64,000 nt of DNA from Phormidesmis sp. (GTDB lineage Bacteria; Cyanobacteriota; Cyanobacteriia; Leptolyngbyales; Leptolyngbyaceae): assembly GCA_965248535.1 (NCBI GenBank), contig CBDFJR010000002.1, positions 2,240,001-2,304,000 on the forward strand, written 5' to 3'. The notes under the pieces were generated by a model, which was not told the DNA's origin, searched no databases, and worked only from the letters and a program-made list of their open reading frames with translations. Positions 1-64,000 of this stretch are shown here, piece after piece. Position 1 is the stretch's first letter. The number at the start of each line of letters is the position of its first letter. The translations under genes and the position numbers were made by a program.

Positions 1-1019
1 GGGCGAGTCACCAACTGATAGGGAGAAGCCCGTCGATATAAGTCTGGCAACTGGTCAGGGGTGCCGCCCAGAAAGGCTTCGAGGGTGGCACGAGAATCGA
101 TCGGGTCAGGGTTGGGCGGTTCTCGATAGCCGATCGTCAACTCAACTGGGCCATAATAGTCAACAACGGCTTTAATGGGAGGCGGATTGGATTGAAACGC
201 TGACAGCAACGCTAGATGAGCACCCGCCGATCGTCCCATCACGGCAATGCGATCGCGATCAATATCATACTCGTTAACGTGATTCAGAATGTGAACAAAC
301 GCCGCGTTGATATCATCCAGTTGAGCCGGAAATTTGTGTTGAGGCGCATGACGATAATCGATCGCGACCACCACATAGCCCCGTGCCGCCATGTATCGAC
401 TAAAGGCCGCATCGCTGTCAGGAGTGCCGCGTTGCCATGCGCCACCATAGATTGTGACGATCGTGGGATAGGTTCCTTTTTGCGGCGGTTGATAGAGATT
501 GAGCGTTAGCGGAACGCCTTCTGGATTGGCAAACTGAATCTTTGACACATATCGAACATTGCCATCAGAAATGCCGCGAAACACATCCAGCAACGCTAGA
601 GGAGATGGACGCATCCACGATCGCTGAGTCTGCGGAATCTGATTAACGTAGTCTACACCCAATGCTGACTGCATTGCCGTAGAGAATCTCTGATTAGTAG
701 CCGGGAATTGCAGCAGAGGCAGCAGGCTTAATACTAACGCAAAAGCACTGCCAGCCAGAAATAAACGAGATGACCAACCTTGATGAAAAACTCTTAACAG
801 CAGCAGAATCGCGATCGCATTCACAACAACCAACCAGGGACTGATCTCTGGCGCACCAACACCCAACGGCAACAAAAACAGTGTCGGAGCCGGAATCACA
901 ATCCACAGAGAGAGAAACAACCCGATCAAGCTCAACGCCGCAGGAATCAAACTAGTCACAAGAAAGGCAACGAGCAACACCAGCGATCGCGCAGTCTTAA
1001 CGCGGGGCAGATGACTCAT
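1..1019 (-). CDS. Alpha/beta hydrolase (esterase/lipase) with N-terminal membrane segments; 3' end runs off the window
   Basis: Manual translation from ATG 1019: hydrophobic N-terminus, then IYGGAW oxyanion motif, IDYRHAP and GRSAGAHL nucleophile elbow. Absent from the ORF track because the stop is outside the window. Confidence 0.85.
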   Translation of the reverse strand, partial: MSHLPRVKTARSLVLLVAFLVTSLIPAALSLIGLFLSLWIVIPAPTLFLLPLGVGAPEISPWLVVVNAIAILLLLRVFHQGWSSRLFLAGSAFALVLSLLPLLQFPATNQRFSTAMQSALGVDYVNQIPQTQRSWMRPSPLALLDVFRGISDGNVRYVSKIQFANPEGVPLTLNLYQPPQKGTYPTIVTIYGGAWQRGTPDSDAAFSRYMAARGYVVVAIDYRHAPQHKFPAQLDDINAAFVHILNHVNEYDIDRDRIAVMGRSAGAHLALLSAFQSNPPPIKAVVDYYGPVELTIGYREPPNPDPIDSRATLEAFLGGTPDQLPDLYRRASPYQLVTR

Positions 1020-1114
1020 TGCCTGATTTTCTTTTGACATTTGCTCTTTACCGATTTGAGTGAGGCTGATAGTCTGACAACTGTTGCCATAGTATCTTAG
1101 CTGGACTCAAAAAA

Positions 1115-2467
1115 TTAAGCTTCTACAGGAATCGGGATCGGCTGAGGCGGTTCAGAAAACACCGTCCGCGATCGCTGCGTGTCAATCAGAGAAAGCTGCG
1201 TCGTCAACAGAAAACTAACAAAACTCGCAATCACGACGATGGGAACCATCGAAGTATCAGAAAGAACCCCCAAAATCACAGTGGTGCTAATCGGTGTTTT
1301 GGTAATGGCAACATTTACGGCTGCCATCATGCAAATCATGCTAATAGTGGGATGAATTTCCGGAAATCCGAGGGAGACTGCAAAGCCAACGGTTGCCCCA
1401 ATATAAAATAACGGAAAAATGAATCCACCGCGAAAGCCTGAATGCAGCGTGCAGCCAACGGCTAACATCTTGCCGACCGCGATTAGCAACAGCATCGTGA
1501 TTCCTAGCGTTGAGCCAGTCTCAATGATTGTGCTAATTTCTTTTTCACCAAAAAACAACGTTTGAGGAATCACAAGAGCGATCAGTCCAATCGATAAACC
1601 GCCCAGTGTTGCCAACAAAATGGTGTGGTGCTCGATCGATTTAACCAAATAGCCAACCGCTCGGAAAATTAGCACAAACAGCAACGCCGTCAGCGCACCC
1701 AGTGCACCTAACAATGCGCCCTGACCCAAATTCATCAGCGACAGAGGCGGAACGGGAGGAAAATGATACATTCCCCCGATCGTTAACCCCGTGTTGAACC
1801 GAAACACGAAAAAGCTGAGAATCGCTGACAGCACAGCCGGAATCAACGCTTCATAATACTCCAAGCCCCGGCGGTGAGGAATCTCTAGCGCAAACAGCGC
1901 CCCCCCCAAAGGCGCACCAAAAAAAGCGCCCAAAGCCGCACTCATGCCGCAAAACGTCAGCACACGAGTATTGATCAACGTGAGCTTTAGCTTTTCACTC
2001 AGCCAACTGCCAAAGCTTCCAATCACTTGCACCAAAGGGGCTTCTGGCCCAGCGCTGCCGCCCGCCGTGATCGAAAATAGAGACGCGACAATCATCGCGG
2101 GCGTTTGGCTCAACTCAATCCGCCCCGGATCGTGCACCTTGTCAACCACCATCGCGACTTCACCCGGAAGCCCCATAAAATGCAAGGTTAACCCCACACA
2201 AAAGCCCCCGATCGTCGTCACAATCCACACATAGTTGCTAGCCGGAATGCCTGCTGGCAAGTGAGGGAGCACGATCGCGGGCAGCGTGTGCCACACTAGA
2301 TGCAAGAAACCCTCTAGCACGTTGTAATAGACCGTGGCGACTAGCCCACCCGCGATGCCAATCACAGCCGCACAAAAAATCGTTTGTTGATAAGTCAACT
2401 CCCGGCTATAGAGTGGGCTGTTGGCAATGTTGTTAAGGGAGGGTGTTTCTGAGATTTGAGTAGTCAC
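1115..2467 (-). CDS. CLC-family anion channel/transporter (YfeO-like, no CBS domains)
   Basis: GSAGPEAP (gating-Glu motif), AAFFGAPLGGALFALE-like and GGFIFP motifs; many TM helices. Confidence 0.85.
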   Translation of the reverse strand: MTTQISETPSLNNIANSPLYSRELTYQQTIFCAAVIGIAGGLVATVYYNVLEGFLHLVWHTLPAIVLPHLPAGIPASNYVWIVTTIGGFCVGLTLHFMGLPGEVAMVVDKVHDPGRIELSQTPAMIVASLFSITAGGSAGPEAPLVQVIGSFGSWLSEKLKLTLINTRVLTFCGMSAALGAFFGAPLGGALFALEIPHRRGLEYYEALIPAVLSAILSFFVFRFNTGLTIGGMYHFPPVPPLSLMNLGQGALLGALGALTALLFVLIFRAVGYLVKSIEHHTILLATLGGLSIGLIALVIPQTLFFGEKEISTIIETGSTLGITMLLLIAVGKMLAVGCTLHSGFRGGFIFPLFYIGATVGFAVSLGFPEIHPTISMICMMAAVNVAITKTPISTTVILGVLSDTSMVPIVVIASFVSFLLTTQLSLIDTQRSRTVFSEPPQPIPIPVEA

Positions 2468-2497
2468 TGATAAAACCTTCCTCGGTTGAGTCTGAGA

Positions 2498-3982
2498 TTA
2501 ATGACCGACTGCTGCTACTTCGCCTTCGAGTGCGTCGCTCGTCGAGACTTGAGGCTCTTTCAAAATGAAGGCACATAGGAAACAAACAACCACTGCCGCC
2601 ACACCCAAAATCTCAAAGAACGATCGGTTACCTTCTAGAGTCTGAGGCAACAAGCTATAGGCGGTGGCATACAGCACTGAACCCACACTGCCAAAGGCCC
2701 CAATGTTGCCAGCAATCTGCCCGGTGACGCGTCTCTTGATTAAGGGCGCAATGCCAAACGTTGCACCCGCTCCACCAAATACAAAGAACGCACACACCAT
2801 CGTCATCACCACTGAGGCAGGCAGCCACCAGTCGCCTGAGATGCGGCTCATCATCAGATAGCAAAGGCCCAAGCCGCCAATCATTGCGGTCAGCGTCCAT
2901 TTGCGGCTGCCGATTTTGTCAGAGATTAACCCACCAGCCGGGCGAGAAATCAGATTCATTAACGGATAGGTTGCGGCGACGGGCCCTGCAATTTGGTGGC
3001 TTAAGTTAAAGGTGTGTTCAAAAAACTCCGGCAGCATTGAGACAACGGCTAACTCAGAGCCAAAGCTGACTGCATAGGCGAGTTCTAAAATAAACACTTG
3101 GCTCATCTGATAGCGATCGTCCGGTGAGTAGTGTTTTTGACCGCTCACGACTTCTCGGTTGACCTGGTAAGTCTGATAAGTCTGAATCACAAGCAAAACT
3201 GCCAAAAATCCCCAAATGCCATACATCACAGCCGGACTCAAGAATTTCACCAACTGCAAGCGCCAAGCAATCAACCCCATTGCGCCAAACAGAGGAACAC
3301 TGGTCAGCGTCAGTGCCCAAAAGCTTTTGCGACTAGTGACTTCCATGCCGCCATCACGGGCAGGACGCTGATAGACTTTGCCGGGGGGCGTGTCTTGCAC
3401 GTTGAGATAAAAAATCACACCATAAACGGCAGACACAACGCCGCAGAGCGCGATCGCAAACCGCCAGTTTTCGTGACCCGCGTAGAGAAACGCAGATCCA
3501 AAGGCCAGCAGGGGCAAAGTGGCTTCTGCTGCAAAGGAGCCAAAGTTTCCCCAACCGCCATAGATGCCTTGAGCAAAGCCAATTTGCTTGGGCTGAAACC
3601 ACTCATTGACGAGGCGAATTCCGACGACAAACCCGGCACCGACAATACCCATTGCCAGACGGCTTAACACTAGCTGATTAAAGTTTTGGGCCGAGGCGAA
3701 CGCCAGACAGGGAATCGCTGCATAGATCAGCAGCGCCGAAAACGTGATGCGAGGGCCAAAGCGATCGAGCACCATGCCGATGATGATCCGAGCAGGAATC
3801 GTTAGTGCCAAGTTACACAAGCTGATGGTTCTAGCTTGGGCAACGGTTAAATGCAAATCTTCGCGAATGACGCTGGTGAATGGGGCATAGTTAAACCACA
3901 CCACAAAGGTCAAGAAGAAGGCAAACCAGCTAAAGTTTAGAATCCGATAAGGACCCCTGAAAGACAATAACCCGCGTAGCAT
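2498..3982 (-). CDS. nrtP: MFS nitrate/nitrite transporter (NarK/NrtP family)
   Basis: SWFAFFLTFVVWF, GIYGGWGNFG nitrate signature, FGSELAVVSMLP, SRPAGGLISD. Confidence 0.9.
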   Translation of the reverse strand: MLRGLLSFRGPYRILNFSWFAFFLTFVVWFNYAPFTSVIREDLHLTVAQARTISLCNLALTIPARIIIGMVLDRFGPRITFSALLIYAAIPCLAFASAQNFNQLVLSRLAMGIVGAGFVVGIRLVNEWFQPKQIGFAQGIYGGWGNFGSFAAEATLPLLAFGSAFLYAGHENWRFAIALCGVVSAVYGVIFYLNVQDTPPGKVYQRPARDGGMEVTSRKSFWALTLTSVPLFGAMGLIAWRLQLVKFLSPAVMYGIWGFLAVLLVIQTYQTYQVNREVVSGQKHYSPDDRYQMSQVFILELAYAVSFGSELAVVSMLPEFFEHTFNLSHQIAGPVAATYPLMNLISRPAGGLISDKIGSRKWTLTAMIGGLGLCYLMMSRISGDWWLPASVVMTMVCAFFVFGGAGATFGIAPLIKRRVTGQIAGNIGAFGSVGSVLYATAYSLLPQTLEGNRSFFEILGVAAVVVCFLCAFILKEPQVSTSDALEGEVAAVGH

Positions 3983-4183
3983 ATTTAAGATCCTTTGCGA
4001 TGTAAGTGAACAGTTTGATCAGGCTTCTAGCAACCATCTACCCAGCCAAGTCTTTTTTTGACCGAGATTTGGTCGTCATAACGCGCCACCTATCGAGTCG
4101 TTTGAAACGAGTTCGAGTTTTGGCGTTGTGATTCATGGGAGAGCAGCTTAAGAAAAGTTAGCTTCTTTAACTCGCTGACCTGT

Positions 4184-4225
4184 AGATTAATTTCCTAAAC
4201 AAACCATAAGTGTATTAAAGGTAAC
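4184..4225 (-). promoter_or_regulatory. NtcA-activated (class II type) promoter upstream of nrtP
   Basis: Minus strand GTT-acctttaa-TAC (4225-4212; one mismatch to GTA-N8-TAC), a 22-nt spacer, then TAATCT (TAN3T -10 box, 4189-4184). Confidence 0.7.
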
Positions 4226-4467
4226 TTTTAATGCTGGCATTTGCAGAAAACGAATCGAAATGATGAAGATATTGCATGTTTTTAGGATCGCTGAGTCGAT
4301 CAATGTAGATCACGCTCCTAAGAATGCAGGGAGAACGATCGCATAAGGGCATCAGTCAAACTCTAAGAACGCTATCTAAGTCAGGAAGTGCTAACAATGC
4401 AAGAGTCATGACTTGATCAATTACAGCAGAAACGGTATTGTCATATACAGAAGTTATCTGTTGTCTT

Positions 4468-4848
4468 ATGAAAACCAAATTTTTTAATTCCTTAATTGCT
4501 GGTTTGATCGCTTCAGGACTGTTATCGATCGCACCCGCTGCTTTTGCTCAAGCCACGAGATCGCAGGCTCCAGCCGACGTTGAGCGCTTGACTTGCGTGA
4601 AAGATGCTCAGGGCTTGATGTGTAAAGCTGAAGAACACGATAGCCAAGCCGTCGCTACAGGTGCAGCCACTCCTGCGATCGTCAACTCTGAGCAGCTAGG
4701 ACGCTGGTCTGACGCACTGCTGGCCTGTCTTTATTTTGTGTTGCCTACGGGGTTAGGTCTCGCGGTCTTTTTGAGCGATAAGCGCTCTGAGCTTCTCAGA
4801 GAACAAATCGAGCGCTTAGAAAAGCTTTGGAGCCAAACGCCTCAATAG
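4468..4848 (+). CDS. Hypothetical exported/membrane-anchored protein
   Basis: Signal peptide ending AFA-Q, a Cys pair, C-terminal TM helix followed by QIERLEKLW; ATG 4468 preferred over upstream TTG. Confidence 0.65.
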   Translation: MKTKFFNSLIAGLIASGLLSIAPAAFAQATRSQAPADVERLTCVKDAQGLMCKAEEHDSQAVATGAATPAIVNSEQLGRWSDALLACLYFVLPTGLGLAVFLSDKRSELLREQIERLEKLWSQTPQ

Positions 4849-4920
4849 TCGTCTTTGAAGAAATTGTCTTTGAAGGGTCTTTGTCGAGCGACAGGCGGAG
4901 AATCTGGGCTGAGGTTAAAT

Positions 4921-6153
4921 TCAGCCCTCCCAAACTCGCAGCAATTCGGCGATCGCGACACTGTGGGCCATCGCTCCCCTCGGCAAATGCGGAAAATCGC
5001 CATCAAATAATTCCGAAATAGACCCTAAACAGCCCTGTTGCTCAAGGTGAGTGATCAAAGGCTGCCAATCAAAGGGCATCGGCAAGTCGTCACAAAATTG
5101 ACTCCAGCTTCGCAAAAAGGCCCCCAGCAGCCAACTCCAAACCGTGCCTTGATGATAGGCAAATTCTCGCTCCCAAACGCTGCCATCATACAGGCTCACA
5201 TAAGCCGGATCAGCGGGATCGAGCGATCGTAGCCCATAGGGGGTAAGCAAGCGATCGCGGGCCACCTGCAACACCTGCCGCGCTTGATCAGTCGAGAACG
5301 CACAGTGACGCAGCGACAGCGCCAACACCGCCTTGGGGCGAACAGTCGGATCGCGGCGATCGTCCGGTTCGATCACATCTAATAAAAGGTGGAGCGATCC
5401 AGCAGAGGTAGGTCTGTCTCGGCTCCGACTCTGGCTTCTAGCGTGATCGAGTCTTCTGAGTGCAGCAACACCGAGAGATAGCCAGGGCTGTAGATCTTCA
5501 TCGTCGCGCCCCGCCGTGTCTCTTCGGGGTAGTGAAAGTTCAGGTGCCACTGACCATCTGGCTGGTAGTGGGCCTGGCTCCAGCGCAGTTGCCAGAGAGT
5601 GTCTGATTGCCCTGAGCAAGTCGATTGCAGCCTTAATTGGTGGGGGGCGATCTGCTGCGAGAAACTCAGACCCAGAGATTGGTGCTGCGGGTGATGAAAC
5701 CCCCGATCGCCCACTAGGGGGCGCAATCGCAAAACCGCCGATTCTTCTCCTCTATAGGTGTAGCGCATCAGCACTCGATGAGAAAAATGAGGCATCTGAT
5801 CAGGGTCTAAGCCATGAGGCACTAGAATCTCACGGGTCAGTTGCCAGGAGTCTTGCTGCCAAACCCAGGTGGGAGTGGGGTCAAGCGTAAACGATCGCAA
5901 CCAGCGATAGCCTAGCGGTAAAATGGAGCGATCGCGCCAGAAATGAGTGCTCAAAGCAACCTGCTGTCCGGCGATTTCTAAACTCGCATCCATGTGAGAG
6001 AGCAAAAGCGTGCAGCGATCGGGCGGATCTAAGGGCGGCAAACAGCCAACCGTGGTAGGTGCGCGTTCGAGCATCGCAGACGGTGCCGCTGGCAAATCCT
6101 CCTAACCCATTGGTCAGCAGCCATTCTCGCGTGTCTAGACTGTCGCCGCTCAT
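4921..6153 (-). pseudogene. Glycogen debranching enzyme (amylo-alpha-1,6-glucosidase) pseudogene
   Basis: REWLLTNGLGGFASGT/RTYHG N-terminus and LLTPYGLRSL..AYHQGTVWSW..GSISELFDG C-terminus lie in three frames; the central region is missing (junction ~5390). Confidence 0.85.
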
Positions 6154-6348
6154 GAACGAAAAGGTAAAAAAACATTTTCTATCACGAAAGCCTACTTAGT
6201 CTGCTCCTTCACCACTTTTTCATGGTTTGCCCTGGCTCATGCCTTTAGTCAAAATCGTTATGACTATGATATGGTTGTTACAGTTCGTATTGAATCTGTG
6301 GCCTCAGTTTGAGCCATTAGACCTACTGCTTAAGGAGACTTTTTTCCC

Positions 6349-6954
6349 ATGACCCATGCCAACGAAGGATGCTTACGGGTCGGTCAACCCGCTCCCGAAT
6401 TTACAGCAACGGCTGTTGTTGATCAAGAATTTAAAGACATTAAACTGTCTGACTATCGTGGCAAATATGTGGTTTTGTTCTTTTACCCGTTAGACTTCAC
6501 ATTTGTTTGCCCGACTGAGATCACGGCATTTAGCGATCGCCACCCAGACTTTAGCGCCATCGGCACCGAGATTTTGGGCGTGTCGGTCGATAGTGCGTTT
6601 TCGCACCTAGCTTGGATTCAGAGCGATCGTAAATCGGGCGGAGTAGGTGATCTCAACTATCCCCTCGTGTCTGACATTAAAAAAGAAATCAGCCTTGCTT
6701 ATAACGTGCTCGACTCAAACGAAGGCGTGGCGTTGCGCGGTCTGTTTATCATCGACAAAGACGGCGTGATTCAACACTCGACGATTAATAATCTGTCGTT
6801 TGGGCGCAGCGTTGATGAGACTCTTCGCACACTGCAAGCGATTCAATATGTGCAGTCTCACCCCGATGAGGTTTGCCCCGCAGGTTGGCAGCCTGGTGAC
6901 AAGACAATGAACCCTGACCCCGTGAAGTCAAAAGAGTTTTTTGCGGCCGTGTAG
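6349..6954 (+). CDS. 2-Cys peroxiredoxin (AhpC/TSA)
   Basis: [13 protein letters not shown] and EVCPAGW motifs; AGGAG RBS. Confidence 0.95.
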
Positions 6955-7024
6955 GCGATCGTTACTAGAAGTGGATGGTAGTCAATGGCTACTGTCCACT
7001 ATTTTTTTGAGAGAAAGTTGTTCT

Positions 7025-7567
7025 ATGTTGACTTCTACTGACTTCAGCGGTTTATTGAATCGGCGTTTTTTGAATAATCTCTTTCCGATTCCAGCGACCA
7101 ATCGGTTAGCGTTGGGTGCTGTGACTCCTGGGTTTGAGTTATTTGATGTCACTCACAATCGTCTGATTAAATTATCTGATTATCAAAACGATCGTCCGGT
7201 GATTCTCGTCTTCACTCGCATTTTTACCGAAAATCAATACTGTCCGTTTTGTTTCCCGCACATTAAGGCATTAAACGAACAGTATCAGCAGTTTGTCGAT
7301 CGCGGGGCAGAGGTGTTGATGATCACAAGCACTGACCTTCAGCAAAGCAAAAAAGTAGTCCAAGATTTAGGGCTAAAAATGCCTCTGTTAAGCGATGCTA
7401 GCTGTCGGGTGTTTCGCGACTATCAGACGGGTCAAGCGTTGGGTGCGCCGTTATCGGCTCAGTTTTTGCTCGATCGTCAGGGCATTCTTCGCTATAAGCA
7501 TTTGTTTTCGTTTCTCAATCACAATGCTAGTCCTGACACATTGCTATTCGCATTAGATCGGCTGTGA
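7025..7567 (+). CDS. AhpC/TSA-family redoxin-like protein
   Basis: YCPFC motif and redoxin-fold pattern (IKLSDY..VILVF, PLLSD); ATG 7025. Confidence 0.8.
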   Translation: MLTSTDFSGLLNRRFLNNLFPIPATNRLALGAVTPGFELFDVTHNRLIKLSDYQNDRPVILVFTRIFTENQYCPFCFPHIKALNEQYQQFVDRGAEVLMITSTDLQQSKKVVQDLGLKMPLLSDASCRVFRDYQTGQALGAPLSAQFLLDRQGILRYKHLFSFLNHNASPDTLLFALDRL

Positions 7568-7602
7568 TAACTCAAACAGCGCGTCACTGACGAGATGAAG
7601 GA

Positions 7603-7788
7603 GTTAGGTTTTTGGTAGACACTAACTTGGTGATCACTAACTACGTGGCTGGTTTAATCAAAGAACAGGAAGCCGCCATGAGTGGGGTTCTCGATCGTCA
7701 GATTGCGATCGCAGTTACCGCTTCTGATTTTGAGCCTTTCAGCGATACAATTGTCGAAAGAGCATCGCGGGGATGTTATGACGATTGA
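7603..7788 (+). pseudogene. Possible collapsed PIN/VapC remnant
   Basis: Startless frame reading VRFLVDTNLVI...DRQIAIAVTASDFEPF resembles both termini of a PIN domain. Confidence 0.35.
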
Positions 7789-8041
7789 ACAAGCTATTTT
7801 AGAAACGTTAAAGGTATTGCCCCCTGAAAAGCAGCAAGAGATTTTAGAGTTTGCTGAGTCGTTAGTTGAAGGGGTTCAGACCGAAGGTGCAGACGCTCAA
7901 GCAGGTTGGGAGAACGATCCATTTGTTGGCATGTGGAAGGATCGAGAAGATATGCAGGATAGTGTTGCTTGGGTGATGCAACTTCGTCGGCAACAGTGGC
8001 AACGATCTACAGAACCCATCATTAAGCGATCGCATAACTGA
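7778..8041 (+). CDS. Antitoxin-like protein (DUF2281-type)
   Basis: LPPEKQQEILEFAESL and FVGMWKDREDM patterns; overlaps the downstream PIN gene. Confidence 0.75.
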   Translation: MTIEQAILETLKVLPPEKQQEILEFAESLVEGVQTEGADAQAGWENDPFVGMWKDREDMQDSVAWVMQLRRQQWQRSTEPIIKRSHN

Positions 8042-8426
8042 GAAAGTTCTGGTAGATTCAGATATTTTGATTGATGTCAGTCGAGGAGTTAGTGCGACGA
8101 CAGCTTTATTCAGCGCCACGGCGCAGACTGCCAGAATCATGATTTCTGCCGTAGCTCAGATGGAACTGCTAGTTGGTTGCAGAAACCGAGACGAACTTCA
8201 AATTACAGAACGATTTTTGGCGCGTTTTGAGATCATTGATCTAAATGAGACTATTTCTAAAAGAGCAGTTTTTTTGCTTACTACTTATAACTTGAGTCAT
8301 GGATTACTGATTCCTGACGCATTCATCGCAGCAACAGCTTTAGCGATGGAGCTTAGATTGTTAAGCAAGAATCAACGAGACTTCCGCTTTATTGAAAATC
8401 TTAATCTTCTGCCACTGTCTACTTAG
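8034..8426 (+). CDS. vapC: VapC/PIN-domain toxin; natural start appears to be ATA at 8034
   Basis: VLVDSDILID N-terminal PIN motif lies upstream of the first TTG; ISAVAQMEL, PDAFIAATAL, NQRDF. Confidence 0.8.
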   Translation: MTEKVLVDSDILIDVSRGVSATTALFSATAQTARIMISAVAQMELLVGCRNRDELQITERFLARFEIIDLNETISKRAVFLLTTYNLSHGLLIPDAFIAATALAMELRLLSKNQRDFRFIENLNLLPLST

Positions 8427-8526
8427 CTTTTTTCTTTGATCGTGATTCTCCTTGAACGATCGCAGCACCAGTCAATTCATCTAGCTGATAGGCGATCGTA
8501 TCGATCGTTTGTTGTTGACTGACTAA

Positions 8527-8618
8527 GGATTGTGAATTAAACAACTTCGACCATTGCCAGGGTGGCTTGCCCTCACCCCCGACCCCTCTCCCAAACTGGG
8601 AGAGAAGAGGAGCAAGAG
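8527..8618. repeat. Dispersed intergenic repeat, copy 1, with a CCCTCTCCC...GGGAGAG hairpin
   Basis: gtgaattaaa-N-acttcgaccattgccagggtg..ttgccctc...gagcaagag is shared with 32860-32936. Confidence 0.8.
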
Positions 8619-8812
8619 TGCGGTTTCTCTTCTCCGAGGGGTGAGTGAGAGACAGACTGAAACGATCGGGCAAGAATTGCTATAGAATGGCAAAGGTCGG
8701 CATTCGATCCCAGTCTTCAGAACCGAACATCGCGTCAGCCCCTCAAACCCATATCTGTCTGCCAAGACTGGTGCCATCAACGGCAACAGACCGATGTTAT
8801 CTCTGGAGTTAC

Positions 8813-10057
8813 ATGTCTTTTTCAACCCTCGGTCTGTCTGATGAAATTGTTCGTGCTGTGACTGCACGAGGCTACACAGAGCCAACCCCAATTCAGATGC
8901 AGGCGATTCCTGCCGTTTTGCTAGGCAGTGATTTGCTGGCAGGGGCCCAAACAGGCACAGGCAAAACCGCTGGTTTTACACTACCGATTTTGCAACGGCT
9001 ATCGGCCAAACGTCTTGAAGATTTGCCGAGTCATCCGCCGATCCGATCGCTGATTCTCACCCCCACCCGCGAACTCGCTGCCCAAGTCGAAGAAAGCGTG
9101 CGCGACTATGGTAAGCATTTAAATCTCACCTCAATGGCAATGTTTGGCGGGGTCAACATTAACCCGCAAATTCGCCGCCTCAAAAGCCGAGTAGACATTC
9201 TCGTGGCCACACCCGGACGATTGCTCGACCATGTGCAGCAACGCACCGTTGACCTTTCGCAAGTTGAAATTCTCGTGCTAGATGAAGCCGATCGGATGCT
9301 CGATATGGGCTTTATTCGCGATATTCGCCGCATTCTCACCAAGTTGCCCCAGCGACGACAGAATTTATTGTTCTCTGCGACTTTTTCTGACGAAATCAAA
9401 GCTCTCGCTCAGACGATTCTCACCCGTCCCACCCTGATCGAGGTCGCGCCTCGGCAAGCCAACGCTGATTTGATCGCTCAAAAAGTCTATCGCGTGGCCC
9501 GCGATCGTAAGTCTGAGTTGTTGACTCACTTAATTAAGCAACACAACTGGTTTCAGGTGTTGGTGTTTACTCGCACCAAGCACGGAGCCGATCGCTTGTC
9601 TAAACAGTTGACCCAGGGCGGCATTCCGGCTTTGGCGATCCACGGCAACAAAAGTCAGTTAGTGAGAACTCGCACGCTGGCAAAGTTTAAAGACGGCACC
9701 CTACAAGTGCTGGTAGCGACCGATATCGCCGCACGGGGCATCGATATTAATGAATTGCCCCAGGTCGTCAACTTCGATCTCCCCGACGTGCCCGAAGACT
9801 ATGTGCATCGCATTGGGCGCACGGGGCGCGCAGGGTCAGCAGGCGAGGCGCTGTCGCTAGTTTGCGTCGATGAATATAAACTGCTTGCCGACATCGAAAA
9901 GCGCATGAAGCGATCGCTGCCCCAAGAAGAGGTGGCTGGTTTTGAGCCTGACCCTAACGCCAAGCCTGAACCGATTCAGCGGCGATCGCCCCGATCTCAG
10001 CCCAGAGGAGAAGTATCGTCTGGACGATCGGCTTCGGGCAACAGTCGGCGGCGTTAA
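8813..10057 (+). CDS. rhlE: DEAD-box RNA helicase (RhlE/CrhC type)
   Basis: Q motif [41 protein letters not shown] before ATG 8813. Confidence 0.9.
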
Positions 10058-10156
10058 TCATCGCGATTAATTACAGTCTGGGCAAATTTTAGTCTGGGCA
10101 TGGTGATGCCATGCCCTTTATCGTTGTCAATAACCTACCCGATTCAATTCACGCTT

Positions 10157-12162
10157 TTATTTCCAATCCTTCCAGTTGAGATTCAAGATCGAAGTATTGG
10201 GAAACTCGGTGGGATTACCATTCGCATTTAAGCGTTTTTGCAACTGCTCTAAATTCGCATTCGCTCTGGGTAAATTTTCGATTAACTGATAGGGCATCGT
10301 TCCCGTTTCTAACGCAAAGGAGGCTGTCGTTCCGGCGGCGGCTCCGGCTGACCACTCGATCGCGTGGACTCGATAGGCCGATGCGCTGATATGATCCATG
10401 GCGATGCTTTTGCCCACGACCAGCAAATTATCGACCTTAGGCGGAATCATCGCCCGCAAAGGAATCTGAAACGGATAGGTTTCATCGGCTCCCTGACGCT
10501 CTCCGGGGCGTTCTTGATTGCCGGGTTTTTCGGGCGGCGACTCAACCATGCAAGGGTGGAAATCGAGATTGTAGTGACCAATGCCCACGCTGTCAGGGTA
10601 GATGTGGGCCCGCGATCGCCACTGCAATTCTTGAGGCGAAATCTTGCCGCGAATCACGTCGATCGTGCGTAACCCCGCCAAGGCCGTTGCCAAATCTCGG
10701 TAGGCATCCGGTGAAAGATTTTCGCGATAGTAAGGCGTGTCTCGAAAGTTTTTGCGAGAGGTTGAGATCTCAGCGATCGCAAACCCGTTGGGATAGCCGT
10801 AGGCATAGCGTCCGATTAGCCGCCGCGACTCGCGAATGTAGGGATATTTTGATAACCCGTGCGCCGTGCCCATAGGTGAATCAAAGCCTTTGAGAAACCG
10901 CACATTTGCAAACGGCTTCTTAGTCGCCAGTTTTGCATCACTCGTGCCTGCCACAAACCAGTAGAAGTAGCCCAGAGCTTGCTCTTCGCCGCCTTGCAAA
11001 CTGCTGACTCGCAGCCCACCCTGCCAACCTCCGGGCGCAAGTTGACCCATTGAGACAAGCTGCTGCCGCGTATAGAGATAATTATCAGTAGAGGTGCCCG
11101 GCCCATAGTCATTGCCCCAATTCCAGTTCTGCATTGAGATATCACCGGGTGCGATCGTTCTCGACCCGGCGCTAGATTGGGTGCTCAAAATCCGCCGATA
11201 GGTAAACACCAATTCTGGAGCCTGAGCATATTGATCAGAATTAAAGCTGTAGGAGTGGGCATATTGAGGATAGAACGCAGGCGGCTCAACCGTTTGAGGC
11301 ATTGCTGTTGCCTCCATTGCAAACGGATAAGTAAACGCTTGGGGACAATAGGGATCATCACTAGCACTAGGCGAGGACGGATGGGTATAAGACCGCCCAT
11401 CAATGCCAAGACGATAGGGTAAATCTGCTAGCGCCAATAGTTCACCCGTTTCGGTCGCTTCGACGACATACCACTGACCCGACGCGGGCGGCACAAAGCG
11501 AACAATGGTTTTTTTAAATCTGAGAGGAATCGTCTTCGCTATAGGTAGTCAGCGATCGTGTGAGACAACGGCTCTGCATTCAACGGCGGCGCACCCACCG
11601 CTGCACTGTGCTGAATGCTCAGAACTGATTGAATCTGTTGGCCCGACCCAGCCGTAGCAATTTGCAGATCTTTAACGACAGTGTTAGGAAAAAATTGCAG
11701 TGTTCCCTTTCCCTGTGTTTCGGCTTCTTTCAGCATCGTCTGCAAAATTTCGTGCCCGTCTTTGGGCAAAAAACAGACGGCACTCACCCAGCAGTTTCCA
11801 GGAGATTTCTGATTTTTATAGCGATCGACCAGCCGCTGCCGAAACTCACCATAGCCCTGCGGAAAATAAAGCCGCGATCGCTGGGTTTTTTTCTCATCTA
11901 GCGCCGATGTGCCCTGGGCCGAAACCTGCCCACCCACCCAATCAGTGATTTCAGTCAGACAGACGCGCCGACCCAATTTGAGCGCTTCATAAGCCGTCGC
12001 CACACCCGCCAACCCACCTCCCACCACCAGCACATCACACGCCACCTCGCGATCGACCGATCGGGCAGAAACCTGCGGCATAGGAACCAGCATCGCAGAC
12101 CCAAAAAACAGCCCTAAAGCCAAACGAATGTAAAATTTCATCACAGCAAACCCAAGGGACAT
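10157..12162 (-). pseudogene. Exported FAD-dependent oxidoreductase, frameshifted near 11520-11545
   Basis: Signal peptide, VVGGGLAG Rossmann motif, EATETGEL, PYIRESRR, PFQIPLRAMIP; split over two frames with the bridging residues in the third. Confidence 0.75.
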
Positions 12163-12330
12163 AGGATTTTGACACTCCCCAGCCCTAAAGGGACGGGGAT
12201 TCTTTAATCAACGAGCCAACTTGCTCAGGCAGGATGGCTCCAACGAGAGTAGAGGTCGATTCTCCTAAAGCGTTGCTTGCATCGAGTGCAAAGGTTCCGG
12301 TATGCCCTACCGTACCCAACCCCCGACTGA
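12150..12330 (-). ncRNA. Predicted omegaRNA (reRNA) scaffold plus guide from flanking DNA
   Basis: Inferred from known TnpB biology: it overlaps the tnpB 3' end and right-end hairpin; the guide would begin aatcctatgtcccttggg. Boundaries approximate. Confidence 0.55.
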
Positions 12331-13552
12331 GGATGGTTCTCGCTGCATTATGGTCACGGTCTAAGACACAGCCACACAAACAAGTGTGCGTCCGGGTGCT
12401 GAGACTTTTCTTGACCCTTTCCCCACAGCGAGAGCATTCTTGACTGGTGTAGTGAGGATTCACCGCAATGGTGATTCGCCCAAACACTTTCCCGAAGTAT
12501 TCAATCCACGTTCGGAATTGATACCAAGATGCGTCGTTGATGGACTTAGCAAGACAATGATTCTTTGCCATGTTTTTGATTCTCAAATCTTCGTAGGCGA
12601 CTACATCGTTAGATGTGATGACGCACCGTGCGAGTTTCACCGCATGGTCTTTACGCTGCCGACTTATTTTGAGATGGCGTTTGCCAAGAACCTGTCTTGC
12701 TTTGCGTCGGTTGATTGACCCTTTCACTTTGCGAGAAACACGTTTCTGCGACCGCTTGAGGACGACTTCACCCTTGCGGAGAAAGCGAGGATTCTCAACC
12801 ATCACACCATCAGAATCGGTGTAGAACTCTTTCAAGCCCACATCTAATCCAATCGTGTTGCCCGATGCTTCTAACATCTCTGAGCGATTTACATCAACGC
12901 AGAACTGAACATACACCCCATCCGCCCTCTTGACCAATCTGACCCGTTTGATTTGGTCGATGGAGTAGAAACCTAAATCGCGAGTTCCTTTCAGCTTTAA
13001 GCGCCCGATGTTTTTCTTGTCAGTGAACATGATGCTTTTCCGGTCGTCTGCAAGTTTCCAACCAGAGGTTTTGTACTCGACTGAGCGACAATCCTTTTGG
13101 AATTGTGGAAAGCCTTTTTTACCAGGAATCCCTTTCTTACAGTTTTCAAAGAATCGGTTAATTGATGACCAGGCTCGTTCAGCGCTGGCTTGCCTTGCCA
13201 TTGAGTTGAGTTCATTCGCAAACGAGAAGTTCTTCGCCAACACCGCGCAGTATTTCTGCAAGTCGTTTTGCCCTGTGCCTTTGACATCCATCCACAGCCG
13301 AATACAGCTATTGCGGATGAATTGGGCGGTACGAATCGCTTCGTCTACTGCTTTGAATTGGGTTGATTTCCCGTAGGTTTTGAACTCTAAAACAAGCATG
13401 AATTCGACCGACTCTGAGCCGTCTTATATTAACACAAGCAATATAAGACTGACTGGGATGTTACAGTATTTCTACACTCTGTGGCTTAACAGCCACTTGA
13501 GAACCCCTTCTCCATCCCCATATCTGAAGCTAGGGGTTTTAAGGGTTCTCAA
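12169..13552 (-). mobile_element. IS200/IS605-family element, tnpB-only (non-autonomous)
   Basis: Right-end hairpin ending TCAA at 12169; left-end palindrome ttgagaaccc...gggttctcaa at 13497-13552; no tnpA. Left boundary approximate. Confidence 0.85.
12185..13399 (-). CDS. tnpB: RNA-guided endonuclease TnpB
   Basis: RuvC motifs GLDVG, AYEDL, DRDHNAA; Zn ribbon CSRC..CLCG. Confidence 0.95.
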   Translation of the reverse strand: MLVLEFKTYGKSTQFKAVDEAIRTAQFIRNSCIRLWMDVKGTGQNDLQKYCAVLAKNFSFANELNSMARQASAERAWSSINRFFENCKKGIPGKKGFPQFQKDCRSVEYKTSGWKLADDRKSIMFTDKKNIGRLKLKGTRDLGFYSIDQIKRVRLVKRADGVYVQFCVDVNRSEMLEASGNTIGLDVGLKEFYTDSDGVMVENPRFLRKGEVVLKRSQKRVSRKVKGSINRRKARQVLGKRHLKISRQRKDHAVKLARCVITSNDVVAYEDLRIKNMAKNHCLAKSINDASWYQFRTWIEYFGKVFGRITIAVNPHYTSQECSRCGERVKKSLSTRTHTCLCGCVLDRDHNAARTILSRGLGTVGHTGTFALDASNALGESTSTLVGAILPEQVGSLIKESPSL

Positions 13553-13872
13553 ACTTTCCGTTCCGGTAAAGGGAGTTAGGCAACCTCGTAACCTACCGTT
13601 CGATGGTTATTGATTCAGTTGCCCAGTCTGATGGTATAGCTTCATCTCAGCTTTATAAGGAAGCGAGTCTCCGTCAATTAATCTCGTCATCTACTACTAT
13701 GGAAACTCTGATTCCTTTGCTCAGATAAATTGAGCAAAATAGACCATTGGGCACACAGTAGGGCTGCTCTACCTCCACGATCGCATAGCCAAACAGGGTT
13801 TTTAAGTGCTCAACTTCGACTGCAATGCAGAATTTTAAATCGATCTAAGACTGTAATTTTACAGAGAACTTT

Positions 13873-14718
13873 ATGAAGCACGGCCTATTCCTAAATGCGA
13901 CGTTAATCGCCAGCGCCCAGTTACTCGGTGGGTCAAAGTTGATGGCTCAAAAAACGGTTCCCGTTCGCGTCGATCGCTGGCTGGCTGTTCAACAACTCAC
14001 CGGAGTAGTCAGCTACCGCAGGAGCACCGCGTCTAGACCAGCCCAAGTCGGCGATCGGCTCGAAATCGTTGGAGACAGCCTCTCAACCAGTCAAAACTCT
14101 GCGGCGCGGCTGCTCGTAGATACCGGGGTGGGCACCGTTAACCTGTTTGAAAACACAACGCTGCGAGTTCAGTCGCTGACGATGGCTCCTGATCATGGGC
14201 GCATCACCCGACTCGAAGTTTTGCGAGGGCAAATTTATCTCAAGCTGCGCCGCTTTACCAATCCCGGTTCTCGGCTCGAAATCAAAACACCTGCTGGGTT
14301 GAGTGGCGTTCGCGGCACCGAGTTTGGTTTAGCAATTCAGCCCAGTGGCAAAACGGGACTGGCAACCCGGCAGGGGGCCGTCGCAACGTCTGCGAAAGGA
14401 GTAGAGGTAAGAGTCGCAGCAGGCTATCAAAACTTTACAATTTTGGGGGAATCGCCTTCAATCCCTGTACCTTTAAAGAATGATCCCAGTTTGCAATACC
14501 GCGTGCAGCGAGAAATCGACTCTCGAAATATTCGTAGAATTCGATTGATGGGTCAAACCGATCCGGTCAATATGCTGACGATCGATGGCGTTGCCCAATC
14601 CACCGATCGCACAGGTCAGTTTAATGCTCTGTTCTATGCCTCGTCTTACCCCCGCGTTAAGGTCGTTGTCACCACCCCGCTTGGAAAAACTGAGACTTAT
14701 GAACTGGCGCTTCAGTGA
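13873..14718 (+). CDS. FecR-domain exported protein
   Basis: VGDRL..LSTSQNSAARL, EIKTPAGLSGVRGTEF FecR-like motifs; signal-like N-terminus. Confidence 0.8.
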   Translation: MKHGLFLNATLIASAQLLGGSKLMAQKTVPVRVDRWLAVQQLTGVVSYRRSTASRPAQVGDRLEIVGDSLSTSQNSAARLLVDTGVGTVNLFENTTLRVQSLTMAPDHGRITRLEVLRGQIYLKLRRFTNPGSRLEIKTPAGLSGVRGTEFGLAIQPSGKTGLATRQGAVATSAKGVEVRVAAGYQNFTILGESPSIPVPLKNDPSLQYRVQREIDSRNIRRIRLMGQTDPVNMLTIDGVAQSTDRTGQFNALFYASSYPRVKVVVTTPLGKTETYELALQ

Positions 14719-16975
14719 CTATGGATGGCGGCTCCTGCCGGGGGGGATCGCGGCTTTATGGATAGCAACGCTGTTGAGACTAGGAGCGTTACAGCCGTTA
14801 GAAAACCTGGGTTACAATGCCTTATTTAGACTTCGGGGAGGCGTGTCTTGGGATGATCGACTGGTTTTAGTCGCGATCGACGATGCCAGCATTCGTCGCC
14901 TGGGTCAGTTTCCCTGGTCGCGCCGCACCTATACCCAGTTGCTCAAACGATTAGACAAAGCCGAGCCGAGCGTCATCGCCTTTGACTTACTGTTTTCTGA
15001 ATCGACTCACGATGACGCTGCCTTTGCCGATGCCATTCTACGATCGGGGCGAGTCATCCTATCCCAAGGCTGGGACAGCACAGGCATTCCCCTTTTGCCC
15101 GCGTCACCGCTTCGAGAAGCCAGCCTGGCCACCGGGCACATTTTGATTCACCCAGATGCAGACGGGCTGATTCGTCAGCTTGAGCCACAGGTCAATGGAG
15201 AAACCGCCCTCGGCGTTGCCGCTGTTGACGGCTATTCGCTCTCGCAGGCAGTGATTCAGCCGCCTGATCTGAGCAAACCCGTCTGGCTCAACTGGGCAGG
15301 AACGCCACCACCCCACTACTCGTTTGCCGATGTGGTGCAGGGGCAGATCGACGATCGGGCGTTCCGCAACAAAATCGTCTTGGTGGGCGTAACCGCAACG
15401 GGCATTGAGCCACGACTCACCCCTTTTGCCCAACCCCCAACAGTGAGTGGGGTGCATCTTCAGGCAACCCTGATCAACAATTTGCTGCAAGGCAACGCCC
15501 TCAAACCGATGGATGAGGCCTGGCTGCTGCTCGTCTTTATCGGCGCGGCTCCGGCGTTTGGGTGGCTGATCAGCTATTGGCGGGTCGATCAACAAGTGGC
15601 GATCGCGGCGACTCTCGGTTTAGGGTGGGTTGGGTTGAGCGTTGCCCTGCTCACAGCAGGATGGTTGCTGCCCGTGGCGCTGCCCTTAAGCTTGTTAGTC
15701 ACAACTACAGTCACCGCGATCGTGTTAGAGCGCCTAAGAGTGAATGCGCTGCTTCAGCAACAAATCCAGCAGCTTTGGCAGGTCTATCAGCCAGATCTGG
15801 TTATGCCCTCAAAGGTTGAATCGTCAACTTGCGAGGGGGTGCCATCCCTGCACCGAGTCACCCAACTCGCCACCCTAGCAGAGCAATTTGGGCGATCGCA
15901 ATCGACTCAAGCCGCGATCGCTCGCAGCTTATCGATCGGGCTAGTCGCCGCCGACCTCGACGGCATCGTCTGGTTTTGCAATCCCGTCGGGTCAGATTGG
16001 CTCAATATTCAGCCAGGCAGCCAGTTAGCGCTCCATCTAGTGCCTGAGTGGATCGGGGCCGACGATTGGGCAAAAAGGGTTGCCGATCTGCATCACATCG
16101 GTCAGGCAAAGCCCTACGAGGTGCAGCGAGGCAATCGTTGGGTTTGCCTCAAACTTGAGCCGTTGACGCAGCCCACTCCTGCCAAAAACCCCAGTCAGTT
16201 AGATGGCATCTTATTGCTATTAGAAGACATCACCGATCACAAGCAAGTCGAAGCCACTCTCGATCAACAAGTGCACGAACTCAATCGCATGAGTCAACTC
16301 AAAGATGAGTTTCTGAGCACCGTTTCCCATGAGTTACGCACGCCGCTGACCAACATGAAAGTAGCCATTAAACTTTTGAGCCTGGCTCAAGAGGAAGGGC
16401 CGCGATCGCACTATCTCAAAATTCTCGATCGTGAGTGCCTCCGAGAAGCCGATCTCATCAATGATCTATTAGACTTACAGCGGTTAGAGTCGGGGGCCCC
16501 AATCACCAACTCAGAGCCGATTTATCTGCAAGAGTGGCTGCCGCCAATCATTGAGCCATTTTATAAACGCACCGAAGCGCGTCAACAGTCTCTAGCCGTT
16601 AAAGTCGCGTCTCAGCTTCCCCATCTATTTTCTGATCAGCCCAGTTTAGAACGCATTCTCGTCGAGTTAGTCAACAATGCCTGCAAATATACCCCCCCGG
16701 CCGGCGCAATTTTAGTATCGGCAGAGTGGTCACCACCGCATATTGAATTAACCGTCAGCAACTCTGGGGCTGAGATCCCTGAGAAGGAGCTATCCCGCAT
16801 TTTTGAGCGCTTTTATCGAGTGCCTCAATCCGATCCCTGGAAACAAGGAGGAACCGGATTGGGATTATCGCTGGTCAAAAAGTTAGTCGAGCGATTAGGG
16901 GGCAACATTCAGGTCAAAAGCGGCAGCGGCTCAACGACTTTTGTCGTGCAGTTGCCTTTGCAGGGAGTAGATTAA
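14699..16975 (+). CDS. CHASE2 + PAS-like sensor histidine kinase
   Basis: LVAIDDASI..GQFPWSR, KIVLVG, GVHLQA (CHASE2); 3 [25 protein letters not shown] 14699 overlaps the FecR gene end. Confidence 0.9.
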   Translation: MNWRFSDYGWRLLPGGIAALWIATLLRLGALQPLENLGYNALFRLRGGVSWDDRLVLVAIDDASIRRLGQFPWSRRTYTQLLKRLDKAEPSVIAFDLLFSESTHDDAAFADAILRSGRVILSQGWDSTGIPLLPASPLREASLATGHILIHPDADGLIRQLEPQVNGETALGVAAVDGYSLSQAVIQPPDLSKPVWLNWAGTPPPHYSFADVVQGQIDDRAFRNKIVLVGVTATGIEPRLTPFAQPPTVSGVHLQATLINNLLQGNALKPMDEAWLLLVFIGAAPAFGWLISYWRVDQQVAIAATLGLGWVGLSVALLTAGWLLPVALPLSLLVTTTVTAIVLERLRVNALLQQQIQQLWQVYQPDLVMPSKVESSTCEGVPSLHRVTQLATLAEQFGRSQSTQAAIARSLSIGLVAADLDGIVWFCNPVGSDWLNIQPGSQLALHLVPEWIGADDWAKRVADLHHIGQAKPYEVQRGNRWVCLKLEPLTQPTPAKNPSQLDGILLLLEDITDHKQVEATLDQQVHELNRMSQLKDEFLSTVSHELRTPLTNMKVAIKLLSLAQEEGPRSHYLKILDRECLREADLINDLLDLQRLESGAPITNSEPIYLQEWLPPIIEPFYKRTEARQQSLAVKVASQLPHLFSDQPSLERILVELVNNACKYTPPAGAILVSAEWSPPHIELTVSNSGAEIPEKELSRIFERFYRVPQSDPWKQGGTGLGLSLVKKLVERLGGNIQVKSGSGSTTFVVQLPLQGVD

Positions 16976-17027
16976 ATCCTGTCGTTACTAACCAACCTAG
17001 ATCCCCTTTCTTAGAACTGGACTACCC

Positions 17028-17071
17028 AAAAAAGTGCCCATTCTGCAAAGACATCTTCACAAAATGGGCAC
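17028..17071 (-). terminator. Intrinsic terminator of glgP
   Basis: gtgcccatt/aatgggcac stem followed by a T run on the minus strand. Confidence 0.65.
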
Positions 17072-17091
17072 CGATTCAGAATCTTTGAAAT

Positions 17092-19608
17092 CTAAACTTG
17101 ATCGACCAGCGTTTGCTTTAGCCTTGGCATTGGCAACTCACAATCTTCTAACGAGACGGGCACAGGCTCAACGTGCCAGATGCTCTTGCAATACTCGCTG
17201 ATCGTGTAGTCTGACGAAAACTTGCCCATGCGCGCCACGTTTAAGATCGACATCCGCGTCCAATGGGTCTGATCTTGATAGGCCAGACTCACCTTCTCTT
17301 GGCAATCGACATAAAACTGGTAGTCTGCCAGCAGCATATACTCATCTTTGTATAAGAGTGAGTCTACGATCGACTTAAATAGCCCTGGCTCTTTGGGCGA
17401 AAAGAAGCCAGACGCAATCTGATCAATCACCGTTTTAAGTTCGGCATTGTTGCGATAGTAAGCGAGAGGATTGTAGCCCTGCGCCTTCATCGCCGCCACT
17501 TCTTGAGCATCTAAACCAAAGAGAAAGAAGTTTTCTGCGCCTACTTCTTCGCGGATCTCGACGTTGGCTCCATCTAAAGTGCCGATCGTCAACGCCCCGC
17601 TGAGAGCAAACTTCATATTTCCGGTGCCAGAGGCTTCTTTTCCGGCGGTCGAAATCTGCTCAGACAGGTCAGCAGCGGGATAGGTAATCTGCCCCAGCGA
17701 GACTGAGAAGTTGCCCAAATAAGCAACTTTTAGCATCCCGTTGACATCGGGATCATTATTCACCACTTCGGCAATGGAGTTAATCAACTTGATCACGAGC
17801 TTTGCCATGAAGTAGCCCGGAGCCGCTTTGCCGCCAAAGATAAAGGTTCTCGGAACGTCAGTTGGGCTGGCACCGTGCTGTTTAATCCGGTTATACAGCG
17901 CGATCACATGCAGAGCATTGAGCAATTGCCGCTTGTATTCGTGAATGCGTTTCACCTGCACATCAAACAGCGAATCTGGATCGATCTCAAGGTTGTTGTT
18001 GCTTTGAATATAATCGGCCAGGGTGCGCTTATTGTCTTGCTTGATCGTGCGCCATGCTGCTTGGAACTCAGCATCATCGACAAACGCTTCTAGCTTTTTC
18101 AACTCTGACAGATCTTTGACCCAGCGATCGCCGATTTTGCTCGTGATCAGTCCCGAAAGCTCTGGGTTGCTCATCAGCAGCCAGCGGCGCGGGGTGACCC
18201 CATTGGTCTTGTTTTGAAACTTCTCTGGATACATCTCGTAGAAGTCGTGCATCACATCACGCTTCAGCAGTTCTGTATGCAGAGCGGCAACCCCATTGGT
18301 GGTGTGACTGCCGACAAACGCTAGATGGGCCATGCGAATGTGCTTGTCGTCGCCTTCTTGAATCAGCGACATGCGCTCAAGTCGGTCACGATCGCCCGGA
18401 AACTTTTGCCGAATCTCATCTAAGAAGCGGTAATTGATTTCATAAATGATTTCCAGGTGACGAGGCAACAGCCGCCCAAACAGTCCGACTGACCAGCGCT
18501 CTAGAGCCTCAACCAGCAGCGTGTGATTGGTGTAGGCAAAGGTCTTGCGGGTGATATCCCAGGCGTGTTCCCACTCCAGCGCGTGCTCGTCGATCAAAAG
18601 GCGCATCAGCTCGGCAACCCCGATCGAGGGGTGAGTGTCGTTTAGCTGAATTGCCACCTTGTCGGAAAACTCGTCAAAACTGTCGTGATTGCGGAGATAC
18701 GATCGGATGATATCTTGCAGCGAACAGGAGACAAAGAAGTATTGCTGCTGAAGCCGCAGTTCTTTGCCTTGGGGTGTGTTGTCGTTGGGGTAGAGGACTT
18801 TGGAGATATTTTCTGAAAACGTTTTCTCGGCCACCGCTTGTGTATATTCGCCCGCGTCAAAAACCTGGAAGTTAAAGTCTTCGCTGGCTTTAGCGCTCCA
18901 GAGGCGGAGGGTGTTGACGGTGTTGTTGCGATAGCCAGGCACGGGCGTATCGTAGGGAACGCCATACACCGTGTCTTGAGGAACCCAGCGAACTCGATAG
19001 CCACCCTGAGCATCGGTGACCGCCTCGGTATGTCCACCCAGTTTGATCTCGACGGTGTAATCGTTGCGGGCAATTTCCCAGGGGTTGCCATAGCGCAGCC
19101 AGTTGTCAGGACGTTCACGCTGCCAGCCATCCACAATAGACTGGTCAAAAATGCCGTATTGATAGCGAATGCCGTATCCCATCGCAGGAATCTCTAGGGT
19201 CGCTAACGAGTCTAAAAAGCAGGCGGCGAGTCGTCCGAGTCCACCGTTGCCTAAACCGGGTTCTTCTTCTTGCTCTAACAGATCTTCCAGGTTTAGCCCC
19301 ATTTCTTTGGCGGCTTCTTTCATCTCGTCATAAATGCCTAAGTTAATCAGGTTATTGGCTGAGAGCCGCCCGACGAGAAACTCGGCAGAGAGATAATAGA
19401 CGACTTTGGTGTCTTTCTTGAAATAGGTTTGTGCGGTTTTAATGCGGCGATCGGTCAGGCGATCGCGCACGGTGTAAGCCAGCGCCATGTAGTAATCGTT
19501 TAACGTGGCAAACTGCTCATCTCTGCCCTGAATGTAATAGAGGTGGTCTATCAGGGCTTGCTTGAGGTTTTCCAGCCTCATTCCTGTGCGATCGTTTTTA
19601 CCCAACAT
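17092..19608 (-). CDS. glgP: Glycogen/starch phosphorylase
   Basis: [40 protein letters not shown]. Confidence 0.97.
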
Positions 19609-19892
19609 AGGCTATTCGCTTTCTCCTACAAATCATCGGCGTGAGTTTGTCCGCATTGGGCACCTTACAACTGGCGATTGCCCAGAGGAAGTAACCAGCA
19701 TCACAGTAAACGATGATTTTAGCAAACTGAGAGAAGTTAAACAAAATAACAGAAAGACGGCTGAACGCCCACCGGGGATCGCTATTTTTCGTTCCCAGCA
19801 TCGTTTTTCTAGTCTCTGTGGTCGTGGTTAATGAGCGATCGAGAGCCTCGACAGATCATCAAAGCCTGTTGATAGTCTTGAATTAATCTGCA

Positions 19893-21224
19893 TCAAGATA
19901 GGTTTTTCAGAACTAACCCTAGCATTTCTATTATCTGATCGATGTGTTGCTTTTGAATAATCAACGGCGGTGATAGAGCAATAATATCGCCTGCTGTGCG
20001 AATTAATAATCCATTCTCAAAGCATTGCACCAGGCAATCATAGGCGCGACTCCCAACTTGATTAGGTCTCGATTCTAATTCAATTCCGGCGACCAATCCC
20101 AGATTGCGAATATCAATGACGTGGGGCAATCCTCTCAGCGAGTGAACTGCATCTTCCCAATAGCCAGACAAATGGTGGGCATGATCAAATAAGCCCTCTT
20201 CGTCATAGATATCTAGCGTCGCTTGAGCCGCTGCACAGGCAAGAGGGTGTCCTGAATAGGTGTAGCCGTGAAAAAGCTCGATCGTCCGCTCATCGCCGTG
20301 CATAAAGGCATCATAAATGCCATCGCGCACAAACACTGCCCCCATCGGCACTGCCGCATTGGTGATGCCTTTAGCCACACAAACTAAATCAGGAATGACT
20401 CCAAAATAGTCAGTAGCAAAGCCCTTTCCTAAACGCCCAAACCCGGTAATCACTTCATCGAAGATCAGCAAGATGCCGTGGCGATCGCAGATCGATCGTA
20501 GCCGTTCTAAATAGCCCTGGGGCGGCACTAAGACCCCCGTCGAGCCAGCTACGGGTTCGACAATAACGGCGGCAATGGTGGAGGCATCATGAAGGGTAAC
20601 TAGTCGCTCTAACTCATCGGCTAGGTGGGCACCCCAGTGGGGTTGACCGCGACTAAAGGCGTTTTGTTCTAAGTTATGGGTGTGGGGCAAATGATCGACA
20701 CCGGGCAGCAGGCTGCCAAAAGACTTGCGATTGGGGGCAATGCCGCCGACTGAGATGCCGCCAAAGCCGACCCCGTGATAGCCTCGCTCTCGCCCAATCA
20801 GCCGCGTCCGGCTGGCTTCTCCCCGGACTCGATGATAAGCCAGGGCAATTTTGAGGGCAGAATCGACGGCTTCAGAGCCAGAGTTGGCAAAAAAGACGTG
20901 ATTTAAGTCGCCGGGCAGCATTTTTGCCAGGCGATCGGCTAATGCAAACGGCCCAGGATGACCCATCTGAAACGTGGGGGCAAAATCAAGAGTGGCTGCC
21001 TGAGTTTGAATGGCGGCAATAATTTTTTCGCGGCAATGCCCGGCGTTAACGCACCACAGCCCGGCTGTACCGTCGAGCACTTGGCGATCGTCAACGGTGG
21101 TGTAATACATGCCTTTTGCAGAGGCCATTAATCGAGGCTGCGATTTAAACTGGCGATTGGCCGTGAAGGGCATCCAAAATGCATCCAGGTTATCTGGCAT
21201 CAGAGACGTAACAGGATCTTGCAT
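19893..21224 (-). CDS. Class III aminotransferase (omega-amino acid/beta-alanine:pyruvate type)
   Basis: FWMPFTANRQF, NSGSEAV, FDEVITGFGRLG, AKG PLP-lysine, HGYTYSGHP. Confidence 0.9.
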   Translation of the reverse strand: MQDPVTSLMPDNLDAFWMPFTANRQFKSQPRLMASAKGMYYTTVDDRQVLDGTAGLWCVNAGHCREKIIAAIQTQAATLDFAPTFQMGHPGPFALADRLAKMLPGDLNHVFFANSGSEAVDSALKIALAYHRVRGEASRTRLIGRERGYHGVGFGGISVGGIAPNRKSFGSLLPGVDHLPHTHNLEQNAFSRGQPHWGAHLADELERLVTLHDASTIAAVIVEPVAGSTGVLVPPQGYLERLRSICDRHGILLIFDEVITGFGRLGKGFATDYFGVIPDLVCVAKGITNAAVPMGAVFVRDGIYDAFMHGDERTIELFHGYTYSGHPLACAAAQATLDIYDEEGLFDHAHHLSGYWEDAVHSLRGLPHVIDIRNLGLVAGIELESRPNQVGSRAYDCLVQCFENGLLIRTAGDIIALSPPLIIQKQHIDQIIEMLGLVLKNLS

Positions 21225-21431
21225 AGTGAGTTTTTATGGTTTGAATTAAACACAGACAATGGCCACAACAGTGCCATGCCCGACCAACGGTTTGGGCCTC
21301 AAGTTTAGTCTTAAATTCAAGGTCTAACGTTTGCAACTCTAGAAGCGTTTAAAAAAGTATCTAATTAATTCTGAACGCGATCAAGGGACTCCGCACTGAC
21401 TGCCTCGCCCCTATCTCTGCAAGCTAGCGCT

Positions 21432-22007
21432 TTAGCCTGCCGCTTTTTTGCGACCTCTGGTTGAAGGGGTCTTAGGAGCCGCTTTGGTGGCTGTAGCTTT
21501 GGCTTTAGTGGCTGCGGGTTTTGCCTTAGCAGTTGGCGCAGATTTTGCAGTCGTCTTGGCAGCAGATTTTGCGCTTTCGACGGTGGTGGCGCGAGGGCGT
21601 TTTGCAGTCGTGGTCTCAGCGACAGGTTCGGGCTTTGCTGCCGCTCCGTTGCCGTTTCCATTCGTCAAGGTTACGGTTTCAGGATTAAGGGTGATGCCTT
21701 GGGTTTTCCGTCTTCTCGTTTTAGGTTTGCTGCCGTCTTTTTCTTTGCGCGCAGACGAGAGGTAATATTTCAGCGTTGATGGGCTGATTTCCACTCCCTT
21801 CTCTGTTAGCATTTTTGAAACTTCTGCGTAGCTATAGCCCCGATCGAGGGCCGCTGAAATCGGTTCCTTGAGCAAATCGATCGCTTCTCGCAGTGACCAA
21901 ATTTCTTTAGGCTTTTCGGCTAGCCCTTCTAAAATTGTAGCTGCGCTGCTGATCGCACCCTTTGACACTAGCGTTGATGTGGGTGATCGCCGTTTGGTTG
22001 TTACCAT
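21432..22007 (-). CDS. Putative DNA-binding protein: HTH-like domain plus K/A/T-rich tail
   Basis: ATG 22007; RGYSYAEVSKMLTEKGVEISPSTLKYYL; tail AKSAAKTTAKSAPTAKAKPAATKAK. Confidence 0.7.
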   Translation of the reverse strand: MVTTKRRSPTSTLVSKGAISSAATILEGLAEKPKEIWSLREAIDLLKEPISAALDRGYSYAEVSKMLTEKGVEISPSTLKYYLSSARKEKDGSKPKTRRRKTQGITLNPETVTLTNGNGNGAAAKPEPVAETTTAKRPRATTVESAKSAAKTTAKSAPTAKAKPAATKAKATATKAAPKTPSTRGRKKAAG

Positions 22008-22402
22008 TTCATTATCCTGAATAATTGAGTGACGTGGACTGTTTTTTCTAGACATTTGCAGTCTAGAGGTTTTAAACCTGTGAGCTTTCAAAAAAGATGT
22101 GTGACTCGTGGAGACTGTTGATTGATTTTTCAATTCGCGAGTCGTTGACGCTGCTGTCACCATTATGACCATCGTCGTCAATTATAGAGACATTTTAGAG
22201 TTTAGAATCAAATCTTAAAAATTGTCCTGATGGTTTAGCTAAGTTGATCATTTTGATTAGTCTCAGAGTCACCTCAGCTTTATCGAGACGGCCCTCTTGA
22301 TGATCGCTAGGCATTTTTTCTCGTGATCGCCAGCGGATGATGTCTTTTCTTTAAAAGGATGATCGATGTTAGTTAGTTTGTATTCCTAAAGTTGTCAGAC
22401 TG

Positions 22403-23179
22403 CTAACCAAACCGTTGGGCGATCGTGCAAAACACGGGGGCTAGCAGCAGCGCTGGAAGAAAGGCTGCAATGCTCAAGGACGTGATTTCCAGCAGGTTTA
22501 ATCCCAATCCCATAATCATTAAGCCACCGACTCCAGACGTTAATAAGACTGAAGGGGCGTTCACGGGGTCGGGCAGCACTTGCGCTAGGAACCCGGCACA
22601 GAGCGATAGCCCGCCTTGATAAAGCAAGATTGCGATGCTAGAAAATCCGACTCCGATGCCGTAGCTGCTGGTCAGAGCGATCGCGGCTAACCCATCCATC
22701 GCAGATTTGATTGACAATAGGGCATGGTCGCCTGATAAGCCGTTGCTGAGGCTGCCTAAGATCGCCAGCGGCCCGATGCAAAATAGCAAACTAGCGGCAA
22801 CAAACCCTTCGGTAAACCTGCCGCCGCCTTTAAAGAGATCGCGGAGCCAGTCGCCAATTTTTTGTAGCTGTGTTTCGATGCGCCACCATTCACCGAGCAG
22901 ACCACCGAGGACGATCGCGAGTAGCCCAATAATCACTCCGTCAATCTGACCTGCTTTGACTTTTAATAAACTACTAGCTAGAGTTACCCCTAAAAATAGC
23001 GTTAATAAGCCCAGTCCTTGGGTGATGATGCGCTGCATCCGCAGGGGCAAGCTTCCGGTTAAGCCCAGCCCAATCAGGGTGCCTCCCAGGATGGTAGCGA
23101 CGTTGATCCAGGTGCCGTTTGTTTTGTCCCACAGGCTGAGGGCGGCAGGGTGAATCAAAAAATGAGTGATTGGAATCAA
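22403..23179 (-). CDS. DUF554-family membrane protein
   Basis: GTWINVATILGG, FVAASLLFCIGPLAILGS, KSAMDG. Confidence 0.85.
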   Translation of the reverse strand: MIPITHFLIHPAALSLWDKTNGTWINVATILGGTLIGLGLTGSLPLRMQRIITQGLGLLTLFLGVTLASSLLKVKAGQIDGVIIGLLAIVLGGLLGEWWRIETQLQKIGDWLRDLFKGGGRFTEGFVAASLLFCIGPLAILGSLSNGLSGDHALLSIKSAMDGLAAIALTSSYGIGVGFSSIAILLYQGGLSLCAGFLAQVLPDPVNAPSVLLTSGVGGLMIMGLGLNLLEITSLSIAAFLPALLLAPVFCTIAQRFG

Positions 23180-23504
23180 GGGTAGACTTCCTCAACGGTG
23201 ACTAGCTTATTTAGCGTAGTCTTTTAGTCGAGGGTTGCTTCGATCGAGGATAAATGTGGGGATGCTCGATCGCGTTCTTTACTGACCACGTTCTTTACTA
23301 AAGCGCAAATCTGGTGGGGATTATGAGCTAAGTCCTGTCGGGCACTGCCGCAAGCAATGGTCACTGAAGCGGAGTGATCCAGGCGTAGTAGAGTACTTTC
23401 TACTTCTTTATTGGGGGAGGTGGATCAGAGACGGGATTTAGAGCGAGTGGAGCGATCGTAGAACTGTGAGATCAGTTACTCTGCGATCGTGTTTAGCCTA
23501 TTGA

Positions 23505-24526
23505 TCACACTACTCTACTTGCTGGGAGATAGAGGACATGCGGTTTTCGCTGGTTGGTAGGCTGCGGATTTCCTAAAACTAGTCTCTGAAGCTCCAGCCA
23601 GGTTACAACTTTAGTGTTGCTCGGATAATAGGCTTGGACAAAGCTGATAAAGTCGTCGATCGTGCAGGGCTTCTGCGTTCCTCCCATGTAGTCTTGGTGA
23701 AACTGTTCATGAATTTCGGGAACTAGAGTAAGCAGGTTATTTTCAACATCTGCCAAATGGGGATACCCACTTTGAGAATATAGGTGATGGGCTGCTAACT
23801 TAAGTTTGTTGACACGGTTTTTCTTTTGACCTGTCACTTGACAAGTGTTGCTATCCCTCTTTTTAGCTTTGTCCATTGCTGATAGAATTCGCTTTTCACG
23901 ATTTTGAATCTCAGCTACGATGTCAGAAATCTGCGGACTAATAACTTCTCCAACGTCCCCACACCACTCTTGACGATTCTTTTTAGACTGACATTCTTTG
24001 AAGGAGTGAGACAGTTTAAGAACACCTGCCAAGGAGAAATGCAATCCTCCCTCATCGATAAAGTCTTCAAAATCTTCACCTTTAATGAGAGGATACTGGT
24101 TTTTTGCGTATGGTCAGCCATTTTGCTTAAATAGTCAGACCGTGTTTTGAAAATTGTCACCAGGTCAGATCTTGAAACAAAAAACTGTCCATTGCGCTTG
24201 ACTAGTGACGAGGAGTTATCAAGAATGTGCTTCTTAATAAATGCTTTACTAATTTCTCGTTTAGTATGTGTAAACCATTCTGTCAGACGTTGCCAAAACG
24301 TTTGCTTTTGTGTTGCTTCAAGATAGCGAGCAATGGTATAAGCGCCTGATGAGGTATATTCTCGTAACCCAGTTGTTTTATTAACAACTTTATAATCCTT
24401 GCTTTCAGTCAATTCCCACTCATCATCTGGAACTGAGTCAAAGAATTTCTCGGTTTCAATCAGTTCCTGAGTGGTAATTTTTAGTGTTTTAACCAACTCT
24501 TGGGAAGTAATATACAGTTCTGCCAT
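23505..24526 (-). pseudogene. ORF6N-like DNA-binding + HNH endonuclease protein, one frameshift near 24100
   Basis: Two overlapping ORFs join at an A6 run; C-terminus has RDSNTCQVTG, LAAHHL and NNLLTL..IHEQFH. Confidence 0.65.
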
Positions 24527-24528
24527 TT

Positions 24529-25179
24529 CTAAAACCTTTCAGTAAGACTTTTGTAAAACACGTTCAGACGAGCGAAGACATCAGCATTTCCTGTGTTGGG
24601 AATATCTGGGTGATAAATTTGGCTGAGTTTACGATACGCAGACTTAATATCCTCTGAAGTGGCTGTCTGAGGGTCTAGTCCAAACGCTTTCCATACCAAG
24701 TCATACTTAAAGATGTTGATGCCATTGATGCAGCCATAGCCAGTCTCATTTTCTTCTTCTGGCAAAATACTGATAAACTTGCGATATAGCTTTTCCCAGC
24801 TATCTTTCTTGCTAAATTCAAGGTTTCCCATACCGCTTGTTGCCATTGCAAAAGAGCCAGATTTTTTTAATTCTTTGACATCTTTAACATTAAAATAATT
24901 AAGAACGCAGTTTTTGATCTGAGCCAAGGTTAAAGGCTTGACTTTTACAGTCTTGACAACTTTGGGTGACTTAGGTTTAGGATCTTTCTTCTTATAATTC
25001 TCAATGACGAACTGAGTAAATTCTTCGATAGTCGCTGTGTCTATGCCTTGGGCTTCTGCAAGCCGAGAAATCTCATTTTGAATCAGTTGATTGAGTATGA
25101 TCTTAGACATTGGTTTTGCAACAGTTGAAGTTTCAGTACTCTGTTGTACATCCTTTGAACGAGTTTTGGTAGGGGTCAT
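24529..25179 (-). CDS. Protein with C-terminal J-domain
   Basis: FGLDPQTATSEDIKSAYRKLSQIYHPD..FARLN; GAGG before ATG 25179; stop 2 nt before the next ATG. Confidence 0.85.
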   Translation of the reverse strand: MTPTKTRSKDVQQSTETSTVAKPMSKIILNQLIQNEISRLAEAQGIDTATIEEFTQFVIENYKKKDPKPKSPKVVKTVKVKPLTLAQIKNCVLNYFNVKDVKELKKSGSFAMATSGMGNLEFSKKDSWEKLYRKFISILPEEENETGYGCINGINIFKYDLVWKAFGLDPQTATSEDIKSAYRKLSQIYHPDIPNTGNADVFARLNVFYKSLTERF

Positions 25180-25491
25180 CTTCCAGATCCTCAATAACGT
25201 CGATCGCAGCCACTTTCCCGCGTCAAATCTTGTCGTAAGCAAATCTGACTGTGCGTTCAAATCACTGAGATGTCCTCCGTGATTGAAATCATAGTTCTAG
25301 TCTAAGTTCCTTATAAAGGTCTGATTTCAGTAAAATCACTGGGATTTTGTCAGAAATCATAAAGTCTCTACGAGTCAATTGAGAGAAGGGTGAAGACTTG
25401 CCAACGTAGCCCCACGAAAACTCAGCGAATATTCCGATCGTGGTAACCCCAACGTACCCTGACCCAAGTGTTTAATAACAGTTTTGAACGT

Positions 25492-27234
25492 CTAAAATCC
25501 GGCAGCGACACCCTCACCTCTGGGGTCGGCAGCCCCTTCTAAAGAGCCATCGGGCAGAACCACGATCGCGTTAGCATTTCCCCAACTGGAGCGTTCTTGA
25601 ATCTGATGTCCGCGACGTTTTAGATCAGCGATCGTTAGTGTGTCTAATCCCCATGATTCAACATTGAGGCGATCGGGCAGCCATTGATGATGAATTCTTG
25701 GAGCCGCGATCGCTCTGCGAACATCCATGTCGTAGACCAATATGTTTAAGATAATTTGCAACACTGTTGTAATGATTGTGCTGCCACCTGGTGACCCCAC
25801 GGCTAGTCGCAGATGACCGTTTTCGGTGACGATCGTCGGAGTCATGCTCGATAGCGGAATTTTGCTGGGCGCGATCGCGTTAGCTGTTCCGCCCACGAGT
25901 CCAAAGGCGTTGGGGGTGTTGGGCGCGATCGCAAAGTCGTCCATTTCGTTGTTCAAGACGATGCCCGTGCCTTTAGCGACAACTCCGGCCCCAAAACTGA
26001 GATTGACTGTGAAGGTCAGGCTGACGGCATTGCGATCGCGATCTACCACCGTGAGGTGGCTGGTTTCGACCGATTCTTTAGTCAGACGTTGCAGCACTGC
26101 GGGGTCAACGGCTTTTACTTGACTAGAGGGAGTTGCTTTTTGAGGATTGATTTCCTGTCGTCGTTTTTGCGCGTAGGCGGGGCTGATTAATGCCTTAACC
26201 GGAACTTTGACAAAATCAGGATCACCGAGATAAGTGGCCCGATCGGCGTAGGCAATTCGCATCGACTCGGCTAATAAATGTAGGGCATCGGGACTATGCC
26301 AGCCCATTGTTGTTAAGTCTGTGTCGCCAATCATGTTGAGAATTTGCAGCAGATGAACGCCTCCCGAAGACGGTGGCGGCATTGAGCAAACTCGTGCTTT
26401 ACGAAAGTCGCCACAGACTGGGGTGCGCCAGGTTGGGCGATATTGCTGGAGATCTTTTTTGGTGATCAATCCATGATTAGCTGCCATATCGTTGGCGATC
26501 GCTGCTGCAATCGTTCCTGTATAAAAATCTTGAGGATTTTGAGACACCGATCGTAACGTTGCAGCCAATTCTGACTGAACTAACTGATCGCCCACTTGAT
26601 AAATCTTGCCACTGTGAGTGAAAATTTTCCGGGCATCAGGATTTTTAAGTAGCGTTTGTTGTTCTTCTTCTGTAGCGTTCACAAACCGCCAGCTAACCGG
26701 AAATCCCTTTTCTGCTAACTGAATCGCTGGAGCAATCACAGTTTTCCACGGTAAGTGTCCATATTGACGATGGACTTCATAGAGTCCGGCGATCGTGCCC
26801 GGTGTTGCCACCGCTAAATATCCATTTGTACTCGCGTTGGGGCGCACATTCCCCTGTCTGTCCAGATACATGGTTTTTGTAGCGTTAAGCGGCGCACGTT
26901 CCCGAAAATCTAAGGCCTTTGTCTCGTTGTTTTTCGCCTGATACATCAGCAAAAATCCACCGCCACCCAGTCCGGCTGAAAATGGCTCGACCACCGAGAT
27001 GGCAAAGGTTGTGGCAACGGCAGCATCTACGGCATTGCCGCCCTGTTGCAGCATTGACAGTCCCGCTTGAGTCGCGAGGGGGTTGGCAGACGCGACCATG
27101 CCTTGATTAGCCCGATCGAGCATAGCAGTCGGGGGAGAAACCGCGATCGCAGGCAGCGATCCACCCATTCCTACAGCAATGATCACGCCGAGAGCAAAAA
27201 TTTTGTGACTCTGAAATGCGCCAATGTAATTCAT
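25492..27234 (-). CDS. ggt: Gamma-glutamyltransferase
   Basis: GGNAVDAAVA, DFRERAP, ETSHLTVVD, LNNEMDDF, SSMTP, GSPGG; ATG 27234 overlaps the cbiB stop (ATGA). Confidence 0.95.
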   Translation of the reverse strand: MNYIGAFQSHKIFALGVIIAVGMGGSLPAIAVSPPTAMLDRANQGMVASANPLATQAGLSMLQQGGNAVDAAVATTFAISVVEPFSAGLGGGGFLLMYQAKNNETKALDFRERAPLNATKTMYLDRQGNVRPNASTNGYLAVATPGTIAGLYEVHRQYGHLPWKTVIAPAIQLAEKGFPVSWRFVNATEEEQQTLLKNPDARKIFTHSGKIYQVGDQLVQSELAATLRSVSQNPQDFYTGTIAAAIANDMAANHGLITKKDLQQYRPTWRTPVCGDFRKARVCSMPPPSSGGVHLLQILNMIGDTDLTTMGWHSPDALHLLAESMRIAYADRATYLGDPDFVKVPVKALISPAYAQKRRQEINPQKATPSSQVKAVDPAVLQRLTKESVETSHLTVVDRDRNAVSLTFTVNLSFGAGVVAKGTGIVLNNEMDDFAIAPNTPNAFGLVGGTANAIAPSKIPLSSMTPTIVTENGHLRLAVGSPGGSTIITTVLQIILNILVYDMDVRRAIAAPRIHHQWLPDRLNVESWGLDTLTIADLKRRGHQIQERSSWGNANAIVVLPDGSLEGAADPRGEGVAAGF

Positions 27235-28214
27235 GATGCTCCTAAAATGGTTAATCCTGATAGTGCGATCGCTAACCAACTCAAAAAACTGATGCGCGTC
27301 AACTGCAACGCTTGCCGAATAATTTCTGGCGTAATCGATCGAGTTGGCTCACCCAAAAACGGCTTATGTTTTTCTATGCCGTGATACCAATTAGTGCCGC
27401 CGACTTGCACCCCCAACACAGCCGCATAAGCGCATTCGCTCCAACCGGAGTTTGGGCTAGAATCTTTGGGCCCATCTCGCTGGCAGAGCCGCCAAACTTC
27501 ACGAGGTTTTCTAGACAACAACGATAGAGTCAACACCGATAATCGACACGGCAACCAAGTCAAAAAATCATCAGTTTTAGCGCTACACCACCCAATATCT
27601 TGATAAGGAGCCGTCTGATATCCCACCATTGAATCTAAAGTGCTAGCGGCTTTATAAGCCAACGCGAACGGCACACTGCCAATCATGGGTAGAAATGCAC
27701 CGATTAATGCATAGAACAACGGAGCCATAACTCCATCGATAGCATTTTCGGTAACCGTTTCTAACACGGCTCGAAGAATCTCTGATTCACTCAAGTTTTC
27801 GGTATCGCGTCCCACATACAGACTTAGCTGCGATCGCGCCTGATCCAGATCTCCTTCTTTTAACGGGCGCAACACAGCTTCAGCCGCCGATCGTAAGCTT
27901 CGTCCTGCAAAACAACTGGCTAACAAAATGCTGGCAGTGATTAGCCCCAACGCTGGATGGAATGCTTTTGAGAATGCGACGATTCCCCATCCGATAACAC
28001 CACTTCCAACCACAATGAGAACAGTTAGAATCACACCTATAAATCGCAATAATGCTGGCTGCTTGAATGTTTTTAAAGCGGATTTAGAATAGCCATCAAT
28101 CGCCCAGCCCATGATCTGAACCGGATGCAGCCATCCCCACGGGTCGCCAATTCCATAATCGAGGAGAGCAGCGATCGCTAAAACACTGATTTCCCATCTC
28201 TCTCTAGACCACAA
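27231..28214 (-). CDS. cbiB: Adenosylcobinamide-phosphate synthase CbiB/CobD
   Basis: GDPWGWLHPV, VGRDT, ENAIDGVMAPLF, TLDSMVGY, SPNSGWSE; start uncertain (TTG 28214). Confidence 0.92.
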   Translation of the reverse strand: MWSRERWEISVLAIAALLDYGIGDPWGWLHPVQIMGWAIDGYSKSALKTFKQPALLRFIGVILTVLIVVGSGVIGWGIVAFSKAFHPALGLITASILLASCFAGRSLRSAAEAVLRPLKEGDLDQARSQLSLYVGRDTENLSESEILRAVLETVTENAIDGVMAPLFYALIGAFLPMIGSVPFALAYKAASTLDSMVGYQTAPYQDIGWCSAKTDDFLTWLPCRLSVLTLSLLSRKPREVWRLCQRDGPKDSSPNSGWSECAYAAVLGVQVGGTNWYHGIEKHKPFLGEPTRSITPEIIRQALQLTRISFLSWLAIALSGLTILGAS

Positions 28215-28647
28215 AGCTCGCCTCCTCTCCTTGGGCGGCTTGCCAGCTTCGGGCATCATAATAGAGATCTTCTAGAGAAATTTCGTAAAGGGCTTCTTTT
28301 AGCTTTTTGTGGAGTCGATTCCACAGGCTAAAGGTCACCCAATCTTCAGCTTGCCCACCGCTAGGGGCATGATGAGGCAACGGTTCTACACTTTCGCCCA
28401 CTGCTTCTAAAATCTGCCCCAACGAGATTTTTCCCGGCGGGCGAGATAGTTGATAGCCCCCCTGAGCGCCCCGCACCGACTGCACCAAATTTGCCCGTCG
28501 CATCTCAATCAACAGTTTTTCTAGATAAGGGGCTGGCAGACTTTGGCGTTGCGCGATCGCTTTCACAGACGCGGGGCCATAGCCTGGCTGAAAGCTGAGA
28601 TCTAACAAGGCTTTAACGCTATAGTGCCCGCGAGTCGTTAACTTCAA
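28204..28647 (-). CDS. Rrf2-family transcriptional regulator
   Basis: KLTTRGHYSV, YLEKLL, VQSVRGAQGGY; no Cys triad. Confidence 0.9.
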   Translation of the reverse strand: MKLTTRGHYSVKALLDLSFQPGYGPASVKAIAQRQSLPAPYLEKLLIEMRRANLVQSVRGAQGGYQLSRPPGKISLGQILEAVGESVEPLPHHAPSGGQAEDWVTFSLWNRLHKKLKEALYEISLEDLYYDARSWQAAQGEEASFVV

Positions 28648-28720
28648 GAGTGTCCAACCAAGTGATAGCTCTCCCGTGTCGGAGAGAAGGTCTTCAGTTT
28701 AACAGGGCTTTGAGCCTTCT

Positions 28721-29155
28721 CTATGAGTGTCCCAAATTTAATAGCTCTTGCGGCGATGCGATTAGCTTCACCTTGAGAACTGTGATCTCTTGTTGAGAAT
28801 TCAGCTTAAACAGCCACGCTACATTGACGCTAAACCGCTGCGTTTGCACGCGGCCCCTCACGTCGATCTCAGCGCCCCCTTCTTCCATAACTTGTTTGCT
28901 CACCGTTTGGCGCGGTTGAGCCGTGATGCCGCTAGCTGCAACGTTGAGATAGTCAGCGATCGCGTCCCGTCCTTCGATCGCCGCCTCAAAAGGCGGATTC
29001 AGCACGCCAGCGATCGCAAATTGCTGACTAGTCGCTTCAAAATCCCCCGCATTAAACGTTTCAAAATAACGCATTAAACTAGGCTCCGTCACCCCTGCGA
29101 TCGAACTAGATTCAGGTTGAGAAGCGATCGCAGTCTCAGAATTAACGGGTTGCAT
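28721..29155 (-). CDS. NTF2-like C-terminal domain homolog (CTDH) of orange carotenoid protein
   Basis: YFETFNAGDF, PPFE..IEGRDAIADYL, VQT..FSVNVAW, LIASPQELLNL. Confidence 0.8.
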   Translation of the reverse strand: MQPVNSETAIASQPESSSIAGVTEPSLMRYFETFNAGDFEATSQQFAIAGVLNPPFEAAIEGRDAIADYLNVAASGITAQPRQTVSKQVMEEGGAEIDVRGRVQTQRFSVNVAWLFKLNSQQEITVLKVKLIASPQELLNLGHS

Positions 29156-29244
29156 ATCGATCGAGCATTATAGTTCCTCTGGACAATAAACAAAAAAGCA
29201 GAAATTGTCTTGCCTCTAGAGAGATAGACCGTCGATCACGCACC

Positions 29245-29335
29245 AAAAACTCGGAGGTTTGAGCCAATCACAGAATTCTTACAAACCTCCGAGTTTTGTA
29301 TTTCCGGGTTCTCCGAGTTTACGCAAAACCTTTAG
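29245..29335 (-). ncRNA. Candidate small RNA ending in a 16-bp stem terminator
   Basis: Perfect inverted repeat 29246-29261/29282-29297 with a T run on the minus strand; extra CTCCGAGTTT copy at 29311-29320; -10-like TAGTTT near 29340. Confidence 0.4.
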
Positions 29336-29378
29336 ATAAACTAACAGCAGTAGCAGACTTCACCAGCAGAGATAACGA

Positions 29379-30335
29379 ATGACCCGCTCCGCTTTAGAGT
29401 TGACCAAGCAGATTAAGCAAAAAGCCTTAGAGATTGGATTTCACAAAGTTGGGATCGCGATCGTGCCCATCCATTCAGCCGACGAAAAAGCGGCCGTTAC
29501 CGCCCTGCAAACTTGGCTTACCCAAAACCATCAGGCAGACATGGCGTGGATGGCTAACCCCAAACGACAAGATCTTCGATTGGTGATGCCCGACGTGCGA
29601 TCGCTGGTTTGCGTCGCCCTTAACTACTACACCGCCCACGATCGACCCCAAGGCGATGACTATGCCAAAATTTCTCGCTATGGCTGGGGGCGTGACTATC
29701 ACCGAATTTTGCACAAAAAACTCAAGGCCCTGTCTACCTGGCTAGAGTCTCAGGGTGACGACATTCGCGCCCGCTATTATGCCGACACGGGCCCCGTGCA
29801 AGATAAATTTTGGGCCCAGCAAGCAGGCATCGGCTGGATCGCCAAGAACAGCAATGTGATTACGCGAGACTATGGCTCATGGGTATTTTTGGGTCAAGTC
29901 TTGACCAATCTAGAACTCGTCGGCGATCGCCCCCATCTCTCTCACTGCGGCACCTGCACCCGCTGCCTTGATGCCTGCCCTACCGGAGCGATCACCCAGC
30001 CGTTTGTCGTCGATGCCAATCGCTGCATCGCCTATCACACGATCGAAAACCGAGCCGAGATGCTGCCCGAAACCATTACTCCCCATCTCCAAGGCTGGGT
30101 GGCTGGGTGCGATATCTGTCAGGATGTCTGCCCCTGGAACCAGCGATTTGCCCAAGAGAGTGATATCGCCGCTTTTCAGCCCTATCCTGATAACGTGGCT
30201 CCCAAACTCACCGAGCTAGCAGAGATGTCAGACGCAGACTACGATCGCCGCTTTCCAGCCTCTGCCCTGAGACGAATTAAACCCGCCATGCTGCGCCGCA
30301 ATGCCCGCTCAAACTTGAGAACAAACGTTGAATAG
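29379..30335 (+). CDS. queG: Epoxyqueuosine reductase
   Basis: ISRYGWGRDYH, DTGPV, CGTCTRCLDACPT, GCDICQDVCPWN. Confidence 0.95.
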   Translation: MTRSALELTKQIKQKALEIGFHKVGIAIVPIHSADEKAAVTALQTWLTQNHQADMAWMANPKRQDLRLVMPDVRSLVCVALNYYTAHDRPQGDDYAKISRYGWGRDYHRILHKKLKALSTWLESQGDDIRARYYADTGPVQDKFWAQQAGIGWIAKNSNVITRDYGSWVFLGQVLTNLELVGDRPHLSHCGTCTRCLDACPTGAITQPFVVDANRCIAYHTIENRAEMLPETITPHLQGWVAGCDICQDVCPWNQRFAQESDIAAFQPYPDNVAPKLTELAEMSDADYDRRFPASALRRIKPAMLRRNARSNLRTNVE

Positions 30336-30408
30336 CGCGTCTTTGACGACTGGGGCATGATAGAGATATCCAACACCACCGTAGATTAAAGCTTGAGGAG
30401 AAAAACCA

Positions 30409-31398
30409 GTGGCTGCAACTGACTTTAAAGACTACTACGCACTGCTGGGCGTGACCAAGACTGCTAGCGCCGACGAAATTAAAAAAGCCTTTCGCAAATT
30501 GGCCCGCCAATATCACCCAGACATGAATCCGGGTGACAAGGCAGCAGAGGCGCGGTTTAAAGAAATCAACGAAGCCTATGAAGTCCTGTCTGACAGCGAT
30601 AAGCGGCAAAAATATGACCAATTTGGGCAATATTGGCAGCAGGCAGACCGAGCCGGGGCCCGAGGCGGACGATCGCCCTTTAGCACCAACGCCAGCCCTG
30701 GTTTTGATGAATTTGAATTTGGACGCTACGGCAGCTTTGATGAATTTGTCAATGATCTATTGGGGCGAGTCGGCACGGGCTATGGTCGCAGCGCTGACCC
30801 CTTTAGCGGTTATCGCACTCCAACGGGGGGTGGCTATGACGGCGCAGGCGCAGGCGTAAATTTGGATGTTGAAGCTCCGATCAAGCTGACATTTTCAGAA
30901 GCGTTTAATGGCGTGCAGAAGAAGTTAGGCATCGGCAGTGACACGATCGACGTGAGAATTCCGGCAGGGGCAAAGCCGGGCAGTCGCATTCGCATCAGAG
31001 GCAAGGGACGATTTAGCCCTCACTACACCAGTCAGCGCGGCGATCTCTATTTAATGGTCGAGTTGCTGCCCCATGCTTTCTTTCAGTTTGAGGGCGATAA
31101 CTTAGTGGGTGAGATCGCGATCGCGCCCGATGAAGCAGTTTTGGGGGGACAAATCGAGGTGCCTACCCCCGATGGCATGGTGATGGTCAACGTTCCGGCG
31201 GGGGTGCGATCGGGCCAAGCGCTGCGACTGCGCGGCAAAGGTTGGAAAAGTCCCAAAGGCGATCGGGGCGATCTGATGCTCAAACTTCTGATTGTGCCGC
31301 CTAAAGAATTAAGCGCGATCGAGCGAGAATCCTATGAGCAGATTCGCGATCATCGCAGTTACGATCCCCGCAGCAATCTCAAAGGCATCAAACTGTGA
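30409..31398 (+). CDS. DnaJ class B co-chaperone (CbpA-like)
   Basis: N-terminal J-domain with HPD, G/F region, C-terminal DnaJ domain, no Zn finger. Confidence 0.92.
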
Positions 31399-31535
31399 AT
31401 AGACTCCGCCCTGACTGCTGATCTTGGCTGGGATCGCTCAACCCTACGCCCAAAGAAATTAGCCTAGTTAACTCACTAGCAGCAGGAACCTGATCTCAGT
31501 TTCTCCTAGACTTTCAGAAAGCTAGTAGTCTAGAT

Positions 31536-31554
31536 TATGAAAGAATAATGAAAG
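31536..31554 (+). promoter_or_regulatory. ManR-type operator (direct repeat) next to a -10-like hexamer of mntH
   Basis: TATGAAAG-aat-AATGAAAG matches the (T/A)ATGA(G/A)A(A/G)-N3 direct repeat as I recall it for cyanobacterial ManR; TAGATT at 31531. Confidence 0.7.
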
Positions 31555-31565
31555 GGTTCTCACCT

Positions 31566-32873
31566 ATGACCGTTGATCGACCCAGTTTGCCAGAGGTGCA
31601 TCGCAGTATTGCCATCCCCAGTGCTCAAGGCTTTTGGCGCAAAATGCTGGCCTATGGCGGCCCTGGATACCTGGTTTCGGTAGGCTATATGGACCCTGGC
31701 AACTGGGCAACCGACATTGCCGGAGGCTCAAAGTTTGGCTACACGCTGCTGAGTGTCGTCCTGCTGTCAAATCTGATGGCTATTTTGCTGCAATCGCTCT
31801 GTGTGCGTCTAGGGGTCGCCACCGGGCGGGATCTGGCTCAAACTTGCCGAGACTCGTTTCCTCGGCGGGTTAATTTTGTGCTGTGGATCTTGTGCGAGAT
31901 CGCGATCGCCGCCTGTGATCTCGCAGAACTTTTAGGGAGCGCGATCGCGCTACAACTGCTGTTTGGGTTGCCGCTGATCGGGGGCGTTTGCCTCACGGCT
32001 CTTGATGTTTTAGCGCTTCTCTTTCTGCAAGGAAAGGGCTTTCGCTATATCGAAGCCTTGGTGATCACCCTCGTTGCAACGGTGGGCATCTGCTTTGCTG
32101 TTGAGATTCTCTTTTCTCGCCCAGATGTTGGCGGCATTTTGCAAGGCTATCTGCCCAACCGTGAAATCGTTCGCAATCCTGAAATGCTGTATCTCGCGAT
32201 CGGGATTCTAGGAGCAACCGTGATGCCCCATAATCTCTATCTACATTCCTCTATTGTGCAAACTCGCGCCTGGGAACCCACTCCTCAAAAGCGCTGGGAA
32301 GCGATCAAATTTGGCACGATCGATTCAACCGTGGCGCTGTCGTTGGCGTTGTTTATCAACTCAGCGATTCTGATTGTTGCCGCCGCTGTGTTTCATTCGT
32401 CTGGCAATCAAAACGTTGCCGAAATTCAAGATGCCTATCATCTTCTATCGCCGCTGCTGGGCATGAGTGGTGCTAGCGCGATTTTTGGGTTAGCGCTGCT
32501 GGCTTCGGGGCAAAGCTCAACGCTGACAGCAACCCTAGCCGGGCAGATCGTGATGGAAGGATTTTTGCACATCCGAGTGCGTCCGTGGGTGCGTCGTTTG
32601 GCGACTCGACTGATTGCGATCGTGCCCGCTTTGATCGCCATTATTTTCTTTGGTGAACACAGCACCGGAACCCTGCTGGTGTTTAGTCAAGTGATTCTGA
32701 GTTTACAGCTATCGTTTGCCGTGATTCCTTTAGTGATGTTTACCAGCGATCGCCGTTTAATGGGAGAGTTTGTCAACCCTCCTTGGCTAAAGGTCATGGC
32801 CTGGGCTGTTGCAGTCGTGATTGCCGGGCTGAATGGCTGGCTGTTGATCCAGACGATGGGGATCGTGAATTAA
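31566..32873 (+). CDS. mntH: Nramp-family Mn2+ transporter
   Basis: GYMDPGNW, GATVMPHNLYLHS, AGQIVMEGF, SQVILSLQL. Confidence 0.95.
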   Translation: MTVDRPSLPEVHRSIAIPSAQGFWRKMLAYGGPGYLVSVGYMDPGNWATDIAGGSKFGYTLLSVVLLSNLMAILLQSLCVRLGVATGRDLAQTCRDSFPRRVNFVLWILCEIAIAACDLAELLGSAIALQLLFGLPLIGGVCLTALDVLALLFLQGKGFRYIEALVITLVATVGICFAVEILFSRPDVGGILQGYLPNREIVRNPEMLYLAIGILGATVMPHNLYLHSSIVQTRAWEPTPQKRWEAIKFGTIDSTVALSLALFINSAILIVAAAVFHSSGNQNVAEIQDAYHLLSPLLGMSGASAIFGLALLASGQSSTLTATLAGQIVMEGFLHIRVRPWVRRLATRLIAIVPALIAIIFFGEHSTGTLLVFSQVILSLQLSFAVIPLVMFTSDRRLMGEFVNPPWLKVMAWAVAVVIAGLNGWLLIQTMGIVN

Positions 32874-32936
32874 ATCACTTCGACCATTGCCAGGGTGTCT
32901 TGCCCTCTCTCCCAGCTTGGAAGAGGGGAGCAAGAG
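32860..32936. repeat. Dispersed intergenic repeat, copy 2 (internally shorter)
   Basis: Near-identical 5' part to 8527-8618; supplies the mntH TAA. Confidence 0.8.
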
Positions 32937-33043
32937 TAGAGTATCCCCATTAGTCTCGCTTGGAGGATTGAAATTCTGATGCTTAAAAAAGTCCACATCT
33001 GCATTCTTCCACTACAATCGAGGTCATTCCAACGCGGGTCATC

Positions 33044-33901
33044 ATGTCAGTCGCAACTTCCTCTAAAAAAGCTTTTCCATTTTGGACACTTTTGACGATC
33101 GCCGCCAATGGTTTCTTGATCGCGATCGTGATTTTGTTTGTGTTGAGACACGAGCGCGCCGCCACGCCACGGGCTACGCCGCCTCAATCACCGCTTTCTG
33201 TTGCCTCAGACCCGCCAAGCTCATCGATCGACCAACTTGAAAAACGGCACCCTCTCACCTATCAGCAATGGGTCAGTTTGCTGGGCAAAGAAGCCAAAGC
33301 CGTTGTTAAAAATAAGCCCGATCGCTTAACCATTCTGGCTGGAGATTCTCTCAGTCTTTGGTTTCCGTCTGAGTTGCTGCCTAGTGATCGCATCTGGCTC
33401 AATCAAAGCATCTCTGGCGAAACCACGATCGGGTTGCTCAAACGCCTAAATTTGTTCGACAGCACCGAGCCACAAGCCATTTTTGTGATGATTGGCATCA
33501 ACGATCTAGCCAAAGGCACCCCTGATCAAGAGGTGTTAGAGTCCTATCAAAAAATTATCACAGACTTAAAACAAGCCCACCCCCACTCTAAAATCGTGGT
33601 GCAGTCGATTTTGCCCCACGGCGCTGACCCCGACCCCACCCTTGAGAAACGTCAGCAGCTTTTAGAAATTTCTAACAAACGGATTCACACCCTCAATCAG
33701 GCTCTAGAGACGATCGCCAAAACCGCAGAAGTCTCTTATCTCGATTTGCAGCCCCTAGTGGTCGATGACGAAGGATATCTACGATCGGAGTTTACCACTG
33801 ACGGCTTGCACCTCAATCGGCAGGGATATTTGGTGTGGCGATCGGCGATTCAAACCTTTGAACAATTGGTGTTAGACCCTCAACCTCATGAGAAACTTTA
33901 A
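33044..33901 (+). CDS. SGNH/GDSL hydrolase, membrane anchored
   Basis: AGDSLS, NQSISGE, MIGINDL, DGLHLN. Confidence 0.88.
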   Translation: MSVATSSKKAFPFWTLLTIAANGFLIAIVILFVLRHERAATPRATPPQSPLSVASDPPSSSIDQLEKRHPLTYQQWVSLLGKEAKAVVKNKPDRLTILAGDSLSLWFPSELLPSDRIWLNQSISGETTIGLLKRLNLFDSTEPQAIFVMIGINDLAKGTPDQEVLESYQKIITDLKQAHPHSKIVVQSILPHGADPDPTLEKRQQLLEISNKRIHTLNQALETIAKTAEVSYLDLQPLVVDDEGYLRSEFTTDGLHLNRQGYLVWRSAIQTFEQLVLDPQPHEKL

Positions 33902-33992
33902 GGATCGCGGGTTTAACTGAGATCGGCCCCCATTCCCAAACGCGCCCCCGTTGAACCCATCCCCCTTTTTGCCTGTCTTTTGGAGCAAGTCA

Positions 33993-35687
33993 ATGCAAAC
34001 CTATGATGTCGTCATAATTGGTGCAGGCCACAATGGATTGGTCTGTGCCGCTTACCTGCTCAAAGCGGGTTATAGCGTTTTGCTGCTTGAAAAGCGTCCG
34101 GTTCCCGGTGGAGCGGCGACGACTGAGGAGGCAATGCCCGATCGCGCACCAGGGTTTAAGTTTAATCTCTGCGCGATCGACCATGAGTTTATTCATCTAG
34201 GCCCGGTGGTCGAGGAACTAGAACTCACAAAGTATGGGCTGGAATATCTGTTTTGTGATCCCGTCGTGTTTTGTCCGCACCCCGACGGGAGGTATTTTTT
34301 GGCGCATCGATCGGTTGAGAAAACCTGTGCCGAGATTGCGCGATATAGCGATCGCGATGCCAAAAAATATGCAGAATTCACCGATTTGTGGCTGCGAACG
34401 ATTAGCGCCATGACTCCGATGTTTAACGCGCCGCCCAAGTCAGTCATAGAAATTTTGGGCAATTATGACCTGAAAAAACTCAACGATTTCTTCTCAGTGG
34501 TTGGCTCTTCTAACAAAGCGCTAGATTTTATTCGCACTATGCTAACGAGTGCCGAAGACATTCTCAACGAGTGGTTTGACACCGAAATTGTCAAGGCTCC
34601 CCTCGCGAGATTGGCGGCAGAGTTGAGCGCCCCGCCGTCGCAAAAAAATCTGGCGATCGGGGTGATGATGATGTCGATGCGCCACCATCCCGGTATGGCG
34701 CGGCCTAGAGGCGGCACAGGGGCGCTAGTTGCGGCGTTGGTAAAGTGCGTTAAAAGTTTGGGCGGTGACATTCTCACCGATCAGCAGGTGAAACAAGTGT
34801 TAGTAGATGACGGTCGAGCCGTGGGTGTGCGGCTTGAGAATGGCACCGAATATCGGGCCACGCGAGGCGTGATTTCCAATATCGATGCAAAGCGATTATT
34901 TTTGCATTTGGTCGATGAAACCGATGTTAACAAAGCCGATCCAGCCCTGCGCGATCGCTTAGATCGCCGCATCGTCAACAACAATGAGACCATTCTCAAA
35001 ATCGATTTAGCGATGTCAGAGCCGTTAAACTTTGAGCACCATCAGCATCAAGATGAATTTTTAATTGGCTCAATTTTGATTGCAGATTCTGTTAAACACG
35101 TTGAGATTGCCCACACCGATCCCGCGATCGGCAGAATTCCCGATGCCGATCCCTCAATGTATATCGTGCAGCCCACACTGCTCGATCCCACCATGGCCCC
35201 TGATGGCAACCACACGCTGTGGATTGAGTTCTTTGCGCCCTACCAAATCGAAGGCGCAGAAGGCACTGGGCTAAACGGCACAGGCTGGACAGATGACCTT
35301 AAAAATCGAGTTGCCGATCGCGTGATCGATAAACTCGCCGACTATGCCCCAAATGTCAAAAAAGCCACGATCGCACGCCGGGTCGAAAGTCCGGCAGAAC
35401 TCAGCGATCGCTTAGGTGCTCTCAAAGGCAATTATTATCACATTGATATGACGCTCGATCAGATGGTTTTTTTCCGACCGTTGCCAGAGTTGGCAAATTA
35501 TAAAACTCCGATCGAGGGGCTATTTCTCACAGGCGCAGGCACTCACCCCGGCGGCTCGATTTCAGGAATGCCAGGACGCAACTGTGCGCGGGTGTTTTTG
35601 CATCATCAAGCCCCGATCGCTCAAACCTTGAGAGATGTCAGAGAGTCGGTGAAATCTGCGGCAAGCTCAATCTTTGGGAAGGACTGA
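33993..35687 (+). CDS. crtO: Beta-carotene ketolase CrtO (phytoene desaturase-like)
   Basis: IGAGHNGLVCAAYL, FKFNLCAIDHEFIHLGP, GAGTHPGGSISG; GGAG RBS before ATG 33993. Confidence 0.85.
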   Translation: MQTYDVVIIGAGHNGLVCAAYLLKAGYSVLLLEKRPVPGGAATTEEAMPDRAPGFKFNLCAIDHEFIHLGPVVEELELTKYGLEYLFCDPVVFCPHPDGRYFLAHRSVEKTCAEIARYSDRDAKKYAEFTDLWLRTISAMTPMFNAPPKSVIEILGNYDLKKLNDFFSVVGSSNKALDFIRTMLTSAEDILNEWFDTEIVKAPLARLAAELSAPPSQKNLAIGVMMMSMRHHPGMARPRGGTGALVAALVKCVKSLGGDILTDQQVKQVLVDDGRAVGVRLENGTEYRATRGVISNIDAKRLFLHLVDETDVNKADPALRDRLDRRIVNNNETILKIDLAMSEPLNFEHHQHQDEFLIGSILIADSVKHVEIAHTDPAIGRIPDADPSMYIVQPTLLDPTMAPDGNHTLWIEFFAPYQIEGAEGTGLNGTGWTDDLKNRVADRVIDKLADYAPNVKKATIARRVESPAELSDRLGALKGNYYHIDMTLDQMVFFRPLPELANYKTPIEGLFLTGAGTHPGGSISGMPGRNCARVFLHHQAPIAQTLRDVRESVKSAASSIFGKD

Positions 35688-36905
35688 GGGCAAATTTAGC
35701 GATCGCCCCCCTGATGCGGGTAGTGAGGATTGCAGCGCTGATAAATCGTCTTCAGCCTCATGACTCAGAATGAGAGCGTAGTGATCAAAATCATTCAAGC
35801 TCGCGTTAAAGGTTTTCCCTTCGCTGTGATCTGCGGTGGCGCGATCGGGTTTCATCGAGCTATTGACTAAAGTTTGCTGTTGCTCAGGATCAGCAGCAGC
35901 CCGACGTTGATTGGTCAACAAAAATGCGGCATTCAACGTGTCAAGAGCCGCGCTTTGCCGGGCTGCATCTGCCAGATCAAACTCATCTGCCCAGCTAAAC
36001 CCAAACTGATTGAGATGATTGCGGCTCTGCCACCAAATCGATCGGGCATTTTCAGCAATAAACTTCTTATATTCCGGTTTAGGAGAAGTCTGGTAAAGAT
36101 AAGCCAAATTTTTCATAAAAATGCCCTTAAACTGCGGAGCATCGTCACCACACTTTGCCGGATCACAGGGTTCTTGCAGCACTCCGTTAGGCGATAGATG
36201 GGTGATGGCAGCTTGCGCGATCGCGTGGGCCTGAGTCAACAAGTCGCGATCGTGGGTGCTTTTATAAAGATCGACCAACCCGCCTAAAATCACGCCTTGA
36301 TTATAAGTCCAGGTCGTTTGTCCATTATTTTTACAATCGTTATCCAGCCCGTCATTTACAAGGTTAGCTTGATTGATCAGCTTAGTGTTCTTAAACCACT
36401 TCCATTCCCGTTCTGCCCAGTCTAAATAGCTGCCTGCCCCTTTGTCTCCTGGGGTTCTGAGATGCAATCGGGCTGCGATTGTTAAAAACAACTCGTTGGT
36501 GATCGCATTTTTATATTGTCGTTTTTTATGCCACCAAACTCCCCCATCACAGGTTGAATCCCAGCCTTGCTTCATGTCATTAAAAATGGTCTTCGCCATC
36601 GTTAAATAGCGAGTTTCACCCGTCAGATCATAAGCTTTGATCCAGGTAATGGCCCACCAGCCCTCATCATCATTAAACCAAGGATTCAGAAATTGGCTCG
36701 GTTTATTTTTCTCAAACGTGTTAAAGATGTTGCCCTGATAGGTTCTTGTATTAGTCACCATTGAGTAGTCGATCGTGGTTTCTAAGGCGTTAGCAGAATT
36801 CCACCAGTTTGTTGAATTCCACAGTCCAGTTGAGAGGTTATAAAAGAGTTGCAGTGCCGCCATACCTGCGGCCATGCTGGCGTGATCACTTCCGGGTAAA
36901 AACAT
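35667..36905 (-). CDS. Glycoside hydrolase family 76
   Basis: NWWNSA, NDDEGWW catalytic Asp pair, YKNAITNELF, WTYNQGV, QFKGIF. Confidence 0.88.
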   Translation of the reverse strand: MFLPGSDHASMAAGMAALQLFYNLSTGLWNSTNWWNSANALETTIDYSMVTNTRTYQGNIFNTFEKNKPSQFLNPWFNDDEGWWAITWIKAYDLTGETRYLTMAKTIFNDMKQGWDSTCDGGVWWHKKRQYKNAITNELFLTIAARLHLRTPGDKGAGSYLDWAEREWKWFKNTKLINQANLVNDGLDNDCKNNGQTTWTYNQGVILGGLVDLYKSTHDRDLLTQAHAIAQAAITHLSPNGVLQEPCDPAKCGDDAPQFKGIFMKNLAYLYQTSPKPEYKKFIAENARSIWWQSRNHLNQFGFSWADEFDLADAARQSAALDTLNAAFLLTNQRRAAADPEQQQTLVNSSMKPDRATADHSEGKTFNASLNDFDHYALILSHEAEDDLSALQSSLPASGGRSLNLPSVLPKD

Positions 36906-37118
36906 GTCTGGTTCCTTTGTCCAACGTTGCAATTGAGAATCGTCTCAAGCTCACCGAGCAAAGTTAGGAAAATCGCTTCGCCTACTTAAATGGCTCTGTT
37001 CTTTAAAAGACGATCGTGCCCTTGCATAGGTTACAGCCTGGTGATTCTCTTTCGATAAATCCTAATAAATTTCTTGATCAGGGCACGCCGCACCCAACGG
37101 TGCCCAAGATTCACTGCT

Positions 37119-37160
37119 CAAAAAAAATACCTAACCCCCTTCTGCAAAGAGGTTAGGTTA
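37119..37160 (-). terminator. Intrinsic terminator with no annotated upstream gene
   Basis: acctaacc/ggttaggt stem followed by T7 on the minus strand. Confidence 0.6.
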
Positions 37161-37889
37161 ATAGTCAGCGATTAGAAGCAACCCGATCAAGAAACGTTTT
37201 TGCAAACCCTTATCAATCTCAAAAACTTACGTTGTCACTGCTTCAACAGCATTCTGAAAAGGTAGTTATTGTGGATCAATCTGCTTGGCGTTCAGTGATT
37301 ACTCTAGTTCTAGCTTACCGCTAAATGAGATGGCAAGGTTAAGTCAGTAAATTTACAGACAATTTACGCGGTTGTTATAAAAGTGAACTCTATAACTTGA
37401 GAATATTCAACCAAAGAGAGCGATCGTAAAATTACTCATAGATTAAGAATTGCTCAAGATTCTCTTAAATTAGGTAAAGATTGTCAGGCGCAATTTTGCC
37501 ATAAAAGTGAAGATTAAATAAAATACTTTGGTAGAGCTTTGATCATAACCATTGATTAACAATAATTGGTATCAGCCAAAGTCAGCGAATTCCACTGAAA
37601 TCGCGACGTTCAAAGCGGCTCGACCAGCCCCCGGTATTCCGCAACAGCCCTTAAAACGCCCCTTTAAGCCCTCAGAAGTTTTAGCGCTTTCCTGCATTTT
37701 AGATCTTCCTTTAGCAACCGTTTAGGCGCTTATTGCTGCTCTGTTTACCTGGTTTTAGCGAGGTCGTCACCTGTGAGAACGATTAAAAAAGTTTCATCCA
37801 ACTCCCTCAAGTCAACTGAGACGAGCCACCCGTTAACGGCTCACCCAACCGTTAGAAGCGAACTGGCCCAAGCCGCCCAAGGGGTGCCA

Positions 37890-40800
37890 ATGTCTGAAGA
37901 AACGATCGAAGCGACTTACCCCTTGTCTTCGATGCAGCAAGGAATGCTATTTCACAGCTTATATCAGCCCCGATCGGGCATCGACATTGAGCAGATAGTG
38001 TGTCGGTTGCCCGAAGCGATCGACGTGAAAAGCTTTCTCAAAGCCTGGAACTGCACCGTAGACCGTCACCCCATTTTAAGAACCCGATTTTTATGGGACA
38101 GTGCCCACGAGCCGACTCAGATCGTGCACCAGCGGGTTAGACTTCCCTTCAAGCAACAAGATTGGCGAAGTGACTCTGCCGCCGAGCAGCGCGATCGTCT
38201 AGCAGCCTACCTCAAGCACGATCGCCAAAAAGGGTTTGACCTGACTCAATCTCTCAATTGCGAACCTTTGATGCGGCTGGCGTTGTTTCAGATCGCAGAC
38301 GCTGACTATCAGTTTGTTTGGACGTTTCATCACATCTTGCTAGACGGGCGATCGTTTCCGCTGGTGCTGCAAGAAGTGTTTTCATTCTATACGGCGTTTT
38401 GCAAGGGCGATCGCTTATCGCTCAAGCGCCCGCGCCCCTACCGCGACTACATTGAGTGGGCGCAACAGCAAGACTTTTCAGTCTCTCAAAGCTTTTGGCA
38501 GCAGTTGCTCAAAGGCTTTGAGACCCCCACTCCTCTCTTATCGGCCCAAGCGTCGAGCCAGTTGCCGTCTGAGGGGGGGCATCACGAGGTCAAGCTTCGA
38601 CTGTCTGACGAGTTGATGATGGGGTTGCGATCGTTTGCCGATCAGTCTCAAGTGACCCTGAACACGATCGTGCAAGGGGCTTGGGGGCTGCTGTTGAGCC
38701 GCTATAGCGGTGAATCTGATGTTGTGTTTGGCGCAACCAGAGCCTGCCGAAAATCGACCGTTGCGGGGGCTGAGTCGATGGTGGGGTTGCTCATCAACAC
38801 CCTGCCCGTGCGAGTCAAGATTGACCCTGAGGCTGCTCTGTTGCCGTGGCTGAGAGAGCTACGATCGCAGCATCTCGCCGTCCGCCCTCACGAACATACG
38901 CCGCTCGTTCAGGTGCAGACTTGGAGCGATGCGCCACGAGGGGTGGCTTTGTTTGAAAGCCTGGTCATGTTTGAGAGCTACGACTTGAATGATCGGCTTC
39001 GGCAGCAGGGTGGCGCTTGGCAACATCGAGAGATTCAGCTTTTAGAACAGCCCTCTTTTCCCCTCGTGCTGATGGCGTGTCTGGGGTCTGCGTTAACGCT
39101 CAAAATTTCCTACGATCGCACTCGCTTTGATCAAGCCGCCATTCAGCGAATGCTCGGTCATCTTCAAACCCTGCTAGAGAGCATGGTGGCCCACCCGACT
39201 CAACGGCTCGGTGAGTTGCCCTTGCTTACCTCCGCCGAGCGCCATCAGTTGCTCTCAGAATGGAATGACACCGCCGCCGCCTATGCCCAAGATACGTGTC
39301 TGCATGAACTGTTTGAAGCCAAAGCCAAACAGACTCCTGACGCGATCGCGGTTGTCTATGACACGCACTCTCTCACCTATCAAGACCTGAATCAGCAAGC
39401 CAATCAGTTGGCGCATCACCTCAAACAGTTGGGCATTGGATTAGGCTCCTTTGTGGGTGTTTATATGAATCGGGGCTTAGAGATGATTCCTGCCCTGTTA
39501 GGCATCCTCAAAGCGGGCGCTGCTTATATTCCGCTAGAGCCTACGTTCCCCAACGCCAGAGTGCAGTGGATTTTAGAGTCGCTGTCAGTTCACTGTGTAG
39601 TCTCACAACCCCTTCACCGATCGACCTTTGAAGACCTTCAGCCCCAGCTTCCTGATCTAGAGCATTTGGTTTGTCTGGACGCGATCGCAACCTCAGAGAC
39701 AAGATCTAGCGCAACCTCTGGGCCTCTGCAAGTTTGGCAGCCGTCTGCGCTGCGTCAGTTGCCGACTCATAATTTGCCTAGACAAAGCAGTCCTGATGAC
39801 ACGGCTTACATCATCTTCACGTCTGGCTCAACCGGAACCCCCAAGGGAGTCGTCGTCCGACACAAGCCTGTGATTAATCTGATTGAGTGGGTTAATCACA
39901 CCTTTCAGGTTAATTCTCGCGATCGGGTTTTGTTCATCACTTCCCTATGCTTTGATTTATCGGTTTATGACGTGTTTGGGTTGCTGGCAGCAGGTGGCTC
40001 GATTCGAGTGGTGTCTAGCGAAACAGTGCGTGACCCGCAAGCTATGCTGACCATTTTGCAAACCGAACCCATTACGTTTTGGGATTCTGCCCCTCCTGCT
40101 TTGCAGCAATTAGCGCCATTTTTCTCGACGATCGCGCCTCAAAAAAGTGATCTGCGCTTGGTCTTCATGAGTGGAGACTGGGTGCCAGTCACGCTGCCCG
40201 ATGCCCTTAAAGAAACGTTTCCGGGTGTTGAAGTCGTCTCGCTAGGCGGCGCAACTGAGGCCACAGTCTGGTCAAACTTCTATCGCATTGGTGACGTTAA
40301 CCCCGGTTGGGCCAGCATTCCCTACGGTAAACCGATTCAAAACGCTCAGTATTATGTTTTAGATGATGGCTTTAACCCGTGCCCGATCGGAGTCACGGGC
40401 GAACTCTATATCGGCGGCGATTGTCTGGCATCTGGCTACACCGATCCCGATAAAACCGCAGAGCGATTTATTGCCAACCCTCTAAGCTCTCAGCCGTCGT
40501 CTCGTCTTTATCGCACGGGAGATCTGGCGCGGTTCTTTCCAGACGGCAATCTTGAGTTTTTGGGTCGGATTGACCACCAAGTCAAAATTCGAGGCTTTCG
40601 GATTGAGTTAGGGGAGATTGAGGGGGTGCTATCTCAGCATCGTGCCATCTCAGACTCTGTGGTGGTGGCGCGAGAAGATCAGCCTGGTGACAAGCGGCTG
40701 GTAGCCTACGTTGTTTTGAGTGCAGAGGGTCAGCCGCCCACTGTGAACGATCTTCGCAATTTTCTGCGAGAAAAGCTTCCTGACTATATGGTGCCGTCTG

Positions 40801-41951
40801 CGATCGTGGCTCTCGATCTGATCCCATTGACCCAAAACGGCAAGGTCGATCGCCGAGCGCTGCCAATCCCAGAAGCTAATCGGACGGGGGCACCCAAGGC
40901 TTTTGTGGCTCCTCAGACTGCGATTCAATGTCAGCTTGCAGACCTCTGGCAACAGACCCTAGGAGTCACCGCCATTGGCATCACCGATAACTTTTTTGAG
41001 TTGGGCGGTCATTCGCTTCTCGCGGTCAATCTGGTGACCCAAATCGAGAAGACTCTAGGACAACGGTTGCCAGTTGCGGCGATTTTTCAATCTCCGACCA
41101 TTGAGCAGCAAGCGGCGTTGCTTCAGCAGCCAGAGGTGACGATCGCAGGGTCGGCGATCGCTCCGATTCAGCCAAACGGCTCTAAGCGACCTCTTTTTGC
41201 CATTCACGTTTTGGGAAGAGGTCTCAATTTCTATCGTCCTCTAGCTAGGCATTTGGGGTCAGATCAACCCCTTTATGGGCTAGCTGCTCACCTCAGCGAT
41301 CAGCCCGATGCCCCGCCTAATGAGGTCAAAGCCCTCGCTGCTTACTACATTCAGCAAATGCAGACTGTGCAGCCCCAAGGCCCTTATCACTTAACGGGGG
41401 TCTCGTTTGGAGGCACGATCGCGTTTGAAATGGCTCAACAGCTTCGATCCCAAGGACAAGACGTTGCCTTGCTAGCGCTGTTAGACACGTTTGCACCCTC
41501 AACGGTGGTTAGAAAATTGCCGTTCCGCTCTCGTCTGGCTGCCTATGGTTATCAGCTTTGTCAGATGCCCGTCACCCAGTTTTTAGAGAAGCTTAAAGAG
41601 CAATGGTTAGAACAAACTCTTAAATATCCGACCTTGGCAGCCGTTTATCAATGGGGTTATCGCACCTGCAATCATCCGTTCCCAGAGGCGTTGCAAGACA
41701 TTCTCTACGCGCAGCAAAATTTAGATGCCAACAGTGTCTACGTTCCCAAGATTTATCCGGGTCGCATCCTCTTTCTCAAGGCCAGGGATCAGCACATCAG
41801 CGTTGAGTTTGAGAATGATCCCCGATCGGGCTGGGACGAGTTTTCGGCGGGGGGAGTCGAGGTGCACGAGATTCCGGGCGATCACATTGGAATGTTGCAA
41901 GAACCAAACGTTAGAGCCTTAGCCGAAGCGTTTCAGTTATATCTGGACTGA
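37890..41951 (+). CDS. Single-module NRPS (C-A-T-TE)
   Basis: HHILLDG; FTSGSTGTPKG, YRTGD, QVKIRG, NGKVDR; GGHSL; GVSFGG and DHIGM. Alternative GTG start at 37773. Confidence 0.93.
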   Translation: MSEETIEATYPLSSMQQGMLFHSLYQPRSGIDIEQIVCRLPEAIDVKSFLKAWNCTVDRHPILRTRFLWDSAHEPTQIVHQRVRLPFKQQDWRSDSAAEQRDRLAAYLKHDRQKGFDLTQSLNCEPLMRLALFQIADADYQFVWTFHHILLDGRSFPLVLQEVFSFYTAFCKGDRLSLKRPRPYRDYIEWAQQQDFSVSQSFWQQLLKGFETPTPLLSAQASSQLPSEGGHHEVKLRLSDELMMGLRSFADQSQVTLNTIVQGAWGLLLSRYSGESDVVFGATRACRKSTVAGAESMVGLLINTLPVRVKIDPEAALLPWLRELRSQHLAVRPHEHTPLVQVQTWSDAPRGVALFESLVMFESYDLNDRLRQQGGAWQHREIQLLEQPSFPLVLMACLGSALTLKISYDRTRFDQAAIQRMLGHLQTLLESMVAHPTQRLGELPLLTSAERHQLLSEWNDTAAAYAQDTCLHELFEAKAKQTPDAIAVVYDTHSLTYQDLNQQANQLAHHLKQLGIGLGSFVGVYMNRGLEMIPALLGILKAGAAYIPLEPTFPNARVQWILESLSVHCVVSQPLHRSTFEDLQPQLPDLEHLVCLDAIATSETRSSATSGPLQVWQPSALRQLPTHNLPRQSSPDDTAYIIFTSGSTGTPKGVVVRHKPVINLIEWVNHTFQVNSRDRVLFITSLCFDLSVYDVFGLLAAGGSIRVVSSETVRDPQAMLTILQTEPITFWDSAPPALQQLAPFFSTIAPQKSDLRLVFMSGDWVPVTLPDALKETFPGVEVVSLGGATEATVWSNFYRIGDVNPGWASIPYGKPIQNAQYYVLDDGFNPCPIGVTGELYIGGDCLASGYTDPDKTAERFIANPLSSQPSSRLYRTGDLARFFPDGNLEFLGRIDHQVKIRGFRIELGEIEGVLSQHRAISDSVVVAREDQPGDKRLVAYVVLSAEGQPPTVNDLRNFLREKLPDYMVPSAIVALDLIPLTQNGKVDRRALPIPEANRTGAPKAFVAPQTAIQCQLADLWQQTLGVTAIGITDNFFELGGHSLLAVNLVTQIEKTLGQRLPVAAIFQSPTIEQQAALLQQPEVTIAGSAIAPIQPNGSKRPLFAIHVLGRGLNFYRPLARHLGSDQPLYGLAAHLSDQPDAPPNEVKALAAYYIQQMQTVQPQGPYHLTGVSFGGTIAFEMAQQLRSQGQDVALLALLDTFAPSTVVRKLPFRSRLAAYGYQLCQMPVTQFLEKLKEQWLEQTLKYPTLAAVYQWGYRTCNHPFPEALQDILYAQQNLDANSVYVPKIYPGRILFLKARDQHISVEFENDPRSGWDEFSAGGVEVHEIPGDHIGMLQEPNVRALAEAFQLYLD

Positions 41952-42049
41952 ATAGCTTGCCCAGACTCTCAACTCTGCGAACAAACAGGGGACGTGTCCG
42001 TAACGTCCTTCACGGTTTTCGCCTGTCGTGAGGAATATGGAGACAAAAA

Positions 42050-42505
42050 TCAGCCTGGTTTTTCTGCTCTTAACACCCAGTTAGCAGGCTCTTTTAGCTC
42101 TTCTTGCTTGCCTTTGGTTAACAGCCAAAGCGCCGTTCGAGTTCTCAGGTGCCCGATCGCGATGCGCTCACCTGGCTGAATGCCGACTCCATAAGCAGAC
42201 TGATCAAGCATGGTGACCAGCCCGCAGTAAGAACTTGACCCATCAACTCTGACGGCAAAAAAGCGTTTTGCCTCATAGCCCGCTGGTAAAACAAAGACAC
42301 CATAGACGTTGTGGCGACCTTCCCAGGGTTCGACGATGATTTTAGAGGGGTGAATCTTTTCAGTCAGGGGATCAGAGGCCGTGATCGCACCCGCAGGGCA
42401 CCACGACAGAGTGCTCGGCTTGACTAAGAAGCGATCGCTGCGGGGCACTGCTAATGCAACTGTGATCAAGGTCAGCGTCAGTGCGATAAACCAGGTTCGT
42501 TTCAT
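42050..42505 (-). CDS. Hypothetical exported protein
   Basis: MKRTWF plus hydrophobic signal/anchor; two Cys. Confidence 0.6.
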   Translation of the reverse strand: MKRTWFIALTLTLITVALAVPRSDRFLVKPSTLSWCPAGAITASDPLTEKIHPSKIIVEPWEGRHNVYGVFVLPAGYEAKRFFAVRVDGSSSYCGLVTMLDQSAYGVGIQPGERIAIGHLRTRTALWLLTKGKQEELKEPANWVLRAEKPG

Positions 42506-42635
42506 TGCTTCAAGATCTGAGGTTGACTGAAAGCTGATCAAACACGCTTGTGTGCTCGACCCCATAAAACATCAGTTCTGCGGGTAGTATAGTATGCCCA
42601 TGTTTGAAAAGATGCTTAACCTGTTCACTAGTCTC

Positions 42636-44129
42636 CTAGCGCTGCACCCACTCTACCAGGGTCAAAATCCCTAGGGCAAAGCTGACTAAACCCCACAGAA
42701 GTCGCTGCTTTTTGACCTGGTTTAAGTCGTTGATGAGCGTGTTGATCTGGTGCCGCAATTGTGATTCGAGTTGTCTAGCCTGCTCTGCGGCCGTGGTTTG
42801 CTGGGCCTCTCGACGATCGAGATCTTGACTGGCGGTGAGAAACTGCCCATCTGCCTCGCTAAGACGCTTGCCTTTTGACCAGACTAAGACATCTTGCAAC
42901 GCCTGACCTCGCAGCAGCCAAGATTGATCTTGAGCATCTGATGCAACCCAAGCGTTGAGCGCCTGAGAATAGGGGCGAAGATTGTTCAGGTGTTTCTCGA
43001 CCCAAGCCTGATCAAACACGGCGGCATAAATCGGATTTTTGACTTGCAATGACCCCTGCGATTGATCGACTAATCCTGAAAGCAGGAGTTCCATTTCTTC
43101 AGACGTGCCGCTGTGGAAGGAGGCGGGGGAGTCAGCGTCTTGGTGAAGATTTTGCAAAATCTTTTGATAGCGCTCTAGAAGGCGACCCGCTTGAAGCTCG
43201 CTTTGCAAGAGGCGATCGCGGATGGTTCTCAAATGTTCTGGGTTGTCTTGGGTCTCCCAATGGTCGATGATTTGCGATCGCACCAGTTGCTCAACCCAAA
43301 AGGCTTCGGTGCCCGGTGGCAGGGTCAGGGTGCCTTTGACCGTTGACTGGCTCGATTGCACCACGCACTGACAGATTTTTTGCGTCAAAAACGGTTGTCC
43401 ACCCGTCCAGGCTAAAATCGCCCGCAGCACTGCCGAAGGGTTGTTGACCTTGCCCATCAGACCTTCTGACAACGGCGCAACCTCATAATCTTGAAAGCCT
43501 TGAAGCTCGATCGCTTGACCAATGTTAAACGGGGTGCGGCTGCGATCGCGGATCAGATCAGCCGGGGTTGCCACGCCAAAGACAGCCCAATTTAACCGAC
43601 AGTAGGCAGCGTTTTCGGCCCGGCGATCGTGGCCATAGCGAATCAGCGCAAAAAAATCATCGACCGCAAACGGCAGATTGAGAACGCAGTCAATTTCATC
43701 AATGAAAATGACGATCGCAGACTCAAGTTGCGCCAACAGCACCGTTTCTAAAAATTCTCCTAGACGGCAGGTGAGCGATAGATGCGAGTGGCTGCGCCAC
43801 CAAGTGCCTACATCAATATCGAGTCGAAAACTGCTCGCCAGAGAGGCCGTCAAGGAGGCATACCACTGCTCTGGGGTGGCTTGCTGGGTGCCGATCAGGG
43901 TCATATCGACGACTCCACACTGCACCCCAACGTCTTTGAGTCGGTGCATGGTTCTGACCCGCAGACTCGACTTGCCCATCTGTCGAGAGTTAAACACATA
44001 GCAAAGCTCTCCTGACTTGAGCGCTGTGTAGAGATCTAGGTCAGCTTGCCTGACAACATAGCTGGGGGCATTGTTGTTGAGGCTTCCACCCACTTGATAT
44101 TCGTAGTTAAACATCGAACTTTGATTCAT
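42636..44129 (-). CDS. AAA_35-type ATPase-domain protein with C-terminal TM helix
   Basis: [46 protein letters not shown]. Confidence 0.85.
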
Positions 44130-44167
44130 TGCAGAGGAGAGACGGGACGATCGCGGTATCTTCCTGT

Positions 44168-45421
44168 CTAGAGAGGTTTGCCTGAAAGGATGTGAAAGAG
44201 AAGTTGAATCAAAAAGCCCTCAGTCTTCATCTGCTGCTGAGAGGCGAGACCTTCAGCGTGTTTGCGATCGCTGATGTCTTTGAGTGTGCCTTCATAGTGC
44301 AGCGGGTTGCCTTGACCATCTTTCACCACTCGAACGTCTTCGCAAACCCAGATCACGGTGCCGTCTTGGCGATAAACTTGAGACTCAAAATCGCTAACTA
44401 CCCCAAACTGGTGAAGGTAGTTGATTAACTGCGATCGCCGCTTTGGGTTGACATAAAACTGCTCAGAGAGGTGGTCAATCTCGTGCAGCACCGCTTGCGG
44501 AGAGTCATAGCCCAAGAGTTGCGCGAGGGCAGGGTTAACCCGCAAAAATCGCCCGCTCGGAGTCGATTGAAAGAGAGCGATCGAGGCGTTTTCAAAAATG
44601 CTGCGATAGCTTTCTTCAACGGTTTGTTGGGTTTGAAGCTCTTGCTGGAGGCGAATGTTTTGGTCTTCTAATCGCTTTTGCAGGCTTCGCAGATTCAGTT
44701 GATGCTCGATTCTGGCCAGCACTTCTTCGGTCTGAAAGGGCTTTGTGATGTAGTCAACGCCGCCCAGATTAAAGCCTTTGACTTTATCTAAACTGTCTTC
44801 GATCGCGCTGATAAAAATAACCGGAATTCCTTTAGTCAAAGGGTTGGCTTTGAGTCGTTCGCACACTTCATAGCCGTCTACTCCCGGCATCATGATGTCG
44901 AGCAAAATGAGATCAGGCGCGATGATGTGAATTTGGTTAAGCGCCAAGCCACCGTCAAGGGCGCTACAGACTTCATAGCCCTGTTGAGTAAGCGCCTCAG
45001 AGAGAAACCGCAGCACGTCGGGGGTGTCATCAATAATCAAAATGGTGGCGTGAGGGTCAGACTGAGAGAGATTAAGCCCTAACAGGCGAAAAATTTCTTG
45101 CTCGGCATCTCGCAGATCTGGCAGGTGTTTGGCTCCTTGACTGCTGAGGGCTTGGTGCTGCATGACCCGTCGCTCTAGCTGCAAAACCGCAGAACTAGTG
45201 ACTCGATCGATTGCCTCTAAGTGAACAATTCCTAGACTCAAATCGCTTAGAAGACTGGCATCAATGTCTGCTTGACCCGATGCGATCGGAGTCAGACGAT
45301 CGAAGTTGTGGGCTAGCAGTTTGCGAACATAGTAAGCCGTGATCGGTGAAAGCGAGACGCTGGTTTCTCGCTGAGAGTGAGTCACCTGTAAATTCAAATC
45401 GTCAGCAATCATTCGGGACAC
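44168..45421 (-). CDS. Response regulator: unknown N-terminal domain + REC + PAS
   Basis: [41 protein letters not shown]. Confidence 0.85.
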
Positions 45422-45789
45422 CGCCTTTCGTGAAAAAGTTTAATTTGTGAAAAAATCTTAAATGAAACCGGGCAGCACCCACTCCTATTAATCTGCGATC
45501 GCTTTGGGGAATTTTAGGACTGTATCAATCCTTCAGGATTATAGATTTAGGTAAAACCAGAAGCTATCTCAAAGCATGGCACTGCTGGAGCCATTGCCTG
45601 TGTGAGAAACCGCTAGGATTTAATTTATACTCCCAAGTCTTTGATAGTCTATCAGGAACTCCAAACTTCGTGAATCTGACGCGCGCTTTTAAGGGTCAAC
45701 TTCATACACACTGAGCGATTCTTTAAACTGCTTCAAACGTTTAAAAGTGGGGTTGCTAGGTTGAGAGTTGCTCATGCCCGATCGCGTCA

Positions 45790-48700
45790 CTAGTGAGACT
45801 GAAAATGGAAATCTTGCACGGACTGCGTGAGGCTGATCACCACATCAAATCGAAAATTATTAACCGCATCACACAAGGCATGGGAGAGATCAAGATAGTC
45901 ATCTGGCAGTTGCTGAATTAAAGTGAGACAGCGATCGACGTTGAGGCGAGAAGCAGCCCCATAAAGATCAGCCACCCATTCACCCGGCATTGCTGTTTGC
46001 AGCGTCTCAAAAGCGGTCGCGATCGTTTGGGCTGATGCGTCAACCGCCTCTAATTGATGAGCGTGATGGTCGGTCGGTTGAGCCTCGTCATAGACATAGA
46101 GCACTTTGAGGTGACGAGCGATCGTGCTCAACAACTGGTCTTCTCGAAAGGGCTTATATAAAACATCGTCACAGCCAATGGCTAGACGGGTGCCGCGATC
46201 GTCTTCAAAGGCGCTAGCAGTCAAGGCAATAATTTTAGTCGAGAGCAAGGGCGTTGATGATTTTCGCCGTTTTTTAACCGTTTTCTGCTGCTGGTGTTCT
46301 AGCTGTCTAATCTGCTGAGTCGCTTCATAGCCATCCATTTCTGGCATGCGCTGATCCATCAAAATTAGGTGGGGGTGCCAGTGCTGCCAGTGATCGATCG
46401 CCTGTTGACCATCGGCGACTGACTGCACATCAAACCCGCGATCGCTGAGTAGCTGCACCAATAGCGATCGCGCATCTTCAGTGTCTTCAACCACCAAAAT
46501 TCGATAGGTTTCTTGGTGGGGCTGCAACCCGATGACCTGGGGAAGTTGAGGCACCAGCGTCGGAAACCAGATCGGCGTAACGGGCAGATCAACCGTGAAT
46601 TGAGTGCCGTGCCCGATCGTGCTGCTGACGCTAATGTGTCCGCCCATCAATTCAACAAACTGACGGCTGATGGCTAACCCTAACCCGGTGCCCTTGTTAG
46701 ACTTTCGACCCGTCTCGGTTTGCACAAACGCATCAAAGACGCTATCGAGTTCTTGAGGGGCAATGCCTGGCCCGGTGTCGGCCACCTCAAAGCGCAGGGT
46801 GATAGAGGGCGAGTCAGTTGAGTCTGAGCAGTCGAGGCAAGAAGCCCGTAGGGTAATGCTGCCGCAGTGGGCGCTGTCATGAGCCGGAGAATCGGTAAAC
46901 TTGATCGCGTTGCCCAACAGATTCATCAACACTTGGCGAAGTTTATTTTCGTCGGTTTCGACCAGGTTAGGCAGATTGGGGTGACGATCGTAGACAAACC
47001 GCAGCCCCTTTGAAGCCACCGGAAGCCGAAACATTTCTACCACATTTTCGAGCAGTCTTGGCAGGTTGACCTCTACCAGGCTGAGACTGGCTGCCCCGGC
47101 TTCGATTTTTGAGAGTTCTAACACGTTGTTGATCAGGTTCAAAAGATGCTGAACGCTGCGATCGATCGTGGTTAATCGCGATCGCTGTTTTGGGGTGATC
47201 GTCTTGTCAGACTCTAGCAATTCACTACAGCCGAGAATAATCGCCAGCGGCGTTCGCAACTCGTGATTCATGTTGGCTAAAAACGCACTTTTGGCGAGAT
47301 TTGCGGTCTCTGCGGCCTCTTTGGCTTGCTGAAGCTCTGCGGCGCGCTGCTTGCGCTCGGTCACATCTCGCATTGAGCCAGTCATCCGCACGGGTTTGCC
47401 CTGCTGATCCCAGAGGGCAGTCCCTCGTGACTCGCACCATTTGTAGGTGCCATCTTTGCACAGCACCCGATATTCATTGGAATAATGGGGCAATTTTTGT
47501 TCTAAATAAGCCTGATTAGCCGCCAGAAAACTCTCTAGATCATCGGCGTGAATGAGCGCAAAAAAGTTGTCGTTGTCCGGGCCAATTTCTGCTTCTGTAT
47601 AGCCGAGCATGTCGTACCACCGTTGAGAACAAAATCTGTGGTTGGTGATCAGATTCACATCCCAAATGCCGTCGTTATTGGCGTTGAGAACGAGTTGCAG
47701 GCGTTCTTCGCTAGCTTGCAGCGCCGCTTCTGTCTGCTTGCGTTCGTCTTCGATGCGGACGCGATCGGTAATGTCAACGCTGACAACAGTTACCACCCAG
47801 CCCTGAGTGGAGTCGTCATAGCGAGAGGTGTAGGTGCTGGAAATCCACCTCAGAGAGTGGTCTTTGTGATAAAACTCATACTCAACGGTGCCGGGTCGTC
47901 CACTAAAAATCACTTGATGCACTTGGGCGAGCACCCGCGATCGCTCTTTGAGCCGAGTTGCCCACCTGTCTGGATTGTGAAGATATTCTTCGACGGTGTA
48001 GCCAAACACGGTCGTCGCCCCGGCCGAGCGGTAGTCAAACTGCCAAGACTGGTCAGGCAAGATGCGAAAACTGGCGATCGCGGCCCCAGCACTATTGAGA
48101 ATGTCGTTGAGTTTAGCTTCAGAGCGTTGCAGCGCTTCTTCGGCCTGTTTTAAGTCGGTGATATCCAGTTCGATGCCGTCCCAGATCATGCGACCATCGT
48201 CTAGGCGACGGGGGGCCGATCGAAAGTGTGACCATCGCCATTCGCCTCGACTGTTGAGTCTGCGAACTTGGGCATCAAACACAGAGAGATTTTGCATTGA
48301 TGACTCGATCGTCTGCTTTAATCGAGCCAGATCGTCGGCTAAAAATTGGTCATAGAAAATTTGAGCATTTTCCAAAACAGCTTGGGGCTTGAGTCCTGAG
48401 ATCTGCTCAATGCCTGCGCTGACATAGGAAAAGTGATAAGTTTCATCTAGTTCACGCACCACTTGATAGATCATGCCCTTCGGCAGGTTATCTCCGATCG
48501 AACTCAGCATGGCTTCTCGTTCGGCAAGGGCCAGTTCGGCATGTTTGCGTTTGGTGATGTCGGTGGCCGTGCCGATGATGCGATAGATCTGCGATCGCTC
48601 GTCTCGCAGCGGGGTCAGGGTGGTTAACGTCCATCGCTGTTGCCCTTGAAAGGGTAAACACTCTTCATAGGTGCGACTGGTGCCCCTCTCAATGCAGGTG

Positions 48701-49746
48701 CGATAGTTTTCTCGAATCGCGGCGGCAGCATCGGGGGGAAAAATTTCTCCGATCGTTTTGTTTTTGATCTCGCCAGGTTTGAATCCGGCGAGTCGCTCAC
48801 AGACAGGATTTGCCCCCGCCAGAGCAAAGTCGCCATCGGCTTGAATATCGATCACCCAGATCGACTGCTCAACGCCTTCATAGATGCCGCGCAAAAACTG
48901 CTCTTTTTCTAACAGGGCCAGGCTCGATCGCTTGGTTTCGGTGATGTCTTGTGCCATTGCCAGCAGACACTGAGCGCCCTCTAGCTCAATGATCTCTGAG
49001 GAGATCAAAACAAACTTAATCTCCCCAGATTTGCCTTGAACCTGAAACTCTTGATTTTTAAAAGTGCCCGATGGTGGGCGATCGTGAAAGCGATCGCGCT
49101 CTGCTGAGTTCTTCCAGAGGTTGAGTTCGTCGGCTGTTTTGCCCAACACCTCTTCAGGGAGGTAGCCCGTGAGGGTGCAAAAGCTTTGATTAATTTCTAG
49201 AAAGCGGTGATCTTCTAGGGTGGTGATCATCATCGCGCCAGGGTTTGAGCGAAAGGCTTTAGAGAATTTGATCTCTGAGGTTCGCAGCGCTGACTGCACC
49301 AGTTCTCGCGATCGGATCTCGTCTTGCAGCAGATGATTTTGTTCTTCAAGCTGTTTGCTTAGGTGACTGAGCCGCAGATGCACGTTAATGCGAGCCAACA
49401 CTTCTTCATGCTGAATCGGTTTGGTAATGTAATCAACCGCTCCGATCGACAGCCCTCTAATTTTGTCGATCGGGTCAGTGAGCGCCGTCATAAAAATAAC
49501 CGGAATATCTCGCGTGACTTCTGACGCTTTGAGTTGCTGACAGATTTCAAACCCGTCGAGCACTGGCATCAGCACATCTAGCAAAATCAGATCGGGAATG
49601 ACTCGCTGGAGTTTTTGCAGCGCGCTGCTGCCGTTTTTGGCGATCAGCACTTCAAACCCGTAGGCAATCAACAGATCGGATAAAACTTTAAGATTGGTGG
49701 GGTGGTCATCAACAATCAGAATCCGAGATTTTTTAGAGGTTGTCAT
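45790..49746 (-). CDS. Hybrid histidine kinase REC-multiPAS-HisKA-HATPase-REC
   Basis: N-terminal REC, five PAS/PAC units ending DIT/DVT, NHELRTP, GNAIKF, GTGLGL, C-terminal REC. Confidence 0.92.
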   Translation of the reverse strand: MTTSKKSRILIVDDHPTNLKVLSDLLIAYGFEVLIAKNGSSALQKLQRVIPDLILLDVLMPVLDGFEICQQLKASEVTRDIPVIFMTALTDPIDKIRGLSIGAVDYITKPIQHEEVLARINVHLRLSHLSKQLEEQNHLLQDEIRSRELVQSALRTSEIKFSKAFRSNPGAMMITTLEDHRFLEINQSFCTLTGYLPEEVLGKTADELNLWKNSAERDRFHDRPPSGTFKNQEFQVQGKSGEIKFVLISSEIIELEGAQCLLAMAQDITETKRSSLALLEKEQFLRGIYEGVEQSIWVIDIQADGDFALAGANPVCERLAGFKPGEIKNKTIGEIFPPDAAAAIRENYRTCIERGTSRTYEECLPFQGQQRWTLTTLTPLRDERSQIYRIIGTATDITKRKHAELALAEREAMLSSIGDNLPKGMIYQVVRELDETYHFSYVSAGIEQISGLKPQAVLENAQIFYDQFLADDLARLKQTIESSMQNLSVFDAQVRRLNSRGEWRWSHFRSAPRRLDDGRMIWDGIELDITDLKQAEEALQRSEAKLNDILNSAGAAIASFRILPDQSWQFDYRSAGATTVFGYTVEEYLHNPDRWATRLKERSRVLAQVHQVIFSGRPGTVEYEFYHKDHSLRWISSTYTSRYDDSTQGWVVTVVSVDITDRVRIEDERKQTEAALQASEERLQLVLNANNDGIWDVNLITNHRFCSQRWYDMLGYTEAEIGPDNDNFFALIHADDLESFLAANQAYLEQKLPHYSNEYRVLCKDGTYKWCESRGTALWDQQGKPVRMTGSMRDVTERKQRAAELQQAKEAAETANLAKSAFLANMNHELRTPLAIILGCSELLESDKTITPKQRSRLTTIDRSVQHLLNLINNVLELSKIEAGAASLSLVEVNLPRLLENVVEMFRLPVASKGLRFVYDRHPNLPNLVETDENKLRQVLMNLLGNAIKFTDSPAHDSAHCGSITLRASCLDCSDSTDSPSITLRFEVADTGPGIAPQELDSVFDAFVQTETGRKSNKGTGLGLAISRQFVELMGGHISVSSTIGHGTQFTVDLPVTPIWFPTLVPQLPQVIGLQPHQETYRILVVEDTEDARSLLVQLLSDRGFDVQSVADGQQAIDHWQHWHPHLILMDQRMPEMDGYEATQQIRQLEHQQQKTVKKRRKSSTPLLSTKIIALTASAFEDDRGTRLAIGCDDVLYKPFREDQLLSTIARHLKVLYVYDEAQPTDHHAHQLEAVDASAQTIATAFETLQTAMPGEWVADLYGAASRLNVDRCLTLIQQLPDDYLDLSHALCDAVNNFRFDVVISLTQSVQDFHFQSH

Positions 49747-49810
49747 ACCCGTTTGATTTATGAACGTGACCGATCGCCAGGAGTGTGCTGCCGCCAGAGG
49801 TTTTCAGCTT

Positions 49811-51751
49811 TTAGCCTTTTTTAACATAGTGCTCTAGAAATTCCGTAATCTCCACATCATCAAAATGCTCGGCTAGCGTCAGCAGTTTGGCTGCAAACCC
49901 ATGATAGAGGGGCGATAGTGCCTTTAGCCGCAGAGCTTCTTGAGTGATGCGGGCAATGTGGCCAATCTGGGCCGCCTGATAAAGCAAGACTAGCACTTCG
50001 GGCGGGGGAGCCACGATCGCGTCCGTTGCGCTTGAGGCGATCGCAGGCGTTTGCCCACTCCAAGTCAACTTAAGATGGCGCTGAAGCAAGACTAACAACT
50101 CGTCTAGCTGAATCGGTTTAGCCAAAAAGTCTTGATAGCCTGCGATTTGACATCGCTGGCGATCGGCTTGTGACACGCTAGCGGTTGAGGCGATGACGGG
50201 AATGGGGCGCGATCGTGGATCAGTTTGAAGCTGACGAATTAACTCAAAGCCATCCATCTTAGGCATGGCAAGGTCAGAAATGATCAGATCAGGCGACTGA
50301 GCTAGGGTGATGTCTAGCCCGATTTGCCCATTGCTGGCTTCGAGGAGTTGAAACCCGATCGGAGTAAGCATATCGACCAGCACCGCCCGATTGTCGGGCA
50401 GATCATCAATCACCAAAATGGTTTTGGGCGGGCCCTGATAGCCTGTGATCGTCTGACTGGGCAGCGGCGGGGTGGGCGCGATCGCGGCACTCACGGCGGG
50501 CAGAGCGATCGTAAACCAAAATCGGCTCCCCTGGTTGAGATGGCTCTCAACTTGCAGCGCGCCACCCATAAGAGAAACGAGCTTTTGCGTGATCGAGAGT
50601 CCTAGCCCGGTGCCGTCTGGCTGAGACTGATCGCCCGCTTGCTCAAAGGGCAAAAAGATGCGATCGAGCGATTCATCCGCGATGCCAATGCCCGTGTCTT
50701 TAACACAAAACGAAACATGATGAGAATCACTACCGACAACTTTTAAGTTAACGCAGCCGCGATCGGTAAATTTAATCGCATTACCCAGCAGATTAAACAA
50801 AATTTGTCGCAATCGCTTTTGATCGGCCGTGACCACTTGCGGAATCTGTCCGTCAGTTTCTAAGGCAAAGGCGATGCCTTTTTGGTCGGCTTTGGGCTGA
50901 AAGAAATTGACTAGATCAGTTAAAAAGACATCAAACGCAAACGCTTGGGGCACCAATTCCAGCTTTTGGGCTTCGATCTTAGACAGATCCAAAATATCGT
51001 TGATTAACGTCAGCAGATGGGTGCCGCTTTGATGAATGACTCGAATGCCATCTTTGAGCCTGGGTGCGTGGACAGTGGAGTCTGCCCCGATCGCCTCATC
51101 TCGCATCAAAATTTGGCTATAGCCCAGAATGCCGTTGAGAGGCGTTCTCAACTCGTGACTCATGTTGGCTAAAAACGTGCTTTTAGCCTGGTTTGCAACT
51201 TCTGCGGACTCTTTGGCGTGCTGAAGCTGTTGATTGACCGCCACCAGTTGAGCCGTGCGATCGCTGACCTTTTGTTCTAAAGAGGCGTTGAGGTGGGCGA
51301 GTTCTTGATTGACGCGCTGAAGCTGCTGATTTTGTTGAGCAAGCTGCTGATCTTGCACATAGCGCCGCAGGGCTTCGGTGACGGTCAAACTCAGATCGGT
51401 TTGATCCCACGGTTTGGCAATATAGCGATAGAGTCGGGCGTGGTTGACCGCGTTGCCCACGGCTTCGGCGCTAGCTTGCCCCGTAAGCAGAATTTTGAGC
51501 GTGTTGGGAGAGCGATCGTGGACTTGAATCAAAAACTCATCGCCCTTCATGCCCGGCATAATTTGGTCAGAAATCACCAGTGCCACCTCGATCTGATCGT
51601 CCTGTAGCTCTTGAATAATCTCTAGCGCGTCTTCACTGCTCTCGGCAATTTCAATATAAAAATCTTTGCCAAAGGGACGCTTGAGTTGCTCTTTGAGGCT
51701 CTCTAAAACGACTTCTTCGTCATCCACACAGAGAATCGCTAGCTTGGGCAT
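49811..51751 (-). CDS. Hybrid histidine kinase REC-HisKA-HATPase-REC
   Basis: ILCVDD, SDQIMP, SHELRTP, GTGLGL, second REC. Confidence 0.92.
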
Positions 51752-51787
51752 GGGTCGGGGGTCAAAGGTGGGAATAAACCTATTTTC

Positions 51788-52177
51788 TCACGCCAGACCT
51801 GAAAGGATCGTGTTTGCCAATTCTTCTTCACTCCAGGGTTTATGGAGACAGCGATATAAGTTGGCAGACTTTTGGGCCCGATCGATCGCGGCTTGGTCGG
51901 CTTGCCCAGTTAACAAAACGGTGACGATTTTAGGATATTTTTGATGCACTTGGGTTAGAAATTCATCGCCCTTCATGCCTGGCATGAGCCAGTCTGAGAC
52001 GATAATCAACACCTCGACGTTTTCTGCTACCAGATCTTCTAAGACTTCCCACGCTTCGCTGGCATCGCTGGCACCTTCGTAGAGATAATTTTGACCCAAT
52101 CGGCGTTTTAGCTGCTCTTTGAGGGTTTCTAAAATGATCGCTTCGTCGTCAACACAGAGAATCGCTTTGCTAGACAT
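51788..52177 (-). CDS. Single-domain response regulator
   Basis: ILCVDDE, SDWLMP, LLTG, KPW. Confidence 0.92.
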   Translation of the reverse strand: MSSKAILCVDDEAIILETLKEQLKRRLGQNYLYEGASDASEAWEVLEDLVAENVEVLIIVSDWLMPGMKGDEFLTQVHQKYPKIVTVLLTGQADQAAIDRAQKSANLYRCLHKPWSEEELANTILSGLA

Positions 52178-52254
52178 AGAAGAGTGACCACAGGGATTGA
52201 CACCAGCATACAGAAGACGATCGGTGGATGGGCCACGATGGAGAATTTATCTCG

Positions 52255-52388
52255 CACCCTGTACGGGCCCGGCATCGCCACACCCCATACGGGCATGGCA
52301 TTGCCACACCCCGTACGGCCCGGCATCGCCACACCCCGTACGGCCCGGCATCGCCACACCCTGTACGGGCATGGCATTGCCGTGCCCC
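52255..52388. repeat. Tandem array of five 25-26 bp REP-like units
   Basis: cacc(c/t)gtacgg(g)c..ggcat(c/t)gcca repeated head-to-tail, no spacers. Confidence 0.9.
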
Positions 52389-52533
52389 GACACACGGATG
52401 GATTTATCGCACGCTCCGAACCACGGATTTGTTGCACGACGTGCTTCGGTATACGGATTTGTCGTATACATTTCGTAGGGTGATGGTGCGTGGTTTGTGC
52501 CCCGGTATGCGGATTTGTTTTACGCGTGGGTGA

Positions 52534-52559
52534 AGGGCACGGCATTGCCGTGCCCCTAC
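52534..52559. repeat. REP-like palindrome overlapping the kinase stop codon
   Basis: gggcacggcattgccgtgccc followed by ctac (GTAG on the minus strand). Confidence 0.8.
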
Positions 52560-55201
52560 GGGATGGGTAACGCTACGCGAAACACGGTGCGTCCCGGTTG
52601 GCTTTTGACCTCGATCGTGCCGCTGTGTTTTTCGATAATTTTGTGGCTGATGTCTAACCCTAAACCACTGCCTTCTCCGGCGGCTTTGGTGGTGAAAAAT
52701 GGCTCAAAAATGCGCGGCAAAATCTCAACGGGAATGCCACAACCACTGTCAACAATGCTGACGACGAGCTGGTTTAGGTCACGATCGTGGGCGATGCCAA
52801 TTTCTAGCTGACCTTTTTGATGCATTGCTTGAATCGCATTGTGAATTAAATTAGTCCACACCTGATTTAGCTCATCGGGGTAGACCAAAATCGGCGGCAC
52901 TGGCTGATAGTCACGCACTACCTCAATGCCTTGTTTGAGTTGATTTTGATAGAGCGTCAGCACGGTTTCTAGCCCGTCTTTGAGGTGGGACAGGCTCTTT
53001 TCACCTCTATAGTCCTGATGGGTATAGCTTTTGAGGGCAAACACAACTTTGGCGGCGCGCTCGACCGCCAGCAGAATATTCTCACTGTTGCTTTTAAGCC
53101 GGACTAGATTGTAGGCGAGTTGCAGCGTCCAATCGGCATGACGATCGCTAAACAGCGGCAAAAACGAATCAATCTGTTCATAGATGCCCATGTCTATTAA
53201 TGTGTCAGCGACGTGACGAGCCTGATCGATTTGATGGGTTTCTAAGTGATCGGTCAGCGATCGCTTCCACTGTCTTTTTTCGCGGGCGGTCGGATGGGTT
53301 TGAGTATGCAATCCGCGTTCTAAAAGAGCAAAAAATTTGATTTGCTGCTCATCTGAGAGAATCTGAAACAGCTTCGGCAGTTCTTGAAGCGATTCTTCTA
53401 ACGCTTTAGCTGTGTTGCCGCTAGCTGCCCGAATCGCCCCTAACGGCGTGTTAATTTCGTGGGCAACCCCGGCGATTAATTGCCCCAAGGCGGCCATTTT
53501 CTCAGATTGAATTAGCTCTTGCTGAGTCGCTTGCAGTTGATGCAGGGCATCGGCCAATTCCTGGTTGCTTTGGTAGAGGGCTAACTCAGCTTGCTTACGA
53601 TCGCTGACATCCCGAATCATAAACAGCACTTCGGCCTCGCCACTTTTGACAACCCTGACTTCTTCATATTGCAGGCGATCGTCAAAGGTCAGCGTTTGTT
53701 CATATAGCTGGGTTTTGCCTGTGGCTAACGCTTGGCGTAGGTAATGGAGTTGCTGCTGGGCCACCTCTGCGGGCAAGCATGAAAGGTGCTGACCGACTAC
53801 ATCAAAGCCGTCGGGCAAGAGATCTCTAAACTCGCTAGTTCTGACATAGCCTAAATAAAAGCCGTCGGCATTGACGCGATACATCAAGTCAGGAATGGCG
53901 GTGACAATGGCGCGAGTTTGGGATTCGTTATCCCGCAGGGCATCTTCGGTGCGCTGATGTTCAATAATTGATTGCTGTAGCTCGGCGGTGCGATCGCTGA
54001 CCTGTTGTTCTAGAGTTTGATTAGCGGTTTCGAGCAGCGATCGTGAGGTTTGCAGTTGCGTGGCCATGTTGTTAAACGAGGTGGCTAACTCGCCCAACTC
54101 ATCAGAGCGATTGATCGCCACAGACTGCCCCAACTGCCCTTGTGAAAACCGTTTGGCTGCCGTGTTGAGTCGCAAGATCGAACGCGTAATCGATCGGGCC
54201 ATCGTCATGCCGATCGCGGTGGCCAGAGTCAAAGCGGCCAGACAAATCAGGATTGCAGTTTGCAGGTTGGAATTATCTTGGGCGGTGAAGTCAGACTCTG
54301 GAACGACGACGACAATCAGCCAATCTAGCCCCTGACGATCGCTAAAGGGGGTCACCTGCACCCGTTGAGTAACTTGATTAAAGTCAAAACTAAGCTGATA
54401 GCTGCTGTAGATCGTGGCGAAGTTGTCAAACCGTTGGTGTAAATATTCAGCCGTGGCCCGCATCAGGGGCGATCGGCTCAACGCTGCATTTAAGCGACTG
54501 CCATCGGGCAAAAAGGGCTGCTCTGCCATTGACGAGGCCACCATCTGACCCGATCGCTCCATAATAAAGGCTTGCCCCGATCGGCCAATCTTAAGACCTT
54601 TTAAGTTTTGGCTGATGGGCAAAAGCTCAAAGTCAACCGAGAGCGCTCCAAGCAGCGTGCCCGACGGTTGATAAACGGGCTGCACCGTGGCAAAGCTAAG
54701 AGTGGGGGGAGACGTTGAAATCTGTAGCGGAGTCCAGGTGGGCTGTCTGGTGCGAAAAGCGGTTTGATACCAGTCTTTAGGGTGGGAGAGAGAGGAGCGA
54801 TCGGAGGGGCGATCTACCCGCAGCGATCGTCCTTGAGCATCGGTAAATGTGATCTGTTTGACTGTTTGAAACTGCTGAAGCTGTTGCTCAAACGATCGCC
54901 TCAGATCCAGAGAGTTTTGAGAATTAATTTGCTCTAGCCGAATGGCATCTGAGTTTATTTGTTGAACTAATAGAGGAGTCGCTAAGTAGAACTTGATGCC
55001 CTCTGCGATCTGTTCGGTCACTTCGGTTCGCAGATGGGCAGAGGCATCGTCAACCGTGCTTTGATTGCTTTTGACAACGAGATAGCTCGTGACCCCGATC
55101 GCAACGCCAATCTGAAGCAAAAAGGGCACGACTAACATCCATCGCAGAGAGGTTTTTTGAGATGAGTTAGAGAACCAATGTTTCAAAAGATTCAGTGCCA
55201 A
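52556..55201 (-). CDS. Cache-HAMP-PAS sensor histidine kinase
   Basis: Two TM, Cache-like region, DELGELATSFN HAMP, PAS, AGVAHEINTP, NAIQAM, GSGLGL. Confidence 0.9.
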   Translation of the reverse strand: MALNLLKHWFSNSSQKTSLRWMLVVPFLLQIGVAIGVTSYLVVKSNQSTVDDASAHLRTEVTEQIAEGIKFYLATPLLVQQINSDAIRLEQINSQNSLDLRRSFEQQLQQFQTVKQITFTDAQGRSLRVDRPSDRSSLSHPKDWYQTAFRTRQPTWTPLQISTSPPTLSFATVQPVYQPSGTLLGALSVDFELLPISQNLKGLKIGRSGQAFIMERSGQMVASSMAEQPFLPDGSRLNAALSRSPLMRATAEYLHQRFDNFATIYSSYQLSFDFNQVTQRVQVTPFSDRQGLDWLIVVVVPESDFTAQDNSNLQTAILICLAALTLATAIGMTMARSITRSILRLNTAAKRFSQGQLGQSVAINRSDELGELATSFNNMATQLQTSRSLLETANQTLEQQVSDRTAELQQSIIEHQRTEDALRDNESQTRAIVTAIPDLMYRVNADGFYLGYVRTSEFRDLLPDGFDVVGQHLSCLPAEVAQQQLHYLRQALATGKTQLYEQTLTFDDRLQYEEVRVVKSGEAEVLFMIRDVSDRKQAELALYQSNQELADALHQLQATQQELIQSEKMAALGQLIAGVAHEINTPLGAIRAASGNTAKALEESLQELPKLFQILSDEQQIKFFALLERGLHTQTHPTAREKRQWKRSLTDHLETHQIDQARHVADTLIDMGIYEQIDSFLPLFSDRHADWTLQLAYNLVRLKSNSENILLAVERAAKVVFALKSYTHQDYRGEKSLSHLKDGLETVLTLYQNQLKQGIEVVRDYQPVPPILVYPDELNQVWTNLIHNAIQAMHQKGQLEIGIAHDRDLNQLVVSIVDSGCGIPVEILPRIFEPFFTTKAAGEGSGLGLDISHKIIEKHSGTIEVKSQPGRTVFRVALPIP

Positions 55202-55462
55202 ACTCTTGCTTGAGTGTCACACATTCAACCCGTTGGCACAACTTTGACGATCGACTTCATAATCTAGATAGTCTACGCGCCGATGCCGCTGCAAAGGTTG
55301 TTAGCGATGGCTAACTCTTTGTCGAAGCAGTGTCCCCTACGATTTGTTGATATTAATCTCATCCATCCCCTATCTGACTGAGCCGGAAAAATCACGATCG
55401 GGCGGTTCCTCAGAGTCAGGATATCCTGACTATAATGATTCACGAAAACTCAAGGAAACCAA

Positions 55463-56416
55463 ATGACGAGGCAGGCGCAGGGAACGAGTTTCTCGATCGT
55501 CTTAGAAACCGAAAATCTAGCCAACGCTGACCTGCAAGGATTGGTCAACGCGATCGCGTCTCTGTCTCACCAAGATCTGTCGCCCACTGCCGCCAACGAG
55601 GTGCTGTTAATCGATAGCGGTGACACGCCACCAGAGCTATTGGCGCAATGCCAACACTATCCCTGGCTTAAAGTGCACCATGCGCCACCGGGCACTCGCT
55701 ACTATCAAGTCAAAATGCTGGGTGCAGAACTCTCAACGGGAGCGATCGTAGTCTACTATGACTGTGATTGTCTTTATGAATCGAATTGGCTGAGTACCCT
55801 GCTGTCCAGTTTCACGCGGGATGACATTCAGATTGTGGCAGGCGAAACCACCACTCGCAGCGTCGGCATTTATGGCACTGCCATGGCGTTGACCTACATT
55901 TTCCCGCAGTATTCGGGGCGAAAACATCTAACACCTGTTGACCAATATTTTCTCAACAATGTGGCGTTTCGACGGGAGTTTTTGCTTCAGCATCCGATCC
56001 CGTTTGAGTTGCCGCTTTATCGCGGTCATTGCGCCCTTCACGCCCAAGCGCTGCGCCAGCAGGGATATACGATTTGGAGCCAGCCCCAAGCTAGAGCCAC
56101 CCACGCTCCGCCTAATGGGTTAGCTCATTTCTTTTGGCGCTTTTTGCTGATCGGACATGATTATTACTGGCAAAAAAAGCTCTCGAAAGGAACTGTTTCT
56201 AGCGATCGCGCCATGTCTGGTGTGAGAGGAAAAATGCAGGTGTTCTACGATCGCGTCAGCAAAATGGTCACGAACAATCCGCGTCATGGGATCTTTTTGC
56301 CATTGGCACTTCCGATCGTGATCAGTTCCGCCCTCCTAATCTATGTCGGCTATCTGATCACAGTCTGGAATCCGCACTATCTTCTAGAGACTTTTGACCA
56401 GGTTTTAGGCGAGTGA
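55463..56416 (+). CDS. Glycosyltransferase family 2-like protein
   Basis: FSIVL, EVLLIDSG, YYDCDC (DxD), NNVAFRRE, C-terminal TM. Confidence 0.8.
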   Translation: MTRQAQGTSFSIVLETENLANADLQGLVNAIASLSHQDLSPTAANEVLLIDSGDTPPELLAQCQHYPWLKVHHAPPGTRYYQVKMLGAELSTGAIVVYYDCDCLYESNWLSTLLSSFTRDDIQIVAGETTTRSVGIYGTAMALTYIFPQYSGRKHLTPVDQYFLNNVAFRREFLLQHPIPFELPLYRGHCALHAQALRQQGYTIWSQPQARATHAPPNGLAHFFWRFLLIGHDYYWQKKLSKGTVSSDRAMSGVRGKMQVFYDRVSKMVTNNPRHGIFLPLALPIVISSALLIYVGYLITVWNPHYLLETFDQVLGE

Positions 56417-56444
56417 TCAGTTACCCTGAATCGATCTCCAATCT

Positions 56445-59400
56445 TTAACGACTTTGATGAGTGGTTAAACTCACGATCGCCCTAATCAGTTGAACTAAAT
56501 CGAGCGGTTTGGCAATGTGCATTTGAAACCCAGCATCGATCATCATTTGGCGCTCTCGATCGCTGACATAAGCCGTGATCGCCGCCGCCGGAATCTGTCC
56601 CCCGACTTCAGCAGCTAGCGCTCTCACCTGCCTAATCAGAGCAAACCCATCTTCGTCTGGCATCCCGATATCTGCTAAGAGCACATCATAGGTGCCCTGA
56701 GAAGCCATCAGAGCCGCGATCGCTTCTTTGGCTGAGTCAACCACGACGACTTCTGCCCCCACGTCTTCTAAGACATATTTCATCAGGTCGCGAATATGCA
56801 TATCATCATCAACCACCAGAATGGTTAGACCTGTTAGAGAGGGAACCTCTTGACTCATCACCTCTAGAGGCTCTTTGGCTGAGGCTTCTAGCCCGATCGC
56901 TGGGATCACGTCGGGCAGCACAGAGCGCAGGGGTAACCTCACAATGATGGTGGTGCCTTGATCTTTGCCAAGGCTCTCTGCCTGCACCGTGCCGCCGTGC
57001 AGTTCTACCACATGACGCACGATCGACAACCCTAGCCCTAGCCCCTGACTGGCTTTGCTGGTGCTCGAATCGCCTTGACGAAAGCGATCAAACACATGGG
57101 TCAATAGCTCGGCTCGAATGCCTTGCCCATTATCGCTGACTCGAATCTCAGCATCAGTCTGTGTGGTCGATAGGGTGACATCTACTCGTCCGCCCGTGGG
57201 CGTAAATTTAACGGCGTTAGACAATAGATTCCACAGCACTTGCTGCAAGCGATCGACATCGCCCACAATCGTCGCAGAGGTCAGATGTGAAACGATTTGA
57301 ATCGATTTTGCCTCGGCAGAGAGTTGAACAGACTCGATCGCCGCATTCACGACCAAGACCAGATCTAGCCGATGGGTGTTGAGGTGCAGTTTGCCGCTGG
57401 TGATGCGGGAGACATCTAGAATATCTTCGATCAGTTGAGATTGGGCCCTAGCACTGCGATAGATCACCTCTAACGCCCGATCGTTGGTTGGTTTGTCTAG
57501 CTGACGAGTGCGAAGAAGCTGCGCCCAGCCAATGATGGCACTCAGCGGGTTGCGAAGCTCATGAGACAGGTTTGACAGAAACTCGTCTTTGGCGAGATTG
57601 GCAGTTTCTGCCTGTTGACGGGCTAATTGTTCCTGAGTCAGGCTCTGCGATCGCTCCGCTTCAAACTGCTTGCGCGCCGTGATGTCTTCGATCGACAGCA
57701 ACAGCCGTTGAGCCTCCCCTTCTTGAACAATCTTCCAACCGTTTAGCAGCATGGTTTTTTGCCCAATCTGCTCAAACTGATGTTCAACCTCAAAGTTTCG
57801 CAGGGGCAAATCGTTGACAAAGACATCTTCTAGAAGCGATCGCAGTCCGGCGATGTTCCACTGTCCGTTACCTAGATCAAAAATCAGCGATCGGGCAGTG
57901 TCGTTCGGTTCAACCTGAAACGTTTCATAGAACGATCGATTGGCTTTGTTGACGCGAAAATCAGACTCCAACACAATCAGCGGCACATGAACGGTTTCTA
58001 CGATCGCCTCTGCATAGTTTCGAGCTTCTTCTAACGTGGCAGCAGTGCGCTTGAGGGCATCAATATCGAGCAACACCAGCACGACCCCATCGATCTGATT
58101 TTCTGTGGTGCGATAAGGGCGAATGCGGAGCGTATACCAGTGTCCGCCCTGGGTTTGCACTTCTAACTCTTTGACGCTGAGGGTTTCTAACACCTCTAAA
58201 ATCAACGGCTCTAGGTCTGGAATGTTGAGATTGGTTCTGATGTCGCTCACAGGTCGCCCAGCATCAGTAGGAATGAAGTTAAATAACTGCTGCGCCATCG
58301 GCGTAAATCGTCGAATGCGTAGGTCGTGGGTCAACATCAAAATCGGGATGTTGATGCTAGCCAGCAGATTAGTCAGATCGTTGTTGAGCAGATAGAGTTC
58401 TGAGTTGCGGCTGCGGAGTTCGTCGTTGGTGGTGTTGAGTTCCTCATTGGTTGCCTGAATCTCTTCTTTGGCTGTTTCTAACTCCTCATTGGTGCTTTGC
58501 AGTTCTTCATTGCTTGACAAAATTTCTTCATTGGCAACTTTGAGGTCTTGATTGCCGTGTTCTTGCTCTTCAATTAGGGACTGTAAATAGGTCTGAGTCG
58601 CGGCCCGTTCTTGAATGGCATCTGCAAGCTCTTGCCTCAGCCGCACAATCTCTTGATCTAAATCTCCGAGGGGGCTTGCTAGAGCGACGAGGTTAGAACT
58701 GCTGTTGGGCAGAGCTTCGTCAAACAACACTAAAAAGCGGCGCTCTTCGGTCGGCGGCACCTTAAACGGAATCACCTGAAGATTGACGACTCTAGAGCGA
58801 TCGCCGTCTTTTAAATGCAGTCTGCTCTTTGCGGCAGGCACCTGCTGGTGTTGGGCTTGATAAATGGCCGCCCGTAGCTCAACCAGCAAGCCCGATCGCA
58901 CCAGGTTAAACAGGTTGAGGTTCGCGACTCCATGGGCCAATTTTAAGTAGCGATCGATGTCTCCCCGCAGTTGCAGCACTTGCATCTGGTCGTCAATCAC
59001 CACCCCGATCGGGGCGTAGTGATTTGCAATCAGTTGATCGACTTTTTTCTGTAGGTCAAACCGTTCGATCGGGCCCTGCATCGACTGAACACCGCTTTGC
59101 TTGACAATGGGATAACTGCTGGTGGCAAATGAAAAAGTGGCACGAGTAAGGGTTAGTTTCTTGGCATAGATTCTGTGCTTTTTCTCGATTAACGTAAATA
59201 AGTCTGAATACTTACCCGTGCTTTCTGACGTGCCGAGCAGCAAAAAGCCAGTTGGGTTAAGGCTGTAGTGAAAGATGGGCATGATCCGCTTTTGCAGCAG
59301 GTCGCCTAAGTAAATCAGCACGTTGCGGCAGCTAATCAAGTCAAGATTAGAAAAAGGCGGATCGCTGCCCAAGTTTTGACGAGCAAATACACAGAGTTCG

Positions 59401-60647
59401 CGCACTGACTTACTGATCTGATAGCCGCCGTGCTCAACGGGGTGAAAAAACTTGCGGCGGCGCTCTGGCGAGACATCCACCATCTGGTTTTCTGCATAGG
59501 TGCCCGATCGGGCTTTGTCGATCGCGATCTCGCTAATATCAGTGGCAAAAATTTGGATAGACGGCTGAGACGTGCGATCGGCTAAAAACTCTAGCAGGCA
59601 GATGGCGATCGAGTAGACTTCTTCACCTGTCGAGCACCCCGCCACCCAGATCCTAATCGGAGCCTCTGCCGACTTGTTTTGCACAAGAGTAGGAAAGACC
59701 CGCGTTTTCAGCAGATTAAACGTGTTGGGATCGCGAAAAAAGCGGGTGACATGAATCAAGATTTCTTCATACAGCGCTTTGACCTCAGCCGGATGCGCTT
59801 GCAGATAGACGGCATAGTCTTCTAGCTGGTCTAGCTTATACAACAGCATTCGCCGCTGAATTCGACGATCGAGAGTTTTAGGCTTGTAGTGGCTAAAGTC
59901 AACGCCCGTGGTGGATTGCAGCAGCACAAAAATCGTCGCAAGGGCATCTTTTGGCTCGATCGGCTCCGCGATCGGGATCAGAGGCAGGAGGCAAGCCAGC
60001 CGAGAGTTGCGACTGAGATTGACCAGTTCTTCAGCAATTTTTTCGGGCGGCAGCACAAAATCGACATTTCCAGTCGCGACGGCAGTGCTGGGCATGCTGT
60101 CAAATTTCGCCGTGTCTTCACATTGAGCAAAGGTTACGCCGCCTGCTGCCTTGATGGCCGTCAGCCCCAGTGACCCATCTCCATCGCTGCCTGACAAAAT
60201 GACCGCGATCGCTCGGTGCCCACGATCGATGGCTAGCGATACAAAAAAAGCATCTCCCGGCATATATTTGCCAAACACTTTTTCGCGGGGCGACAGTTGC
60301 AGCCTGCCCTCAGACAAAATCATTTTAGTGTTGGGCGGAATCACATAAACCTGGTTTGGCCCTACCGTCATGCCGTCTTGCCCTTCATGCACAGACATCA
60401 GGGTCACTCTCGTGAGAATCTCTTTTAACAGACTCTGGTGATTAGGGGCTAAATGCTGAATCAGCACAAAGGCCATGCCCGTGTTGGTGGGCAAATGGCT
60501 GAGGAGTTGTGTAAAGGCTTCTAACCCTCCCGCAGAAGCAGCAACACCTACAACCGGGAAGGGAGCCTCGATCGAGGTCTGGGGAAGCGCATCAAGTGCG
60601 TCTTCAGAACTACGGAACTGTGGTTGAGTAGGTAAGTCAGAAGTCAT
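56445..60647 (-). CDS. CheB-CheR-PAS-histidine kinase-REC fusion
   Basis: ASAGG/QHL/DG CheB triad, TRFFRD, AGCSTGEE, CRNVLIY, EELQSTNEEL coiled coil, SHELRNP, REC. Confidence 0.93.
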   Translation of the reverse strand: MTSDLPTQPQFRSSEDALDALPQTSIEAPFPVVGVAASAGGLEAFTQLLSHLPTNTGMAFVLIQHLAPNHQSLLKEILTRVTLMSVHEGQDGMTVGPNQVYVIPPNTKMILSEGRLQLSPREKVFGKYMPGDAFFVSLAIDRGHRAIAVILSGSDGDGSLGLTAIKAAGGVTFAQCEDTAKFDSMPSTAVATGNVDFVLPPEKIAEELVNLSRNSRLACLLPLIPIAEPIEPKDALATIFVLLQSTTGVDFSHYKPKTLDRRIQRRMLLYKLDQLEDYAVYLQAHPAEVKALYEEILIHVTRFFRDPNTFNLLKTRVFPTLVQNKSAEAPIRIWVAGCSTGEEVYSIAICLLEFLADRTSQPSIQIFATDISEIAIDKARSGTYAENQMVDVSPERRRKFFHPVEHGGYQISKSVRELCVFARQNLGSDPPFSNLDLISCRNVLIYLGDLLQKRIMPIFHYSLNPTGFLLLGTSESTGKYSDLFTLIEKKHRIYAKKLTLTRATFSFATSSYPIVKQSGVQSMQGPIERFDLQKKVDQLIANHYAPIGVVIDDQMQVLQLRGDIDRYLKLAHGVANLNLFNLVRSGLLVELRAAIYQAQHQQVPAAKSRLHLKDGDRSRVVNLQVIPFKVPPTEERRFLVLFDEALPNSSSNLVALASPLGDLDQEIVRLRQELADAIQERAATQTYLQSLIEEQEHGNQDLKVANEEILSSNEELQSTNEELETAKEEIQATNEELNTTNDELRSRNSELYLLNNDLTNLLASINIPILMLTHDLRIRRFTPMAQQLFNFIPTDAGRPVSDIRTNLNIPDLEPLILEVLETLSVKELEVQTQGGHWYTLRIRPYRTTENQIDGVVLVLLDIDALKRTAATLEEARNYAEAIVETVHVPLIVLESDFRVNKANRSFYETFQVEPNDTARSLIFDLGNGQWNIAGLRSLLEDVFVNDLPLRNFEVEHQFEQIGQKTMLLNGWKIVQEGEAQRLLLSIEDITARKQFEAERSQSLTQEQLARQQAETANLAKDEFLSNLSHELRNPLSAIIGWAQLLRTRQLDKPTNDRALEVIYRSARAQSQLIEDILDVSRITSGKLHLNTHRLDLVLVVNAAIESVQLSAEAKSIQIVSHLTSATIVGDVDRLQQVLWNLLSNAVKFTPTGGRVDVTLSTTQTDAEIRVSDNGQGIRAELLTHVFDRFRQGDSSTSKASQGLGLGLSIVRHVVELHGGTVQAESLGKDQGTTIIVRLPLRSVLPDVIPAIGLEASAKEPLEVMSQEVPSLTGLTILVVDDDMHIRDLMKYVLEDVGAEVVVVDSAKEAIAALMASQGTYDVLLADIGMPDEDGFALIRQVRALAAEVGGQIPAAAITAYVSDRERQMMIDAGFQMHIAKPLDLVQLIRAIVSLTTHQSR

Positions 60648-60815
60648 AGGCTAAAGCCTAACACCCCCTTTAAGGATTGGTAGCTAAGTTTTGTGGGCTG
60701 AGTTGGGGCAGTGGGATCGGTCACTCAAACTCAGATTTGGCAGGCTTGATTGTTCTCGATCGCTGCTCAGAATCGCTAGAATCGAGAGGTATCCTGAAGA
60801 TTGAGTATAAAAGCG

Positions 60816-61508
60816 ATGTTGACTCGCCTGAGAGGTTCCTGGATTTGGATGGGTGCGATCGCGGCAACCCTCACTGCCAGCAGCTTAAATTCTCGTGCTA
60901 TCGCCGCGCCAACTCCGACTGATGGGCTGCCGATCGTGCGATCGGCGGTCTTGCAGCCAGATCTCCGAGTGCCGTGGTCACAGCCTGTCAGGGTGATTGA
61001 CCCATTTGAAGGCGAATCTCTGGCGGTGTTTGATCAAAATTATTTCACGAGGTCATTTCGCAACATCAAGAGTCAGGTTGAAGTCATCAGTCTGTGGCAG
61101 CCCAAATCTGTGAGCGTGTTGTTAGCCTATAGCGGCCGTGAGTGCTCGACTAGCGCGAGACGCAATTTTGGACTAGTCGCCCGACATTCTTTCCCATTGC
61201 GTCATCGATCATTTTCCTTTGGTCTAGGATATCATCCGTTTGATGATTTTCGCGATGACTTTTCTAATTCTGTTTGTGCTACCAATAACGGCATCCAAAA
61301 AATCACTAAGCTGTCTATCAAAGTGAACGATCTCGTGTTTCAGATTGATAATAAAAATGGTCAGTTTCCCATCAGTGCAGATCTTGCAACGGCCCTCAAA
61401 ACGGCCCCTGAAGAGAATGCTCAACTGAGAGCGATCGCAGATAACGGTGAGATTATCGATAGCGCGATCGGACTAGGAACAGTCAAAGCTTGGAGAAGCA
61501 TTTACTAA
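60816..61508 (+). CDS. Hypothetical exported protein
   Basis: Signal peptide ending AIA-A; long ORF ending TVKAWRSIY. Confidence 0.65.
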   Translation: MLTRLRGSWIWMGAIAATLTASSLNSRAIAAPTPTDGLPIVRSAVLQPDLRVPWSQPVRVIDPFEGESLAVFDQNYFTRSFRNIKSQVEVISLWQPKSVSVLLAYSGRECSTSARRNFGLVARHSFPLRHRSFSFGLGYHPFDDFRDDFSNSVCATNNGIQKITKLSIKVNDLVFQIDNKNGQFPISADLATALKTAPEENAQLRAIADNGEIIDSAIGLGTVKAWRSIY

Positions 61509-61533
61509 TCACTCAAGGGACTATAGCGGGTGA

Positions 61534-62670
61534 TCACTCCCACGGTCTGATCAAGCCATCGCCTTCGATTCGCAGTTTGCGCCCGCGCCAATAGACCCCG
61601 CGCCCAAATGCACCCATCACCCACACCCCAAAACTAAGACCATCTCGCAGTGGCAACACCCAAAACCAGCGCAGCAGCGTTGAGCAATTGAGATCAACCG
61701 CCGCCACCCAAGCTTGCCCATAGCGAAGGGTGACCGTCGCCAGCGTCAGCCCGATCGCCCAGGGAGCAAATCTAGTTATCAACAACAGCGGTAGACAATA
61801 AACGGTGCCGTAGCAAAATGCCATGGTGTAATAGACCCAACCGCGATTGAAGCGAATGGTTCTTGCCCAGCGCAGTTCTCGTTTGGCGAGTTGCCCAAGG
61901 CTTTCGCGCCCGGTGTCTGACTCTAAAACATAGCGAGATAACTCAACGTGATAGCCTGCACTAGCGGCTCGTTTACCTAAGTTGCAGTCAGAGCCAATTC
62001 GATTGAGGTGCAGTCCGCCCAAGTTGGCTAGGGTGGCTTGGCGAGTGGCGATCGTAGCCCCCACTGCAAACTTCAGCCCGCCATCTAGCGCTCGCGCAAT
62101 CAGCGCACTAGGGATAAAATCACAGCATCGCCCGATCGAGGCCAGCGCCGACCCCAAAAACTGTGGGTTGTGGGCCACAAAAGCACAGGTGACTAGCCCC
62201 ATCTTCGGGTCTATGAGAGGCTCAGTCACGGTTTGAACATAGTCAGAACTGACCCGAATATCACTATCAGCAAAGATAACCACCTCATAGCGGGCTGCTT
62301 CTAACAAATAGCTAAGAGTGCTGTCTTTATAGTTGATCCCACGAGGCGACAATCCCACCAACAAGCGGGCCCGATCGGGGAACAACTTCACTAACTTCTC
62401 CAACACCGGAACAGCAGGATCGGTGGGATCAACTACCCCAAACAGCACCTCATAAGGCTCATAATGCTGCTTGCAAAAGCTAGACCAATTTTCCCACGCC
62501 CCTTCGTCTAGCCCGCAAACAGGCACCAAAATTGAGACTCCCTCCGTGAAAACTTTGTCACCGGATGCAGGGATCGCAAAAAATTGCCGGGTAAACCAAA
62601 GACAGGCACTATAAAAACCGATCGAGCCAACCAGCAAAACCGACAAAATGGCTGCCAACGAAATTATCAT
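61534..62670 (-). CDS. HpnI/ceramide glucosyltransferase-like GT2 protein
   Basis: VSILVPVCGLD, YEVLFGV, FADSDI, RELRWART; TM at both ends. Confidence 0.82.
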   Translation of the reverse strand: MIISLAAILSVLLVGSIGFYSACLWFTRQFFAIPASGDKVFTEGVSILVPVCGLDEGAWENWSSFCKQHYEPYEVLFGVVDPTDPAVPVLEKLVKLFPDRARLLVGLSPRGINYKDSTLSYLLEAARYEVVIFADSDIRVSSDYVQTVTEPLIDPKMGLVTCAFVAHNPQFLGSALASIGRCCDFIPSALIARALDGGLKFAVGATIATRQATLANLGGLHLNRIGSDCNLGKRAASAGYHVELSRYVLESDTGRESLGQLAKRELRWARTIRFNRGWVYYTMAFCYGTVYCLPLLLITRFAPWAIGLTLATVTLRYGQAWVAAVDLNCSTLLRWFWVLPLRDGLSFGVWVMGAFGRGVYWRGRKLRIEGDGLIRPWE

Positions 62671-62908
62671 CTCAACTCATAAAACACTGCAAAATACCCC
62701 TGTTGTAGCGCTTTGAGCTTTAAAGACGCAACTCTGCGCCAACGACAAAACTAGTTCATCGCTTAGTATTCGCAATTTTTAATAGAGATAACACCCGTCT
62801 TTTGGAAGTCTTATAGAAAAAGGAGAGCCTGAGAACCCGCAAAACCCATCGTGCTTCAGCCGTGGGATGTAGCGAGGGTTCTCGCGCCTGCTGCTGCAGG
62901 CAGAGTCA

Positions 62909-63313
62909 TCATCTTGTTTTCTGAGCCTCAACGTACCTCTTGATTGTGTCTCCTGAAACGTTGCCAGCCGTGCCAACAAAATAGCTACGAGTCCACAGGC
63001 TAGGCAACTTTAACAGGTGAGGAAATTCTTTCCTAAGCGCGTGAGATGTCACCCCTTTGACCTTGTGCATGATTTGGTAGGGGGCAAGAATCGGCTTTGA
63101 CTGAACAAATAAATGGACGTGATCTAAATGGGTTTCCACTGCAATGATTTGGCACTCGATATCGATTGCGGCTTGTCTGATCAATTCAATCAGCCGTCTG
63201 TCAACATCACCCACAAGCATCTTTCTACGTCGCCTGACTATCCACACAAAATGGTAGTTAATCAAGCTGACAGACGTGTTTTCATGCCAATAATCTTGCG
63301 CCACTTTCTTCAC
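62909..63313 (-). CDS. tnpA: IS200-type Y1 HUH transposase
   Basis: YHFVW, DHVHLF (HUH), LWTRSYF, YVEAQ. Confidence 0.93.
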   Translation of the reverse strand: MKKVAQDYWHENTSVSLINYHFVWIVRRRRKMLVGDVDRRLIELIRQAAIDIECQIIAVETHLDHVHLFVQSKPILAPYQIMHKVKGVTSHALRKEFPHLLKLPSLWTRSYFVGTAGNVSGDTIKRYVEAQKTR

Positions 63314-63361
63314 CTAAATGTCTATGGCTATGCTATCATAGACACAAGAGGAAAGAAAGAA

Positions 63362-64000
63362 ATGCTAATTCTGGAGTTCAAGGTTAAAGGAAAAGCTCAA
63401 CAATACGAAGCAATTGACGAGGCGATTCGCACCGTTCAGTTTGTCCGTAACAAGTGCCTTCGGTACTGGATAGACAACCGGGGGGCGACTAAATTCGACC
63501 TCAACAAATATTGCGCTGTATTGGCAAAAGAGTTTGACTTTGCCAAAGAACTCAACTCTCAAGCGCGACAATCTGCGGCTGAGAGGGCCTGGTTAGCAAT
63601 CTCAAGATTCTTCGATAACTGCAAAAAGAAAGTTGCAGGCAAGAAAGGCTATCCCAAGTTTCAGAAAAATAATCGGTCGGTTGAATACAAAACAACGGGC
63701 TGGTCACTCTCTGAAGACCGCAAGCACATCACTTTTACCGATAAGAAGAATATCGGACGGGTGAAGCTGCTAGGGACGCGGGATCTCAACTTCTATCCGC
63801 TTGACCAGATCAAGCGGGTGAGACTGGTTAAACGCGCTGACGGCTATTCCTGCCAGATTGTCGTTTCAGTCGATAGAGAAGAGATTTTAGAGCCGTCCGG
63901 TCAAGCGGTTGGGCTAGATGTTGGGCTGAATTCTTTCTATACCGATTCTGAAGGCGCACAGGTTGAAAATCCTCGCTTTTACCGCGTGGGTGAAGCGAAA
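63362..64000 (+). CDS. tnpB: TnpB, 5' part (runs off the window)
   Basis: Manual translation MLILEFKVKGK...QIKRVRLVKRADG...GLDVGL...ENPRF; clear paralog of 12185-13399. Confidence 0.92.
   Translation, partial: MLILEFKVKGKAQQYEAIDEAIRTVQFVRNKCLRYWIDNRGATKFDLNKYCAVLAKEFDFAKELNSQARQSAAERAWLAISRFFDNCKKKVAGKKGYPKFQKNNRSVEYKTTGWSLSEDRKHITFTDKKNIGRVKLLGTRDLNFYPLDQIKRVRLVKRADGYSCQIVVSVDREEILEPSGQAVGLDVGLNSFYTDSEGAQVENPRFYRVGEAK

Follow-up and report, generated by a model that had tools for sequence, protein, structure and literature searches.

The minus-strand gene pair at positions 23505 to 25179 of the window (the whole 64,000-nucleotide stretch of DNA that was analysed) is best explained as one copy of a self-contained, two-gene cyanobacterial operon, in which a J-domain protein may place an HNH nuclease under the control of DnaK and for which a role in biological conflict is the most likely. 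We put the probability of this reading at roughly 40%. The conflict role would be either abortive-infection defense or an addiction-type toxin/immunity pair, and the sequence accommodates equally well a DnaK control that restrains the nuclease and one that activates it. The features on which the argument draws are as follows.

24529..25179, minus strand: gene 1, encoding a 216-aa J-domain protein (open reading frame, Pfam, and homologue starts)
24532..24744, minus strand: J domain of gene 1, residues ~146-216 (Pfam DnaJ, HPD motif, and fold)
24524..24531, minus strand: gene junction TAG-AA-ATG, with an identical 2-nt gap in most related loci
23505..24526, minus strand: gene 2, orthologue of 340-aa proteins, in two frames in the window (homologues)
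24302..24526, minus strand: first MerR-like winged-helix domain of gene 2, residues 1-75 (VIA-align)
23988..24211, minus strand: second winged-helix domain of gene 2, residues ~106-180, homologous to the first (hhalign, VIA-align)
23568..23855, minus strand: HNH nuclease domain of gene 2, residues ~225-320, with C229 at 23843-23841 and H277 at 23699-23697
24100..24105, minus strand: frameshift site, an A6 run with one base missing, across which homologues read HTQKTQYP
25180..25491, minus strand: upstream non-coding region of the operon, part of a 2-kb present/absent segment whose boundary maps to ~25462-25492
23372..23489, no strand given: remnant of genes that same-genus genomes carry here (blastn, 71-75% identity to same-genus loci)

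Gene 1 occupies an open reading frame of 243 aa (24529..25260) for which a TTG start is possible at 25260; its homologues begin at the ATG at 25179, giving a protein of 216 aa. From its N-terminus, this runs through a disordered stretch rich in Lys, a helical hairpin at residues 30-62, a linker rich in Lys and Pro, and a middle domain that is conserved (residues ~80-145), and it ends in a J domain of three helices. That the C-terminus is a J domain with an intact HPD motif, as the initial annotation held, is confirmed by Pfam DnaJ (PF00226), which scores 32.9 bits (cut-off 27.8; E = 6.8e-8) over residues 197-240 of the 243-aa frame; the match covers Pfam positions 9-54 of 63, and the domain is without helix IV. 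The HPD motif (H190, P191, D192; 24612-24604) is invariant in all 41 aligned members of the J family. Modeled residues 141-216 superimpose on Tim14 (2guz_A) with a Z of 8.2 (root mean square deviation [rmsd] 2.7, 65 residues aligned; VIA-align), many other J domains match the model at Z of 5 to 7.5, and the family profile matches 45 PDB J-domain sequences at E ≤ 0.01. A word-indexed search matched 342 proteins to the J protein. The middle domain gave 111 matches, found only in proteins of its own J family and all but two accompanied by a Pfam J-domain call. NCBIfam contributed only generic DnaJ fragments far under their cut-offs and a weak MobB_relaxase match. Neither this middle domain nor the nuclease protein as a whole has a Pfam family of its own.

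Gene 2 has 88 homologues, mostly of 336 to 349 aa, and about 87 representative clusters of the nuclease protein exist. Its product is predicted to combine a pair of mutually homologous winged-helix domains of MerR-like type with a long helix and, at the C-terminus, an HNH nuclease domain. The similarity noticed earlier between two N-terminal segments reflects a real repeat, with residues 4-73 aligning to residues 115-180 in a profile-profile comparison (hhalign; probability 89%, E = 2.3e-6, 66 columns). Their proposed resemblance to ORF6N or antirepressor domains was not upheld, with no such Pfam match in either half of the protein (E ≤ 0.1) or in 36 family members (E ≤ 0.05) and a single antirepressor hint from PHROG (phrog_2379, E = 0.016). 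By fold, residues 1-75 are closest, at middling Z, to the ParA2 N-terminus (6.6), pSK1 Par (6.2), CvkR (6.0), and RacA (5.9), followed by many MerR regulators (4.4 to 5.6), with no Pfam MerR match; residues 98-180 resemble Dachshund (6.0), Ski-like (5.9), DdrC-N (5.0), and TorI (4.7), all by VIA-align. Such scores suggest MerR-like winged helices rather than ORF6N domains.

Several lines of evidence suggest that the C-terminal half of gene 2 is an HNH nuclease. The motifs CQVTG, AAHHLY, NNLLTL, and IHEQFH all occur in the second frame, as had been read from the sequence at the outset, and seven PHROG HNH families match the protein with E values from 1e-6 at best to 1e-3. Pfam HNH_2 scores 18.0 bits, under its cut-off of 21, and at E ≤ 0.05 picks up only 7 of the 36 family members. 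Residues C229, H247, H248, N264, and H277, whose individual catalytic roles are assigned from motif order, are invariant in all 36 family sequences and retained in the window copy; the family alignment has 12 invariant columns and a further 19 that are nearly so. Structural comparison of residues ~200-320 (VIA-align) placed the domain nearest to EcoKMcrA (Z = 5.9, rmsd 6.3, 94 aligned), TagI (Z = 5.6, rmsd 3.6, 93 aligned), T5 SciA (Z = 5.5, rmsd 3.7, 91 aligned), and the SaCas9 HNH domain (Z = 5.2), matches that are mutually consistent but all below Z = 8, the nuclease and winged-helix scores alike being below 7. Foldseek searches of the nuclease model returned nothing at E ≤ 0.001 from PDB or BFVD, the latter giving only weak matches to phage HNH, NinG, and regulator entries, and the family profile retrieved only spurious matches (serpin, interferon) from PDB sequences.

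In the window, gene 2 is split between two minus-strand frames, 23915..24526 and 23505..24044, the second being open from 24113. The break is probably an assembly error, because in two public runs the corresponding contig has one more base, which restores the frame: the contig from run X1 is identical over 785 bases except for an extra T after plus-strand position 24099, and that from run X2, a second sample, has an extra A after 24098. The assembly consists of megabase contigs, and assemblies of this type often miscount homopolymers. Taken at face value, the one-base loss could instead mark a decaying pseudogene, with the family function left to the intact paralogous pair elsewhere in the genome. 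Decayed copies are common in other genomes, and the neighborhood would already have suffered deletions, since the window lacks the 80-aa helix-turn-helix (HTH), 153-aa, and DUF3611 genes that relatives have at this site and retains only the end of the 80-aa HTH gene and the start of the 153-aa gene (23372..23489). Against a real frameshift stand the near-identical, in-frame X1 contig and its in-frame X2 counterpart, as well as the remainder of gene 2, in which no other stop or indel was seen and all catalytic-type residues are kept. We therefore consider decay distinctly unlikely, and gene 2 is most likely intact in this genome; in practical terms, what looks like a pseudogene in the window is probably a product of assembly.

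The two genes are tightly coupled, with the stop codon of gene 1 (TAG, 24531-24529) separated by two nucleotides from the start of gene 2 (ATG, 24526-24524), and lie between DUF554 (E = 3e-67) and gamma-glutamyltranspeptidase (E = 2e-184) genes, an arrangement that the initial annotation had described correctly. They co-occur wherever either was found, which bears out the conserved pairing that had been put forward for checking. A J gene lies directly upstream in 19 of 19 loci with full-length gene 2. Conversely, 81 loci around J genes were inspected, 79 of which extend as far as the C-terminus of the J protein. In 61 of these, an intact partner (at least 300 aa) follows directly; in 17, partner homology is present but truncated at a contig end, frameshifted, or decayed; and in 1, none is seen. 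No unrelated partner was found in the J-gene loci. There was no conserved third gene, the next recurring cluster (in 11 of ~81 loci) being a sensor-type protein, and no recurring SecB-like open reading frame family beside the pair in those ~81 loci. A fused J-nuclease form was absent among 1.84 billion representatives, where the longest full-length match was 468 aa. From these sequence comparisons, the two genes appear always to be inherited together.

Structure prediction supports a complex of the two proteins in which the HPD motif is left free. Three runs gave ipSAE values of 0.53, 0.75, and 0.61 (median 0.61; best control 0.00), a score that expresses the model's own confidence. In the calibration of the tool, 116 of 157 solved complexes reached its mark, as did 2 of 215 mismatched pairs, counts that apply only roughly here since our own alignments were used. 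At least 92% of contacts are common to the runs, and the partner pLDDT is at least 85. On the J protein, the modeled interface involves residues 107-116, 160-171, and 207-216, leaving the HPD (190-192) outside; on the partner, it involves residues 113-170 and 193-198, so named without any of residues 1-75, and the second winged-helix domain carries most of the predicted contact surface. The C-terminal tail of the J protein covaries with the subfamily of its partner in all rows compared (e.g., FYKSLTE-F with MAE-YITS, and MYKSISAEA with MAKKTSGFTIRE), a pattern that could stem from co-inheritance alone.

The pair has a GC content of 40.3%, compared to a genome mean of 50.4% (standard deviation 2.9; 25,102 genome windows of equal length), and falls within the lowest 0.31% of these windows, so its AT-richness was rightly noted. 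Likewise, no HIP1 site (GCGATCGC) occurs at 23000-25700; at the genome-wide rate of 1.02 per kb, ~2 would be expected, and this shortfall alone is not significant. Upstream of the pair lie a single promoter-like site (25317-25288) and a series of GTGATTT/AAATCAC repeats, with promoter and terminator counts not above those in shuffled sequence (promoter-like, 3 versus 3.7). As a candidate conserved operator these repeats were rejected, being common only to the nearest relative, and no enriched 7-mer other than A/T-rich words was prominent over 69 upstream regions.

In the searches made, the module was found only in cyanobacteria. It occurs in 25 of 61 genomes and 14 of 27 genera of the family, and in 33 of 401 genomes and 25 of 152 genera of the phylum. 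Members of the protein family also come from bloom-forming genera such as Microcystis, Planktothrix, and Dolichospermum. Patchiness extends to within genera (e.g., 0/4 and 3/4 genomes): three same-genus genomes lack the module at this site, and one same-genus genome has a seamless junction where another holds a segment of 1,973 bp, which coincides with the two genes plus the region upstream of them. Several distinct paralogous pairs are possible per genome, and no given subtype occurs more than once; the genome analyzed here carries a second, intact pair on its other large contig (G000:C5:94716-96304). Stops, frameshifts, or reduction to a remnant are frequent among the copies. The module is thus accessory, patchy and often decayed. 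Homologues of gene 2 were absent from 50,697 phage and 72,556 plasmid records, and a scan of IMG/VR with the nuclease alignment found no relative. Orphan homologues of the J protein were observed on two phage contigs, beside terminase genes (at 7590-8399 of one contig and 7131-8516 of the other).

The initial annotation had proposed a horizontally acquired module. Its accessory and AT-rich character is evident, but it does not look like a recent island, because it is syntenic beside DUF554 across several genera (6 of 19 loci) and exceeds its flanks in AT content at 51 of 52 loci; the better account is a long residence in which losses recurred. Nor was proximity to defense islands, a further point raised at the start, evident, as neighbors are mostly housekeeping genes. 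Transposase, PIN, Uma2, restriction-modification, Fic, or similar genes make up ~16 of 133 neighboring open reading frames, in 13 of 34 loci, as a raw count.

We propose that the J protein could grip the nuclease with its middle domain and C-terminal tail and engage DnaK by the HPD loop, which is left free, so that folding, oligomeric state, or release of the nuclease would depend on chaperone availability. If DnaK were drawn off by a burst of phage protein or by proteotoxic stress, control of the nuclease would shift and DNA would be cut. A sharper form of this idea, which we consider rather doubtful, is that the module is an immune guard of proteostasis: the J protein would tie the HNH nuclease to DnaK, phages that flood or hijack DnaK would free it and bring about abortive infection, matched J tails and partner surfaces would keep paralogous pairs from interfering with one another, and the orphan J homologues of phages would be decoys that recapture the nuclease. 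Several observations count against a conflict role in general, namely, the housekeeping neighbors, the lack of gene 2 in the phage and plasmid records searched, the lack of a matching PADLOC system, and a placement beside DUF554 that is steadier than that of typical defense islands.

Part of the same evidence would suit a lineage-specific factor in DNA transactions, nicking or cutting at specific sites for repair, recombination, or regulation, with the J protein as a folding or assembly helper, much as DnaJ/DnaK act on replication initiators. Stable placement beside DUF554 in several genera, housekeeping surroundings, absence of gene 2 from the phage and plasmid records searched, strong purifying conservation (the 12 invariant and 19 nearly invariant columns), and fold matches that include DdrC-N and partition-protein DNA-binding domains are all in keeping with such a factor. 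Yet the pair is missing from most genomes, even within genera, and its patchiness, frequent decay, several distinct paralogous pairs per genome, and AT-richness fit dispensable conflict-type genes better, which makes a DNA-transaction role rather unlikely. The seamless presence or absence of the 1,973-bp segment raises another alternative, a selfish homing-type cassette whose nuclease cuts the empty site so that the 2-kb segment is copied in by repair, with the J protein aiding folding or limiting toxicity. DNA-binding modules joined to an HNH domain do resemble phage homing endonucleases, phage HNH proteins are the neighbors (all weak) in Atlas and BFVD, and AT-rich pairs stand as single insertions between housekeeping genes. 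However, the junction bears no target-site duplication or repeat, genomic contexts vary among lineages, and a given subtype is present at most once per genome. Because the DUF554-adjacent site is common to several genera, the empty sites look like deletions; moreover, we know of no homing endonuclease that needs a J-domain partner. Homing is in our view unlikely.

The roles could also be reversed. In E. coli, the J-protein gene cbpA is followed by the gene for CbpM, a MerR-like protein that inhibits the co-chaperone and binds directly to its J domain. With the same gene order here, and with CbpM (3ucs_B) turning up when residues 1-75 are compared by fold (Z = 5.2, rmsd 2.9, 61 aligned), the downstream protein might mainly bind the J protein and switch off its co-chaperone activity, its HNH domain being secondary. 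That Z is tied with many MerR-family rows, though, and the invariant HNH residues indicate that the nuclease is under selection. A CbpM-like first winged helix was rejected as a candidate, as it is not supported by the modeled interface, which involves the second winged-helix domain plus the long helix and leaves the HPD free. We hold such a reversal to be very unlikely.

Returning to the DnaK-gated nuclease, if this reading is true, the operon would be a nuclease module with its own J-domain adaptor into the host Hsp70 system, in which DNA cleavage is switched by chaperone status. The recent idea that immune proteins detect infection via DnaJ/DnaK would gain a cyanobacterial branch, and the two protein families that lack Pfam entries would gain roles. 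Phage-host conflict is ecologically relevant in the bloom-forming genera that carry the family.

The earlier statement that no named system has this pairing still stands, as a J-domain/HNH pair is neither named in PADLOC or Pfam nor described in the literature reached by full-text searches. In PADLOC-DB 2.0.0 (2023), no family matches either the J protein or the N-terminal half of gene 2, and the C-terminal half matches only REase_II (E = 0.0019, 15.1 bits). Among known nucleases, HNH restriction and homing endonucleases such as EcoKMcrA, TagI, VcaM4I, and T5 SciA have, as is predicted for gene 2, a C-terminal HNH domain after DNA-binding modules and no methyltransferase; gene 2 differs from them in its predicted MerR-like winged-helix readers and its obligatory J-domain partner, and has no sequence-level match to solved structures. 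CbpA/CbpM (PDB 3UCS) shares the order of a J-protein gene and then a gene for a protein of MerR-like fold, as well as specific binding (predicted in our case). In contrast, the interface modeled here is formed by the second winged-helix domain with the HPD free, and the partner also has a predicted nuclease domain. Toxin-antitoxin-chaperone (TAC) and type II toxin-antitoxin modules are similar in being small, self-contained, tightly coupled operons in which the upstream product binds the downstream enzyme (here by prediction), with a link to chaperones, a patchy distribution, several paralogues per genome, and frequent decay. TAC modules have their own SecB-like chaperone as a third gene, whereas the present operon has no third gene and its J domain would borrow DnaK from the host; its effector is a predicted HNH protein of 340 aa that carries two DNA-binding domains, unlike a small toxin. 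Another parallel is bNACHT25, an anti-phage NLR-like protein of E. coli that requires host DnaJ for phage sensing (PMC12169576). There, a nuclease-type immune output is coupled to DnaJ/DnaK and infection is sensed indirectly, as would also hold for the cyanobacterial pair; but where bNACHT25 relies on the general host DnaJ and a NACHT ATPase, the module described here has no NTPase and brings its own specialized J protein.

The J gene and its nuclease partner belong to a two-gene family that is real, well delimited, and apparently undescribed, and that is represented in the window by the following features.

Features of the pair and its flanks
24529..25260, minus strand: gene 1 (J gene), from the ORF listing; start set at ATG 25179 because homologues begin there, giving 216 aa
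TAG 24531-24529, AA, ATG 24526-24524, minus strand: junction of genes 1 and 2, read from the sequence
23915..24526 and 23505..24113, minus strand: gene 2, in two frames, from the ORF listing
22403..23179: flanking DUF554 gene (Pfam)
25492..27279: flanking gamma-glutamyltranspeptidase gene, ggt (Pfam)

The J protein ends in a DnaJ domain (Pfam, 32.9 bits against a cut-off of 27.8; E = 6.8e-8) with an HPD motif that is invariant in 41/41 family sequences. The second frame of gene 2 contains CQVTG, AAHHLY, NNLLTL, and IHEQFH, and it matched seven HNH families in PHROG (best E = 1e-6) and Pfam HNH_2 at 18.0 bits, under the cut-off of 21. Both assignments agree with the initial annotation, as does the tight coupling of the genes across a 2-nt gap, which is usual in related loci. 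Elsewhere in the window, a 333-aa open frame holds an unrelated J-domain match at ~30454-30591 (plus strand; matched only by the J-domain part of the family profile, E = 4.5e-4).

A gene-neighborhood survey, suggested initially as a check, found the pairing to be conserved. The second half of gene 2 as a query recovered 88 proteins, nearly all of 336 to 349 aa, every source-named one being cyanobacterial, and the J protein matched 342. The J gene was directly upstream in 19/19 genome-contig loci with a full or near-full gene 2 match; a twentieth locus (L020), matched in the HNH domain only, lies outside this count. The J protein as a query retrieved 78 loci, and among 81 loci examined, 79 reached the J C terminus. 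In 61 of these 79, an intact partner of at least 300 aa directly followed the J gene, mostly after 2 nt; partner homology was still present in 17 of the remaining 18, as genes cut by contig ends, multi-frame genes, or remnants, and the only locus without it (L081) has a stop in its J gene. No unrelated intact gene took the partner's place after a family J gene among the loci examined, nor was a third recurrent ORF family found beside the pair in the 81. An exhaustive profile search with gene 2 gave 87 representative clusters at E < 1e-30, the longest being 468 aa, and therefore no J-nuclease fusion among them; weaker matches comprised the HNH domain alone within other architectures. The N-terminal and middle parts of the J protein matched members of their own family only, and Pfam called the J domain in all but two of 111. 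One contig labeled as a Chitinophaga MAG (L092) has a pair typical of this cyanobacterial family between flanks of 63% GC and may be mis-binned.

The frameshift reported initially in gene 2 is present in the window sequence. In alignment with intact 340-aa homologues, the window follows the first frame as far as HTQKT and continues in the second at QYPLIKG, and this switch implies one base missing at the A6 run at 24100-24105. The stretch was compared with Logan contigs from three public runs. In run X1, which covers 0.96 of sampled words, a 785-base contig equals the window save for one extra T after plus-strand position 24099, which brings the sense-strand run to seven A; in run X2, from a different sample that shares the organism label, an additional A follows 24098, and either base restores the frame. 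X1 is possibly the genome's own source sample, and so not strain-independent, yet it is a separate assembly of reads; the genome assembly itself has five contigs, two of them of ~2.45 Mb. With both contigs in frame, the frameshift is probably a homopolymer miscount in the assembly. Minor variants are lost from contigs, so the lesion may still be real or phase-variable. Separately from any reading of function, a copy that is truly dead in this genome seems improbable.

An intact orthologue of the nuclease protein (P0002, from a relative; 84% identical over the second half) was modeled with a mean pLDDT of 88.6 and compared by VIA-align with 48,161 chains, all Z scores being middling. By fold, residues 1-75 resemble a MerR-like winged helix (ParA2 N terminus, Z = 6.6; pSK1 Par, 6.2; CvkR, 6.0; RacA, 5.9), residues ~98-180 resemble another winged helix (Dachshund, 6.0; Ski-like, 5.9; DdrC-N, 5.0; TorI, 4.7), and residues ~200-320 resemble an HNH domain (EcoKMcrA, 5.9; TagI, 5.6; T5 SciA, 5.5; Cas9 HNH, ~5). 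A Foldseek search with this model gave no match at E ≤ 0.001. C229, H247, H248, Y255, N264, F276, and H277 are invariant in 36/36 nuclease protein sequences. The two similar N-terminal segments seen initially proved to be homologous (residues 4-73 versus 115-180; hhalign probability, 89%; E = 2.3e-6); their suggested resemblance to ORF6N gained no support from profiles, as neither ORF6N nor any other Pfam family covers the winged-helix units. The J protein model (pLDDT 79) is disordered at residues 1-24 and 65-77 and resembles J domains at 141-216 (Tim14, Z = 8.2; twenty others, Z of at least 5), and no fold was assigned to its middle domain.

The two proteins are predicted to form a heterocomplex in which HPD is exposed. 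For the natural pair of one relative (J protein P0094 with P0002), each with its own alignment, ipSAE was 0.53, 0.75, and 0.61 (median, 0.61), and the best of three controls reached 0.00; 116/157 solved complexes and 2/215 mismatched pairs attain the tool's mark, a calibration that is only rough here because own alignments were used. The runs share at least 92% of contacts, with a partner pLDDT of at least 85. The modeled interface comprises J residues 107-116 (where the middle domain is most conserved), 135, 137, 160-163, 170-171, and the C-terminal tail 207-216, together with partner residues 113-119, 133-153, 162-170, and 193-198; neither HPD (190-192) nor the partner's first winged helix is among the interface residues. 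In line with this interface, the J tail sorts exactly with partner subfamily: FYKSLTE-F with MAE-YITS, MYKSISAEA with MAKKTSGFTIRE, MYKSITTEIK with the Microcystis-type partner, and MYKSI-AG- with M-FDR-FYIEE. Such sorting could also arise from co-inheritance alone.

The distribution of the module is accessory and decaying, with several paralogous pairs in some genomes. It was found in 33/401 genomes and 25/152 genera of a phylum sample (a lower bound, with five candidates scored per genome) and in 25/61 genomes of the family (23/51 of good quality) and 14/27 genera, ranging per genus from 0/4 to 3/3; several matches in both surveys are fragments or stop-bearing. In one same-family genome (G425:C1:2898108-2901792), the partner gene match lies in two pieces ~2.6 kb apart, which suggests a split by insertion. 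The window's own genome has a further pair, intact and of a different subtype, on its other large contig (G000:C5:94716-96304; L097, L101), with a 188-aa J protein, a 339-aa partner, a 2-nt gap, and 40.6% GC versus 48.3% in its flanks. One Prochloron and one Spirulina assembly have three loci each.

The pair was initially described as an AT-rich island, with no full HIP1 site noticed, and interpreted as horizontally acquired. Its GC content of 40.3% is indeed among the lowest 0.31% of 25,102 equal-length genome windows (mean, 50.4%), and the HIP1 octamer is absent from 23000-25700, but with ~2 copies expected (1.02 per kb genome-wide) this gap alone is not significant. Within the genus, the DUF554-ggt interval holds the pair in G401, G402, and G403 and lacks it in G405, G406, and G407; where G402 has 1,973 bp (gene 2, the J gene, and ~220 bp upstream), G407 has a seamless join at 2730/2732 with no duplication visible. 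Genes for an 80-aa HTH protein, a 153-aa Asp_protease_2-like protein, and a DUF3611 membrane protein are variably present in this interval (23180-23504 and 25261-25491 in the window; L115-L119); the window has none of them, only a 118-nt remnant at 23372-23489. In the G406 locus (L116, C12), ggt appears as two ORFs (3762-5499; 443 and 161 aa), which may reflect a frameshift or assembly error. The pair adjoins DUF554 in 6/19 loci from several genera and DUF3611 in L021, L025, and L118, and in 51/52 loci its AT content exceeds that of the flanks (mean difference, 8.4 points). Given this shared synteny and AT-richness, we take the empty sites to be losses and the low GC to be a lasting trait of the module rather than a sign of recent arrival. 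The initial description was right and its interpretation right in part, the island and the frameshift having been corrected.

Around these genes, a 249-aa ORF at 21432-22181 (minus strand; Ala/Lys/Thr/Pro-rich tail, no Pfam family) accompanies DUF554 in six related loci. Repeated GTGATTT/AAATCAC and GAAATCATA motifs lie 5' of the J gene at 25259-25361; they are common to the nearest relative (L023/L118), with none seen in more distant loci, and could be an operator or merely local repeats.

We propose, with a probability of about 0.4, that the J protein serves as an adaptor, which would present the nuclease to DnaK, that nuclease activity would depend on chaperone availability, DnaK restraining or activating it, and that the module may act in conflict through abortive infection or addiction. 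Most genes around the pair have metabolic or other housekeeping roles; by raw count, ~16/133 neighbor ORFs (13/34 loci) encode transposase, PIN, Uma2, restriction-modification, Fic, HNH, T5orf172, or similar proteins. Searches of phage, plasmid, and IMG/VR collections gave no homologue of the nuclease, and 2/23 IMG/VR loci from a J-alignment search (L120:7590-8399 and L121:7131-8516) are true middle-plus-J relatives that keep HPD and adjoin terminase genes as orphans, with no nuclease partner present. In L120, a second J-like ORF (8576-9718) comes right after the first. An unlikely alternative to the proposal above is a lineage-specific DNA-transaction factor with a folding helper of its own; a homing-type selfish cassette is somewhat less likely again, and that the partner modulates the J protein in the manner of CbpM appears the most doubtful of these.

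The initial statement that no named system with such a pairing was known agrees with PADLOC-DB 2.0.0, which has no model for either protein, with Pfam and NCBIfam, where neither the nuclease protein nor the J protein middle domain has a family of its own, and with a full-text literature search, in which no description of a J-domain/HNH pair was found. Among the nearest ideas are toxin-antitoxin-chaperone (TAC) modules, a known type of system; CbpA/CbpM, of known biology and represented by a PDB entry; and stand-alone HNH restriction or homing enzymes, which appear among the fold matches. The pair differs from each of them in a defining feature. Another near idea is bNACHT25, whose phage sensing requires host DnaJ (PMC12169576), and from it too the pair differs in a defining feature.
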